Assembly (NCBI GenBank): GCA_030324005.1
Contig: JARDVH010000130.1
Coordinates: 34,631,341 to 34,695,340, forward strand
DNA: 64,000 bases
Direction of reading: 5' to 3'
Source of the DNA: Negaprion brevirostris
Taxonomy: Eukaryota
The notes beneath the pieces are model-generated. The model was not told where the DNA came from. It worked only from the letters and a program-made list of their open reading frames with translations, and ran no database searches. The translations under genes were made by a program, and so were the position numbers. The first letter of the stretch is position 1; every line of letters starts with the position of its first letter. Below are positions 1-64,000 of this stretch, piece by piece.

Positions 1-29
1 AGGACTCTGTTAGTTTTCATAAGTATGCT

Positions 30-1320
30 ACCAACATCCGGCTTTACCCCTCTACCACCTCGTTTGACTTCACCACTGATTCTAAATTATCAGGTTGTTT
101 ATTCGTACTGGCCGAGCAGACATAACCTGCAGCATTGGGAAGAGTGAAGCCACTATTTTCAGCCCGTTTCAAAGTTTGTCCCTCGATACCAACGCCATTT
201 CTTTTCTTGCCAATGGTCTGAGACTAATCCGAAAACCTGCTTTCATATTTGACCTCAAGATGAGTTATCAAGACCATCCATTTCTATCTTTGTAACAGTG
301 TCCGATTTCACCCACCTCAGTTCATCTGCTGAAACCTCCATTCNNNNNNNNNNCAATTCCAATGCCCTCCTGGCTGGCCTTCCACATTTTATCCAAGGTT
401 AAGTTTTTTGTTTAGTTTCACAGGCAAGACCAGCATTTGTTGCCAATCCCTAATTCGCCTCAAGAAGGTGGTGGTGAGCTTACCTTTTTGAACTACTGCA
501 GTCCATGTGGTGTTAGTACATCCAAACAGCCTTTATTATGTCGTAGTTCGTTACGACTAAATGGCTTGCTGCACCATTTCAGAGGGCAGTTAAAAGTTGC
601 TGTGGATCTGGAGTCACTTGGAAGTCAGATGAGGTAGTCTCTCCTGAAGGATGTTGGTGAACTACATGACAATCCTGTAGTTTCACGAGCACTGTTGAGA
701 CTAGCATTTCTTCACTCCGGATATATTAACTAATTTAATTAAAATGTTCTTAATTCTCTGAAATATTTATTAGTCTAGGCTTCTGGATTTCTGGCCTAGT
801 GATATTACCAGTATGCTACTGTCTCCATGAAATGACCCAAAATTCTGATGTCTGTCTCTTAACATGCACCATGCCCAGTTTGCCAACCCCTCTGTCCTTG
901 CTGACCTCTGTTGGTTTCCAGCTCAGCAATGCTTTGATTTTAAAATTTTTCATCATTGTTTTCAAATCCCTTGATGGTTTCACCCATCCCTACCTCCATA
1001 ATCTCCTCTAGCCCTGCAACCTTCTGAGTTAGCTGTACTCACCTAATTCTGAGTTTGTAAGTTTCCCAGATTTTAACCACTCGACTATTGGAGGCAGTGC
1101 TTTAGATTACATAAGCTGTGCGCTCTGGAATTCCTTTCCTATATGTTTCTGCCTCTCTATCTTACTTTCTTCCTGAACATCTTCAAACCTGACTCCTTGA
1201 CCAAGCTCCTTCATTAGATCTAATGATTCCTTATGTGGCCAGATGTCATATTTTGTATATTGATGCTCCAGTGACGGTGTTGTGAATTATATTCTGTTAA
1301 AGGTTAAATATAAATTGTTA
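30..1320 (+). mobile_element. Decayed L2-clade LINE 3' portion, split by a SINE
   Basis: Contains the RT C-terminal/3' tail segments also seen in 33340-34940 (tttgacc..agatgag, tccaatg..ctcctggc, ttttaaaattttcatc.ttgttttcaaatccc, ctggaattcc, ttgaccaagct). Confidence 0.6.
400..828 (-). mobile_element. tRNA-derived SINE with LINE-derived 3' tail (same family as 25000-25358)
   Basis: Reverse complement of the ...gggcaattagggatgggcaataaatgctggcc tail and the cagagggcagttaa / ctggagtcac core. Confidence 0.6.
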
Positions 1321-1457
1321 AACCAAGTGATACTTTTTTGTCCCAGATTATTGTTGCTATAAACCACCCCCCCCAGAGGTTAAACTGACTGGCCTGTGGT
1401 TGCTGGATTTATCCTTGTACCGTTTGAACAGTATTGTAACGTTTGCAATTCTCCAGT

Positions 1458-4227
1458 CCGTGTTATCAAATCTTTTAAGCACAAGATCACTTTTAGCACC
1501 AAAAGCAGCACAAGATCCACTGTTTAAAAATTAAACATTATTAAAATGCCCTAAATGCACAACACTCACTTATTTGTAGTGTGACACCTGTGCTTGCGCA
1601 CTGAGTGTACTGTGACGTCTGAGTTGTAGTTTAAGATGGCCAATCTCATACAGTCCATCAGACAAAAATTTGAGCCAAGTGCAACACTTGGACTTGATGA
1701 TTTTCGTCTGGGAAAAAGCCATCATAAGACATATGTAGAATCAAAGTAGGCCCTCACCTTGAGTGCATACGATGTCAGGAAAGTGTACTTCCCTCTGTTT
1801 ACAAGTCTCCAAGAGTCTTTCTCTTGCGAACTAGCTTTCAGCTCTATATAATTTTGCATGGTGATTATTTCCATGTCAAGTCCACTGCTTTGTTCGAACA
1901 CCTACTGATATTTTGCTGTCAGTTCTCCAATGTCAACTTGAAAAAAAGGATTTGAGATAAACCTACTGATTTGTTCCACCTTGTTTAACTCCTGAAATCG
2001 TTCAACGAACTCCTTTTCCAATTTATTCAGGTGCTTAGAATTTATTTGTATGGATCCGTTTCTGTATGATCAGTTGGATTTTCTCCAGATTTGGAAAGTG
2101 CTCAGTAATTTTGTTCTTTAACTGGGAGGATCACAGGACCAGTTTCAACCATGTGATATGTCTCCATCCCTCCCCTGCAGTTCACTGTTCAGCTCATTCA
2201 ATTTTGCATTTATGTCTGTAAGATAAGCCAAGTCTAGCAACCATGCATATGTGACAGCATACTGTACACCTCTTTTTTGATTTAAGAAACGTGCCAATTT
2301 CTGGGAGCAGATCTAATTATCTCTGGAGGACTTTTCCTCAACTTAATCAATCAAATTTACATGAAGGTGTGATGCTGAGCCCAAAATAAAATTGGACATT
2401 TGAAATTAAAGAACTGGGCACTACAGTGAGCTGCAGCAAATAGCCTACAGAAAATTGGATTTGGCCAAAGTTTAAATATACAGAGCTCTGACAGGCTGCA
2501 GGGGGCATGTTTGGATCCACCCTATCGATAACTCATCAAGTGATCATCGTTCCTATTTGACATGCACTGGCCAATTGCCCGGTGTCCTGTCAACAGGTCA
2601 TCAACTAGACCACTGATGCTGAGAACCCTGTCTCTCAAAGCTCCATTGGCAGAAGGCCAAGGGCAGAAAGAAAAAGCACAAAGCCTCAGGGGGATAAGAC
2701 AGACATTCTGGACACCTTTGGAGCAAAGACTCAAGATGGGAGATGACAGGAGATGACCGAGGCTGGACCAGACCAGACCAAAGGAAGGAAGCAAAGAAGA
2801 AATGGCAAGCAAGAATCACCTTCCGAAGATGAATCAGAGGGACTCACAAACCGGATATACAGCCTACCAAGCCATCTTTATGGGTAGTATAGCCAATTCC
2901 TGGATGTTTTTTGTAAAAATAGTGGGCAATTTACTGGTTATCTTTATTTAATGAAGTTTGTTGAATTATATATCTGCACCCACACTTTGTTCTTCTCATA
3001 AAAGCACCTGAGTAAAACTTTGATTAAGAAGCTGGTTCAAGTACCTGAATTGGACAGATACAACAAAGGATTAGCTCAACATAGGTGGTATCAAATTCAT
3101 CAAGTAATGATTTGATGTTGCAGAGCTCCGGCACGAAGTGAGCTGGGAATCTTGAAACCAACTGTCTTAACATGAGAAAAGTCAATAACCTTGCTCATTA
3201 GTGCTTTTGGTGGATAACAGAGTGATAATTGACAAAGAAGGGGAATTCAAAATTATTTCTACAAAGTGTAACAAAGGCTGCACTGACTCCCAGCATTGAT
3301 GGTGCATTATCAGTTCTGATTGAAATTGGTTTCTTGATCGGAATGTTTTTCTCAGTCACATATCTTTTAAATTTGTTGCCATTCTTTGGCATCCTCACCT
3401 CTTGTCTTCTCATTGAGGAGAAAGGTCCTCCTTTGTTGCATCTTTAAATGCCATACTAACAAAAACAATCAGCTGAATATCATCAGTCATGTCTACTGAC
3501 TCAAACTGCAATGAGAAACATTTGGAACCTGGTAAGTGTTGGTGCATTTGCTGAGACACATCTCGGACAACAATTCCCCTTTCCTGGCTATTATTAAAGC
3601 ACCAAATGGTATGCAGTTGATGACTGTCATAATTTGACCTGATTTTTAAGTCTTTGAGCAAGGTAGCAGTGATAACATCATCGCCTTAATAAATTTGATG
3701 AACAGTCTCTCATGTTTTGCCAGCAGATGGCTAATGGGAAGATACCTTTTTGCTCGCCTTGCTTTTAGCCACAGGTTTTGAAAAGAGTGACTATTGAGCT
3801 TACAACATTCCCTTCAATTCCCCAACTCTCTGTCCAAATGGCAGTGCTTAAAGAAAAATTTTCCTGATATTTTGCATGCAATGTCTTATGATGCTGTTCC
3901 AAATTATCTTTTTTATTCAAAGCTACACACTGTTGACACATAAAAAATGGTCTTGCCTTTGACACTCATAAAGAGAAATTCATTTTCCTATTCCTGGCAG
4001 ATATGGTACATTTTTGCTCTCTTGAATGTCCCTGGATGCTCAATCATCATTTGGGCTTCACCCAGCTTAGTCCACGTCTTGGTGCCTACGATCAGGCAAT
4101 CAATGAGATGATTCGCTCGTCACCACAAGAAACCCGAGTCCCGCACATTTTCAGCAACAGTTTGGCAGTCAATGACAATCAGCTCATCAAAACTCCAGGA
4201 TCATGATGCACCGTTAGTAGAACACTA
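1458..4227 (-). mobile_element. Fossil hAT (Charlie/SPIN, GTF2IRD2-like) DNA transposon
   Basis: Minus-strand transposase remnants: CQQCVALNKKDNLEQHHKTLHAKY (BED-like), FSLQFESVDMTDDIQLIVFV, ISIRTDNAPSMLG, VNYHSVIHQ, AWLLDLAYLTDINAKLNELNSELQG. Degenerate CAGTGTTCT-like termini (ccgtgttatc at 1458, gtagaacacta ending 4227). The right flank ATCTAGAA fits the Charlie NTCTAGAN target. Inserted in a minus-strand CR1 (~1350-1457 and 4228-4460). Confidence 0.88.
2368..3081 (+). mobile_element. Probable solo LTR inserted into the hAT transposase
   Basis: ~710-bp non-transposase block interrupting the coding remnant. TG...CA ends with short inverted terminal match (tgctgagc / gctcaaca). Flanks aagg/tagg resemble a 4-bp TSD. 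Confidence 0.5.
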
Positions 4228-4489
4228 ATCTAGAACAACCTTCCATTTGGAATTCTAAAACTATGACCACTACCAATGCCATCTCCATTCTTTCCTCAGT
4301 ACCTTTGGATGAATCAGGTTTGATCTTGGTGACTCATCAGTTTTAAGTACAGACAGCCTTTCCAAATACCTCCCCTTAATAAATGCTTAGCCCATCCAGT
4401 ATCACTATTACTTCCTCATTTACTATGAAAAGCGGCATTTTCTTCTTGGTAAAGGCTGGTGCCGAGGACTCGCTTAATTGGGCATTTGT

Positions 4490-4850
4490 GTTCAAATCCA
4501 GACTCCACAATTTAGGAAAGATGTCAAAATCTTCAGTGTGGAGATTTACTAGACTGGTACCAAGAATGGAAAACTTCAGTTGTGCAAGAGACTAGAGAAG
4601 TTCCGGTTGCTGTTCTTGAACACAGATGTTTAAGTGGCGATTTAAAAGGGCTGTTCAAAATCATGAAGGGTGTTTATTAAGTAAATAAGGAGAAACTATG
4701 CAATGAGAGAAGAAATGGTAACCAGATGTCCCAGGTATAAGGTTATTTGGCAAATGAGGATGAAAAAGTGTTTATGAAGTTATGATCTGCAATGCACTAA
4801 TCTGAAAGGGTGTGGAAACAAATACAATAACAGTCAAAAGGAAAGGTAGC
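4490..4850 (+). mobile_element. Decayed CR1 LINE 3' fragment
   Basis: RT C-terminal motifs (ORF 4383 ends WRFTRLVPRMENFS). Confidence 0.7.
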
Positions 4851-6016
4851 ATAGACTGTTGCTGCAGAACAGCATGAAACCAACTACTGACAAAATAACT
4901 CGATCACTGCTGCTATGATCAAGTTGTGTAGGAGCACCTAATAGTAAGTAGTACAGTAGTTACAGAATCATATAGCACGGAATCAATGTGCTAGTTAGCG
5001 CCTGCTCTTTGAAAAACCTATCCAGTTAGCTCCACTGTCCTTTCTCCCCAAAACTCAGCAAACTTAACTTTTCAAATGCATGTATAATTTACTACTAAAA
5101 GTTGCTCATTAACGGTTTGTCTACAAAAACCTAGGACTTAAGCCCTGGAATTCCCTTCCCAACTCTCTCTGCCTCTTCACTTCTTTATCTTATTTTAACC
5201 CTTTGACCAAGCTTTTTCGTTGCCTGCCCTTGGACAGCATGATGTGCGACGATATTTGATAATGTCCCTGTGGAACAGCTTGGAGTATTTAACTATATTA
5301 AATGCATTATATAAATACAAGTTGCTCTCATGGAGCAATTATGTTGTTAGACTTCATCCCAGCAGGTATTGAAACTGAACTAAATGGTGAAAATTCAAGT
5401 TTATCACTGCAGGTACAGAACCTCAAAACAGCCAATCAACAGCGTCCAAAAAGACTTTATTCAGTGTTCCGACGAACCTTGACTCCTACTGACCCAGCCC
5501 TGTAAAGTTCAGGCAGTTGCCAAGTATTGATCGGATAGGATAGTTAAGGCGGCATTTGGGACATTTGCTTTGACCAGTCGTAGCATAGAATATAAGAGCA
5601 AGGAGGTAATGTTGGAATTGTACAGAACGTTGGTTAGACCACAGCTGGAGTACGGTGTGCAATTTTGGTCACCTCATTATGGAAAGGATGTGATTGCACT
5701 AGAGGGGGTACTGTGAAGGTTCACCAGGATGTTGCCTGGGATGGTACATTTGAGCGACAAGGAGAGACTGGATAGGCTTGGACTGTTTTCTTTAGAGTAA
5801 AGGCAGCTAATGGGGAGACATGATTGAGGTGCGTATGATTATGAGCAATATGGACAGGGTGAATAGGATGCAGCTATTCCTTGAGGGGTCAATCACATGG
5901 AGGCATAGTTTTAGACAAGGGACAGGAGATTCAGAGGGTGGCGAAAATCTGAAATGCACTGCCTCGAATGGTACTGGAGGCTGGAAAACTCTCAACTTTT
6001 AAAAAGTATCTGGATG

Positions 6017-7703
6017 TATTAAAACCTGGGCCAGAAACTCCAAAGTGTTTTATGAAGATATCCTACACCCTATGTTTTTACATTTGAATTTGGTATGGAT
6101 GAGCATAAGGTGTTTCACTCCAGGTGAAGTGACCCACGAGGAAGCTTTTATCAAAGTTTATTTAAGAACAGTTAAAATTTAACAAAAAGATTTAGCATAA
6201 CTTTTACCAATTACAAGAATTATACATAACAGTATAAACCTTAACAGCTAGCTATCTATGTTGTTCCAAGTCAACATCCCATCCCAGCGGTATACAACCG
6301 TCTTCAGACTTGGCACAAAAAAAAGTATTGTTACAATCCAGATGTTTTATGAAGTCAGCACAGACCTTAATTTTTGCACAGGTAAGCATAAGATGTTTCA
6401 CTCCAGGTATGATTCAAACAACCCACAAAGGAGCTTTTATCAAACAAAGTTTATTTAAGAATACAGTTAACTCATCGAAAGAAAATGAGCAATCCCTTTT
6501 ACCAATTACAAACAAGAAAAAAAATTATGATACTATACAAACCTGAACAGCTACGAAGACTGTTCCAACACAACCACCCCTACAAACATACAACCCAATT
6601 CCAGGCTTAACGCAGAAAATAAGTATGCTCACATGGTGCTGAATCTTACAGCTTTGCAACATTTGTTGTGTATCAGTCCTTTGGATAGAGTATTGAAACT
6701 CTGATTTCCATGTCTTGGAACTTGCAATATACTTCCGAGGGCAGCCAGCTAGCCATCCAGAGCTAGATTTCTAATACCAGAGATACAGAAACACACTGCT
6801 TGCAGTCTGGAATCCAACAGTTCTAAAAAAACTGAAAGTGAATCATTGGACTTCTCTGTGAAGGAACCACCTGACCTTAACCTGTCAATCAATCTTCCCT
6901 CAACAATTCAAAAGGGTCAGAAAACCTGTAAAACTTCAGTTCACTGCATTAGGCCCAATGTAAAAATAAACATTTCTGCAATCATCCTGCTACAAAAACA
7001 ATAAAAGATACTGATACAGACATAATCACAAGAGGCTAGACCTTCTTAAAAAGAATTGCAGAGAAATGCGATTAAAATACATTTCTTAAGGGCACCATAA
7101 CATCACAGTATGATCACATCATGCTGGATTTTCAGCTTTTTAACACCTTTGGATGCTGGATTAAATTCCTGAGGCTTCCCGGTCCTGGAACTTCCAAAAA
7201 GCTTCTAGAGAGGGGGAGGCAGGAACACTGCCTTCTTCCACCTGGTTCTAACAGCAACTCAGACAACAGGACTTCTCGTTCCAGAGCAGTGAAAACAAGA
7301 TGTTCTGTTTTCTCTCTCAAATCCAAACAGCATCTGAGAAAATTCAACTACAGACACAAACTCCAGAAAGAGGGGCAAAACACTGTTGCTGCTCTCCACT
7401 TCAGGCTATGACTGAGAAGCAAAACTAAAAGCTGGACTTTTCTGTGAATCATAGCCGTCCCTAGCCACATGACATAAACTGTCAAATCGAGTTCCACTCA
7501 ACAATCCCATGGGATCATTAAAAAAAAACACATGACCCTGCATTTGTCTAGATTAAAAATAAACGTGGTATCCATTATAGTGTATCAGTAACAATTAGAG
7601 AACATGGGGTACAGACAGCTGGCACTAATAAAATGCCTGCTTGAAAAAAACCTGCAGAAAAAAGTGATTAAAATACATTTCTTAAAGGCACAGGATCATC
7701 ACA
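6017..7703 (-). mobile_element. Outer solo LTR (probably Ty3/Gypsy-type)
   Basis: Ends tATTA...TCACA, TSD GATG at 6013-6016 and 7704-7707. Homologous to the inner copy and to 57654-58838. Confidence 0.82.
6329..7107 (-). mobile_element. Inner solo LTR of a related family
   Basis: Ends TGTTA...TCACA, perfect TSD GTAT at 6325-6328 and 7108-7111. Shares agcataag.tgtttcactccaggt and aaaatacatttcttaa.ggcac with the outer copy. Confidence 0.88.
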
Positions 7704-7862
7704 GATGAGCACTTGAAACATCATAACATTCAAGGATATGGGACAAGCGGTAGAAAATGGGATTAGTCTGACTTTCGTGGTAGTTATTGTTGTTGCAGAC
7801 TCAAGAGCCAAAGGGCCTTTTCCGCACTGTACAACTCAATGACTCTACAAGCTTTTTTTGAT

Positions 7863-8200
7863 GGGCGGCACGATAGCACAGTGGTTAGCACTGCTGCTTC
7901 ACTGCTCCAGGGACCCGAATTCCATTCCCGGCTTGGGTCACCATCTGTGTGGAGTTTGCACATTCTCCATGTCTGCATGGATTTTCTTTGGATGCTCCCG
8001 TTTCCTCCCACAATCCAAAAATGTGCGGATTATTGACTGGCCATGCTAAAATTGCCCCTTAGTACCCTGAGATGCGTAGATTAGACAGATTAACGGGTAA
8101 ATGTGTAGAGATACGAGGATAGGGTCTGGGTAGGATTGTAGTCGGTGCAGATTCAATGGGCAGATGGCCTCTTTCTGCACTGTAGAGGTTCTATGATTCT
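7863..8200 (+). mobile_element. HE1-type V-SINE
   Basis: tRNA-like head gggcggcacgatagcacagtggttagcactgctgc, V domain tgtgtggagtttgcacattctcc, CR1-like tail ending ttctatgattct. Confidence 0.9.
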
Positions 8201-8204
8201 GTTA

Positions 8205-9120
8205 CTTCATAGAGAGGTTTTGTGAAGACAATGCAGTTGATGCAGTGTATCTGGATTTCCAAATGGCATTTGATGAAGTATCACATCACATTTGATGAAG
8301 TGTCACGCTTGCCGGTAAAACTGAAGTCCAGGCAATAAAATGGACAGTGGCAGCATGGATACAAAGTTGGCTGAGTTACAGGATGGAAGTGATATTATAG
8401 TGGAACTCCTCAGGTGTTAGTACTGGGCCATTTCTCTGATATATATTAATGACTTAGACTTGGATGTACAGGGCACAGTGCAGAGAAGCGTGAGATGATA
8501 CATTTCAGTATGAGGAGAGGCAAAATAAAATAAAGAGTACATATCTAAGGGTCAGTGTGGGGCAGGAAGTGAGAAACCCAGAGGTCTATGTGGACAAATC
8601 ATTAAGGTGGCAGGGCAGGTTGTGAAAGTAGATTTAAAAAAGAAAGGGGATCTTGAGCTTTAGAAAATCAAGACACCAAGAGCAAATGGAAGTTATAATG
8701 AGCCTTTATAAAACACTGATTCAGCCTCAGCTGGAGTATTGCATCCAATTCTGGGCAACACACACCTGGCATGTTGTGAGAAGAAATAGAAAAGGTTTTC
8801 AAGACTGGATCCAGGAATGAAAACTTCAGTTATGAAGATAGGTTCAAGAAGCTGAGGCTGTTCTCCTTATCAAACATTTGCTGGAGGAAACTGTTCCTTC
8901 TGATGGAGAGGTCAAGAACCAAACTTAAGTTGATAGGTAAAAGAACAAAACGTGACTTGAGAACTTTTTTTTATACCATGAATGATTAGGATATGGAGGG
9001 TGCTGGAAGCATCTGAAGAGAAAACCCCTGCACAGAAAAGGGGTTAGCTAAATCACTCTTGCAGAGAACCAGCAGGTTTTCAACAGGTCACAAAGATGCC
9101 ATCTGTACTAATGTTTTGTA
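8205..9120 (+). mobile_element. Decayed CR1 LINE RT fragment
   Basis: VDAVYLDFQMAFDEV and LYKTLIQPQLEYCIQFWA motifs with many indels. Confidence 0.8.
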
Positions 9121-9204
9121 ACAGTTTATCATAACATTCTTGCTCTTGTACTCTACATGCTTCTGTTTATAAAGTCAACAATCTAGTATGCCCTTTTAAC
9201 AATC

Positions 9205-10251
9205 AAATGAAACTTGCTACAGAAAAATCAGGACTGGGAATTAAATAATCCAAGATAGTTAGAATAGAGAAAGGAAAATGGGGAGGTTGAGTAGCAGTAG
9301 TAATTAAAGATAACATTAATGCAGTAGGAGAAAAAAAATGGACACAGCTATCAGCAAGATAAACAGTGTAGCCATATGGAAAGAAGTAATGGATAATAAA
9401 GGATCAATCACAGTAACCACCGTAGTCTACCAGCCACATAATAGTAGGGAGGCGGAGAAGAAAAATGAAGACAAATTAAGGGATTGAACAAAAAACAGAA
9501 TAATCGTCATGGGGATTTTAGCCACCATAATATTGGCTGTACAGAAAAGGAAGGTAAATGAAATAAGGGAATAGAGTTCCAACAATCCATACAGAACTGC
9601 TTTCTAACCCAGTATGTAAAATGCCAATTGAGGGAGGATTCCTTATTGGATCGAGCAACGGTGAATGAATTACAGCAAATAAGAAAAATAAAAGTAGGGG
9701 AACATCAAAGCAGCAGTGACCACAACATAGTCTGTTTTCTGATGATGATAAAGAGGACAACAATCCCACAAAAACAGGTTAATACATTGGTGAAAAGTTG
9801 ATGTTATGGGGCTGAAAAAAGAACTTGGGAAGAGAACAAAAACAGAAAATGCTGTAAAATCGTAGCTGGTCTGACAGCATCTGTGGAGAGAGAACAAAGA
9901 CAACATTTCTAGTCTGGGTGACCTTTCGCCATATCACCCATATCTTCCATATGACCCTTATCTTCCTCTGTCAGAGCAACTGAAGATTCAGAAAAAGGTA
10001 CCGACTAAGTACAAAGATAACAGAGGACTGCATGATAAGAGATCAGGAGAGAAGTCAATAAAAGCAATTAGAAAGACAAAGAGAAAGTACAAAATTAAAT
10101 TTTCAAAGAACATGAAACAAAATTGTGAAATATTTTACAGACATCAATAAAAAAGGCTGGGGGCCAGTAAGGTATAGACAGCTTAATATCAAAGGTAACA
10201 ATAAAGAGATGACAGAAATACTAAATAATTATTTTGCTTGGGTATTTACAA
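9205..10251 (+). mobile_element. Decayed CR1 LINE ORF2 endonuclease/linker fragment
   Basis: VVYQP, IIVMGDF, SSDHN and EMTEILNNYFAWVFT motifs. Confidence 0.75.
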
Positions 10252-10356
10252 NNNNNNNNNNNNNNNNNNNNNNNNNNNNNNNNNNNNNNNNNNNNNNNNN
10301 NNNNNNNNNNNNNNNNNNNNNNNNNNNNNNNNNNNNNNNNNNNNNNNNNNNNNNNN

Positions 10357-11836
10357 AGAAACCACAGGTAAACTGTCATAGGACTGCCAATTAGATTTTA
10401 ACAGCAAAAGGAATTTATTAAACATGAAAAGTTTGACTACGATACAATACTCAGTCACTCACTCCCATTTCACAAAACAGATTTTAAGGATAATGGGCTA
10501 CAAAATATAGCTGAAGCTGGAATGCTTTCAGTAAATACACGGCCCCGTTAAACAAAACAGGCCAACTAGGGTCAGACACACCCTCCTCTGAAAGCAAGTG
10601 GCAGATGCCATCCAATCAAATTTGTGGATTTCTTCTCCGATCCCCCCAGATGATTATCATACAAGTGTTTCCAAACTTCACTCTCAAAAAGACATGCCTT
10701 AGAGTCTTCTACTAAATGCCTTCTCTTAGCTGTTTTCAGAAAGGATCCACTGCCAGGATTCCCAACTCTCCTTTAGATATTCCTCTGTCTCAAATTGCCA
10801 CAGACATTCAAGCTTCGCACAATCTCTTAGGTATCTCGCCACCAATAGTGGCTGTACTTAAGGTCACCAACCTTAGGACTGCTTCAAATATCTGGCTTCT
10901 CTCTAGCCAATTTCATCAGATCTGCAATTTTCAGTTCTGTCTTTAACTTCAATGAACAGTACCTTGTTTAAATTCCAGTTCCTTTTTTCATTTGATTTCA
11001 ATCTTCCTGGAGCTTCTCTTTTCATTCTCTGGTCTCTAGAACCAACTGTGCTTTCATTTCTTGGACTTTTTTTTTGCCCATTATTCCATGGTTCTGCTTC
11101 TGGCTGGAGAGGTTTCCTCTCTAGTTATTAAGTTTCAACTGCCTTGGGTCCAGTTAAAACTAAACTCAAAAATCCTTCCACCTCATTGTTCTCCAGAGCA
11201 GTGTACTTGGTGGCTGTGGCGAGTACCTGATGTTTATTGGAGTCGCGTTCTGACTGCACTTCCTGTTTGCAGGGTTTTGAGTGTGTAGTTTACTTTCGTA
11301 CCGGAAGTTAGGCGAGGGGATAGTTGGGACTGGGGAGCGGGGGGTATAAAAAAAGGAGGTAGCGGCATACAGCGGGCAGCGTCGGGAGCAGGCAGCGGAG
11401 TGAGTGGGAGCTGAGTGAGAAGGGCTTTGGCTCGCTGGGCTTANNNNNNNNNNNNNNNNNNNNNNNNNNNNNNNNNNNNNNNNNNNNNNNNNNNNNNNNN
11501 NNNNNNNNNNNNNNNNNNNNNNNNNNNNNNNNNNNNNNNNNNNCAATATTCTCCCCTGAATCTGGCTAAGTTAAGGGTTCCACTTGCATACATGCAGGGC
11601 AGGGTAGGTGTAGGAGGATGCGGCGGCGCGGGCTCGTTGGGCCGAAAGGCCTGTTTCCTGTGCTGGGTTGTTCTTTGTTCTTTGTTCCTGAGTCAAAAAT
11701 GTCTCCTGGCTGCTAAACAAGTCTATTCTTTTTTATGACTTGTTTGCTTTTCACATCGCAAACTTTATAAGCACAATAGAGACACAGTTTAAAAGGAAAC
11801 CAAAACCCCCATACATGTAAACGTCTTTGTTTCACA
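10357..11836 (-). mobile_element. Probable solo LTR (left end in gap), interrupted by a young LINE
   Basis: Right end ...tttcaca (TGTGAAA on minus), minus-strand AATAAA near 10420, and LTR-like composition similar to the 6017-7703 elements. Confidence 0.45.
11200..11686 (+). mobile_element. 5' UTR and 3' tail of a probably young full-length CR1 LINE whose body is collapsed in a gap
   Basis: GC/CpG-rich leader before the gap. After it, the typical tail gggccgaaaggcctgtttcctgtgct followed by gttcttt repeats. Confidence 0.55.
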
Positions 11837-12023
11837 CAAATCTACAGTTTACCCTTTTTTACACAGAAACACTAAATTGAATCAATACCTTATATCTAGT
11901 ATTCCACAATACAAACACAGATTACTTAAAACCGCCTCTGCTTCCTGACACTTGACATTAAAGGGTGAGATGAATGGGATAAGTGCACTTAAAGAAAAAG
12001 AATGTATTAAATAATTAAATAAA

Positions 12024-14392
12024 CAAGCAGATGATATTGGAATTGCACAAAGTAGGTTAACCTGAAAATATGTAGAGTAGTGCCCAGGTTTGAACACAAG
12101 TTCTGCCACATATTCACCATTCCCCTTAAAGCAGCACAACACAATGGGAACTTCTCATTTAAGTTAATACACAGTCAGTGTTTACCTCTGGGATTTAGAA
12201 AGCAGGGATTTCAGCTTCTCTAAAGATGTGTCCGCAAATTCAGAGAAAGCAAATAACTTCTATGAAACGTACAGGGACACAGCAGGAGGTGAGGGTGCCT
12301 CTAATCTTCCCAGAGGGGTTAGAAAGAACAAGGGGCAGAACTTTTCTCTGTGTCTAAGTCTTGGTCCTGTCGAGTCAACTGAATCTCTGTGACACAATCT
12401 GATTATGTCTCATCTCTCTGGAAGAGAACTTCTGAAATTAGGTCAATAATGTTTTCCACCCAGGTTTTGGAGATGTGTTTTCTGCATTGGTTCACCCACA
12501 TCCCGTGCTGAAATGGGACTTGAATACAGTATAATTAATACAAAGAAAAGTACAGCACAGGAAAGGCCCTTTGGCCTTCTAAGCCCATGTGAGGCAGAGA
12601 GTGGGGGTCAACGGGTGCTATTCGGATTGGCGGTTGGTGACTAGTGGAGTGCCCCAGGGGTCGGTGCTGGGGCCTCAGCTATTTACCATNNNNNNNNNNN
12701 NNNNNNNNNNNNNNNNNNNNNNNNNNNNNNNNNNNNNNNNNNNNNNNNNNNNNNNNNNNNNNNNNNNNNNNNNNNNNNNNNNNNNNNNNNNNNNNNNNNN
12801 NNNNNNNNNNNNNNNNNNNNNNNNNNNNNNNNNNNNNNNNNNNNNNNNNNNNNNNNNNNNNNNNNNNNNNNNNNNNNNNNNNNNNNNNNNNNNNNNNNNN
12901 NNNNNNNNNNNNNNNNNNNNNNNNNNNNNNNNNNNNNNNNNNNNNNNNNNNNNNNNNNNNNNNNNNNNNNNNNNNNNNNNNNNNNNNNNNNNNNNNNNNN
13001 NNNNNNNNNNNNNNNNNNNNNNNNNNNNNNNNNNNNNNNNNNNNNNNNNNNNNNNNNNNNNNNNNNNNNNNNNNNNNNNNNNNNNNNNNNNNNNNNNNNN
13101 NNNNNNNNNNNNNNNNNNNNNNNNNNNNNNNNNNNNNNNNNNNNNNNNNNNNNNNNNNNNNNNNNNNNNNNNNNNNNNNNNNNNNNNNNNNNNNNNNNNN
13201 NNNNNNNNNNNNNNNNNNNNNNNNNNNNNNNNNNNNNNNNNNNNNNNNNNNNNNNNNNNNNNNNNNNNNNNNNCAGCCATGATCTTACTGAATGGCGGGG
13301 CAGGCTTGAGGGGCTACATGGCCTACTCCTGCTCCTATTTCTTATGTTCTTATGTTCTTATTACATCGATCATGATAGCCTAACGACAAAAAAAACTTCT
13401 GGTCCTACCCAGTCTGTATCCTTCTATTCTCTCCCTATTCATGCACCCATCCCAGTGCCTACAGTTAGTGACAGTGATGTAGGCAAGATGAGTAAAGGAT
13501 CACCACCAATGTGTAATCACATAAATGCTGCTCATTAAAAAATATTATCCGGAATAGACAATTAAATTAAACTTCTCTCGTCACCTTGCTTGACAAGATG
13601 GAGCAGAGCCACCAAACTGTAAAGGGTAGCTGAAAAAACAATATGATAACATAATGAGGATAGATTCAAAGACCTGTGCATCTCAGTGTACACGGGAGGT
13701 GGTCGTCCAGTAAAACCTCTTAATTCATGTTTTGTGATTAACATCTATTTAAATTGAAACCTTCTTGGACTTCTTCAGCAAAACTTCTAAAGTAAGTAAA
13801 CAAGGTGATGGGAGAACTACAATTTAATTGTCTTATAGAATTTTTTTAACAAGCAGCATTTATGTGGTTACGCATCAGTGGTGATTTTGTACGCTCATTT
13901 GCCCACCTCAGTGAAACTGCAACATTAACGATGATACTGAAGAAAATTCAAGTCCAGTTTTCTGCAGGGGGTGTGGCTGAACCACTGCAGAAAACACATC
14001 TCCAAAACCTAGTGGGCAACATTATTGACCTAATTGTGTCACAGAGGTTCAGTTAGCTAAGCAGGACCAAGATTTTTTTAGACTCAGATAAATTTTCCGC
14101 ATCTTGTTCTTTCTAACTACTCTGGGGGAGTAAGTTTTAAAAGTGAGAGGCACTTTCATCTCCTCCTGTCCTTGCGTTTCATAAGAATGATTTGTTTTCT
14201 CGGAATCCTTACAAAAACTGAAATCTCCACTTTTTAATTCCCAGGTGAACACTGACTATACTAACTCAAATGAAAAGCTCTTATTGCCTTGTGCTGTTTT
14301 AAGGTCAGGGAATAGTGAATATAGGCGGGACTCCTGTTCAAACCCAGGCACTACTACTCATCATTTCATGCAATTCCAACATCTTCTGCTTG
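12024..14392. repeat. Long diverged inverted repeat (left arm 12024-12532 plus 13475-13588, right arm 13801-14392)
   Basis: Colinear reverse-complement matches along the whole length, e.g. aattaggtcaataatgtt..ggttttggagatgtgttttctgca vs tgcagaaaacacatctccaaaacc..aacattattgacctaatt, and cacataaatgctgct vs agcagcatttatgtg. Confidence 0.92.
12540..13460. mobile_element. Minus-strand CR1 3' tail containing a younger plus-strand CR1 (12587-13358, mostly gap)
   Basis: RQRVGVNGCYSDWRLVTSGVPQGSVLGPQLFT, then the tail ggcctactcctgctcctatttcttatgttcttatgttctta. Flanked by two halves of a minus-strand tail. Confidence 0.85.
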
Positions 14393-15719
14393 CATTTCGA
14401 ACTTGTGTTTTGTTTTTAATCCTTACAGTTTTGCAGTGGGCTTTTCAGGATTGCAACAATGAATAGAAAAGTTTATTTCTCAAAGTTTGAAATAGGAGAA
14501 GGGGTGGGAAGGAAGTGTAAAGATTCTGTTAACCTAACAAAATTCCAACTGGGAAAAGCAGCAGATTCTTTTTGTTAAAGGAAGGGCACTGGGGGGCAAA
14601 TCTGTATTAATCTGTTGCTTTTATTCTATATACCTACCAGTCAGTCCTGCAGGGTGTCTGAGGCTGGGCACCCAGGCCAGGCCTGGCAACTGATCACTTT
14701 CCAGTCCTCACTTGCCCACCCTTTGCTGCCCTTCAGTTTGTGCAACTGAACAGCATAATCATAGTAAAAGTAAGTAAATATGACATTTATGGGCAATTAA
14801 GTTGGCTGAAATAAAGCAGGCATGCCAGAGAATTATTTGCCTCATCGAATTGTGCCATGTTATTGAAAAGGTTGGGGACCACGGGTGTAAAGAACCAAAC
14901 CTAACAAACAAAATGGAAATCTTTCGATCTGTTATTGGCATAAGACAATCGGATTCTGTAAGTAGAAAGAATTAACCCTGACCATCTGCATTCATCAGCA
15001 ACAAGGTCTCTGCATTGGACAGTGGTTTTAACATTCTACCTGAAAGAAGTCCTCCAACTTGTCTTTCCCTTGGTGCTGCATTGCAATTCACACTACATTA
15101 AATGTTCAAATACTAGAGTGAAATCCAAATTTCTGACTCAGAGACACAAATACTATCAACTGAACCAAGTGACAACAGCTGCATGAAACCAGGGCACGTA
15201 ACACTGCATGGCTCTATCTTGCCTTACAGGGCACAATTTATGCACATTCTCCATATTCCAAATAGCCATTGGTAATTAAAAATCTCAGCACATTGACTTA
15301 TTGAATACTCTATTGTGTTTCGGAATGTCTTAAACCATTTGTTCGCTTCATACGATCTTTGTTTTTCCATTGCACCTCTCTAATAGTCATGAACAGGCCA
15401 GTTACTGATAAGTAACCTAAGTTTAGCTATCAAGCTGAATTATACCTATAATTAATTCTGTATAAGCAGATCACAATTGGATTCTTATGGAAACATCAGA
15501 AACATGCCCCCAGCTCTCCCAATTGTTTGACAGAAAAAAACCATGTCTGGGTTACAATTTCATATGTATATATGGGGTCACCNNNNNNNNNNNNNNNNNN
15601 NNNNNNNNNNNNNNNNNNNNNNNNNNNNNNNNNNNNNNNNNNNNNNNNNNNNNNNNNNNNNNNNNNNNNNNNNNNNNNNNNNTATGTATATATGGGGTCA
15701 CCCATTCAAGACAGAGATG

Positions 15720-15960
15720 AGGAGGAATGTTTTGCTCTCAAATAACTGTCAGACTTTGGAAATCTCTTCCACTGAGAAGAATGGTGGTTATGTTGCTTAA
15801 TATATTTGAGACTGAATTAGCCAGGTTTTTTGACTGGAGCCAAGGTATAAAAGGTCTGGTGGAATTAAGGTCACAATCAGGCCAGCCATGATCTCACTGA
15901 ATGATGGAGCAGAGGATTTGGGGGGCACATTGCCTACTCTTATTTCTAATGATCTTACAA
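15720..15960 (+). mobile_element. CR1 3' tail fragment
   Basis: gagatgaggaggaat...cagccatgatctcactgaatgatggagcag tail. Confidence 0.7.
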
Positions 15961-16574
15961 TCCCTTGCTTAACACTGTTTTCAACAACCGTACTGCCCAA
16001 TGCCACCATGCTCAGCACACCCTCAGCACCTCTCTGTCCTTCAAGTCTCTGATTCCAACAATAGAAAATTACCAGCAATGGAGGTTATGACTCAGAAGGG
16101 AAAAGATTACTGAAATTATTCACCAGCATTTTTATTTAAAGAAGTGCTTTTAAGTTTTGTAAGCCACAGTAAGGTGTTTGATTATAGTTCCCAGTTTCGT
16201 AATGAAGACCAATGTGTTACAACACAGACATGTCAGCAAAACTATCAATTCAATGTAAATAAATTAAAGGGGCAAGTGTTTAATTTTAGTCATCCTTAAA
16301 AACAGCCGAATTCAAACAAAGGCAATGAATTTTATTTTTGTGTGGTTTATACTCCAGCAGGTTAACGTTAGAAAAAGAATTAATGCAACTGATGATGGTC
16401 TGAATTTAAGTAAATGGGTGGAAAGGTGTTGGGAAACAAGCAAAAATATATAGCATTCAAGCTAAGTAGATAAGAAAGGATGCAGAGTGCTCAGGTGAGG
16501 TGAGAAATGGAGAAGGGTCCACAAGTAACATGAGGAATAGAGGAAGGAGAGCATGTGAGTGAGGCAAGGAAAGG

Positions 16575-16898
16575 AATCATAGAATCATACACTGCAGAAG
16601 GTGGCCATTCGGCCCATCAAGTCTGCACTGACTACAATCCCACCCAACCCCTACCCAATAACCCCATGCATTTATCCTAGCTAGTCCCCCTGACTCGAGG
16701 GTCAATTTAACATGGCCAATCCACTTAACCTGCACTTCTTTGGGGTGTGGGAGGAAACCGGAGCACCCAGAGGAAACCCACGCAGACACGGCAAGAAAGT
16801 GCAAACTCCACACAGACAGCGATCCAAGCCGGGAATTGAACCCGGCTCCCTGCTGCTGTGAGGCAGCAGTGTTAACCACTGTGCCACCGTGCTGCCCC
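16575..16898 (-). mobile_element. HE1-type V-SINE
   Basis: Well-preserved reverse complement of head, V domain and tail. Confidence 0.92.
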
Positions 16899-17549
16899 AA
16901 AATGCACACAAGCAAGGAGGGAGAGGGAAAGTGCTGAGTGCACTTGAAGAATGCAGGAATGTAGGGAAGGAGAATGCAGAGCACCTTATTAAAGGCAAAT
17001 AAAAATGGGCAATAAGCATGACTTGCTTCACTGGCAATCACTACTTCATTACCAAATACTAAATTGCTTAGTCACCAATTCCACCTATATGGTTCTCAAA
17101 AACGATCCTTAGATTTGTCTCAGAGTGAACGGAAATCCAGAGGGATCATGCCAGAGCCCCACATCTCCTGGTCACAGACACAAAGGGTCAAACAACTGCC
17201 TTTGTGCTGTTAACTTCTGCAGTTTAATTTTGGAGCGTTTGAAGTGTTGACTTTTAGGCACCTTTCCTCCTCCATAAGGAGGCAAGTAACTTCAAGCACA
17301 CATATTGCAGGATTATTAATCTTCAGTCATTCATACTTAAGTTTTAGAAAATCCTCAAGAACTAACATCTGCTAGCAGATACTTCAGGGAGTACATTTTT
17401 CAACTTCAACGCTGCACACCCAGGTTCAACACTTGAGACACATTAATTTACATATTTATGAGGATTAATTAGCAGTTATAAGCTTACGTTTCAATTTTGT
17501 GGTGTGTTTCTGGGGATATGTATTTGGTGAAACTGTACAAGGTAAACAC

Positions 17550-17733
17550 TGGAATAAAAACAGGAAATGCTGGAAATATTAAAGTCTGGCTGCATCTCTG
17601 CCAGAACTGAACCAGTTCTGATGAATGGTCACTGACTTGAAAAATTAACTTAGTTTCTCTCTCAACAGATACTGCCTGACCCGCTGAATCTTCCTTTTAA
17701 TTTTATTTCACATGTTCAGCATCTGCAGTATTT
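17550..17733 (+). mobile_element. Penelope-LTR-derived fold-back element with hammerhead-like core
   Basis: Inverted arms around CTGATGA(17618-17624)-atggtcactgactt-GAAA. Confidence 0.65.
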
Positions 17734-17982
17734 AAAGGAATACTTTCCAACAATTTGACACCTTAAATAATAGCCTCATGGTGGCAAGATCGAACAACCT
17801 CTTATCTTGGTGNNNNNNNNNNNNNNNNNNNNNNNNNNNNNNNNNNNNNNNNNNNNNNNNNNNNNNTCAGCCATGATCTTATTGAATGGCGGGGCAGGCT
17901 CGAAGGGCTAGATGGCCTACTCCTGCTCCTATTTCTTACGTTGTTATGTTATGTTCTTAAGCACTACATCTTTCAGACTGAG

Positions 17983-18127
17983 AGAGGAAACCTGAGCACC
18001 TAGAGGAAACTCATGCAGACACGGGGAGAACATGCAGTATTCTGCACAGTGACCGAAGCCGGGGCTTGAACTTGGGTCCCTGGTGCTGTGCGGTAGCAGT
18101 GCTAACCACTGTGCCACCATGCTGCCC
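17983..18127 (-). mobile_element. V-SINE 5' part
   Basis: Reverse complement of tRNA head and V domain. Confidence 0.85.
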
Positions 18128-18415
18128 TTTAGTCACTTGCTGCTACTATGGAAAATTAAAAAATTGCTAATGAACTGAATCTTTTAATTTGATTACACGG
18201 TATAGGAAGAACACCAACTTGTCAATGGTATTTGGGAGCTACTCCAGACTGGCCACAGAATAAACTCAAAAGGCAATGAAACTGGCTCAAGACAGCTCAA
18301 TGCAATTCCATTTCAAATAAATGCCCTAGAATATAGAAATTGCACTCGAGTGAAAACAAAGATGCTAAAAGAAAGTATGGAAATAACTTAAACTTCCAGC
18401 ATTAGTTCAGACTAG

Positions 18416-18703
18416 ATGGCACAGTGATTAACACTGCTGCCTCACCGCCAGGGACCCAGGCTCGGTTCTGGCGTTGGGTGAGTATGTGGAGTTTCTACAT
18501 TCTTTGTATCTAGGTGGGTTTCCTCCTGATGCTCTGAATTCCTTCCACTGTCCACAGATGCGCAGGTTAGGTGGATTAGCCATGGTAAATGCACAGGGAT
18601 TAGGGGCGGAGATGGATGTGGTGTAAAATGATCTTTCAGAGAGTTGGTGCAGATTCGATGGGCCAAATAGCCTCCTTCTACAATGTAGATATTCTATGGT
18701 TCT
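18416..18703 (+). mobile_element. HE1-type V-SINE
   Basis: Head tggcacagtgattaacactgctgcctca, V domain, tail ttctatggttcta. Confidence 0.85.
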
Positions 18704-19649
18704 AGGGTGAAGAATGTGCAGCTGCATGAGACCAGAATGGAAAAGGTAGAAAAATGTTCCACTCCCCTACACTGTGGTGAGCACAGGATTCATGACTGTC
18801 ATTTCTTATTTTAATAGAAAACAAATATTTCCACACAAATATGAATCATGTATTTGTAAAGACTCCCAACAATCAAACTATGGTACTGCAAACTGTGTGC
18901 AAAAACACTAATTTTTTTCTTGAATATTTTCATGCTTCAATTATGATCCAAATATTTATTGCTGGCACCGGCGCAGGGGAATTATATAAAACAAAAATAG
19001 ATGTCACTCAGTTAAAATCAAGTGTTTCCAGACACAGGAATTCCCATTGTTTCATGCTGAGCTACAGTACTCAAAGATGATTCACTGCCCAGTCTTTGTA
19101 GATGTGCAATAGTGTTTGTATCCTTTGTGAATGTTCATCAGCACTGCTGCCAAGATAAATGCCTTCAAGAATGAAGTTAATGCTTGGACAGATTGTACCA
19201 GCATGAGAGGTTTTGAGAAATCCATGCCCCAAGCCACCTAACCTCCAATATTTCTTACGTAGCAGCAAATCAGTATCAGTTGTGATCATCACCTGCAATC
19301 TACAGCAACTCTCGCTTCTTAGATATCCAGAACACAAATAGGAAAATTCACAGCAATGTGAATCTAATCATGGTAACAGCGGAATGCAGAATAAGGCAGA
19401 GAGGAGTTCTTTAAAGATAGATTTATTAATCCAGTTCAGGTGCTCTGCAATATTTTGTCTGGTATTTTAGAATCTCATTTAATTAGTACAAGCTTTTATT
19501 TCAGAAGGAAAAAACACAAAAAGATCAATTATGCATTCTGGACATGGGGTGGGCAGTTGAAGAAATAGAAGGAGGTCACTTTGATCTTTCATTCTCTCTC
19601 CACAAACTATTCTGTAATTCCTATTAAATTATCCTGTAATCCATTCAAG

Positions 19650-19900
19650 ACATAAGCAGAAGTAGACCATTCAACCCATCAGGTCTGTTCCGACATTCAA
19701 CGAGATCATGACTGATCTGATGATAGTACTCAACTTCATTTTCCTAACTATCACTATAATCCTCAGTTATTGATTAAAATTCTATCTCAGCCTTGAACAT
19801 AACTAGAAACCCAGCTTCTGCAGTCTGCTGTGATAAAGGATCTCAAAGTTTCGCTGCCCTCAGAGAATAAATTCCTCATCTCTCTTAAATGGGCGATAAA
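19650..19900 (-). mobile_element. CR1 3' tail fragment
   Basis: agcagaagtagaccattcaaccc...gagatcatgactgatctg. Confidence 0.7.
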
Positions 19901-20645
19901 TTTGACTTGTTTCATTGGAAGCCACATTGGTTAACTAATCCAGACAAAATATTTGCTTTTCTACCTTATATTAAGTGAAACTAAACAAATGTTTGAGACA
20001 GAGAACAAACTGGCTTCTCTTGATAAGAAACTGGACTAATCCAATCTGTTAAAAAGAAAATTTATATGTGCTTCCTCCTAACAATAGTTCTTCAGTGAAT
20101 CTGTGGAACAAGACATATAAAAATTATAAAATCGGGGCTAGATCAGACCGAGGTAAATGCAAAATTAATTTGACAAACGGGATTGTTTGTAAGCTGAGAA
20201 AATAAATGAAATAAGAGTGAACAGGATGGCACATCGAGACTTGATGTGCAAGGTTGAGGCCTACACTGATCCAAACTCCAGCACATTACCTCAAACTTTC
20301 AAACGATTCTGCTTGTTGCAACCACACATATTTTTCCATTTGCTCAGGAAAACAACAAATAACTGCATTCAAACATGAAGTGGCCAGATATACCTTAGTT
20401 TCCTTCTTGTCNNNNNNNNNNTTGTCTTGCAGAACACGATTTTCAAAGCAGTAACACATAGATTTCTGTCCTATTACTGAGCAGTCTTTGTACACCAGTC
20501 AACTAAACACGAATTTTGCAGGACCAACCCTAATTTTGTAATGTTTCAGATGTAGTTGCTATCTACTATGTATAACATGATTGCACCGGTTTATGTAAGG
20601 AGGGAAAAGACATCCAAAAGCAAGGCATAATATTTACTCTTTTAT

Positions 20646-20837
20646 TACAGTAAGAAGTCTAAGAACACCAAGTTAAAGTCTAACAGATTAATTTAGGATC
20701 ACGAGCTTTTGGAATGCTGCTCCTTCATCAGGTGTGTCTGAAAGCTCATGATACCAAATAAACCTGTTGGACTTCAACCTGTTGTTCTGAGACTTCTTAC
20801 TGTAGCCACCCCAATCTAATGCTGGTATCTCCACATC
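20646..20837. mobile_element. Inverted Penelope-LTR pair forming a hairpin
   Basis: ~65-bp arms (20646-20710 and 20740-20804). Sequence is homologous to the 3' end of the Penelope at 30090-30220. Confidence 0.8.
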
Positions 20838-22084
20838 TTTTACTATAGCCATACAATATCCTTCAGTTGGTCATAATTAAGACACAGACATGCTGGCTGG
20901 ACTGCTGCCAAAAGGTCACTATGATGAAAGGGAAGCATGTAAACTCACTAATTGTGACTGATACGCCATTTGAAGAACAGCCAAAACCAAAGGGAGGAAT
21001 GAACACATCCACTGCAAGTGCTTTAACTCAACCCAGGGGAAAAATACACCATGAATGATAAAGCAAAATTCTCATTTAAAAATAAATCTCCTGCTGTTAA
21101 ATCCACTGCCCCTCTCTCTCGACTGCTGCTCATAATGTCCAAAAATATTGACACTACAACCTGAATGCTTTTCCAAGTTTTGGGTATTGCTCCAGCAGGC
21201 CTGGACATGACACATCCCCAGAATAGCAGCAACACTGAAGGATACATAATGGTTTCAGGTGTTGTCAATTCACTTTCCACACAAAACTATTTATGTTGTT
21301 CACCACCCATCCACCCCACCCCTTACTAAGTCCTTGTATAGCGTCTAACACTAGACTATTACTCATAGAGATTTAACTGTTACAGGACGTGTCAGACTGT
21401 CTGCNNNNNNNNNNCCCAGTTGAAGTTTTCATTTTCGTTTTTATAGAACTATTTCATGCTTCTGTGCAACACATTCCAAATAAATAATCAAGATACCAAC
21501 TGGAGAATAGAAGGTATTCCAAAATCCTGAACGTCAGATACACTTATTCATTCTGTTCCACAAAAGCACGTATTCAGCTTGATCAGAATCAATTTTATTC
21601 GTGGACAATTAAAAGTGTTATTTATGATCTAATCTACAGCTCCAGTCTACAATTCTTCTCATTTACAAGTTTTTTTAAAACTCAGATGGAAATTGCATTC
21701 ATCTGCTAAAAGCAATGTAAATAGGTTTTACAGGCACTTTGACAATGCAACAGGATTTAGTCACAATCATCTTTTAGTTTGTTTTTGACATAGATTAACA
21801 CAGCCTGCTCACAGGAAAATAATCTTTCTGAACACTTGAGCCATCATAAGGCAAGTGTTTGTTTGTACAATTCTGATCTCCTCATTGACATAAACCTTTG
21901 GTACAAAAACGTTTTATAGGTTTGACTGCCTTGCTTGACATGGGGATTAGGGGGCTGATGCAGGGAGAAGGGGGTGTCACTGATTAAAAATATTCAGAAG
22001 GCAGAAACACACCACAAACTATACAACACTCCAATTTATAAAGCATCTTTTGTTTTTGGCAATGGACAGCAAAAAGAATACAAA

Positions 22085-23452
22085 CAAACAATGGTAATTA
22101 CAGACCAGTGAGCCTTACTTCTGTTGTGGGCAAGGTTTTGGAAAGGATTATAAGAGTTAGGATTTATAATCATCTAGAAAGGTATAATTTGATTAGGGAT
22201 AGTCAACACGGTTTTGTGAAGGGTAGGTTGTGCCTCACAAACCTGAGTTCTTTGAGAAGATGACCAAAGAAGTGGATGAGGGTGAAACAGTTAATGTGGT
22301 GTATACAGATTTTAATAAAGCGTTTGATAAGGTTCCCCACAGTAAGCTATTGCAGAAGATACAGAGGCATGGGATTGAGGGTGATTTAGCAGTTTGGATC
22401 AGAAATTGGCTAGCTGCAAGAAGGCAGAAGGGTGGTGATTGATGTAAAATATTCATTCTGGAGTTCATGTACTAGTGAAGTACCGCAAGGATCTGTTTTG
22501 GGCCACTGCTGTTTGTCATTTTTATAAATGAACTGGATGAGGGCGTAGAAGGGTTGGTTAGTAAATTTGCCGATGACACTAAAGTAGGTGGACAGCGTGG
22601 AAGGATGTTGCAGGTTACAGGGGGACATAGATAATCTGCAGAGCTGGGCTGAGAGGTGGCAAATGGAGTTTAATGTGGAAGAGTGAGAGGTGATTCACTT
22701 TGGAAGGAGTGACAGGAATACAGAGTACTGGGCTAATGGTAAGATACTTGATGATGTGGATAAGCAGAGAGGTCTCGGTGTCCATGTGTATAGATCCCTG
22801 AAAGTTGGCACCCAGGTTGATGGGGTTGTTAAGAAGGCAAACGGTGTGTTAGCTTTTATTGGTAGAGGGATTGAGCTTTGGAGCCATGAGGTCATGTTGC
22901 AGCTGTACAAAACTTTGGTGCAGCCGCAGTTGGAGTATTGCATACAGTTCTGGTCGCCGCATTATAGGAATGATGTGGAAGCGTTGGAAAGGGTGCGGAG
23001 GAGATTTACCAGGATGTTGCCTGGCATGGTGGGAAGGTCTTCTCAGGAAAGGCTGAGGGACTTAAAGCTGTTTTCGTTAGGAGAAGAAGGTTAAGAGGTG
23101 ATTTAATAGAGGCATACAAGATAATCAGTGGATTAGATAAGGTGGACAGTGAGAGCCTTTTTCCTCAGATGGTGATGGCTAGCACAAGGGTCCATAGCTT
23201 TAAATTGAGGGGTGATAGATATAGGACAGATGTCAGAAATAGGTTCTTTACTCAGAGAGTAGTAGGGCATGGAATGCCCTGCCTGCAACAGTAATGGACA
23301 CGTCAAGATTAAGGGCATTTAAATAGTTATTGGATAAACATATGGTTGATATTGGAATAATGTAGGTTAGATGGGGTTAGATTGGTTTCAAAGGTGGGCG
23401 CAACAACAAGGGCCAAAGGGCCTGTACTGCACTGTAACGTTCTATGTTCTAT
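22085..23452 (+). mobile_element. CR1 LINE RT domain to 3' tail, relatively young
   Basis: NYRPVSLTSVVGK, QHGFVKGR, VVYTDFNKAFDKVPH, VPQGSVLGP, SKFADDTK, LEYCIQFWSPHY, tail gttctatgttctat. Confidence 0.95.
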
Positions 23453-24229
23453 TTGCAGGGTTAATGTAAGCCTACTTGTGACACTAATAAATAAACTTTA
23501 AACTGTTACTTCATCACGTATCATTATATCAGCATCAGGTGCTCTTGAAGTTAACCCTCAACCATACATTTCCCCCAGGTTTATATTGTACCTATACATT
23601 CTCTTACATCGCTCCGCAAAATCTCAGACCTCACAGGGTAGCCTCTAGCTGTCTTGACCAAACTCCCTGATCTAGTTTTGATTTCTATCTAAGGTCGAGG
23701 ATATTCTGCACTCTCTCTGTTTGATATGAATGTCATTCTCCCAAGGGACTGCAAAGCTTTGTCTTGTTTCTAGTTACTTACCTCTGTCAAGATCTGAGGC
23801 AGGTCTGTTTTGGTTTTTTTTCCAAGGATGTGAAGGTGCTGAGGTTTCTCCTACTACCCTGGTCTGTCTCAATTCTATATGAGCTTAGTTTTGGTGGTCT
23901 CTCTGTTGTTTTGTCTTCTTTCTGTTGGTCTCATATCCATACTCTCTCTCTCCAGGCTGCAGCACTGAGAAGCCTTGTACTTGTACATAAAGTAGAAGTT
24001 ATGGGCTGCTTGTGTCCCTACATTTTATTAACTCTTTCACAGTCATTTATGGTGATATTTGGTTCTGGTTTCTGATACACAGCTGGAGCTGAGAGTAATG
24101 AGGTACAATTCAGTAACTTAGTATGTTTAAAGGAAGTGCCAGACAACAGCAAATGTGCCATCAGGAACACCAATTAAAGGAACCTAAAGGAAGATTGAAT
24201 TTCATCACTCATTTTCCTATTAACAATTC

Positions 24230-24895
24230 TGATCTTAGAATCCCTTAGAATGGGGTAAATGGGCTGCATATTTACCCCATTAATTCCCCTAACCTTAACA
24301 TCTTGGGACACTAAAGAGCAATCTTTTTTTAAGTCATTCATGGAACATAGGCATTACTGGCTGGCCAGCCCTTGTTGCCCTTGAGAAGTTAGTGCTAAGC
24401 TGGCTTCTTGAATTGCTGCTATGGGTTGGCCCACAATGCTGTTAGGGAGGGAATTCCAGGATTTTGACCCAGCAACTCAGAAGGAATGGTGATATATTTC
24501 CAAGTCAAGATGCTGAGTGGCTTGGGGAGGAACTTGTAGGTGGTAGTGTTCCCGTGTATCTGCTGCACTTGCCCTTCTNNNNNNNNNNNNNNNNNNNNNN
24601 NNNNNNNNNNNNNNNNNNNNNNNNNNNNNNNNNNNNNNNNNNNNNNNNNNNNNNNNNNNNNNNNNNNNNNNNNNNNNNGCCACGACAGATCAGCCATGAC
24701 CTTATTGAATGGCGGGGCAGGCTCGAAGGGCTGGATGGCCTACTCCTGCTCCTATTTCTTATGTTCTTATGCAACGAAGTAAAGTTTATTTATTAGTCAC
24801 AAGTAGGCTTACATTAACACTGCAGTGAAGTCACTGTGAAAATCCCCGAGTCACCACACTCAGGCACCTGTTTCGGGTACACTGAGGGAGAATTT
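24230..24895. mobile_element. Cluster of SINE/LINE fragments around a gap
   Basis: V-SINE piece (24230-24325), minus LINE tail (24330-24578), plus CR1 tail (24679-24770), minus SINE tail (24775-24895). Confidence 0.7.
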
Positions 24896-24999
24896 ACTTA
24901 TTTACCCCAATCATTGAAGACAGCAGTTCCACCCGGGTTTTCCTATTGCTTTGAAGTTTCTAGAGTGGGAATTGAGCCTCCAACCTTCTATCCCAATGG

Positions 25000-25358
25000 C
25001 AAGAGGCCTAATGGTATGATCACTTGAATATTAGTCCAGAAACTCAGCTAATATTCTGGGGACCCGGGTTTGCATCCTGCCACGGCAGATGGTGAAATTT
25101 GACTTCAATAAAAAAAAATCTGGAATTAAGAATCTACTGATGACCATGAAATCTTTCTCGATTGTCGGAAAAACCCATCTGGTTCACTAATGCCCTTTAG
25201 GGAAGGAAATCTGCCGACCTTACCCCGTCTGGCCTACACGAGTGGTGGCTGGATGGGGTTGACTCTCAACTGCCCTCTGAAGAAGGGCAATTAAGGATGG
25301 GCAATAAATGCTGGCCAACCAGCGACACCCATGTCCCACGAACGAATGGAAAATAAAA
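25000..25358 (+). mobile_element. tRNA-derived SINE with ctggttcactaatg.cctttagggaaggaaatctgcc core
   Basis: B-box-like gggtttgcatcc, conserved core, and LINE-derived tail gggcaattaaggatgggcaataaatgctggcc. Partial copies at ~42450-42550, 52620-52830 and 62270-62400. Confidence 0.75.
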
Positions 25359-26202
25359 CTGCTATCTGCTGAGACACTGGACATTACTCATAAATGCTGG
25401 ACTTGCCAGTGACTCCCGCGTCTTGAGGACGAATAAGTGAAAAGAAAAGTACTGAGTTGTTTTTCTGCGTAACCTTTGTTGTATTGCTTTACATTGAGTA
25501 AACCACACTTGGTGACCATGGGACGTTTATTGGGGACATATGCGCATATAATATTTGGGTCTTGTTCTGGAAGTCTTGACTCATGGGCTGAACAAGATGC
25601 CAAATTGGGATATCCTTGGAATTGTTGGGAGTTACACATTCTACTTGGATCTGCATGTAAAGAGCTTAATTTTATAACTTGGTTAAGGCAGTTTACAATT
25701 TACCAGTTTTTTAAGGAGCCCTGGGAGTTACATAAACGAATGTTACAGTCTGGAAAGGGCCGGGGGTAAGATATTTACATGGGAATAAAAACTTTTCAGA
25801 AAATTGTTACAAGCTTAGCTGCAGATGTGCTCCAGATGCTGCCTTGGCATGTTCTTCCCATTCTGTTCATCTGCTCCGGGAGAGGGGGTTGGGAGGGCGA
25901 GAGTTGGAAACAACAAATTATTCCTGCAGCTGTCTTCAATGATCGGGGAAAATAAGTAAATGAATATTGTGTGTGGCTTTTCTTGCCAATGAGTCTGATG
26001 GCTCCAATACAATAAAGTATGATGGTCGTTATCGCCAGCACCAAGGCCTGGGGAAGGTAGGAGGAAAGCAGGAGAAAGGCAAGTCACTCACTCAACCTTC
26101 CAGGGCATTTTTATGTGATAACCTCTGAACGCCTGTGAGATGACACTCCTTGAGCTTTAGGCTGCACAGAGTAACTCCACAAGCCCAAGATGCAATGGAG
26201 AT

Positions 26203-26497
26203 GATTATTTATTAGTGTCACAAGTCGGCTTACATTAACGCTGCAATGAAGCTGCTGTGAAAATCCCTGAGTCGCCACACTCCGGCGTCTGTTCGGTTAC
26301 ACCGAGGGAGAATTTAGCACGGCCAATGCACACCCCAACCAGCATGCCTTTCGGACTGTGGGAGGAAACCAGAGCACCCAGAGGAAACGGGGAGAATGTG
26401 CAAACTCCACACAGACAGTGGCCCAAGCTGGGAATCGATTCCGGGTCCCTGGCACTGTGAGACAGTGGTGCTAATCACTGTGCCACTGTGCTGCCCG
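26203..26497 (-). mobile_element. V-SINE with alternative tail (tgtaagcc.acttgtgacactaataaataa)
   Basis: tRNA head and V domain. The same tail occurs at 23455-23500, 24775-24895 and 47626-47750. Confidence 0.85.
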
Positions 26498-26729
26498 CTA
26501 ATTCACCTTGTAGACTACATTTGTGCAAATCACTGTGATTGTTCTAACTCACATAACTTGCACGATATAGCTACTCCGGTAACCTACAACTAAAGTAACT
26601 CTGCTGTATTTGGGAGGTTTTGCTGTAGCTTCAGTCGTGAGTGCCATTTGCTGCTGCTTGTTTCATTTAATCGTTCATGCCATGCAGATGTCTCTGGCTA
26701 GGCCAGCGTTTATTACCCATCCCCAATAC

Positions 26730-27480
26730 GAACATGTGAAACAGGAGCAGAAGTAGGCCATTCAGCCCCTTGAACCATTTGACAAGATCACGGCTGATCT
26801 GCTTGTGTTTCGAGTTCCACATTTTCATCTACCTCCTTTGATTCTCTTGCCTGACGAGAATCTACCTACCTCCACCCTAAAGACATTCAGCGACCCTGCC
26901 TCCACCACCTTCTGAGGCAGAGACCTGAGCTCCCCCACCTCACCCGCCACAGAATCAGAGCGGGCGAGGGTCCAGTGACGGAAATCTTCGCTGATCTCGG
27001 GCAGGAATTCCTGGTCCCCGCCCAGAGTGCTCCAAAGTGGCACAATCCTCTGAGAAACAACGTCCTCATCCTAATAGGACAATCCCTAATTATAAAACTG
27101 TGCCCCCTGGTTCTAGACTCATTCACAAGAAGAAATATTCTTTCCATGTCCACCTTGTCAAGACTGTTCAGGATCTTATGAACTTCAATTAAGTCATCCC
27201 TCACCCTTCTAAACTCCAGTGGAAACAAGCCCAGCCTGTTCAATCCCTCCTCATAAGATAACCCGCTCATTCCAGGCATCCATCCAGTAAACCTCCTCTG
27301 AACTGCCTCCGATGCATTTACATCTTTCCTTAAGTAAAGAGACCAAAGCTGCGCACAATACTCGAGATTTGGTCTCACCAATGCCCTGTGTAACTGAAGC
27401 ATAACATCCTTACTTTTATGTTCAATTCCTCTCGTAGTAAAGGTGATCGTTCCATTAGTCTTCGCGATTACATGCAATAT
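26730..27480 (-). mobile_element. CR1 LINE 3' fragment
   Basis: ORF 26887-27501: LQLHRALVRPNLEYCAQLWSLYLRKDV...LEFRRVRDDLIEVHKIL...TRGH. Confidence 0.92.
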
Positions 27481-27489
27481 CAGCATCTT

Positions 27490-27632
27490 AATTAAGGGCA
27501 TTTAAATGGTCATTGGATAAACATATGGATGATATTGGAATAGTGTAGGTTAGATGGGCTTTAGATTGATTTCACAGGTCAGCACAACATTGAGGGCCAA
27601 AGGGCCTGTACTGCACTGTAATGTTCTATGAA
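27490..27632 (+). mobile_element. 5'-truncated CR1 tail, same subfamily as 23307-23452
   Basis: Near-identical to attaagggcatttaaat...gggcctgtactgcactgtaa at 23307-23440. Confidence 0.85.
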
Positions 27633-28546
27633 TTAGAATTGTTAGAATTTAGACATGTAATTCAAGCAAGCATCACTTGTCGAAAATGCCACAGCCAAGC
27701 TGGAGTGTGCCAATCACAAACGCATGCTCAAATGTCTTGAAAATCCTCAATTTACTTAAATCAACCGTCAGAAGGAAACATTTGTTCATTTCATAGCATT
27801 CATTTCCGACAACAATGTTTTTTAATCGACTCAGGGCAACATTTTGCTGCCAGTTTGTGGGTAATTTTATTCCTTGGAGCTAGGTTTGAGACTCCTCAGA
27901 ACTCATTTTACATTGAGTCTGTGAAGCTGGCAGTAAGCAGACATTTTCACTTTGTATGATTTGGGTTGAATTGAACGGATAGGGTGTTAACCCACTTTCC
28001 ATGCACAATGTGCACAAGTCAACTTTAACATCATTTCAGGATTTGCATTATCTTGTCAAAATGCTAAATTTTACTTTTGCAATTTAAGACAACTCAATCC
28101 CTTCAAGTTCCACAGTTCTTCAAAAAACTCTCAACTATCTATTACTTTATGTACTAACTTCATCAAACAGTCACTAAGTGCCTGTCAAGTTACGGGAATG
28201 GAGCTATAATTATACTTGCCATTAAGACGCAAGAATTTTTATGACATACTGTATTTTTAATAGGGGATTCAATAATCATATGTCACTCTGCCTATAAAGA
28301 CAATACAGGTGTTTCCCATTCCAAAGAAAGGATAGTAAAAAGACTGGAGATTGAATGCTTTGAAATCGCACATGTTCCTACTTCACATTTTCCTGCAGGA
28401 AACCAGCTAAACTACTGCAAGTAGTTCCAAGTTCAATATCCAATTCCCTCTCCGTTTTAATGTCGAGTAATTATCCTCCTCACTTTAACCCCCAACAGCA
28501 GCACAGGCTTCTCAGTATTGCATGTAATCTTTAATCTGTGGTCAAC

Positions 28547-28901
28547 CTAGGCTGAGTTGGTGTACTTGGTGACTGCCTCGGCTAGCTTGCCCGGCAGCAT
28601 GAGGTAGACAGTGCTCTGGACCTTCTGGGCCAAGGTGGTATGTTGCTTGTGTAGTGGATGAAATACGATGCCTCTGAGGTGATGCGCTCGAAGATGTCTA
28701 CCACAAAGGAGTTCATGACGCTCGTGGCCTTGGACAAGGTGCAGGAGGAAGGGTGGGCCTGGGTCACACCCGATACATGTAAGTGGAGTAGCTCTGCTTA
28801 CGTGCTTTTCTCCGCTTCTTGGGCAACTTTTTGGTGACCTTGGTCAGGGACTGCTTGGACACCTTGCAATATGCACTGTCCTTAACCGCAAGCTCAGGCA
28901 T
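28547..28901 (-). pseudogene. Histone H2B variant pseudogene
   Basis: ATG at 28901: [45 protein letters not shown] / [38 protein letters not shown] / [36 protein letters not shown]. Two 1-nt frameshifts (~28766, ~28650) and loss of the KHAxSEGT segment. Confidence 0.93.
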
Positions 28902-29099
28902 TCCACTTCCACTTCGTCCAGCTTGGGTGGGGAATCAACTCATGTAAGCATCAACTGATCCCACACACTTCCAAGAAAAGTTAGATGTTCCTCCTGTAAA
29001 TATTAACCCTGGAAACTGAAATTCACTGCAATGGTGTTTAAATATACAATGAAAAATGGCAAAATTCATGTTATGTGGGTGACTCAAAGGGGAAGAAAT

Positions 29100-30220
29100 G
29101 TGTCCCACCTTCGCTACGTAACTCTGATTACATCGATTACTCCGCAACCGGATCGCAACAGACACCGAAAGTTGCTGTCATAAGAATAGGATATGACACT
29201 TGACTCATTGATCGACAGTTCTGATGCACCACATCCAAAATCCGCACCGACCTCATCAGAAGGCAAACCTGGACATGGTGGACAGAGTACCTTTCGTCGT
29301 CCAGTACTTCCCTGGAGCGGAGAGGCTGTGACATCTTCTCCGGAGCCTTCAACATGTCATTGATGAAGATGAACATCTCGCCAAGGCCATCCCCACACCC
29401 CCACTTCCTGTCTTCAAACAACTGCACAACCTCAAACAGACAGTTGTCTGCAAACTACCCAGCCTTGGGAGAATAGTGACCATAACACCACACAACCCTG
29501 CCACAGCAACCTCTGTAAGACGTGCCGGATCATCGACACAGATGCCATCATCTCACATGAGAACACCATCCACCAGTACATACTCCTGCAACTGGGCCAA
29601 CGTTGTCTACCTGATACGCTGCAGGAAAGGATGTCATAAGGCTTGGTTTATTGGGGAGACCATGCAGATGCTACGACAACGGGTGAATGAACACCGCTCA
29701 ACAATTACTAGGCAAGACTGTTCTCTTCCTGTTGGGAACACTTCAGCGGTCACGGGCATTTGGCGTCTGATCTTCGGGTAAGCATTCTCTAAGGCGGCCT
29801 TCACGACACACAACAGCACACAGGCACTGAGCAGAGACTGATAAGACAAGTTCCGCACACGAGAACGGCCTCAACCGGGATCTTGGGCTCATGTCACGCT
29901 ATTTGTAACCCCCACAANNNNNNNNNNCCTGTCTGGAAACAATACCCAGCCTTTTAACCTGTGCTTAAAGCTCTCTCCACTCTTATTGTCTGTACCTTTA
30001 AGAATTGATTAGCTGTAAAGACTCACATTCCAATCATTATGCATGTAAATGGAGTTTGTGTTTGTGCCCTGTCTGCGATCACAACTCCCACCCACCTGGC
30101 GAAGGAAAAGCGTGTTCCGAAAGCTTGTGGCATTTGCTGCAAAAAAACCTGTTGGACTTTAAGCTGGTGTTGAGACTTCTTGTTTTTACCCTGGTCCAAC
30201 GCCAGCATTTCCACATCATG
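29100..30220 (+). mobile_element. Penelope-like retroelement, 3' part (RT thumb, GIY-YIG endonuclease, pLTR)
   Basis: DRVPFVVQYFPGAE and YSCNWANVVYLIRCRKGCHKAWFIGETMQMLRQRVNEHRSTI. The 3' end has a decayed hammerhead core (cacctggcgaagga...ccgaaagctt). Confidence 0.9.
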
Positions 30221-31229
30221 CAAATAAGGTGCCATACAAAACAAAGATGCACAGAGTTGGGGCATGGTTTGGGGGGGGTTCCCCAGGCGTTGGGCAGTCC
30301 CACTGCTGCTTCAAATCCACCTCATCAATCCCTCTCAATGTTGGTGATCCATGAACTGCAATTGATTGCTGTGATAGTCTATATTAATCACTGCATTTCA
30401 AAGTAGTCTACTTTGAAGTGTTTAATTTATAAGATATTAGATTTTTCTTTCTAATGCAACGTTAATTTCGAAAGTTGCTCAATGGCCAAGTTAAATAGCT
30501 TTTATCTATCCTCCTTATTACTTTAAACACAAGTCTCACATCACCACTTGGTCTTTTACTTCAGAAAAATATTTAGCCAAGTTTTTCTTCTTAACTGAGT
30601 TTATTACTGCCCTCATTTCATTCTAATCATCCTTCTGAATTCTTCTAATGCATCTTAATTATTTCAAAAGTTTTAATTCTAAAAGGATAATGACTAAATC
30701 AGGAACATATTCTTCAGAACTGACCTAATCATTGATGTGCACTTCAATACAAGCTGCTTTGACTATTAGTCCAAAGTCCTTCAGATGTATCGTAGTGCAT
30801 AATTTGCATACTGTTAACATTTAGCTTGCTAGTTCAAGGTTTGATCATTGATTCCTTCCAAATCTTTCTTTTAAATCAATGCAGACCCCTTGACATTTAC
30901 ATTTTTATTGTTAGCTATTAATATATATATGTATTTTATGTTAAGCCATCTTAAAATCCAAGTCCCACCCATCAATGTAATTATTTGGAAAAGCTGGAAA
31001 AGCAATGAAACTCAAGTGAAGGGTTCCAGCTTAAACATCAATCAATATTTCAGATGTTGATCAAGTTTATGTAGATTTTATATTTATTTCAGGTACCAAA
31101 TAATCAGAATTCTCTTATTTATACAGCATTTTACTCTGTTCATTTTTCCAGCACTACTTCAAAAAGACTTTAAACTTACAATGATAAAAGCATAGTTTGA
31201 AACATTGTGGCTTTGCAACAATGAATATT

Positions 31230-31630
31230 ATTGAAAAAGAGACATGTTGTCAAAGCTTTTTGTCTTTACACTCAAGAGAAATGCAAGAATGGCAAATCTC
31301 AATAACCACAATTTATACCACCAGAAGAAGGGACTGCTGACTAGTTGACTCTGATTGGCCAAGGCATTACCATGGAAAAAGCAGCAGGAAACAATAGGCT
31401 TCCCATGTTTCCATGTATTTCAAGTAAGGGAGCAGGCTTGCACATATTCCTTTTTTTTTGCTGAGAACAAGTCCTTGCACATAAATCTATGTCCCTTCTG
31501 GAAAGTGTAAATAAGCCATGTTAGTGTAGCTATTACAGCATTCAAGGTCATTCAACAAGTGCTGCCAATCGCAGAGTAACATCTAACAATAGACAGGTCA
31601 CTTTGGGTTTTGTAAGTGCAGGCTGGTTGA
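31230..31630 (-). mobile_element. Penelope-like element of a second family, 3' fragment
   Basis: Minus strand reads SAIG/QHLLNDLECC (GIY-YIG C-terminus). Its tail is homologous to 41340-41525. Confidence 0.65.
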
Positions 31631-33029
31631 GTATAGACTGCTCCCTTAATATTCATACATCTCAGGCGGCCTGATATTTACTGGATACTGCTTGTTCCCT
31701 CTCCAGGGACACCTGTGTGTGAACAAAGTCGCAGAAAGACAGGTAAGGTACTTGGCCAAACAGCCCCCTCACCAGCTCACTGTCTGGATCCTTTGATTGC
31801 TACCTCAGCCTAGCCCAGAAACAATTCCAAACAATTCCTCAAATCTGCCCTCTCTCCTCTGCACATGGTAGCCAAAGATCAGGAGCGTGGGACTGAAGTG
31901 CAGCTAGAAATATTCAATAGAAAGCTTGGAACAAGTTGAAGGGAAACCTTTGTGGTTCAAATACATTACCTCTTGAAAGTGCAAGGAATTAAGCTGTAAA
32001 TGAATCAATATTTTATGGGTGTAAAGAATTGAAGAAAAGCAGAAATCAGTTTGTAAAGACAATGGCCACGTCGCAGTTAAGAGTTGTGTGTGCTATTTCA
32101 GGTGTTTCATTATCGCAAGATTATTAATACCATGAAAGCATAGATCTGCCAAAATCAAAACACTGATTATAAAGAGCAACTGTTTCTATGATGATAGACT
32201 GACTATTTTCAATGGAATGGAAAATGACACGAGGAAATTTAATGGACCTTTAAAAATTATGATGTTTTAATAAGATTGGTAGAAAAAAGGTACTTTGTAT
32301 AGTTTGAAATTGTCTTTGGTGTTTATAGATCGTGCAATGCTTTCCTTTCGGGTTAAGGAAGAAATCCTTGCACCTTTTAAAGTAAAAGCAGGTAAACATT
32401 TGAAGAGGAGTAAACTGTATGGCTGTAGGCAGCACTTTCCAAATGGCAAAATGTTGATAACCTCAGGACACAAACCACTAGTTAACCAAAACTTCCATAT
32501 CTTCCAGAATATCAAGGCACATTGTTCAGGATCACAACCAAATATGTAAAAATGTATATACCAAGTGTGCAGACAGCTTCTGCAATAAAGCTGCTATTTA
32601 ATGACTTGTAATGTTCCACTGTCTTCCCACAACACACTGTGAAGCATAAAGACAATTACAATAAAATCTTGTGTGACAAATAAACCATAATGGAAGTCAA
32701 ATGGCAATGTTAACAATTGGTACTAAAGGTCTTGCAGCAATCAGTGAGGTAGCTACTTCTTCCTGAGCCTATGTTCTCTTCACTTGCATAATCAAGCTTA
32801 TATGGTTTATTGATTTCTCTCTGCAGTCAAGTAGTTCATGAATTTTACAAACAAAAAAAGCTCAAGGCGTATATTAAATGATCCAAAAATAAATGTATTC
32901 TTCTATCATGACCCAGTGCAAGTGACCTTGATATTGGTTTCCCTTTTATCATGTCACTTCATGCTTATACGTTCACCTCAAGAGATGTTTATCTCTTCAC
33001 CTCTCTGAAAGGAGGATATTTAACAATAA

Positions 33030-33330
33030 CTTCATAGAAACAGCCCCTCAAATCCATGTTGGCTCCTGAAAAGAAATCCAGTTATTCCATGCCCCTGCTT
33101 TTTCCTCATAGCCCTGAAATTGTCTTTTCCTTTGACAAATTATCTAATTTCCTTCTGAAAGCCACCAGAGTATCTGCCTCCACCACTCTTCAGTCAGGAA
33201 CTGCATTTTAGACCCTAATCAGCTGCTGCATAAAAATGTTCATTCTCATGTGCCATTGATTCTTTTGCCAATTGCCTTAAATTGGTCCCTTCTTTTCTCC
33301 ATGCTTCTGTCAATTGGAACAGTTTCTCCA
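33030..33330 (-). mobile_element. Decayed CR1 3' tail
   Basis: tatctaatttcc.ttctgaaagc...tctgcctccaccac...tgcataaaaa motif series. Confidence 0.6.
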
Positions 33331-33339
33331 GACACTTCG

Positions 33340-34940
33340 CACTGAGCCCACCTTCTCATGGGATTCGTTTCCTCTTTTCTTGATCCTGTTAAACCAGTTT
33401 ATTTCCCACCTAGCTTCCATTTCTATTAAGTGTTAGCCAATATTGTTAACTATTTCATTTCCTTGGGTATTCTTTTACCCATTTCCCTTCAAATCAACCA
33501 TCATCACCTCGCTCTCAAAAAAGCTCTTCAACCCTTTATTCTTCCAAATTTCGCATCACCCCTCACTTCCCTTGCCTCCTCAAAGTACTTGAACATGGTA
33601 TCAATGCCCAAATCCTTCCCCTTCTTTCTCACAATCCATAAGATCTTGTTTTATCATCTTACAATCCCAGTTTGAGTCCCTTAAAACAGGTTTCCAATTC
33701 CTTCACAGTACTAAACAATCCTTAAAAACACAAATTACTTCATTTGCAACTATGATAGTAGTAAACTATTCCTCTTTACTTTTCTCAACCTATCTGCAGA
33801 GGTCCACACATTCAATGCTTCCAGTGCCTCTTCTCCACTGCCCAACTGAAAGGAACCATCTTAGCTTGGATCTGTTTTGATCTATTGAATAACAGCCAGA
33901 GAATCATTTGTAATGTCTTCTATTTCCATTCCTAAACCATTGCCTCTGGAGTCCCTCGAGGGTCCCCTCTACTCCTCAACTACACGCTACCCCTTAACGA
34001 TGTCTTCTGAAAACATTAAGTTCCACATGTACATGGATGGCACTCAGCACTGCCTTTCCAAAACCTTCCTGAATCCCTCCACTGAGGAATTTGTCATTCT
34101 TTGTCTGACATTCAATTTTCTCCAGCTGAACAGAGAGGACTGAAGCAATTGGCTTTGATCCCAACCTCAAACTGTTATCCCTGGACATGGCTTCCATTCA
34201 TGCTGGCAACTGTTGAAAGGTGAGACAGATCACTCCCAATCTTGATGTGTTTGACCCCAAAATGAGTTTTCAAATATACATCTGTTCCATCACTAAGATT
34301 CTTTTCTATATGCATCTGCCCAGTATTGCCAGACTCCAAACCTGCCTCATATCTGCTGCTTCTGAATCCTCATCCTCATGTATGCAAAGTCTAGACTTGA
34401 TACTTCCAATGTTCTCCTGGCCAACCAGCCTCCCAATTTCCACCCTACATAACTTTGTGCAACGCAAAATCTCTGCTGCCCATTTCTTACTTGGCCCAAC
34501 TCTCATTGCCTCACCAGGGCAATGCTTGTTGATCTACACTGACTTATGACCCAACAAGGTTTCAATTTTAAATATCATCCTTGTTGTCAATTCTCCCCAT
34601 GGCCTTTTACCTTCGCTAGCTCGGTAGCCTCTTTCAGCTATATCAACCTTCAGATTTCTGTGCTCCACTGATTCTGATATCTGTCAAAGTCCAATTTTCT
34701 ATCATTGGTGACTGCCTTCAGCTGTCAGTCCTAAGTTCTGAAATTCCCACCATGAGCCATCTCTTTACTGTTCTCTCCTCATTTAAGATGATACTTAAAC
34801 CGCAACTCTTTGACTATGCATCTGGTCATCGACCTGAATTTTTTTTTGTGGTTTGGTGTCAAAAATGTTTTTGTATTGCTCAGAAAGCACCTTGGAATAT
34901 TCTGCTATTTAAAGGCACTTCATATATGCAAGTTGATGCT
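33340..34940 (+). mobile_element. Decayed L2-clade LINE RT to 3' end
   Basis: LNLSA, SGVP(R)GSP, FHMYMDGTQ (YADD-like), NFLQLN, FDPKMSF and SRLD motifs. Confidence 0.85.
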
Positions 34941-35330
34941 GTTTTCAATGTACTAACATTTGCAGTGAGGGCCATGTGGTAGATTTTGGAAGCCGCAATC
35001 TCATGAATTAATCACAATTCCTTCACTTCAACCAATTCAATTCTGTCCAATATATTTAAACTGCATCTTGAATCTATCTATCTACCTAAAATCTAATTAT
35101 TTCAAAGGCACCCTCTATATTCCTGAGTTCACCAGCTTCAAGTCACAGGACTGTGTCCTGCTTAATCTATACAAGTGCTGCACAAAAGGGATAGACTTTT
35201 TGCTGAGTTTCAGGCACAAGACAAGAGAGCATTTCTCTGCTTCCCTCAAATCCGAGTAGCCAGTTTAAATGAAAAATGGACTAACTCCTACTTACAAACA
35301 ACAAACCAGTGAGTAGTCATGCAGCTCCTA

Positions 35331-36275
35331 AGCAAGTGTGAGGTTATCCCACTTTGGCAGGAATAATAGTAGGAGGGATTACTATTTAAACGGCGAAAAG
35401 CTGCAGCATGCTACGGTGCAGAGGGACCTGGGGGTCCTTGTGCATGAGTCGCAAAAACCCAGTCTGCANNNNNNNNNNNNNNNNNNNNNNNNNNNNNNNN
35501 NNNNNNNNNNNNNNNNNNNNNNNNNNNNNNNNNNNNNNNNNNNNNNNNNNNNNNNNNNNNNNNNNNNNNNNNNNNNNNNNNNNNNNNNNNNNNNNNNNNN
35601 NNNNNNNNNNNNNNNNNNNNNNNNNNNNNNNNNNNNNNNNNNNNNNNNNNNNNNNNNNNNNNNNNNNNNNNNNNNNNNNNNNNNNNNNNNNNNNNNNNNN
35701 NNNNNNNNNNNNNNNNNNNNNNNNNNNNNNNNNNNNNNNNNNNNNNNNNNNNNNNNNNNNNNNNNNNNNNNNNNNNNNNNNNNNNNNNNNNNNNNNNNNN
35801 NNNNNNNNNNNNNNNNNNNNTGAGTCTTTTTCCAAATGGCAGGCAGTGACTATTAGGGGTAAGCAGGGGTCAGTGCTGGGACCCCAGCCATTCACAATAT
35901 TTATTAATAATTTAGATGAAACTAAACATGATATCTCCAAATTTGCAGACAACACAAAGCTGGTAGTAGATGAGCTGTAAGGAGGATGCAGAGATGCTTC
36001 AGTGTGATTTGGACAAGTTGAGTGAGTAGGCAAATGCAGTAGTATGGATAAAAACAGGAAGGCCGATAACAGCTATAAATTGAGAGTGGAATGTGCAACG
36101 AGACCCGGATGTCCTGCACATCAGACGCTGAAAGCATGTAGTTTCAGCAGGCGATAAAGAAAACAAAAGATGCACTGGCCTGCATAGCAGAAGAATTTGA
36201 TTACTGGTGCAGGGATATCTTGCTGCAGTTATAGAGGACCTTGGTGAGACAACACCTGGAACATTGCGTACTAAT
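35331..36275 (+). mobile_element. CR1 RT fragments on both sides of a gap
   Basis: HFGRNN..YYLNGEKL..QRDLGVLV, then QGSVLGPQPFTIFINNLD..SKFADNTK. Confidence 0.85.
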
Positions 36276-36631
36276 TGCACCTACCAAAATCTGATACTGA
36301 TTCCACCAACATCAGTTTAAATCATAAAACAAAAAGAATTTGCATTTAGAAAGGTTAAAGAAACAGTAATAAATCTACAATGACATGTGTACAGTTCTTT
36401 TAAAATTCACAACAAATAAATATCAAATTTAAAACAAGTAATGCTGCATGATCACTAAATTTAACACCGGATCCGCACATTTCCAATACAACAGCAACAA
36501 GACTATGCACATTCAATTTATAAATTAGTTTTTCGAACATAGGCTTTCAACACTTTCAGAATTCAGCAGGCAAACAATAAAATTAAGCTTCTCCCACTTA
36601 AAAAAAGATGCGATTGTACAATGTAGCCTAC

Positions 36632-36704
36632 CCCAGAGATATCAGCAACACGGTGGATTGGCACTTCCTTCTTACTGTGGAGCCCTTTGGCATTCTTGAT
36701 GGCC
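36632..36704 (-). CDS. SND1: Internal coding exon of staphylococcal nuclease and tudor domain-containing protein 1 (equivalent to human exon 14)
   Basis: Minus strand: acceptor ttttttgtcatctcAG, 73-nt exon, donor GTAGGC. Reading after the first base gives [24 protein letters not shown], matching the recalled vertebrate SND1 peptide [24 protein letters not shown]. Length and phase (one base completes the upstream Arg codon, ends phase 0) fit the human exon as I recall it. Confidence 0.96.
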
Positions 36705-36939
36705 CTGAGATGACAAAAAATTAAAAATGACAAAATCTTGAATAACTCAAAAACAAAAAAGCCAGCTAAAAATACAAGAATATAGAATTAGTTAAATTTA
36801 TCAATACACAGTGAACAGCCTTAAAATAACCAATAGCATGGATAACTCTAAGGATCCAGTGTGCCGATCGGGCCCAGGGAGGGAGCAGGGGCAGAAGGCC
36901 CAGAGGAAGTGAGGGGCCTGGGACAACGGTGAGGTGGTC

Positions 36940-38210
36940 ACAACAAAATAGGGAGCAAGAACAAGAAGGAGCAAGCCCCTCGAGCCTGCTTTGCCATTCA
37001 ATACCACCAGCACTCAGCTGACTGTGGCCTCAACTCCATATTTCTGCCCACCCCAATATCTTTCCACTCCCTCATTAGTCAAGAATCTTATCAATCTCTG
37101 CCACAAAGATAGTCAACATCCTTGCCACCACCCACTGGGGAAGAGAGTTGCAAAGACGCTCGACCTTCTGAGAAAAAAGTTTTCATCTCATTCTTAAATG
37201 GAAGACCACTTATTTTTAAACTGTGTTCCCTAGCTCCAAATTTTTTCACAAGGAGAAACATCCTGTCAGCATCCACCTCATCAAAACCCCTCAGGGCTTG
37301 CATATTTCAATAAAATCCACCTCTCCATTCTTCTAAACTCCACAATATTTCCATATTAAAGTAAATTTCCCCATCCCTTAAACCAGAATCATAGAAATCA
37401 GAGAACCTGTACAGTGCAGGAAAAGGCCATATGGCCCATCGAATCTGCACTGACCACAATCCCACCCAGGCGCTACCCCCCATCCACCCGCTAATGTGAA
37501 TGTGATGTTTATGAGCAATCTATTCAGCTGAAAAGTATCTATGCAGTGGAATTGAAATGAATGAAACTTGTCATATTACTCAATAAGTTGGGAACCACTG
37601 CCCTATACAACTGTAGCTAAACATGCTCATTTCTATATTCCATTCCTGTTGCTATAAATGACAAAANNNNNNNNNNCATTTTGTGACTCATGTACCAGGA
37701 CTCCCAGATTCCTCTGTATCAGAATTCTGTAGTGTCCGTCCGTTTAAATACGATGCTGCTGTTCTATTCTTCCTGTTAAAGTTAACAAGTTCACATTTTC
37801 TGTACTTTATTCTCCATCTCCCAAATGTTTTACCCACTCACTGTTTCCTTATCCTTTTGCAGCCTCTTATGTTTTCCTCAAAACTTATTTTTCTTTGTGT
37901 CATTGGCAGAGTTAGCGATCATCATCCATGTCACTGATTAAATTGCAAATCATTGAGATTTCAGCACTGGTCCATGTGGCCCTTCACCCATCTCATCCTG
38001 CCAACCCAAAAATGACCACTTTTTGCCTGCTAGCTAAGCAATTCCCTACCCATGCTAAAATGTTACACCATGAGCTCATATTTTACATAGTAACGTATGA
38101 TGTGGCATTTTGTTAAATGCCTTCTGAAAAACTTAGCATATCACGTCTACAGGTTCACCTTTATAAACATTGCTTGTTACTTTCTCAAAGAACTCTAATT
38201 GGTCAAACAC
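36940..38210 (-). mobile_element. Decayed CR1 (3' tail and RT) with a V-SINE tail at ~37385-37490
   Basis: LRGFDEVDADRMFLLV..REHSLKI motif. FQKAFNKMPH readable near 38100-38130. Confidence 0.75.
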
Positions 38211-39568
38211 AATTTCCCCTTTCACTCTCCAAATGTCATGCGTTCCCAGTTTCATCTCATTTGTGGACAGGCCAAGATTGTAAATTTTAAAAATCTAGCA
38301 CTCAGTTAAACTTGCACATTCTTGAACATATTAGTACCTAATTCATGTAGCTGACAGGATCTGCAAGCAGGTTACTAACAATTTGTTTTTATATAGCACC
38401 TTGTAGTTAGTGTAGGGAAGGGGAATACCAAATGACAACTGGACCACAGAAAAATTTGGAGGGTAAAGATACAACAAATTCCTCAAAATAATGTTTTGAA
38501 GCTATACTTCCATACCTTGTTACAGACTACTGTTGCCAGAACTGATGTGTATGCATCCCCTGTAACTAGTTACAGCGACACTAACAGTCACTTACAGGGA
38601 AGTGTAACTATTCTTTATTAGAAGGGAGGCAGATCTTTCACAGGAATCTGTGAATCATAGGAGGCTGACATTATTTGCAGGCAAACTGATCCTACCAGCC
38701 CTAGGGTCCACCGTGGTCCTACCACTAGGTTTGGCCTCACCCTGAGAATCCGAGACACTTGTAGCAGACTGTAGTCACAGGAAGTTTCTGATTAAGTCGG
38801 CAGTTCCAATTGAAAAGGAATTCACAAGATTCTAACTACGTAAAACATATTAGGATTAAGAAATTGCTTTCTACAATGAATTTTGTACTTGAGTTTGACC
38901 TAACCCTGTCAATGGCACATCATACTTACTAAAAAGCTCTCAGGCACTCAATTCTGAGTAATGCAATGTGATAGCTGCAGTCTTCATTCCCTTACTTGAC
39001 TGATTTACTCAAATCATCAAATAAAATTTCTATTGAACTACATCCATTTTAATCACAGAATGTCACACAGATACAGAATGCTCAATGAAAATAAATAATA
39101 TACACAGAAACATAAGTTGGTAAAAGGAAAATCTCAACTGTTGGAAACATGAGACAGTGTAACGGCAAAGGCACCTTAATCAACTCCGTTATAGGCAGAG
39201 CTGTCAATCTTTATGGAAACAAAGTTCATTCAATTTAACAAAACCAAGACCCATCTCCACTACAGCAGACTCTTCCAGATTCAATTTCCTGAATAACAAA
39301 ACTAAATTTTGAAAAGAATTCTGACATTTCTTCACCCGAAACTAATTCATAAAAATCCCCAGGGCAACGTTCATGAAAAAAATGTTATTACGTCATTTCC
39401 AGGATCATCATTCTGAAAGAAAGTAATTGATCCATACTGCTCTTCCCTTCAGTCACAACCTAAACAGGAATGACTGTATATTTAAAAATGCACCACTCTC
39501 CTAATTCTTACCTATTCCTTTCATAAAGTGCATGTAACTTGAATTACTTCAGACAATACTAAGCTTTT

Positions 39569-39774
39569 ATAAACACAAAATACTGTGGATGCTGGAATCT
39601 GAAACTAAAAAAAGGCTGGAAAATCTCAGCAGGTCGGACAGCATCTGTGGAAAGAGAATAGGGCCCTTAACCAGAGCTCTGATGAAGGATCATCCAGACT
39701 CAAAACACTGGCTATATTCTCTTGCCCCAGATGCTGTCAGACCTGCTGAGATTTTCCAGAGTTTTCTGTTTTTA
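39569..39774 (+). mobile_element. Penelope-LTR-derived fold-back element with 14-bp TSD
   Basis: AATACTAAGCTTTT at 39555-39568 and 39775-39788. Arms ctggaaaatctcagcaggtcggacagcatctg / cagatgctgtcagacctgctgagattttccag. CTGATGA at 39679-39685. Confidence 0.85.
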
Positions 39775-40639
39775 AATACTAAGCTTTTCCTCCACATCAA
39801 AAGTCCTCATGCTGGCTCTGTCATCGTCTGATATGTTCTCATTATCATACCGCTTTCTACAAAATATGCGCTATAAACAGAACACTGTTTTTTTAAAAAA
39901 AACACAATCACAGAAAATCCCTCTTTTTTCTTAAACAGGATCACAGACCATCCCTTTTCTTTGAAAAGGATCAGTTTGTAGGGCTCCCCAATTTGAAAAA
40001 TACTGCTTTAGCACAATATACCATGTTCAATGGAAGATTGCTTAGGCAGCCCATTCCAAACCCTCTTCCAATCTATGCAAATTTGGAATTACTTGTTCCA
40101 GTTGCAAGAATGTGGAGGAAGAGAGAAAAGACAGGAGGAGAGCTCAGGAGCTGAAGGCCTCCCTGTGTACTAAGCTGTTCTGCTAATTAGCCACCTGGTT
40201 TTTAAAAAATGATCAACGTTTGATAGACAGCAATGAATTTCTAAGTGCCTCACAACTTTAAAGTTCTCCTTCACCACAACACTACCTCTATGTTAAGGAA
40301 AGAACAGCGCCTGCCAAGATTCGGNNNNNNNNNNNNNNNNNNNNNNNNNNNNNNNNNNNNNNNNNNNNNNNNNNNNNNNNNNNNNNNNNNNNNNNNNNNN
40401 NNNNNNNNNNNNNNNNNNNNNNNNGGTTGTGAAAAGCAAAAAGCATTACTGGAAGAGATTGATGAAAATTTGAGCTTCAGCTTAAGTTTGTTTTTCTTTC
40501 AGTAGTGTGAACATTTAATTATGCAAAATGAATTTCTAAAAACAACACAATAGCCAAGGAATGCTAGCTACTACAAACCAAAATTATCTAATGTTTTACG
40601 TTAAACAATACAGTTTTCTATCTAAACAAAGCAAATATT

Positions 40640-41010
40640 GGAATGCAAGACCAAAGACAATCTTAGCATCTCTGCCCAAAATAACTTGCATCCATATTGC
40701 ATCACCAAGCCACAACAGGAAACTCTAGGACAGGTAACTAAAAGTTTTGTCAAAGAGCTGGATTTTAAGGAGTGGCTCAAAAGACATAGTGCCAGAGGGG
40801 TTTTAGGGAGGAAATTCCAGAGCTTTGGACCTAGTTAGAAGGCACCATTACCAATGGTTGGGCAGTTAAAATCATGGAGATGTAAAAGACCAATGAACTT
40901 TTAAGAACATGCAGAATTTGCAGAGTTGGAGAGCTGGAGGATGTAACAAAGATAAACAGTGATATGGTCAAGAAGGGCTTTGAAAGCATGGGTGAGATTT
41001 TTAACAACAG
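40640..41010 (-). mobile_element. L2 LINE 3' tail
   Basis: Reverse complement of the tail seen at 34550-34940 (ttggtcaaagag, gggaggaaattccagagc, atgggtgagattttt). Confidence 0.65.
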
Positions 41011-41339
41011 CTTTAAGAATTGTCTGCAAGTGCCACCAGGAACAACTGGCACCATTTAAAACATGAAGGTGAACAAAGTTAATTGCTTTTCTCTCTGCAA
41101 ATCACAAATGTTGGGAAAAAAACAAAAGCACCCCAACTCAGATTACCTACATACTCCTATTCTTCCTTCCCTCCCACCTTCAACAGCTACAGGCTCAGGA
41201 ACAGCAGTAAGCTTGATAGAAAGAACATATGCACACACACAGCCTGTTTCAGCTAAACAAAACATTAACAGCCATTCCTCAGGGAAACGCCATGATCAAT
41301 CTGGATCAAACTGCCTGATTTAAATTTAAAACAATGCTT

Positions 41340-41525
41340 GGCAGATAACTGATAACCACCTGATGCATTTTCCATGCCAACACTTCAACCAACCAGAATT
41401 TACTTGCCAATCAGCGCCTTCTTTTCATACAGTATAAATTGCTGTTTTCTCGACATATTGGCATTCTTGTGTAGTGGTCTGATGCGTGCAAGATGGAAAG
41501 CTTTGATGTGTCTCTTTTTCAGCAA
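41340..41525 (+). mobile_element. Penelope-like 3' end/pLTR fragment
   Basis: Reverse-complement homologue of 31230-31400. Decayed hammerhead-like ctgatgcgtgcaagatggaaagc. Confidence 0.6.
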
Positions 41526-42600
41526 CAGACAGGAAATATTGCATCGATCAATGAGAAAAACTGGGTAATTTTGACCTTTTTGGCTTGTGTTTAATGCAGA
41601 TGTTCACTGAATAATTAAAAGTTCATTCACACCACCGGTTGCCTGATAGATCAAGCAGGTTGTGACTTAGGATACTTATAGAGGATACTTCCCAGAACCA
41701 GGAAATTTTCAATTTTTATTTGAGCAGGAAGAAAAGAGGGAGAAAGAATAATTGCCTCAGTAAACTCAAACCTATCAGCAGGCAGCAAATTCTCTCCATA
41801 GTGTTTATTTTGATATTCTCATTACAAGATGACAAAGTAATAAAGTTTGTGCGATGGGTATGTGGCTCAAGTGTTTTTTTTGTTGGTAACAGCAAAGTAC
41901 GAATGAGAGTTGGTAGGGACTGCCCAAATCCACTTCAACTACAGGTTTATTTGGGTCTCAAAAAAAAACAAACTTTAGTTTTACCAGTCTGAGCTAAACT
42001 CAAGCTCAACCCAGTGTACCATTAGACCCTAAGGAAAAGGGAACTCCAATCAATTATAAAGCTAGTCTTTAAGAAAGTCAACACTATAAACTTTGTTAAC
42101 AAACTAGCTTGGAGCAAGTTACAGAACATTTTGCCACTTCCTAGCTTTTGCCAAATTTCAGGGTACCTCAAATCATTTCTGTATATTTGAAATATATTTC
42201 AATTTTCCACATCAGTACACCTTCGCAGTCTCTAGGACTGCCCCACTGACATCAAAGTCAAATATTTTCTTCCTCACTAACTTGTAGTTTAACTCCAGTT
42301 CGTTGGTACCAACCCAAGCCTTCACTTTAGCTGATAAAATACTTGCTAAATTTCAATAACCACTAAGATGATTGTGCAATCATTCCTGTGATTGTATTTA
42401 CTGATTACATTGATACAAAACACTTATTTTGTCTTATGTTGTATATGGATTGCAGCGGTTCAAGGTACACCACTATCTTTACAAGGGCAATTAGGGATGG
42501 GCAATAAATGCTTGCCTAGCTAGCGATGCCCACAACCTATGCATGATTTTTTTTTTTAAAATAAGGCCTTTCATCGTATAATTGCATCTNNNNNNNNNNC

Positions 42601-42696
42601 TTAGTAGACAACACTACCAAAAATGCACTATTTTCTTTCATGGATGGGTTTTCGGGCCATGACCAAATCAAAATGGCAATTGAAGACATGGAAAAT
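42601..42696 (+). mobile_element. Ty3/Gypsy reverse transcriptase fragment of plant Tat/Ogre type (suspected contaminant)
   Basis: In-frame LVDNTTKNALFSFMDGFSGHDQIKMAIEDMEN starting immediately after the 10-N gap. Confidence 0.8.
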
Positions 42697-44037
42697 ATCC
42701 TTCCCTTCCAAACACATCTCTGGATTAAGTCAAAGAATAAAAGAAAATGTGTTAATTCTCTCAACAAGGGTCAATGATATATTAAGCCAACAGTTAAAGA
42801 TAACTGGAATGCATCTTCCTTTATACAGTGGTAATGTGTTGCACCTTCCTCTTGCTAATCTGAAATCAGAAATAACAGCTGATCCTAATTGGATTACAAA
42901 AAAAACGTTCCTCCACATTACTCAGAATTTATAGCGAGACCCTATTATAACCCTTCAAATAAAAACACCAAAAATGTCAGGATTGATTTTTCAACAAAGT
43001 AACTGACTCCTTATGGCATGCAACAGTGAATATATTTTGTATGGCATTCTGAGATTTTGTCACTGATATCTTGACTTTTTCTTCTGAACCTTGATGCCCA
43101 TGCTGCAACAGGTCTTTAGGAAGAGTTTGCCATTGGGCTCCTTCTAGCTTTGGCTGAGAGATTTGTACTTGCTGGAAATTCATTAATGCTGTGTTATTCT
43201 ATTTTTCTGAATAATAGTGATGCTTAATATAGACATAAATACTTCTAGAGGTTGGAACTAATGATATTTTTATTTCCTTTGTCTGATTATCCAATCTTCC
43301 AAAGCAAAAACTAAATACTGCAGATGCTGGAATTCCAAAATAAAAACAAAAAGCTGGAAATACTCAGCAGATCAGAGTTCTAATTAAAAGTCGCCGATAA
43401 GAAACAATAACTCAGAATACAATTTAACGCATCTATATACAAACACAAGTACAAACATGCGAATTAGGAGCAGGAACAGGCCATTCCACCCCGAATCTGA
43501 TGACCATTCAATAAGATCGTCACTGATCTGATTGTGATCTCAACTTCACATTCCACCTACCCTTGTTAGTCAAGATGGGGTAGTACAAATGTAGATAATA
43601 GATCAGAAAAATCTGAGGAACTTAGTGTTTGTTAGGGATATATAAAAGAAATAGAAGCTGAAAGCATCCAGAAATGAAGCAAACAATGAGATGACTCTCT
43701 TGATTACATGCTGTCTATTTCACTTCCACATTTCTTAATGTCCTCTTGCAGCTCCTAAAAGGGCCACATGATCATGATGCCATCAAATAATGCATTCCTG
43801 AAACAAGAGCTTCGTGTGTGGCTTCTGGTAGAATTCTCACCCTTGCTGTCAAATTTCTGTGTCAACCCTCTTATTTCAAGCCTCTTCTGTCTCCCATTTT
43901 TAATTGCTCCACCATTGTACCTTCAGATGCCAATTTCTAATTGCCTTCCTAAGCTTTTCTAGTTTCTTTTCTCCTTGAGGATGCCCGTAAAACCTCTCTC
44001 TTTGACCAACTTTTTGGTCACTTGTCCCAATATCACA

Positions 44038-44361
44038 GAATCATAGAAACCTTCCAATGTAGAAGGCGATCATATGGCCCATCTGACTGTCCGACAAAGC
44101 ATCTTACCCACGCCTTAGCCCCATAACCCCACATATTTACCCCACTAATCCCCCCAATCTACACATTTGGGAACACCAAGAGGCAATTTAGCATGGCTAA
44201 TCAACCCAACCTGTACATCTTTGGACGAGGGAGGAAATCGACGCAGACACTGGGAAAAAGTGCCAATTCCACAAAGACAGTCACCCAGGGCCGGAATTGA
44301 GCCCAGTGCCCTGGCCCTGTGAGGCAGCAGCAGCACTAACCACTTTGCCACCGTTCTGCCC
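44038..44361 (-). mobile_element. HE1-type V-SINE
   Basis: Reverse complement of head, partly deleted V domain and tail. Confidence 0.88.
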
Positions 44362-45017
44362 ATCTCTTCTGCAGGTCAGAGTTTCATATCAGCATAAAGG
44401 AAGGAAAACACAGTAAAACTGGGAAAGAAGAATAAAAATCTGAACTGGTCTTGCACCACTTTAAAATGGAACACCAGTAAAATGGGAAAAGGGCACTGGT
44501 CTATATTGTTTTTATCCTTCTGCAGTGACATTGTAGTGCTGTATAAATTCAAGTTGCTGAAGGCCTATTTCTCCCTCACTTTGGTGATTGTCCCCATTTC
44601 TTAATCCATCTTCTAAACCAATATACCCCAACATAAAATTTACATACATATATTAATTTCAAATATCACAATGGCGATGCCAAACATCAGTACTATTGCA
44701 TAATACAACTACAATTGTATTAGTCACAACCAATTATGTAAGTATTCAAATAATTTTTTTTTAAAGAATGAATATTGGCCAGGATAGTAGGAAGAGGGGT
44801 ATGGTCAACACAAGGCAAGGGCTGGGGCTAGAAGAGATGGAGTTCAACGGATTGGCACTGGGAGGGTCTTAGGATGAGCAGTGGTGTTGATGAGTTATTG
44901 AAGCTTGCATTCTTTAATGCAAGTCCCCTACGAATGGCCACTAGCACCCCTTCCCCTTGCTTTTTGGCTATGACTCACCTCTACAGTGTAAGTATCTTGC
45001 ATTTTCTATGCCTTTTA

Positions 45018-45148
45018 GCTTTGACAAAGGGTCAGCTGGACTTGAAACAGCTCTTTTCTCCTTACAGATGCTGCCAGGCCTGCTGAGATTTTCCAGCATT
45101 CTCTCTTTTGATTTGAGATTCCACCATCTGCAGTAATTTGTTTTTATC
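45018..45148 (+). mobile_element. Penelope-LTR-derived fragment (family of 39569-39774)
   Basis: ttgacaaagggtcagctggacttgaaac...cagatgctgccaggcctgctgagattttccagca. Further fragments at ~9835-9985, 43305-43415, 59385-59500 and 62450-62550. Confidence 0.7.
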
Positions 45149-46599
45149 CAAGGAATCTAATTCCTGCCCAGTTACTCAATTTCTGAATTTGCTAATATAG
45201 CAGCTCATATATTTGCCGTTATAAATTTAGTAGGTTTTAAATTTAGTATCATCTTTTCTCTCGGTAGTTGTCAGTCTTTGAAAGTGAAGTCAGTCAATTC
45301 CCAGTCAATATTTGCAGATTTCCCAAAGAGAAAAGTTTGAAAACTGCAGTTCTACGAAAGGCCATGAATGATGGCTATTTTATTACTTCCCTGAACTCTT
45401 AATAATCTTCCAAATGAAATATTGCATCCTCCTGTAAAATGATCCCTATGCAATTCCCAAAAACTGAATTTTGCAATTGATGTACCATGCTCACATTTTC
45501 AACAGACTCAAAAATGCATACTAGTTCACTCAACAACAAAACTATTCATGATTGTTATTATTTCATTTACTGTCCCCTTGTCGTCAATTTAATCCTTAGC
45601 TCTGTATAAGCTCACCAGAGAGATAACTAATGGAGTACAATCAGCACTGCAAGGTCCTGTATACGAAACATATATAACCTTGCATTCTCAATACGCTTTA
45701 AGCCAAGAGGGAACGATAAAGTTCCAGCACACCTCAACCTGTCAGATTGTAGTGTATATTATGAGAAAAGGCTCTCAAACTATGCAGCTATTTTTTCCAC
45801 CGGGAGTGCACATTTGAGTCCAGACAAATGATACAAGGTTCTAAATTAAGAATCAATTTGGATGCTCTCTAATCCACAAAAAGCAAAACAAGGAACTTAG
45901 AAGTGAAGGGATGTTCAATTTTATTAGTCTTTAAAAGTATTCTTTGCTACTTTGACCTTGCAGTTATATCAATGCACAGCCAACCATGTTAACAAATTTT
46001 CTCCATTTCGTCTTCATGATCTTCAGATATCTCTAATTCACTAAGCAATCATCAAAAGTGTTGGATGTGTTAATTGAGACAACTCAGCTCATACGGAGTA
46101 TTTGGGGCCCATTGTTGAAAACATCCTGTTCCTCGCCCAAAGAAGAAATTGAAAGTGATGTTAAATGGCATCTCACTCAACAGAGAAAGTGGAGAAACAA
46201 AGCAGGCCACAGTGAGTAAATGGAAAAGCTTCTAATTTAATCTAAATTAATCAACTAGAAAGTATGGCTTGATCGATTCATTAGTATAAAAACTAACAGC
46301 TAAATCCAATTTGATGATTTTATCATATAATTAAAGATCAGTGCTCAATTAATCAACCAAATCTAGAAGATAAAGTTAAAATTAAATAATCCTGTATTAC
46401 TTTGAGCAAAATCTAAGCTACTGCATTGACATCATATTTCCAAATATTTAACTGCACTTACAATTCACTAATCTTACTTACCAGACTCCATACATTCACA
46501 AACATACAGTACAACTAATTTACACATTATATTCTCTCTTATTCTGAAACCACACAATACCTTACTATATCCTCTCTAGTTCTATCTGTCTCTTACAAT

Positions 46600-46885
46600 T
46601 CTCTGTGCACCTTGGTTTTCCTTTTGAATATTACTCCTGGTTCCTGTACCTCTGTGGAGTTACTTTAATCTGCCCCTTACAAATCATCCCACAAGGATAT
46701 TGGTTTTCTTTCTGTTCAGGTTCAACCTTTCCAGTTTATACAGATCTGATCTTTCTAAGAAGTGGTCCCAATGTCTCAGGGATCTAAAGCCCTCCCTCCT
46801 GAACCATCTCTTTAGCCACATATTTGTCTGCTCTATCCTCCTACTTCTATGTTCACTTGCTCGTGGTATGTGAAACAATTCATGG
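46600..46885 (-). mobile_element. CR1 ORF1 esterase (SGNH-like) C-terminal fragment
   Basis: PRASEHRSRRIEQTNMWLKRWFRREGFRSLRHWDHFLERSDLYKLERLNLNRKKTNILVG. Confidence 0.8.
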
Positions 46886-46914
46886 ATTACTATTTTTACT
46901 CAAAACTTTTAAGT

Positions 46915-47945
46915 ACTGTGAACTGTGGGAATGATGGTGTTAAATTTTAAACTTCCAAAGGACATAGACAGGATGGTGGAATAAGCAGACAAGAAACAAA
47001 TGCATTTTAATGCAGAGAAATATAAAGTGATTCATTTTGGTAGGAAGAATGAGGAAAGGCAATACAAAATAAAGAGTACAATTCTAAAAGAGGTACAGAA
47101 GGAGAAACAGCTGGGGTATATGGGCACAAATCACTGAAAATGGCAGAGCACGTTGAGAAAGTGGTTAATAAAGCATACAGGATCCTGGGCTTCATAAACA
47201 GGTTTGTAGAATATAAAAGTAAGGAAGATAAGATAATCCTGTATGAAACACTGGTTCAGAACCAACTGGATTATTGCCTGCATTTCTGCTCACCAAATTT
47301 TAGAAAGGATGTGATAGCATTAGTGAGGGGACAGGAAATGTTTGGAGAATGGTTCCAGGAATCAAGAACTTGAGCTACTCAGATAGATTGGAGAAACTGG
47401 AACAGTTCTCTTTGGACGAAAAAAATGATTCAGAGAAGATTTCACTCGCAGCCAGTTCAGATATTGCACCGTGCTTTCAAGGATATTTTNNNNNNNNNNN
47501 NNNNNNNNNNNNNNNNNNNNNNNNNNNNNNNNNNNNNNNNNNNNNNNNNNNNNNNNNNNNNNNNNNNNNNNNNNNNNNNNNNNNNNNNNNNNNNNNNNNN
47601 NNNNNNNNNNNNNNNNNNNNNNNNNAAAGACATGCTGGTTAGGTGAATTGACCTGACAGGTGCTGAGCTGTGACGACTAGGGGAATTTCACAGTAACTTC
47701 ATTGCAGTGTTAATGTAAGCCTTACTTGTGACTGATAAATAAACTTTTTACTTTAAAAAGTGTGGTAGAGACAGATTCAATCAAGGCTTTCAAAAAAGAA
47801 TTGAATAATTATCCAAATGAAAAATTGCAGAGCCACAGCAAAAAGCCAAAGGAATGGGACTAAGTGCATTGCTCTTCGCTAAGAGTCGGCATAAATTTGG
47901 TGGACCGAATTACCTCCTCATGTGGTGTAAGTGGTCTGTGGTTCT
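46915..47945 (+). mobile_element. CR1 3' fragment with V-SINE tail at 47626-47750
   Basis: EKVVNKAYRILGFINR..LYETLVQNQLDYCLHFCSPNFRKDV. Confidence 0.85.
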
Positions 47946-48899
47946 ATAAATGTAACCTTTTTATAATTATTAACACTGTGCAGCAATCATGCACTACAGC
48001 CTAAATCAAATCAGCTGTTAGCAATGTAGAACTTCAGTGTACTCCTCCGCAACAACCTTGTCCTAGTCCCAGCAACAACATTTCACCCATCAGATTTCCT
48101 TGTTGTCTACGTGTGGCATTTTAATGTAAATCTACAGATTCAACCCTTCGGAGTTTAGGCTGATAATGTCCCAAGCCCCTGCAGTTAGGGACCCACAATC
48201 GGCAAAGGGGAAAATATTCATACAATTGGTCTTAATTGGGACTGATTTAAAGAAAACATCCAAGAAACTCAGAGTCCTTTCCAACACAAAAAATGCAAAC
48301 GATTAGACTTGAGCATTTCAGCTATGCTGGAAACAAACTCAGATGCAAGCTGATTATTAGCAACAGAAATCTGAACAAAGTGTTCACCATAAGAAAAGGT
48401 TAAGGTTTAAGTTTGGATGTAACAATTAACAACAATAAAGGCTGGTAGGTTTATTTTAACATGGATCACCATCTCAAACAAGTTCAGAAGTTGGATGGAT
48501 TTCTAAGCAAAAATTGAAGGATGTGGCCAACAAGTAGGTGAAATCCATTAAAACTGACAGATTCAGCAGACCTTAAGAGTAACTATCCCTGCCTCCATCA
48601 TATTCTATATTTTTATGTCCTATAAACTATACAGGCCCCCCCTAATGTAATTGATGCACTGTCTGGTTCATTTCATTGCAGCTTTAGAACTCTGCAGGGG
48701 CTGGAGAAGACATTTGAAAGGCACACCTGGTGTGAGAAGGCATAAAACATCCATCACACAGGTTTACATGCATTACAAATTCTGCTTCAGTGGCAACAGT
48801 CCACTCCAATAACTGGCCTCAGTACCTTATTTGTTATGGGACTTTACTCTCAACGTGCCAAAGTGCGAGACTGGGGCCTCACTTACCTCAGGAAGCAAA

Positions 48900-51800
48900 G
48901 ATCACCGGACCTGTGAGACACTCCTCTGGGAGCAGAGCTCAAAGTGACATGGGACCAACCACAGCAGCTGATACTTATAATAGAAGTGTTGGATAGAAAC
49001 AAGGTTTTCAGCCAACGTAAATAAGACCCTTAGCTAACAATCTCTTTTCAGAGCATAAGTCACCTAATTGAGAGCGGCCTCATGGCAGGAGACCGCAAAC
49101 CCATGATTTGCTCCTCCTACACAATGTATATAAACTAAGAGATGAGGATGTACAAGCTGAGTACATACAAGTAGTTAAGAGACAAATAAAAATTCAGGAC
49201 CCAAAATGCAGTAATCTCAGGATTACTCCCAGTTTCACACGCCAGTGAGAGCAGAAATAAGAGGATAGACCAAATGAACACATGATTGGAGAGATGGTGT
49301 AGCCAGGAGGGATTCAGATTTTTGAGGCACTTGGGACTGGCTCTAGGGAAGGTGCGACCTGTGCAAATTGGACAGACTGCACCCAGACTGAGCTGAGGCC
49401 AACATCCTTGTGGGGGCTTTTGCTACTTCTGTTGGGGGCTAGTGTGGCAGAGGGATAGGATCCCAGTAGTAGGATCCGGTAAGTCTGATTCAGATCAGGA
49501 AAATGGAGGTAAAATATTAGCTTGTGAGGTTGAAGATGTAGTGATAGATTTGGAATTACAGGAGAAGGGAAACTGATGAGCTTAAACTGTTTATACTTTA
49601 ATGCAAGGGAGTATTACAAACAAAGTAGATGTGTTAAGGGCACAGATAAAACATGAAGCAGCAGGACATCATTGCTATAATAGTAACCTGGCTAAAGGAC
49701 AGGCAAAATTGGTAGCTCAACAGCCCTGGTTAGAGAGTCTTCTGACATGATAAGAGTGGGAGATAAAAAAGGAGCGGTGTGGCATTAATGGTTAAAGAAT
49801 CAATTTCAGTTGTGAGGAGGGATGATATACTGAACAGGTCAACAAATGATGCTTTATGGGTTGGGCTTAGAAATAAAAAAGGGCAGTCACACTACTGGGA
49901 GTATACTACAGATCCCAAATAGTAAAAGGGAGATAAGCACACACGTAAGCAAATTTCTGCCTGTAAGCACAAGAGGGCAATAATAGCAGGAGACTTTAAC
50001 TATTCCCATATCAATTGGGATTCAATACAAGGAGCACTGAAAGAGAGAAAAAAAAAATCATACAATGTGTCCAGGAATTGTTTTTCAACCAGTGAAAAAC
50101 CCATGAGAGGAGAGACAATTCTAGAAATAGTCTCGAGGAACAAAGAAGGGAAAGTGGATGAAGTTACAGTTGGTGAACGTGTCAAAAGATAGTTAAATTT
50201 TTCAGTTAAGATTTAGCTTTACCATGGAAGAGGGCGGAGATGAAGCAGGAGTAAAAATTTTGAATTGGGTAAGGCAAATTTTGATAAGAGACTTGGCTCA
50301 GGTGAACTCGACAGCAGTGCTAGAGGATAAATCGATGGAAAACCATGCGCAACACTGAAAAGCAAGATCCTAAACATACGAAGTCATATCCATTCCAAAA
50401 ATAAGAGTGGTACTACCAAATCTAGACCCTCCCCCCTTTCCCCCATTGTCTAGAGGAATACAGGGGAAGATCAAACAGAATAAGAAAGCATACAATACGC
50501 AGTAAACACTGCGGGTAGCCTGGACAAATATAGGAAATAAAAGGGACAAAGTAAAAACGGAAATAAGAAAATCAAAGAGAGGGCATAAAAAAGCTTAGCA
50601 AGTAAAGTTACAGAAAGCCCAAAGGTGTTTTTAATCAATTTATTAATGGGAAACTTAATTAAGGAAAAGTGAAATTTATCAGAGATCAAAAAGGTAACTT
50701 GTGTGTAGATGTAGAAGCTGTGGGATGATTTTTAAATGAACAATTTGTGTCCATGTTTACAAAGGAAAGGGATGTTACAAATATGATAGTCCAAGAGAAT
50801 ACAGATATTGGATGGAATAATCATAAAGCCAGAGAAAGTATTTGAAGGGACGGACTCCTTAAATGTTAATAAATCACCAGAGCCAGATGGACTTTCCGCA
50901 GCTGCTGGAGGCCGTCAGGGCAAAGATAGCAGATGCTTAGAGGATGATTTTCCAATCTTCACTAGACACAGAGGAAGAACAGAGGACTGGAGAAATATAA
51001 ACATAGTTTCACAGTTTAAAAGAGGATCAAAGGGAATGCCAAACAATTATAGGCCAGTTAGTCCAACATTGGTGGCAGGCAAATTAACAGAATCTACCAA
51101 CAGATAGGATTAACTGTGACATAGAAAGGCACGGACTAGTCAGGGATGGTCTGCATGGATTTGTTAAAAGGAGGTCTTGCTTCACAAATTCGATTTGAGG
51201 AATGGCAAGAAGGGTTGATAAAGGTAGTACAGTGGATGTTGCGGACATGGATTTTAACAAGCTGTTTGAGAAGGACCCACAGGGCAGAATGGTCAAAAAA
51301 ATAAAAGCTCATGGGATACAGGGTAATGTGGCAAACAGAATAAAAAGGTGGCTTAATAACAGGAAACAAAGGGTAATAGTTTATGGATGCCCTTGCAAAA
51401 GGAAAATTGTTTAAAGCGGTGTTCCAGGGATCAGTGCTGGAACCCCTATTGTTTACGTTGTATATTGAACTGGTTGTCAACATGAGGGGCACAACTGGGA
51501 AATCTGTAGATGACACAAAGATTGGCCAAGTTGTGTATATTCAGAGGATAGTTATAATCTCCAAAATGATATAGATGGGTTAATGGAGTGGGCAACAAAG
51601 TGGCAGATGGATTTTAACACAAGCGTGAGGTCATGCAATAAGGGAGGTCAAACATTAATCGGGAGCACACAATTAATGAGAATATACTAAGACAGATAGA
51701 TGAAGTGGGAGGTCTTGGTGTACAAGTACACAGGTCCCTTCACGCAGGTAAGGTTGCAAAGGCCTATGGATTGTTCTCCTTCATTGGCAGAGATTTAGAA

Positions 51801-52380
51801 TGTGAAAGTAAGGATTTAATGTTGGAATTGTTTAAAACATTGTTGAGGCCACAACTGGAGTACTGTGTGCAGTTCTGGTCACCACATTACAAGGAGGACA
51901 GAATTGCTCTGGAGAGAGCACAGAAGAGAATGGTGCCAGGGCTAGAAAAGTGTAGCTATGAGGAGAGATTGGATCAGTTAGGGTTATTTTACCTGGAACA
52001 AAGGCAGCTGATGGGTAACTTGATTAGGGTGTACAGAACTATCAGGAGAAGGGATAGAGTGGACAGGATAAAATTATTTGCCTTGATGGAGAATTCTAGA
52101 TTCAAGGTAAGTGGCATAAGGTGTAGAGGGGACATGAGGAAGAAGTTTTTTTTAAAAACACAGAGAAATGAGTGTCTGGAATTCGCTGCTACAGTTGATG
52201 GTGGAGGCAGAAATCCTAAACTCCTTTATTCTTATTCCTTTATTCTCCTTTGTTATACCTTGATCTGCACTTTATGTGCTGTAAGCTACAGGGCTATGGA
52301 CTGGGTGTCCTTGAATTGGCATGTACAAGATGGGCTGAATTGCCTCTTCCTGTACTGTAACTTTTCTAAGGTTTTAAAAG
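48900..52380 (+). mobile_element. Near full-length but dead CR1 LINE (5' UTR, internally deleted ORF1, APE endonuclease, RT, tail)
   Basis: ORF1 start MAGDRKPMICSS at 49082 and esterase end at 49180-49440. LYFNAR, GVYYR and IIAGDFN endonuclease motifs. KSPEPDG, NYRPVS, HGFVKRRSC, QGSVLEP, DDTK, LEYCVQFWSPHY. Confidence 0.93.
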
Positions 52381-53164
52381 TACTTGTATGGTAGAGAAAA
52401 CAAGGAGTGACAACAGAACCCCAACCTCATGTAATTTGGAGCGGATATCCATTACTTCTGTATCTATATTCCTTCAATCTTTTCAAAGGTTAAGCAAGTG
52501 TTAAACAAAGATACAGACTGGATTGAACGATTAAGGATGATTCATTCTTAGGAACTTAAATTCACATAGGAACTTAAAAAATGCTTGGTTCAAAAAGCTA
52601 CCAGTTAAAACAAAATGACCACGAAGATATTGAATTGCCAGCCAAACTGACCTTTAACAATGGAAACCTACCATCCTTACCTGCTCTGGTTACAATTCTA
52701 GTTCTATGTCAGCAGAGATGAAAGCCCTCTGACATATTCTAGTGAACTAATCAGTTGCATCAACACTGCTGTAGTACGGAAGGGTAACAAGACAGCCACT
52801 GACACCATATCCCACGAATTAAAATAAAACATATTTTCATAGGAATACAGAATAAATGCCATCCCAACTCCAATTGGTTGTCTTTCTTAATTTAAACTGA
52901 ACACTATTGCTGCATGCTACACTACAGGCAAGAGTAAAGCCTCTTTCCTGTGTTTTCACTCTTGAAGTTTTTCTGTGTGTGACATTTGTGTCTGTTTCAC
53001 TTTTAAAAGGCTGAACCAGAGTCCACTTTTGGTCAAAAGTTACTTCTTATTCCTCATCCCAGAACCCAGCAAACTCCTCCAGCCTAATTTGGAAAACTGT
53101 TGCTAAATTCACTTGAGTATCGCAAATGCAAATGTTTGCAAAACTGAAAGAAAAGGAACATAGC

Positions 53165-53330
53165 TGAATGTATGTATTGCCTTTCAGGTTCTCAGCAAGT
53201 CCCAAGCCACTATAAGCCAACAAATTATATTTAAGGTGTAATTACATAGACAAATGTGGCACTCAAATTGCACGCAGCAAGAATAATGACCAATCTACAA
53301 TGTTGGTCAGAACACCAGACCTCACCCCGC
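53165..53330 (-). mobile_element. Decayed Deu-domain-type SINE fragment
   Basis: gcctttca..ctcag..gtcccaa..c..ta.agccaa...aaattgcacgcagcaag..taatgacca resembles the recalled AmnSINE/SacSINE tail. Confidence 0.45.
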
Positions 53331-53404
53331 CCTTCATTAGCTGTAAAGCATTTTGGAAAATTCTGATGTTACAAAAAGTGATATATAAATGCAAGTCTTT
53401 CTTA

Positions 53405-54610
53405 GGAACATAGGAGTAGGATTGAGTTCATTCAATCATTCGAACAGATAATGACTAATCCATTTACTCCTCACCAGTCCTCTGTCAAATTGCCAAATTT
53501 TTCCAACTATCCCCATACCCCTTGATGTCATTAATATCCGGAAATCCATTGATTTCCGTCTTGAATATGCTCAATGATTGAGCTTCCACAGTCCTCTGGG
53601 ATAGAGAATTCCAAGGATTCATCACTCTCAGTACATAAATTCCTCTTTCATCTCAGTCCTAAATGGCCTACCCCTTACTCTAGAACACAGGCTAGGCCAG
53701 ATCTCCTTGACCTCTCCTTGTGACATCTACTGGTTCTCCTTTATCTATGATACAAGTAACATGCACAAATAAACTCTAACAGCTTTGTCAAATATGATTT
53801 CCCTTTCATACATCCATGTTGATTGCCCAATCGTCATTATTTTCGAAATGTCCAATCATCACATCCTTTATAACAGATCCCAACGTTTTCCCTTAGTCAA
53901 ACTAACAGGTCTGTAGTTGTCTACAGGATGCAGGAACCTTCCAAGGATCAAGACATTTTTGAAAGATAACTACCAATGAATGCATCCCTTACCTCTATAG
54001 CCACCTCCTCTAACACTCTGGAATGTAGCTCATCAGGTCCTGAGATTTATTACACCTTCAACTGAACTATTTTTGAGTGCTTCCTCTTTATTAATATTAA
54101 TTTCTTTCAGTCCCTAAATTTCACAAGTTCTTTACTAAATCTAGTGAATCCTAGTATATCTAGCAGATTTTCTGCATCTTCCTCCATGAAGACAGACATA
54201 ATTGTTTTGTTTCTCCGTGTTTCCCTATTCTCCATTATAAATTTGCCTGAATCTGTCTGTTCAGGGCCCACATTTTGTGTGGCTAACCTCTTCCTTTTCA
54301 CATACCTAAAGAAGCTATTATACTATTTACAATACTATATAGTATTTCTTTATATTTTTCACCAGTTTGCATTAATTTGTTCTTTTCCCTTGATCAATTT
54401 CTTCGTCCTCCTTTGCTGGATTCTAATTTGATCCCAATCCTCAGGCACTTTTTTTTGGCAACCACTTCCTTTGACCGAATGTAATCTTTAATTTAGCCGA
54501 AGTTAATTCACCTTTCCTACTGGATTGCTCTATCTTGGAGGAATATATATTTGTTGTAAAACATTTAATGCTTCTTTAAATATTAGCCATGGTCTTGCCT
54601 ATCATCAAAT
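53405..54610 (-). mobile_element. Decayed CR1 with internal deletions
   Basis: 3' tail at 53405-53690, NYRPVSLT at ~53895-53920, linker region to 54610. Confidence 0.8.
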
Positions 54611-57074
54611 CTTCTATCTAAATGTGTCTCTAATTATTTGTCGTCACCAATGAAGACACTGCATCCTACCATCTACCATGTGAATGATGCAATGACAAAT
54701 TTGAATAAATAGTTTCCAAATAGCAACACGGTGCCAGATTCGATTACAAGTTCAAAGTCCAAGTGGTACCTGACTCCACAATGTTTTGGCCTGTACTTAA
54801 AAGCATTGCAAGTTTTTTAAAAATGTGTTACTTTGTACCTTAGCAACAGAACACAAGTCTTTACTGGCAAAGAAAATTTTAAGAAGAGTTTAATACAAAG
54901 AAACTTGATGGTGTGACTCCATTGTAACAAAAGGATAAAATATAGAAATACAACTACTCCAAGCTTTACGAAGAGGAAATAATCACAATTTGAAATTTCA
55001 ATCAAAATGAATGTTTTAAGATTCCTTAAGCTCTATTCATTTATTTGAACAACCTGAAAGGCAAACAGATAAAGCCCAAAACAATGAAATAACTTCTCCT
55101 ACATTGCTCTGTGTGCCAAGATCTTATGATAGCAGAAATCGCCATCACTTGATAGATTAGCTGCCAACAGTAGCTAAATTTTGTGCTTAAGCCACTGATG
55201 ACAAATGAAACAGATTCAGAAATATACTGTGCAATAGTTTATCTTATGTGCGCTTTGCACTGCCCAAAACATGCACTTCATTATTCTATTTAGCATATTA
55301 TTCTAAAAGATTAATAATCTATTCTACTTCAGATTAATTTAGCTTCCTATCCATTGCTCAGGTTCATCCCATAAGTAGCCATAACAAATTAGACCTCAAG
55401 GGTAGACAGTTTGATCCAAGGTTGTACAGAGTTATCTGAACTCAGTCAGGTAGTTGGAGCACAACTTCAATTGGCTGGAGCACCCCAGGGATAAGAAATG
55501 TATTATAGTGGCAAAGAAACTGATGGGTTGAAGACTTAGTCTCAACACTTGTATCGAAGCATCATTGACTGCAGCCATTAGGCTACCTTCCACCGTCAAG
55601 CCAGCCTCAGTGTCTGTCATTAGAAATACTACATTCTAGTTACAAACTGCAAGATTTGCAACTGCAAAGATCAATATCTTGATAAGACTTTGCAAACAAA
55701 TTTGCCATTCCTGTTGATAGGAACCTATTCGCACTCTAACGAACCTAGGTTTACCAAGAGGCATCACAACAACAAAGACAGCTTTGACAAGAAATGGCAG
55801 CAGTGACACCAACAATGTAGACTCCCAGGAGATGAAATCTATCAAAACACTAGGAATATCGATCCTGATTTTCGACAACATTGCAACACAATACACAAAA
55901 CAATCTTCAGAACAGTATGTGATTCAGCAGCATTATCAGTGTTATTCCTCTGCACTGTACTAAAATTAGAGAGTACAAATACCGTGTACAAACATAAATT
56001 ACACTTGACAAAAAACAATTCACCAGTTATGGAATTAAAAAGCTGTAAATGACTTCAAAAATTGCTGACCATACTTTAACGCAGCTCAAAACTAAAACAA
56101 AAATCACTATAGAACAAGCTACTCTTTGAATAAACTCCTATCACTGGTAGCATTGCCCAATATATATGCATGTTGTTACTGTTGGTTGGACTGGTATATG
56201 TTAACACCATTGTCACCACCTACNNNNNNNNNNTGGCAACCATTCTGATTCTTCTTCCCAAGTTATAACTTAAGTGCTTAGATTGTCACCTAGTGACCAA
56301 CTTTGACAGTTGTTCACACCAATTGCCAGAGAGAATAGAAGACATTAACTAGCTTCACCCAACACTTAAACTGGAGCTTTATTTAATTAAGTGTATATAA
56401 TTCTGTGCAAATTATGTGCAATTATGCAAGTTGACTGTATTGTAAGTAATGAAATAGAAAGCACAATCAGGCATCTTGCTTTCACAAAAAAGATGTGACC
56501 TCAAAAAGTGTAAGTGACTCAATTGGGCAGCAGAAATAAAAAGGCTTCAAATACAAACAACCGTACAGATGTGCCATCGTGTGGCTTCAAGTTTATGTAA
56601 ACCACATTCTGCTCCTATCCTATCTAACAGGGAGAGGGGGATGTGCAGATATCTACTATGAAACAGATCAGGAAGCAATGCAAGCCAATAAACTCAGGCA
56701 ACATTTCACATCGACCTTTCATTAACTAAATCTATAACCCCATACTTCTCATTCTGGGGCTGAAATGCTGCCAGCATTCTCAACAGGTTAATGAAAAGAA
56801 AGGATCACTTTTATAACTCTGCGCCTGCCCTTTAAAGACAGTTTTTTTTCAGTGTGATGCATCTACTTCAAAGTCAGCCTCCTGAGTGCTCTAAAATGTT
56901 TTAATTGGTTTGTTTACTTCATGCGGGCAATTTTACTCTGTCGAGTAAGGCAGTAGACACTCAACTCTACTGATCAACACAGTTCCAGCCCGATACACAA
57001 GAATATGCAATCTGGCTTCCCAATTACTGTAATCTGCTATTCACTCACCTTTCACAATGAGTAAAAGACCAGGA

Positions 57075-59380
57075 GAAAGAAAACAAGACACAAGATGGTT
57101 GGTATAGGAAATAAGGATCTGTATCATAAATGAAAAAGACAGCATCAATTTGAAGATAATAATAAGTTGCAATAAGGAAATTAGAAATTTACAAATGGAT
57201 ATGGGCCAAATGTGGTAGATGGCGCTTAACGTGGATAATTGCAGCATTATTCATTTTGGTCAGAAAAATAGAATGGAAGTTATTAGCTAAATGGACAGAA
57301 ACGTCACAATGCTTTGGTGCAGTGGAATCGTGTGCACGAATCGCAGAGATCTAGGATGCAAGTGCAGCAGATAATAAGGAAGGCAAATAGAATTTTGGCA
57401 TTAATTGCTAAAGGAATAGAGTATAAAAGTTGGGACGTGTTACTGCAAATATTCCCCACAAACTGCTTTGCCCTTTAAGGAACTGACTGGTGGTGATTTA
57501 ATCTGAGGACAACCATACATCAAGCGAGGGGCAACGTTAAAAGGACAGCCTTCATGAATAGCCTCAGCTGGTGCGGAAGTTGAACCTACCCAGTGTCATC
57601 GCTCTGTACCGACTGCAACTGTACAACTCAGTAGTGAAACTGTATCTGGAATATGTGACGCTAGTGTACCTTAAGAAATGTTTTTTAAAGTCACGTTCTC
57701 TACACTTCAGAATCAGAATTCTACAGTGCAAAAGGGGCCCTTCAGCCCATCAAGTCTGCACCAATGCATGAAAGGCACTGATCTGCCCACCTAATCCCAC
57801 TTGCCAGCACTTGACCCATAGCCTTGAATGCTATAATATGCCAATTACTCATTTGGAAACTAATTAAAGGATGTGAGGCATCCCGCCNNNNNNNNNNNNN
57901 NNNNNNNNNNNNNNNNNNNNNNNNNNNNNNNNNNNNNNNNNNNNNNNNNNNNNNNNNNNNNNNNNNNNNNNNNNNNNNNNNNNNNNNNNNNNNNNNNNNN
58001 NNNNNNNNNNNNNNNNNNNNNNNNNNNNNNNNNNNNNNNNNNNNNNNNNNNNNNNNNNNNNNNNNNNNNNNNNNNNNNNNNNNNNNNNNNNNNNNNNNNN
58101 NNNNNNNNNNNNNNNNNNNNNNNNNNNNNNNNNNNNNNNNNNNNNNNNNNNNNNNNNNNNNNNNNNNNNNNNNNNNNNNNNNNNNNNNNNNNNNNNNNNN
58201 NNNNNNNNNNNNNNNNNNNNNNNNNNNNNNNNNNNNNNNNNNNNNNNNNNNNNNNNNNNNNNNNNNNNNNNNNNNNNNNNNNNNNNNNNNNNNNNNNNNN
58301 NNNNNNNNNNNNNNNNNNNNATGGATTCATTTTCAGTTTTGGTTTAGAATCAGAAGATGTCCTGATTGTCAACTGGCAGACAGGTTTTCCGTGTCTCTCT
58401 GGTCTTGTAAATTCTGCTGGCTAGCTGGAAGCCAGTATCCTGGCCTTCCTGGAATGAAAATTCTGCGTGTTCTGAGAACTGCAGCATCCAAAGGAGTAAG
58501 TTCCAGCATCACATGAGCATTTGTACTTTTGTGCTAAAACTGTGGTATGGGTTTATGCAATTTGTTTAGTTGGAATGGTATTTAACTGTTAAGATTTATT
58601 CAATATCTCGTTTTTTTCTCTTGTGTGCAATTGGTAAAAGTTATTGTTAATCTTCTTTCTATAGATGTTAATTGTATTCTTAAACAAACTTTGTTTGATA
58701 AATGCTCCCTAGTGGGTCATTTGTATCATACTTGAAGTGAAATATCTCATGCTTACCCTCACCACATTCAAATTGCAAAACTTGTGATCCAGGCGGACTT
58801 CATAAAACAATTTGAAGTTTCTGACCAGAATTATAACAAGTATTGTGTACATTTTCAGTTCACTTACTTTAAGAGGGATGTAGGAAAAACATAGAAACGT
58901 AAAAATAGTTGCATTGAAGACAGTTAGAGGAGGTTCACTGGATTGATTCCAGAGATGAGAATGTGTCTTATAAAGAGAGGCTGAATAGTTTAGGACTACA
59001 CTCTCGAGTTTAGGAAAATGAGGGGAGATCTAATTGAGCTACACAAGATGAAGGCAATCGACAAAGTAGATGTAGAGTGGAAGTTTCCTCATGTCGGGCA
59101 ATCCAGAATGAGGGGTCATAGTTCTAGGACAACGGATTGCAGTTTTAAAACAGAAATGAAGAAAAGTTACTTCTCTCAAAGGGTCGTGAAACAGTGAAAT
59201 CCATTACGCCAGACACTGAGCAAATTGGAGGAGAGATATTTTTAATTAGTAATAAGCTGAAGGAGAATGGACAACAAGCAGGAGAGTGAATTGAGACCAA
59301 GGGATAAGATTAGCCATGGTCATATTAAATGATGGAGCAGACTTGAGGGGCTGAATTGCCTACTCCTGCTCCTAGTCCTC
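57075..59380 (+). mobile_element. CR1 RT/3' tail interrupted by a short repeat (57450-57620) and a solo LTR
   Basis: IIHFGQKN, IRKANRILALIAKGIEYKS. The LEYCV motif is split at 57653/58839. Tail at 59290-59380. Confidence 0.85.
57654..58838 (+). mobile_element. Solo LTR related to 6017-7703/6329-7107, itself carrying a minus CR1 tail and a gap
   Basis: Ends TGTGA...TAACA, TSD AATA/AGTA (1 mismatch). ccttaagaaatgtttt and aaactttgtttgataaa are reverse complements of the 6-7 kb copies. Confidence 0.82.
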
Positions 59381-59689
59381 ACAGGGCAGCATCTGTGGAG
59401 ATGCTAACTCTGTTTCTCTTCAGATGCTGCCAGACCTAAGTTTATTTAGCATTTTCTGTTTTTATTTCAGATTACCAGCATCTGCAGTATTTTGCTTTTA
59501 GGCCTTCAAAGAGATTTTTAGGGAGCGAACAGACACATTCCATGAAGGGAAAAGGAATGGCAGCCAAAGCCACAACTCCCAGGATGACAAAGGTAAAGAG
59601 ATTGTGAAAATGAGAAAGAGTAGAAGGGCACAAGAAATAGCTGCAGTAGTAGCTGTACAATGTCTCAAGCCTGTTCCAACATCTAATAA

Positions 59690-60170
59690 AAGAGAACGCA
59701 ACTGATCTGATTCCAGCCTCAACCTAACTTTACTGCGTGTTCCCCTTAACTGTTGACTCCCCTGCAGTTCAAGAATCAGCCTTCAACATATTCAACAGCT
59801 CAGCTTCCACAGTTCTCTGGGTTAGAGAATTCTAACTTTTTTTTGTATGTCGTAGGATGTGGGCATCATTGGCTATTACCCATCTTTAATTGCCCTTGAA
59901 AAGGTGGTGGTGAGCTGCCTGACTGAACTGCTGTAGTCCACATGATGTAAGAACACCCAGTGTTGTTAGGAAGTGAGTTCCAGGGTTTTGTTTCAGGGAT
60001 AGCGAAGGAACAGTGATTAGACTTCCAAATCAATATGGTTTGTCGAGTGGAGGGGAACTCGCAGGTGGTGGAGCTCCCATACAATTGCTGTGCTGAAATG
60101 ATAAAGGTTGGAGGGTTGGAAAATGTTATCCAATGAACCTCGGTGAATTGCTGTCATGCACCTCATAGAT
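59690..60170 (-). mobile_element. CR1 tail followed by a LINE 3' end with gggcaattaaagatggg tail
   Basis: ctgatctga..cctcaac tail, then tgcccttgaaaaggtggtggtgagctgcc and the WNSLP motif on minus. Confidence 0.7.
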
Positions 60171-60179
60171 GCTATATAC

Positions 60180-62265
60180 TCAAAGAACAAGAAAAATACA
60201 GTACAGGAACAGGCCCTTCGGCCCTCCAAGTCTGTGCTGATCATGATGCCTGCCTAAACTAAAACCGTATGCACCGGAGTGTCGGAATGGAATCCTTCCA
60301 TTCCCATCCTATTCNNNNNNNNNNCCCCTTCAATGCCGTATCATATCTGCTCCCACCAATTCCCCGGGCAGCACATTCCAGACTTTCACCACCCTGTGCA
60401 AAAAAACTTGCCTCACATATCTCCTCCAAATGTTTCCCCACACACCTTAAATCTATGTCCCCTAGTACTTCACTTTTCTACCTGACTATCCAGTCTGTCA
60501 ATGCCACTCAATCTTGTAAACCTCTATCAGGTCAGCCTTCAGTTTCAACCCTCAATTTCTGTCGTTCTCCTGAGAACAAACCGAGTTTATCCAACCTCTC
60601 CTCATCGCTCATACCCTCCAGACCAGGCAACATCCTGGTAAACCTCTTCTATACCCCCTCCAAAGCATCCACATCCTTCTGGTTGCATAGCAACCAGAAT
60701 TGCACATAATATTCTAAACATGGCGATTTAAGGTTCTGCAGCAAGACCTGGGAATTTTTATACTCAATGCCCTGACCGATGAAAANNNNNNNNNNTGTCA
60801 TATGCCTTCTTGACTGCCTTATCCACCTCCATTGCCACTTTCAGTGATTGGTGGACATGTACACCCAGATCACTCTGCCTGTCAATACTCCTTTACTGTA
60901 CAATTCCTACATGCACTGGACCTGCCAAAATGCATTATCTCACACATTCTGGATTAATCTCCATTTGCCATTTTTCCACACAAACGTCCAACCAATCTAT
61001 ATCTTGCTGTATCCTCTGACAATCCTCTTCACTGTCTGCAATGCCACCAATTTTTGTGTTATCTGCAAACTTACTAATCAGACCAGCTACATTTTCNNNN
61101 NNNNNNNNNNNNNNNNNNNNNNNNNNNNNNNNNNNNNNNNNNNNNNNNNNNNNNNNNNNNNNNNNNNNNNNNNNNNNNNNNNNNNNNNNNNNNNNNNNNN
61201 NNNNNNNNNNNNNNNNNNNNNNNNNNNNNNNNNNNNNNNNNNNNNNNNNNNNNNNNNNNNNNNNNNNNNNNNNNNNNNNNNNNNNNNNNNNNNNNNNNNN
61301 NNNNNNNNNNNNNNNNNNNNNNNNNNNNNNNNNNNNNNNNNNNNNNNNNNNNNNNNNNNNNNNNNNNNNNNNNNNNNNNNNNNNNNNNNNNNNNNNNNNN
61401 NNNNNNNNNNNNNNNNNNNNNNNNNNNNNNNNNNNNNNNNNNNNNNNNNNNNNNNNNNNNNNNNNNNNNNNNNNNNNNNNNNNNNTAATTTCCCTACCAC
61501 TGACATAAAGCTCACCAGCCTATAATTTCCTGGATTATCCCTGCTGCCCTTCTTAAACAATGAAACAATACTGGCTATCCTCCAATCCTCCGGAACTTCA
61601 TCTGTAGCCAATGAGGACAAGGTGCCAGCAATTTCTGCTCTTGCCTCTCTCAATATTCTGATTTAGACCCCATCAAGCCCTGGGAAATTATCTACTTTAT
61701 TGCTTTTTAAGACACCAATATCTCCTGCAATGCAATTGTATCTCTCCTTAATTGAGAAAGCCAAAGCTACATGCACAACTCTGAGTGTGGTCTTACTAAC
61801 ACCTTGTACAGAGTAGCAAGATATTCCTGCTTGTAATAAAGACCATCACTCCATTTTCCATTGCAATTACTTGCTGTACCTGCACGCTAGCTTTGTGCTT
61901 CATTTAGAAGATACCCAGATTCTCTATCACAGCATTTTGTAGTCTCTCTCCATTTAAATAATACTTTGCTTTTCTATTCTTCCAACCAAAATAGATAATC
62001 TCATATTATACACATCTGACAATATTTTGCCAACTCACAACTTACCATATCCTTTTGCACTTATTGCGCCCTCCTCACAACTTGCTTTTCCAGCTTTCTT
62101 TGCATTGTCAGCAAATTTGGCTGAAGTATCTTTGACCCCTTCATCCAAGTCATCAATATAGATTGCAAATAACGGAGGCCCCAGGTCTGGTCCCAGTGGC
62201 TCACCACTAATTATAGTTCGTCAACCTGAAAATGACCCATTTATCCAGACTCTCTGCTTCCTGTT
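60180..62265 (-). mobile_element. Two adjacent minus-strand CR1 RT fragments
   Basis: EVPEDWRIASIVSLFKKGSRDNPGNYRLVSFMSVVGKL and SKFADNTK. A second SKFADN-like motif near 62105-62120. Confidence 0.88.
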
Positions 62266-63629
62266 AGTTAATCTGGTCTGGCCTACATGTGACTCCAGAG
62301 CCACAGCAATGTGGTAGATTCACTTCCCTCAGGCAACTAGGGATGGGTAATAAATGCTGGCCAGCCAGTGACGCCCATGTCCCATGAATGAATGGAAATA
62401 ACACAGCATTTTTACTCGCTTTTATAATAGGACTCATTCTTATAAAAAGAGAAAAGCAAAATGATGCAAATACTGGAATAGTGAAACAGCAAGACAAAAT
62501 ACTGAAGATACTCAGCACAGCTGGAGATATATGTTGAAAGAAGATAAGTTAGTCAATGCTTCGCATGCAAGACATTCCTCACAATTGGGGATGTTGCATG
62601 CTGAACTGGCAAGCAGCAGAGGCCTCAGTCATCTGGAATTCTGGAAAAGTTGCAGGGATGCAGATCACTCCATCAGCACAACGGTGCATGCTCGTGCAAA
62701 TAAAGTGCATTCGAAGGGAGCACCTGGCAATAATTCTATATCATTTTATGACAATTTATCACAAACAAACATTCTCCTGGTAATTCAGGTCATTTTTGCA
62801 CTAATAAAATTTGAAATTTCCAATCATTTAGAGATGCAAACAGAGTCAAGAGATTCATATCTAAACAAAGAAAAATGCATTATAAATTAACAATGAATTT
62901 GGAGTGGACTGTTGAGGATAACCAATATATTCAGGATTATAAACCTTCTCACATCTCAAAAGGCAAGTTCAGCCCATGTTGAGTTGGAGAGAATGTACGC
63001 CACAATGTTAGTGACACAGGAGGTATTTCAGCTCTATTTCACAGGCACTCGACTGTAATAATTTAACAATCACCCACTGATTTTATACCATTGAGACCAC
63101 AGTTCACTAACTCACTCCACATCTGTTAAATGAATACCCCTGCTAACTGTATAACTCGCTTTGTTAAATGAGGTATGAAAATGATATTAGCAGGGATACA
63201 CAAGAATTAAATAAACCATGTAGTCTCTACAAGAGGCATCTCAGAACTGAAGCCCCGCTGAAGCTTTTGTTTTATAAATACACAGGCAGGAGCGACACAA
63301 TACATCTCCAACTATCACGATTAAGGGTGGTCAGTTCTTCATTCAGAATGATTTTTGTTTGAAGCTATATGTTTCAATATAATGTAACACCTAATTTACA
63401 GGTTAATTCACAAAGATACAATATTCTGCTTCCAAGTTATGTTGATAGAGTGCTATCTGAAAAATAGGGGACCAGGTGCTGCAGTGGGGACTCATGAAAA
63501 TAAATCAGCCATTGAAAGCATTCGCCATAACAATCAGTCTCAGTAGGGGAATTGGCACCACAGTTCAGACAGTTCCAGTAACATTAGCCAGTTGACCGGC
63601 AGCTCAACCGGGCACTGTCTGGACTGAGT

Positions 63630-64000
63630 TTAAAAGCTTAAAAATTGGCAAATCATGTTGCAGCTTTATAGAACCTTAGTTAGGCTGCACTTGGAATATA
63701 GTTTTCAATGCTGGCGCCACACGACCAGAAGGATGCAGAGGCTTTGGAGAAGATAGTGAAAAGATTTACCAGGATGTTGCCTGATATGGGGGATATTAGC
63801 TATGAGGAGAGGTTGAAGAAGTGTGGGTTTCTTCTCACTGGAACGATGGAGGTGTGTGGGGCAGGAGCAATGTAGATAGTCAGAAGCTTTTTCTCAGGGT
63901 GGAAGAGTCAATTACGGGGACTTCTTTGTTTAAAGAATGTGGTCGTGCCGGGAACTCATGCGCAGGCGGGGTGGTGGGGGTGGTAGTAGTGGATGCAGAT
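63630..64000 (+). mobile_element. CR1 3' fragment
   Basis: MLQLYRTLVRLHLEYS..KDAEALE..RFTRMLP..SYEERLKK. Confidence 0.85.

Follow-up and report, generated by a model that had tools for sequence, protein, structure and literature searches.

The inverted repeat between positions 12024 and 14392 of the window, by which we mean the whole 64,000-nucleotide stretch of Negaprion brevirostris DNA analysed here, very probably belongs to a decayed, dispersed and non-coding copy of a hAT-type transposon, which has its arms in common with other copies and is likely a neutral fossil in an intron of SND1. The assignment to the non-autonomous hAT elements rests on features of the sequence, namely the ends, the target duplication and the dispersion of the family. 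Among the options of the earlier note was a fold-back DNA transposon that predates the LINE insertions interrupting it, and the results argue for such an element, with its arms located internally.

The interrupted inverted repeat and its host intron

Self-BLAST of the window yielded two arm alignments, confirming the inverted repeat described in the earlier note. The outer arm pair joins positions 12024-12525 to 14392-13946 (67% over 524 columns, 99 of them gap columns; E 3e-51), and the inner pair joins 13472-13591 to 13913-13798 (76% over 122 columns, E 5e-16). Counted over ungapped columns, identity amounts to 81.6% in each part (390/478 in the outer and 93/114 in the inner part). The outer-arm alignment behind this figure contains 118 gap columns. 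The spacer, previously put at about 210 bp, measures 206 bp. The limit set at 14392 needs correcting, since homology to other copies runs on to position 14884; a left-side partner of the right inner arm survives only for 13798-14392.

The features of the copy are listed in Table 1. In the coordinates of the family consensus, which was built from 99 de-duplicated fragments with the window's copy left out (7 own loci dropped), the window reads as arm 864 to 354 reversed, LINE insertions, 334 to 210 reversed, spacer, 210 to 1078, a deletion of ~290 bp, and 1378 to 1656. The deleted ~290 bp are found in other copies and are absent at ~14585. In addition, no remnant of end B or of the outer left arm was detected in the window or in the 200 kb to its left. 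The window's copy has thus lost its left end (end B) and the remainder of the left arm, together with the ~290 bp.

Table 1. Features of the transposon copy and its surroundings in the window
Feature	Position	Strand	Evidence or remark
Left inverted arm, outer remnant	12024..12535	-	Consensus 354-864; 81% to consensus built without the window's copy
Nested later high-copy LINE-type insertions	12536..13471	.	Window matches, RT-like frame, high depth, joints
Left inverted arm, inner part	13472..13591	-	Consensus 210-334
Central spacer, 206 bp	13592..13797	+	Three further matches in the genome, each in an arm-bearing copy
Right inverted arm, inner part	13798..14581	+	18 other loci at 66-79%; colinear with L002/L054
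Right arm, outer part	14592..14747	+	Adjoins either end in other copies
End A of hAT element, ~135 bp, common to sister subfamilies	14748..14884	-	nhmmer E 3e-23
Terminal inverted repeat within end A	14866-14884	-	Pattern match, 2 mismatches
Putative 8-bp target site GTGTAAAG, NTCTAGAN-like	14885..14892	+	Flank consensus of 30 ends; left partner lost
SND1 exon upstream of host intron (context only)	36632..36703	-	PDB 3bdl match

A different medium-copy repeat at 11740-11951 abuts the truncated left arm and matches L048, L049 and L051-L053 at 73-89%. Matches to 11900-11955 were rejected as part of the arm family, as they belong to a different neighbouring repeat.

The interruption of the left arm is 936 bp long and of very high copy number, with a contig depth of more than 1e6 in bins over its two readable parts. 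It partly reads N, and joints linking 12563 to 13413 were seen in contigs. Moreover, it harbours an RT-like frame and matches other parts of the window by self-BLAST. Probably, a minus-strand 3' LINE fragment is split here by a plus-strand fragment. Later LINE-type insertions into the left arm, as previously proposed, are thus borne out; the family name CR1 is a label that we assume for them. In the contigs of two close relatives both arms are covered and the sequence runs into the LINE edges, indicating that the insertions of both the element and the LINEs predate the split of these relatives.

The host gene, located by exon prediction combined with a PDB match, is SND1 on the minus strand, as had been stated: the exon within the window matches PDB 3bdl, the human SND1 structure, in 23 of 24 residues (E 6e-9). 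Searching the genome with the Pfam SNase domain gave no match; the exons are short. The intron holding the element spans ~51.6 kb, with the next SND1 exon presumably ~15 kb to the left of the window on L104, where it was recognised by its motifs. On L121, a 632-codon open frame starting at 4494 on the + strand lies antisense within SND1 and is a candidate for the nested LRRC4 gene.

Copies, ends and target sites of the family

The claim that the arms have no further copy within the window holds, yet they are repeated elsewhere in the genome. The right arm yielded 23 genomic matches, 3 at the locus of the window and 20 in 18 other loci, and the left arm and the extension to 14884 revealed loci beyond this set. 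The three other matches of the spacer each fall within an arm-bearing locus; the counts for right arm and spacer are lower bounds. The copies are dispersed at unrelated genomic sites, as in a non-autonomous hAT family. No match to Rfam was obtained at E values up to 1.

The homology stops at 14884 with a hAT terminus of the Charlie/SPIN type, followed by a NTCTAGAN-like target site. The reverse complement of the terminus begins like CAGTGGTTCCCAACCT with 2 mismatches over 19 bases, for which 0.04 occurrences are expected by chance. A search with the 26-nt terminus gave 58 genomic matches at no more than one mismatch and none for the reversed control. Of 14 ends identified through arm homology only one passes this filter, so that there may be some 800 such ends in the genome, a rough extrapolation that includes sister subfamilies. 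The 8 bases outside 30 ends follow the consensus NTCTAGAG; position 4 is T in 26/30 and position 5 is A in 22/30.

End A (~130 bp) is present once per element, and end B has just a TIR of ~16 bp in common with it. A reading of end A as a 130-bp TIR was therefore dropped. At both ends the TIRs start with CAG, in accordance with the YARNG motif, whereby end B is known from other copies, the left end of the window's copy being missing. To assess target duplications, we used 14 A/B end pairs, reduced from 15 by dropping the second, longer pairing of L069 as redundant. Their flanks match at 64 of 112 positions, compared with 45.0 +/- 4.4 in shuffles, and none of 20000 shuffles reached 64 matches. 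A separate pair, that of L091, matches at 7 of 8 flank positions. Thus, an 8-bp NTCTAGAN-like target duplication, now degraded, belongs to the family, as shown by copies other than that in the window. With regard to the fold-back transposon with very long TIRs suggested in the earlier note, the DNA transposon stands; its long arms, however, are located internally, while hAT-type sequences of only ~16 bp serve as TIRs.

Several further occurrences of this hAT group were noted. A second end A with ~110 bp of homology lies at 37494-37600 of the window and probably represents a sister subfamily. Among L123-L152, at least four unrelated interiors are found behind the same end A, and some elements, 0.67-1.4 kb long, are complete and have end B as well. 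This suggests a single hAT chassis carrying varied cargo. One sister subfamily (L125, L130, L139, L145, L151) contains promoter-like motifs in its interior, 100-340 bp inside end A, which we would label CCAAT-like and X-box-like; this interior could be the promoter end of an autonomous element or a captured promoter.

Architecture and origin of the palindrome

The consensus comprises the spacer (1-209) and the arm (210 to ~1521), followed by end A. Three other loci (L045, L091 and L056) can be aligned with the window across its arm-spacer-arm junctions. In two further loci, L143 and L013, one and the same segment of the outer arm is found on either side, adjoining both ends, and the arm stops at the same base ahead of end-A or end-B sequence. 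Most copies keep mainly one arm, and no full-length copy was seen. From the two-armed junctions, the presence of the outer arm at both ends and the common arm boundary we infer a non-coding master of ~3.2 kb, pieced together from fragments, which would consist of end B (~220 bp), an arm of ~1.3 kb, a spacer of ~0.2 kb, the inverted arm and end A (~135 bp).

The same five loci indicate that long inverted arms are intrinsic to the family, as in fold-back elements. In contrast to these, the arms are not terminal and are bounded on the outside by two different subterminal ends, A and B. The family thus works like a fold-back, yet it is not a classical FB or Galileo element. With respect to the ends, the spacer points one way in the window and L017 and the opposite way in L091 and L054, a count of two copies against two in which end B of L017 is weak (E 0.29). 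The two orientations fit recombination between the arms.

No remnant of a transposase was detected in the element loci with 26 domain-bearing queries. The genome contains 79 hAT-domain matches, and among the top 30 of these loci, at ~3 kb each, no A or B end was found at E <0.03. Given these two results, mobilisation in trans appears likely: a Charlie/SPIN-type hAT transposase would have moved the element via the 16-bp TIRs, thereby making 8-bp target duplications. The long palindrome likely favoured lopsided internal deletions, so that most copies retain a large part of one arm but only a small part of the second, and recombination between the arms likely flipped the spacer. After its insertion, the window's copy would have lost its left end and ~290 bp, taken up the nested LINE insertions and drifted.

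Frames with hAT dimerisation domains and 646-742 codons occur at L153, L156, L157, L163 and G000:C73:66984269 and are possibly domesticated transposase genes.

The origin of the arms could differ from that of the remaining element. It is conceivable, albeit in our view unlikely, that a separate long-TIR element comprising arm, spacer and arm was inserted in a minimal hAT chassis and then carried along, as Angel was in Tol2 (bioRxiv 10.64898/2026.01.12.699174). Sister subfamilies have no more than ~55-65 bp of end B and ~130 bp of end A in common, and their interiors are unrelated. Moreover, the arms end at the same base on both sides, and L074 departs from the arm at that boundary base into other sequence. 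However, of the 11 distinct junctions listed all save L074, and possibly L089, run into end A or B or, in L033, into inner arm; the boundary shows neither a recognised terminal motif nor, apart from a possible 2 bp, a clear target duplication on the inside. Such a nested origin would alter where the arms came from and leave the status of the copy as a fossil unchanged.

A local inverted duplication, the alternative raised in the earlier note, is very improbable, whether it arose by copying a section of a linear transposon at this locus or the arms stem from two independent head-to-head insertions, even though most other copies show mainly one arm and the window's two arms resemble each other a little more than they resemble the remaining copies. 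This reading is largely refuted by L045, L091 and L056, where the same spacer edges are joined to both arms; since these loci carry the same junctions as the window, the palindrome was inherited from the transposon and not formed locally. In addition, other loci have the spacer ahead of or behind the arm in either orientation, and each arm retains consensus segments that are missing from the other.

Other palindromic sequences were encountered beside the family. At L083, another inverted repeat of ~630 bp (17-643 / 826-1463; 86%, ~180-bp spacer) adjoins a family fragment and has an arm unlike that of the family. Palindromes of 150-200 bp at L054 (7584-7756), L141 (2200-2398) and L089 (2142-2291) are probably other miniature inverted-repeat elements.

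An internally palindromic hAT element can be compared with several known systems. The TIR 16-mers of the family match the termini of lizard hAT-N3 and SPIN elements as given in Table 1 of PMC3014272, and the NTCTAGAN target consensus appears for human hATs in PMC2836564. Like lizard hAT-N3_AC, SPIN_NA1_AC and hAT-HT3N in PMC3014272, the shark family combines the same 16-bp termini with 8-bp TA-centred duplications, a non-coding interior and many end-sharing subfamilies. The hAT-N3/SPIN elements listed there measure 135-1485 bp with TIRs of 12-57 bp, whereas the shark family would reach ~3.2 kb, most of which is an internal palindrome of ~1.3 kb with a two-way spacer.

The nearest structural precedent is provided by the internal repeats of Tol2, likewise a hAT with short TIRs, an 8-bp target duplication and separate internal inverted repeats. 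In the 2026 preprint these repeats are Angel-derived, 302/303 bp long, TTAA-flanked and located in an autonomous element, and they are called unique among hATs (bioRxiv 10.64898/2026.01.12.699174). Unlike those of Tol2, the shark arms take up most of a non-coding element and have no TTAA boundary; they are also ~4 times longer. Drosophila Galileo resembles the family in its very long, variable inverted arms, its transposase-less copies and the incorporation of internal sequence into the repeats, but belongs to the P superfamily and has terminal long repeats (PMC4168063), whereas the shark arms are enclosed by two distinct subterminal ends. The shark arms showed no internal tandem repeats. The literature yielded no description matching such a shark family; it may already stand in Repbase or Dfam, which lay outside the search. 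The element of the window is a structurally unusual transposon fossil.

Pairing between the arms and the SND1 transcript

The arms could in principle pair in the SND1 transcript. On the SND1 strand the inner hairpin is predicted to fold with -152.6 kcal/mol (z -9.5), and the longest perfect helix between the arms measures 25 bp. The inner 120-bp hairpin would fold in the pre-mRNA and may be edited incidentally, like other inverted repeats of the intron, in which 23 inverted alignments were found, 21 of them from other repeats and one of these scoring higher. Inverted pairs of intronic Alu elements are edited by ADAR and provide an example of repeat-derived intramolecular dsRNA in pre-mRNA. Unlike such pairs, the shark copy is a single element with built-in arms that are ~19% diverged and contain large indels.

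No bias towards changes that preserve pairing, which the earlier note had suggested looking for, was observed. Counted on the SND1 strand, the mismatch types G-U and A-C occur at similar frequencies, at 31:31 in the tally of the arm alignment or 42:35 among 120 mismatches. Non-consensus states shared by the arms number 8 on 440 well-supported columns (1.8 per 100) and are within the range of the control (mean 0.95, maximum 2.67 per 100 columns in 42 comparisons). A first figure of 22/28 shared states was discarded because it partly reflected consensus ambiguity and alignment, the 8 being those that remain on strong columns. What speaks against a neutral reading is that the arms differ from each other by 18.7% and from other copies by 22.8% and 22.7%. 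Their mutual divergence is the lower one in 21 of 21 comparisons, which are not independent, and 4.4% of 113 copy-copy pairs are as close. The tree is star-like for the family and groups the window's arms with a bootstrap of only 44%. A sub-master, or conversion between the arms at an early stage, accounts for this similarity more simply; compensatory change would look alike.

Both arms are present in the orthologous intron of two close relatives. These differ by 2.0-4.0% over the arm-containing contigs and by 1.4-2.7% over the pieces reaching the right flank, and in one of them (organism C) positions 12102-12134 of the left arm are absent, a 33-bp indel. Thus, the arms are not conserved above their flank, a comparison of two close relatives' contigs that has low power for weak conservation.

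We give hardly any credence to an exapted fossil whose arms pair in the SND1 pre-mRNA and are hyper-edited by ADAR, with Tudor-SN cleaving its own transcript as feedback. The predicted hairpin, the persistence of both arms in the two relatives and the slight excess similarity of the arms, which would then represent compensatory change, speak for it, and the action of Tudor-SN on hyper-edited dsRNA, invoked before, is in print: in PMC5900569, Tudor-SN degrades such dsRNA, although the worm enzyme is structure-specific rather than inosine-specific. Against it stand the lack of a G-U bias and of a significant excess of shared states, the gap columns of the outer arms, the 936-bp insertion and the shortness of the longest helix, the absence of conservation above the flank, the indel between the relatives, and the many other inverted pairs in the same intron. 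A functional dsRNA and an autoregulation of SND1 are therefore unsupported, as both the copy number, with the arms repeated at at least 18 other loci, and the neutral divergence went against them; the third sign named in the earlier note, loss from orthologous introns, was not observed in the two relatives.

Taken together, the element is probably an ordinary fossil and not one that controls SND1, and its meaning for the biology of this gene is probably none. For the biology of transposons the family represents a modest addition, namely a hAT whose ends are of Charlie/SPIN type and which was apparently mobile with internal inverted arms of ~1.3 kb and a two-way spacer in place. Lopsided deletion hides the palindromic master of this family, and as a consequence a surviving two-armed copy looks locus-specific.
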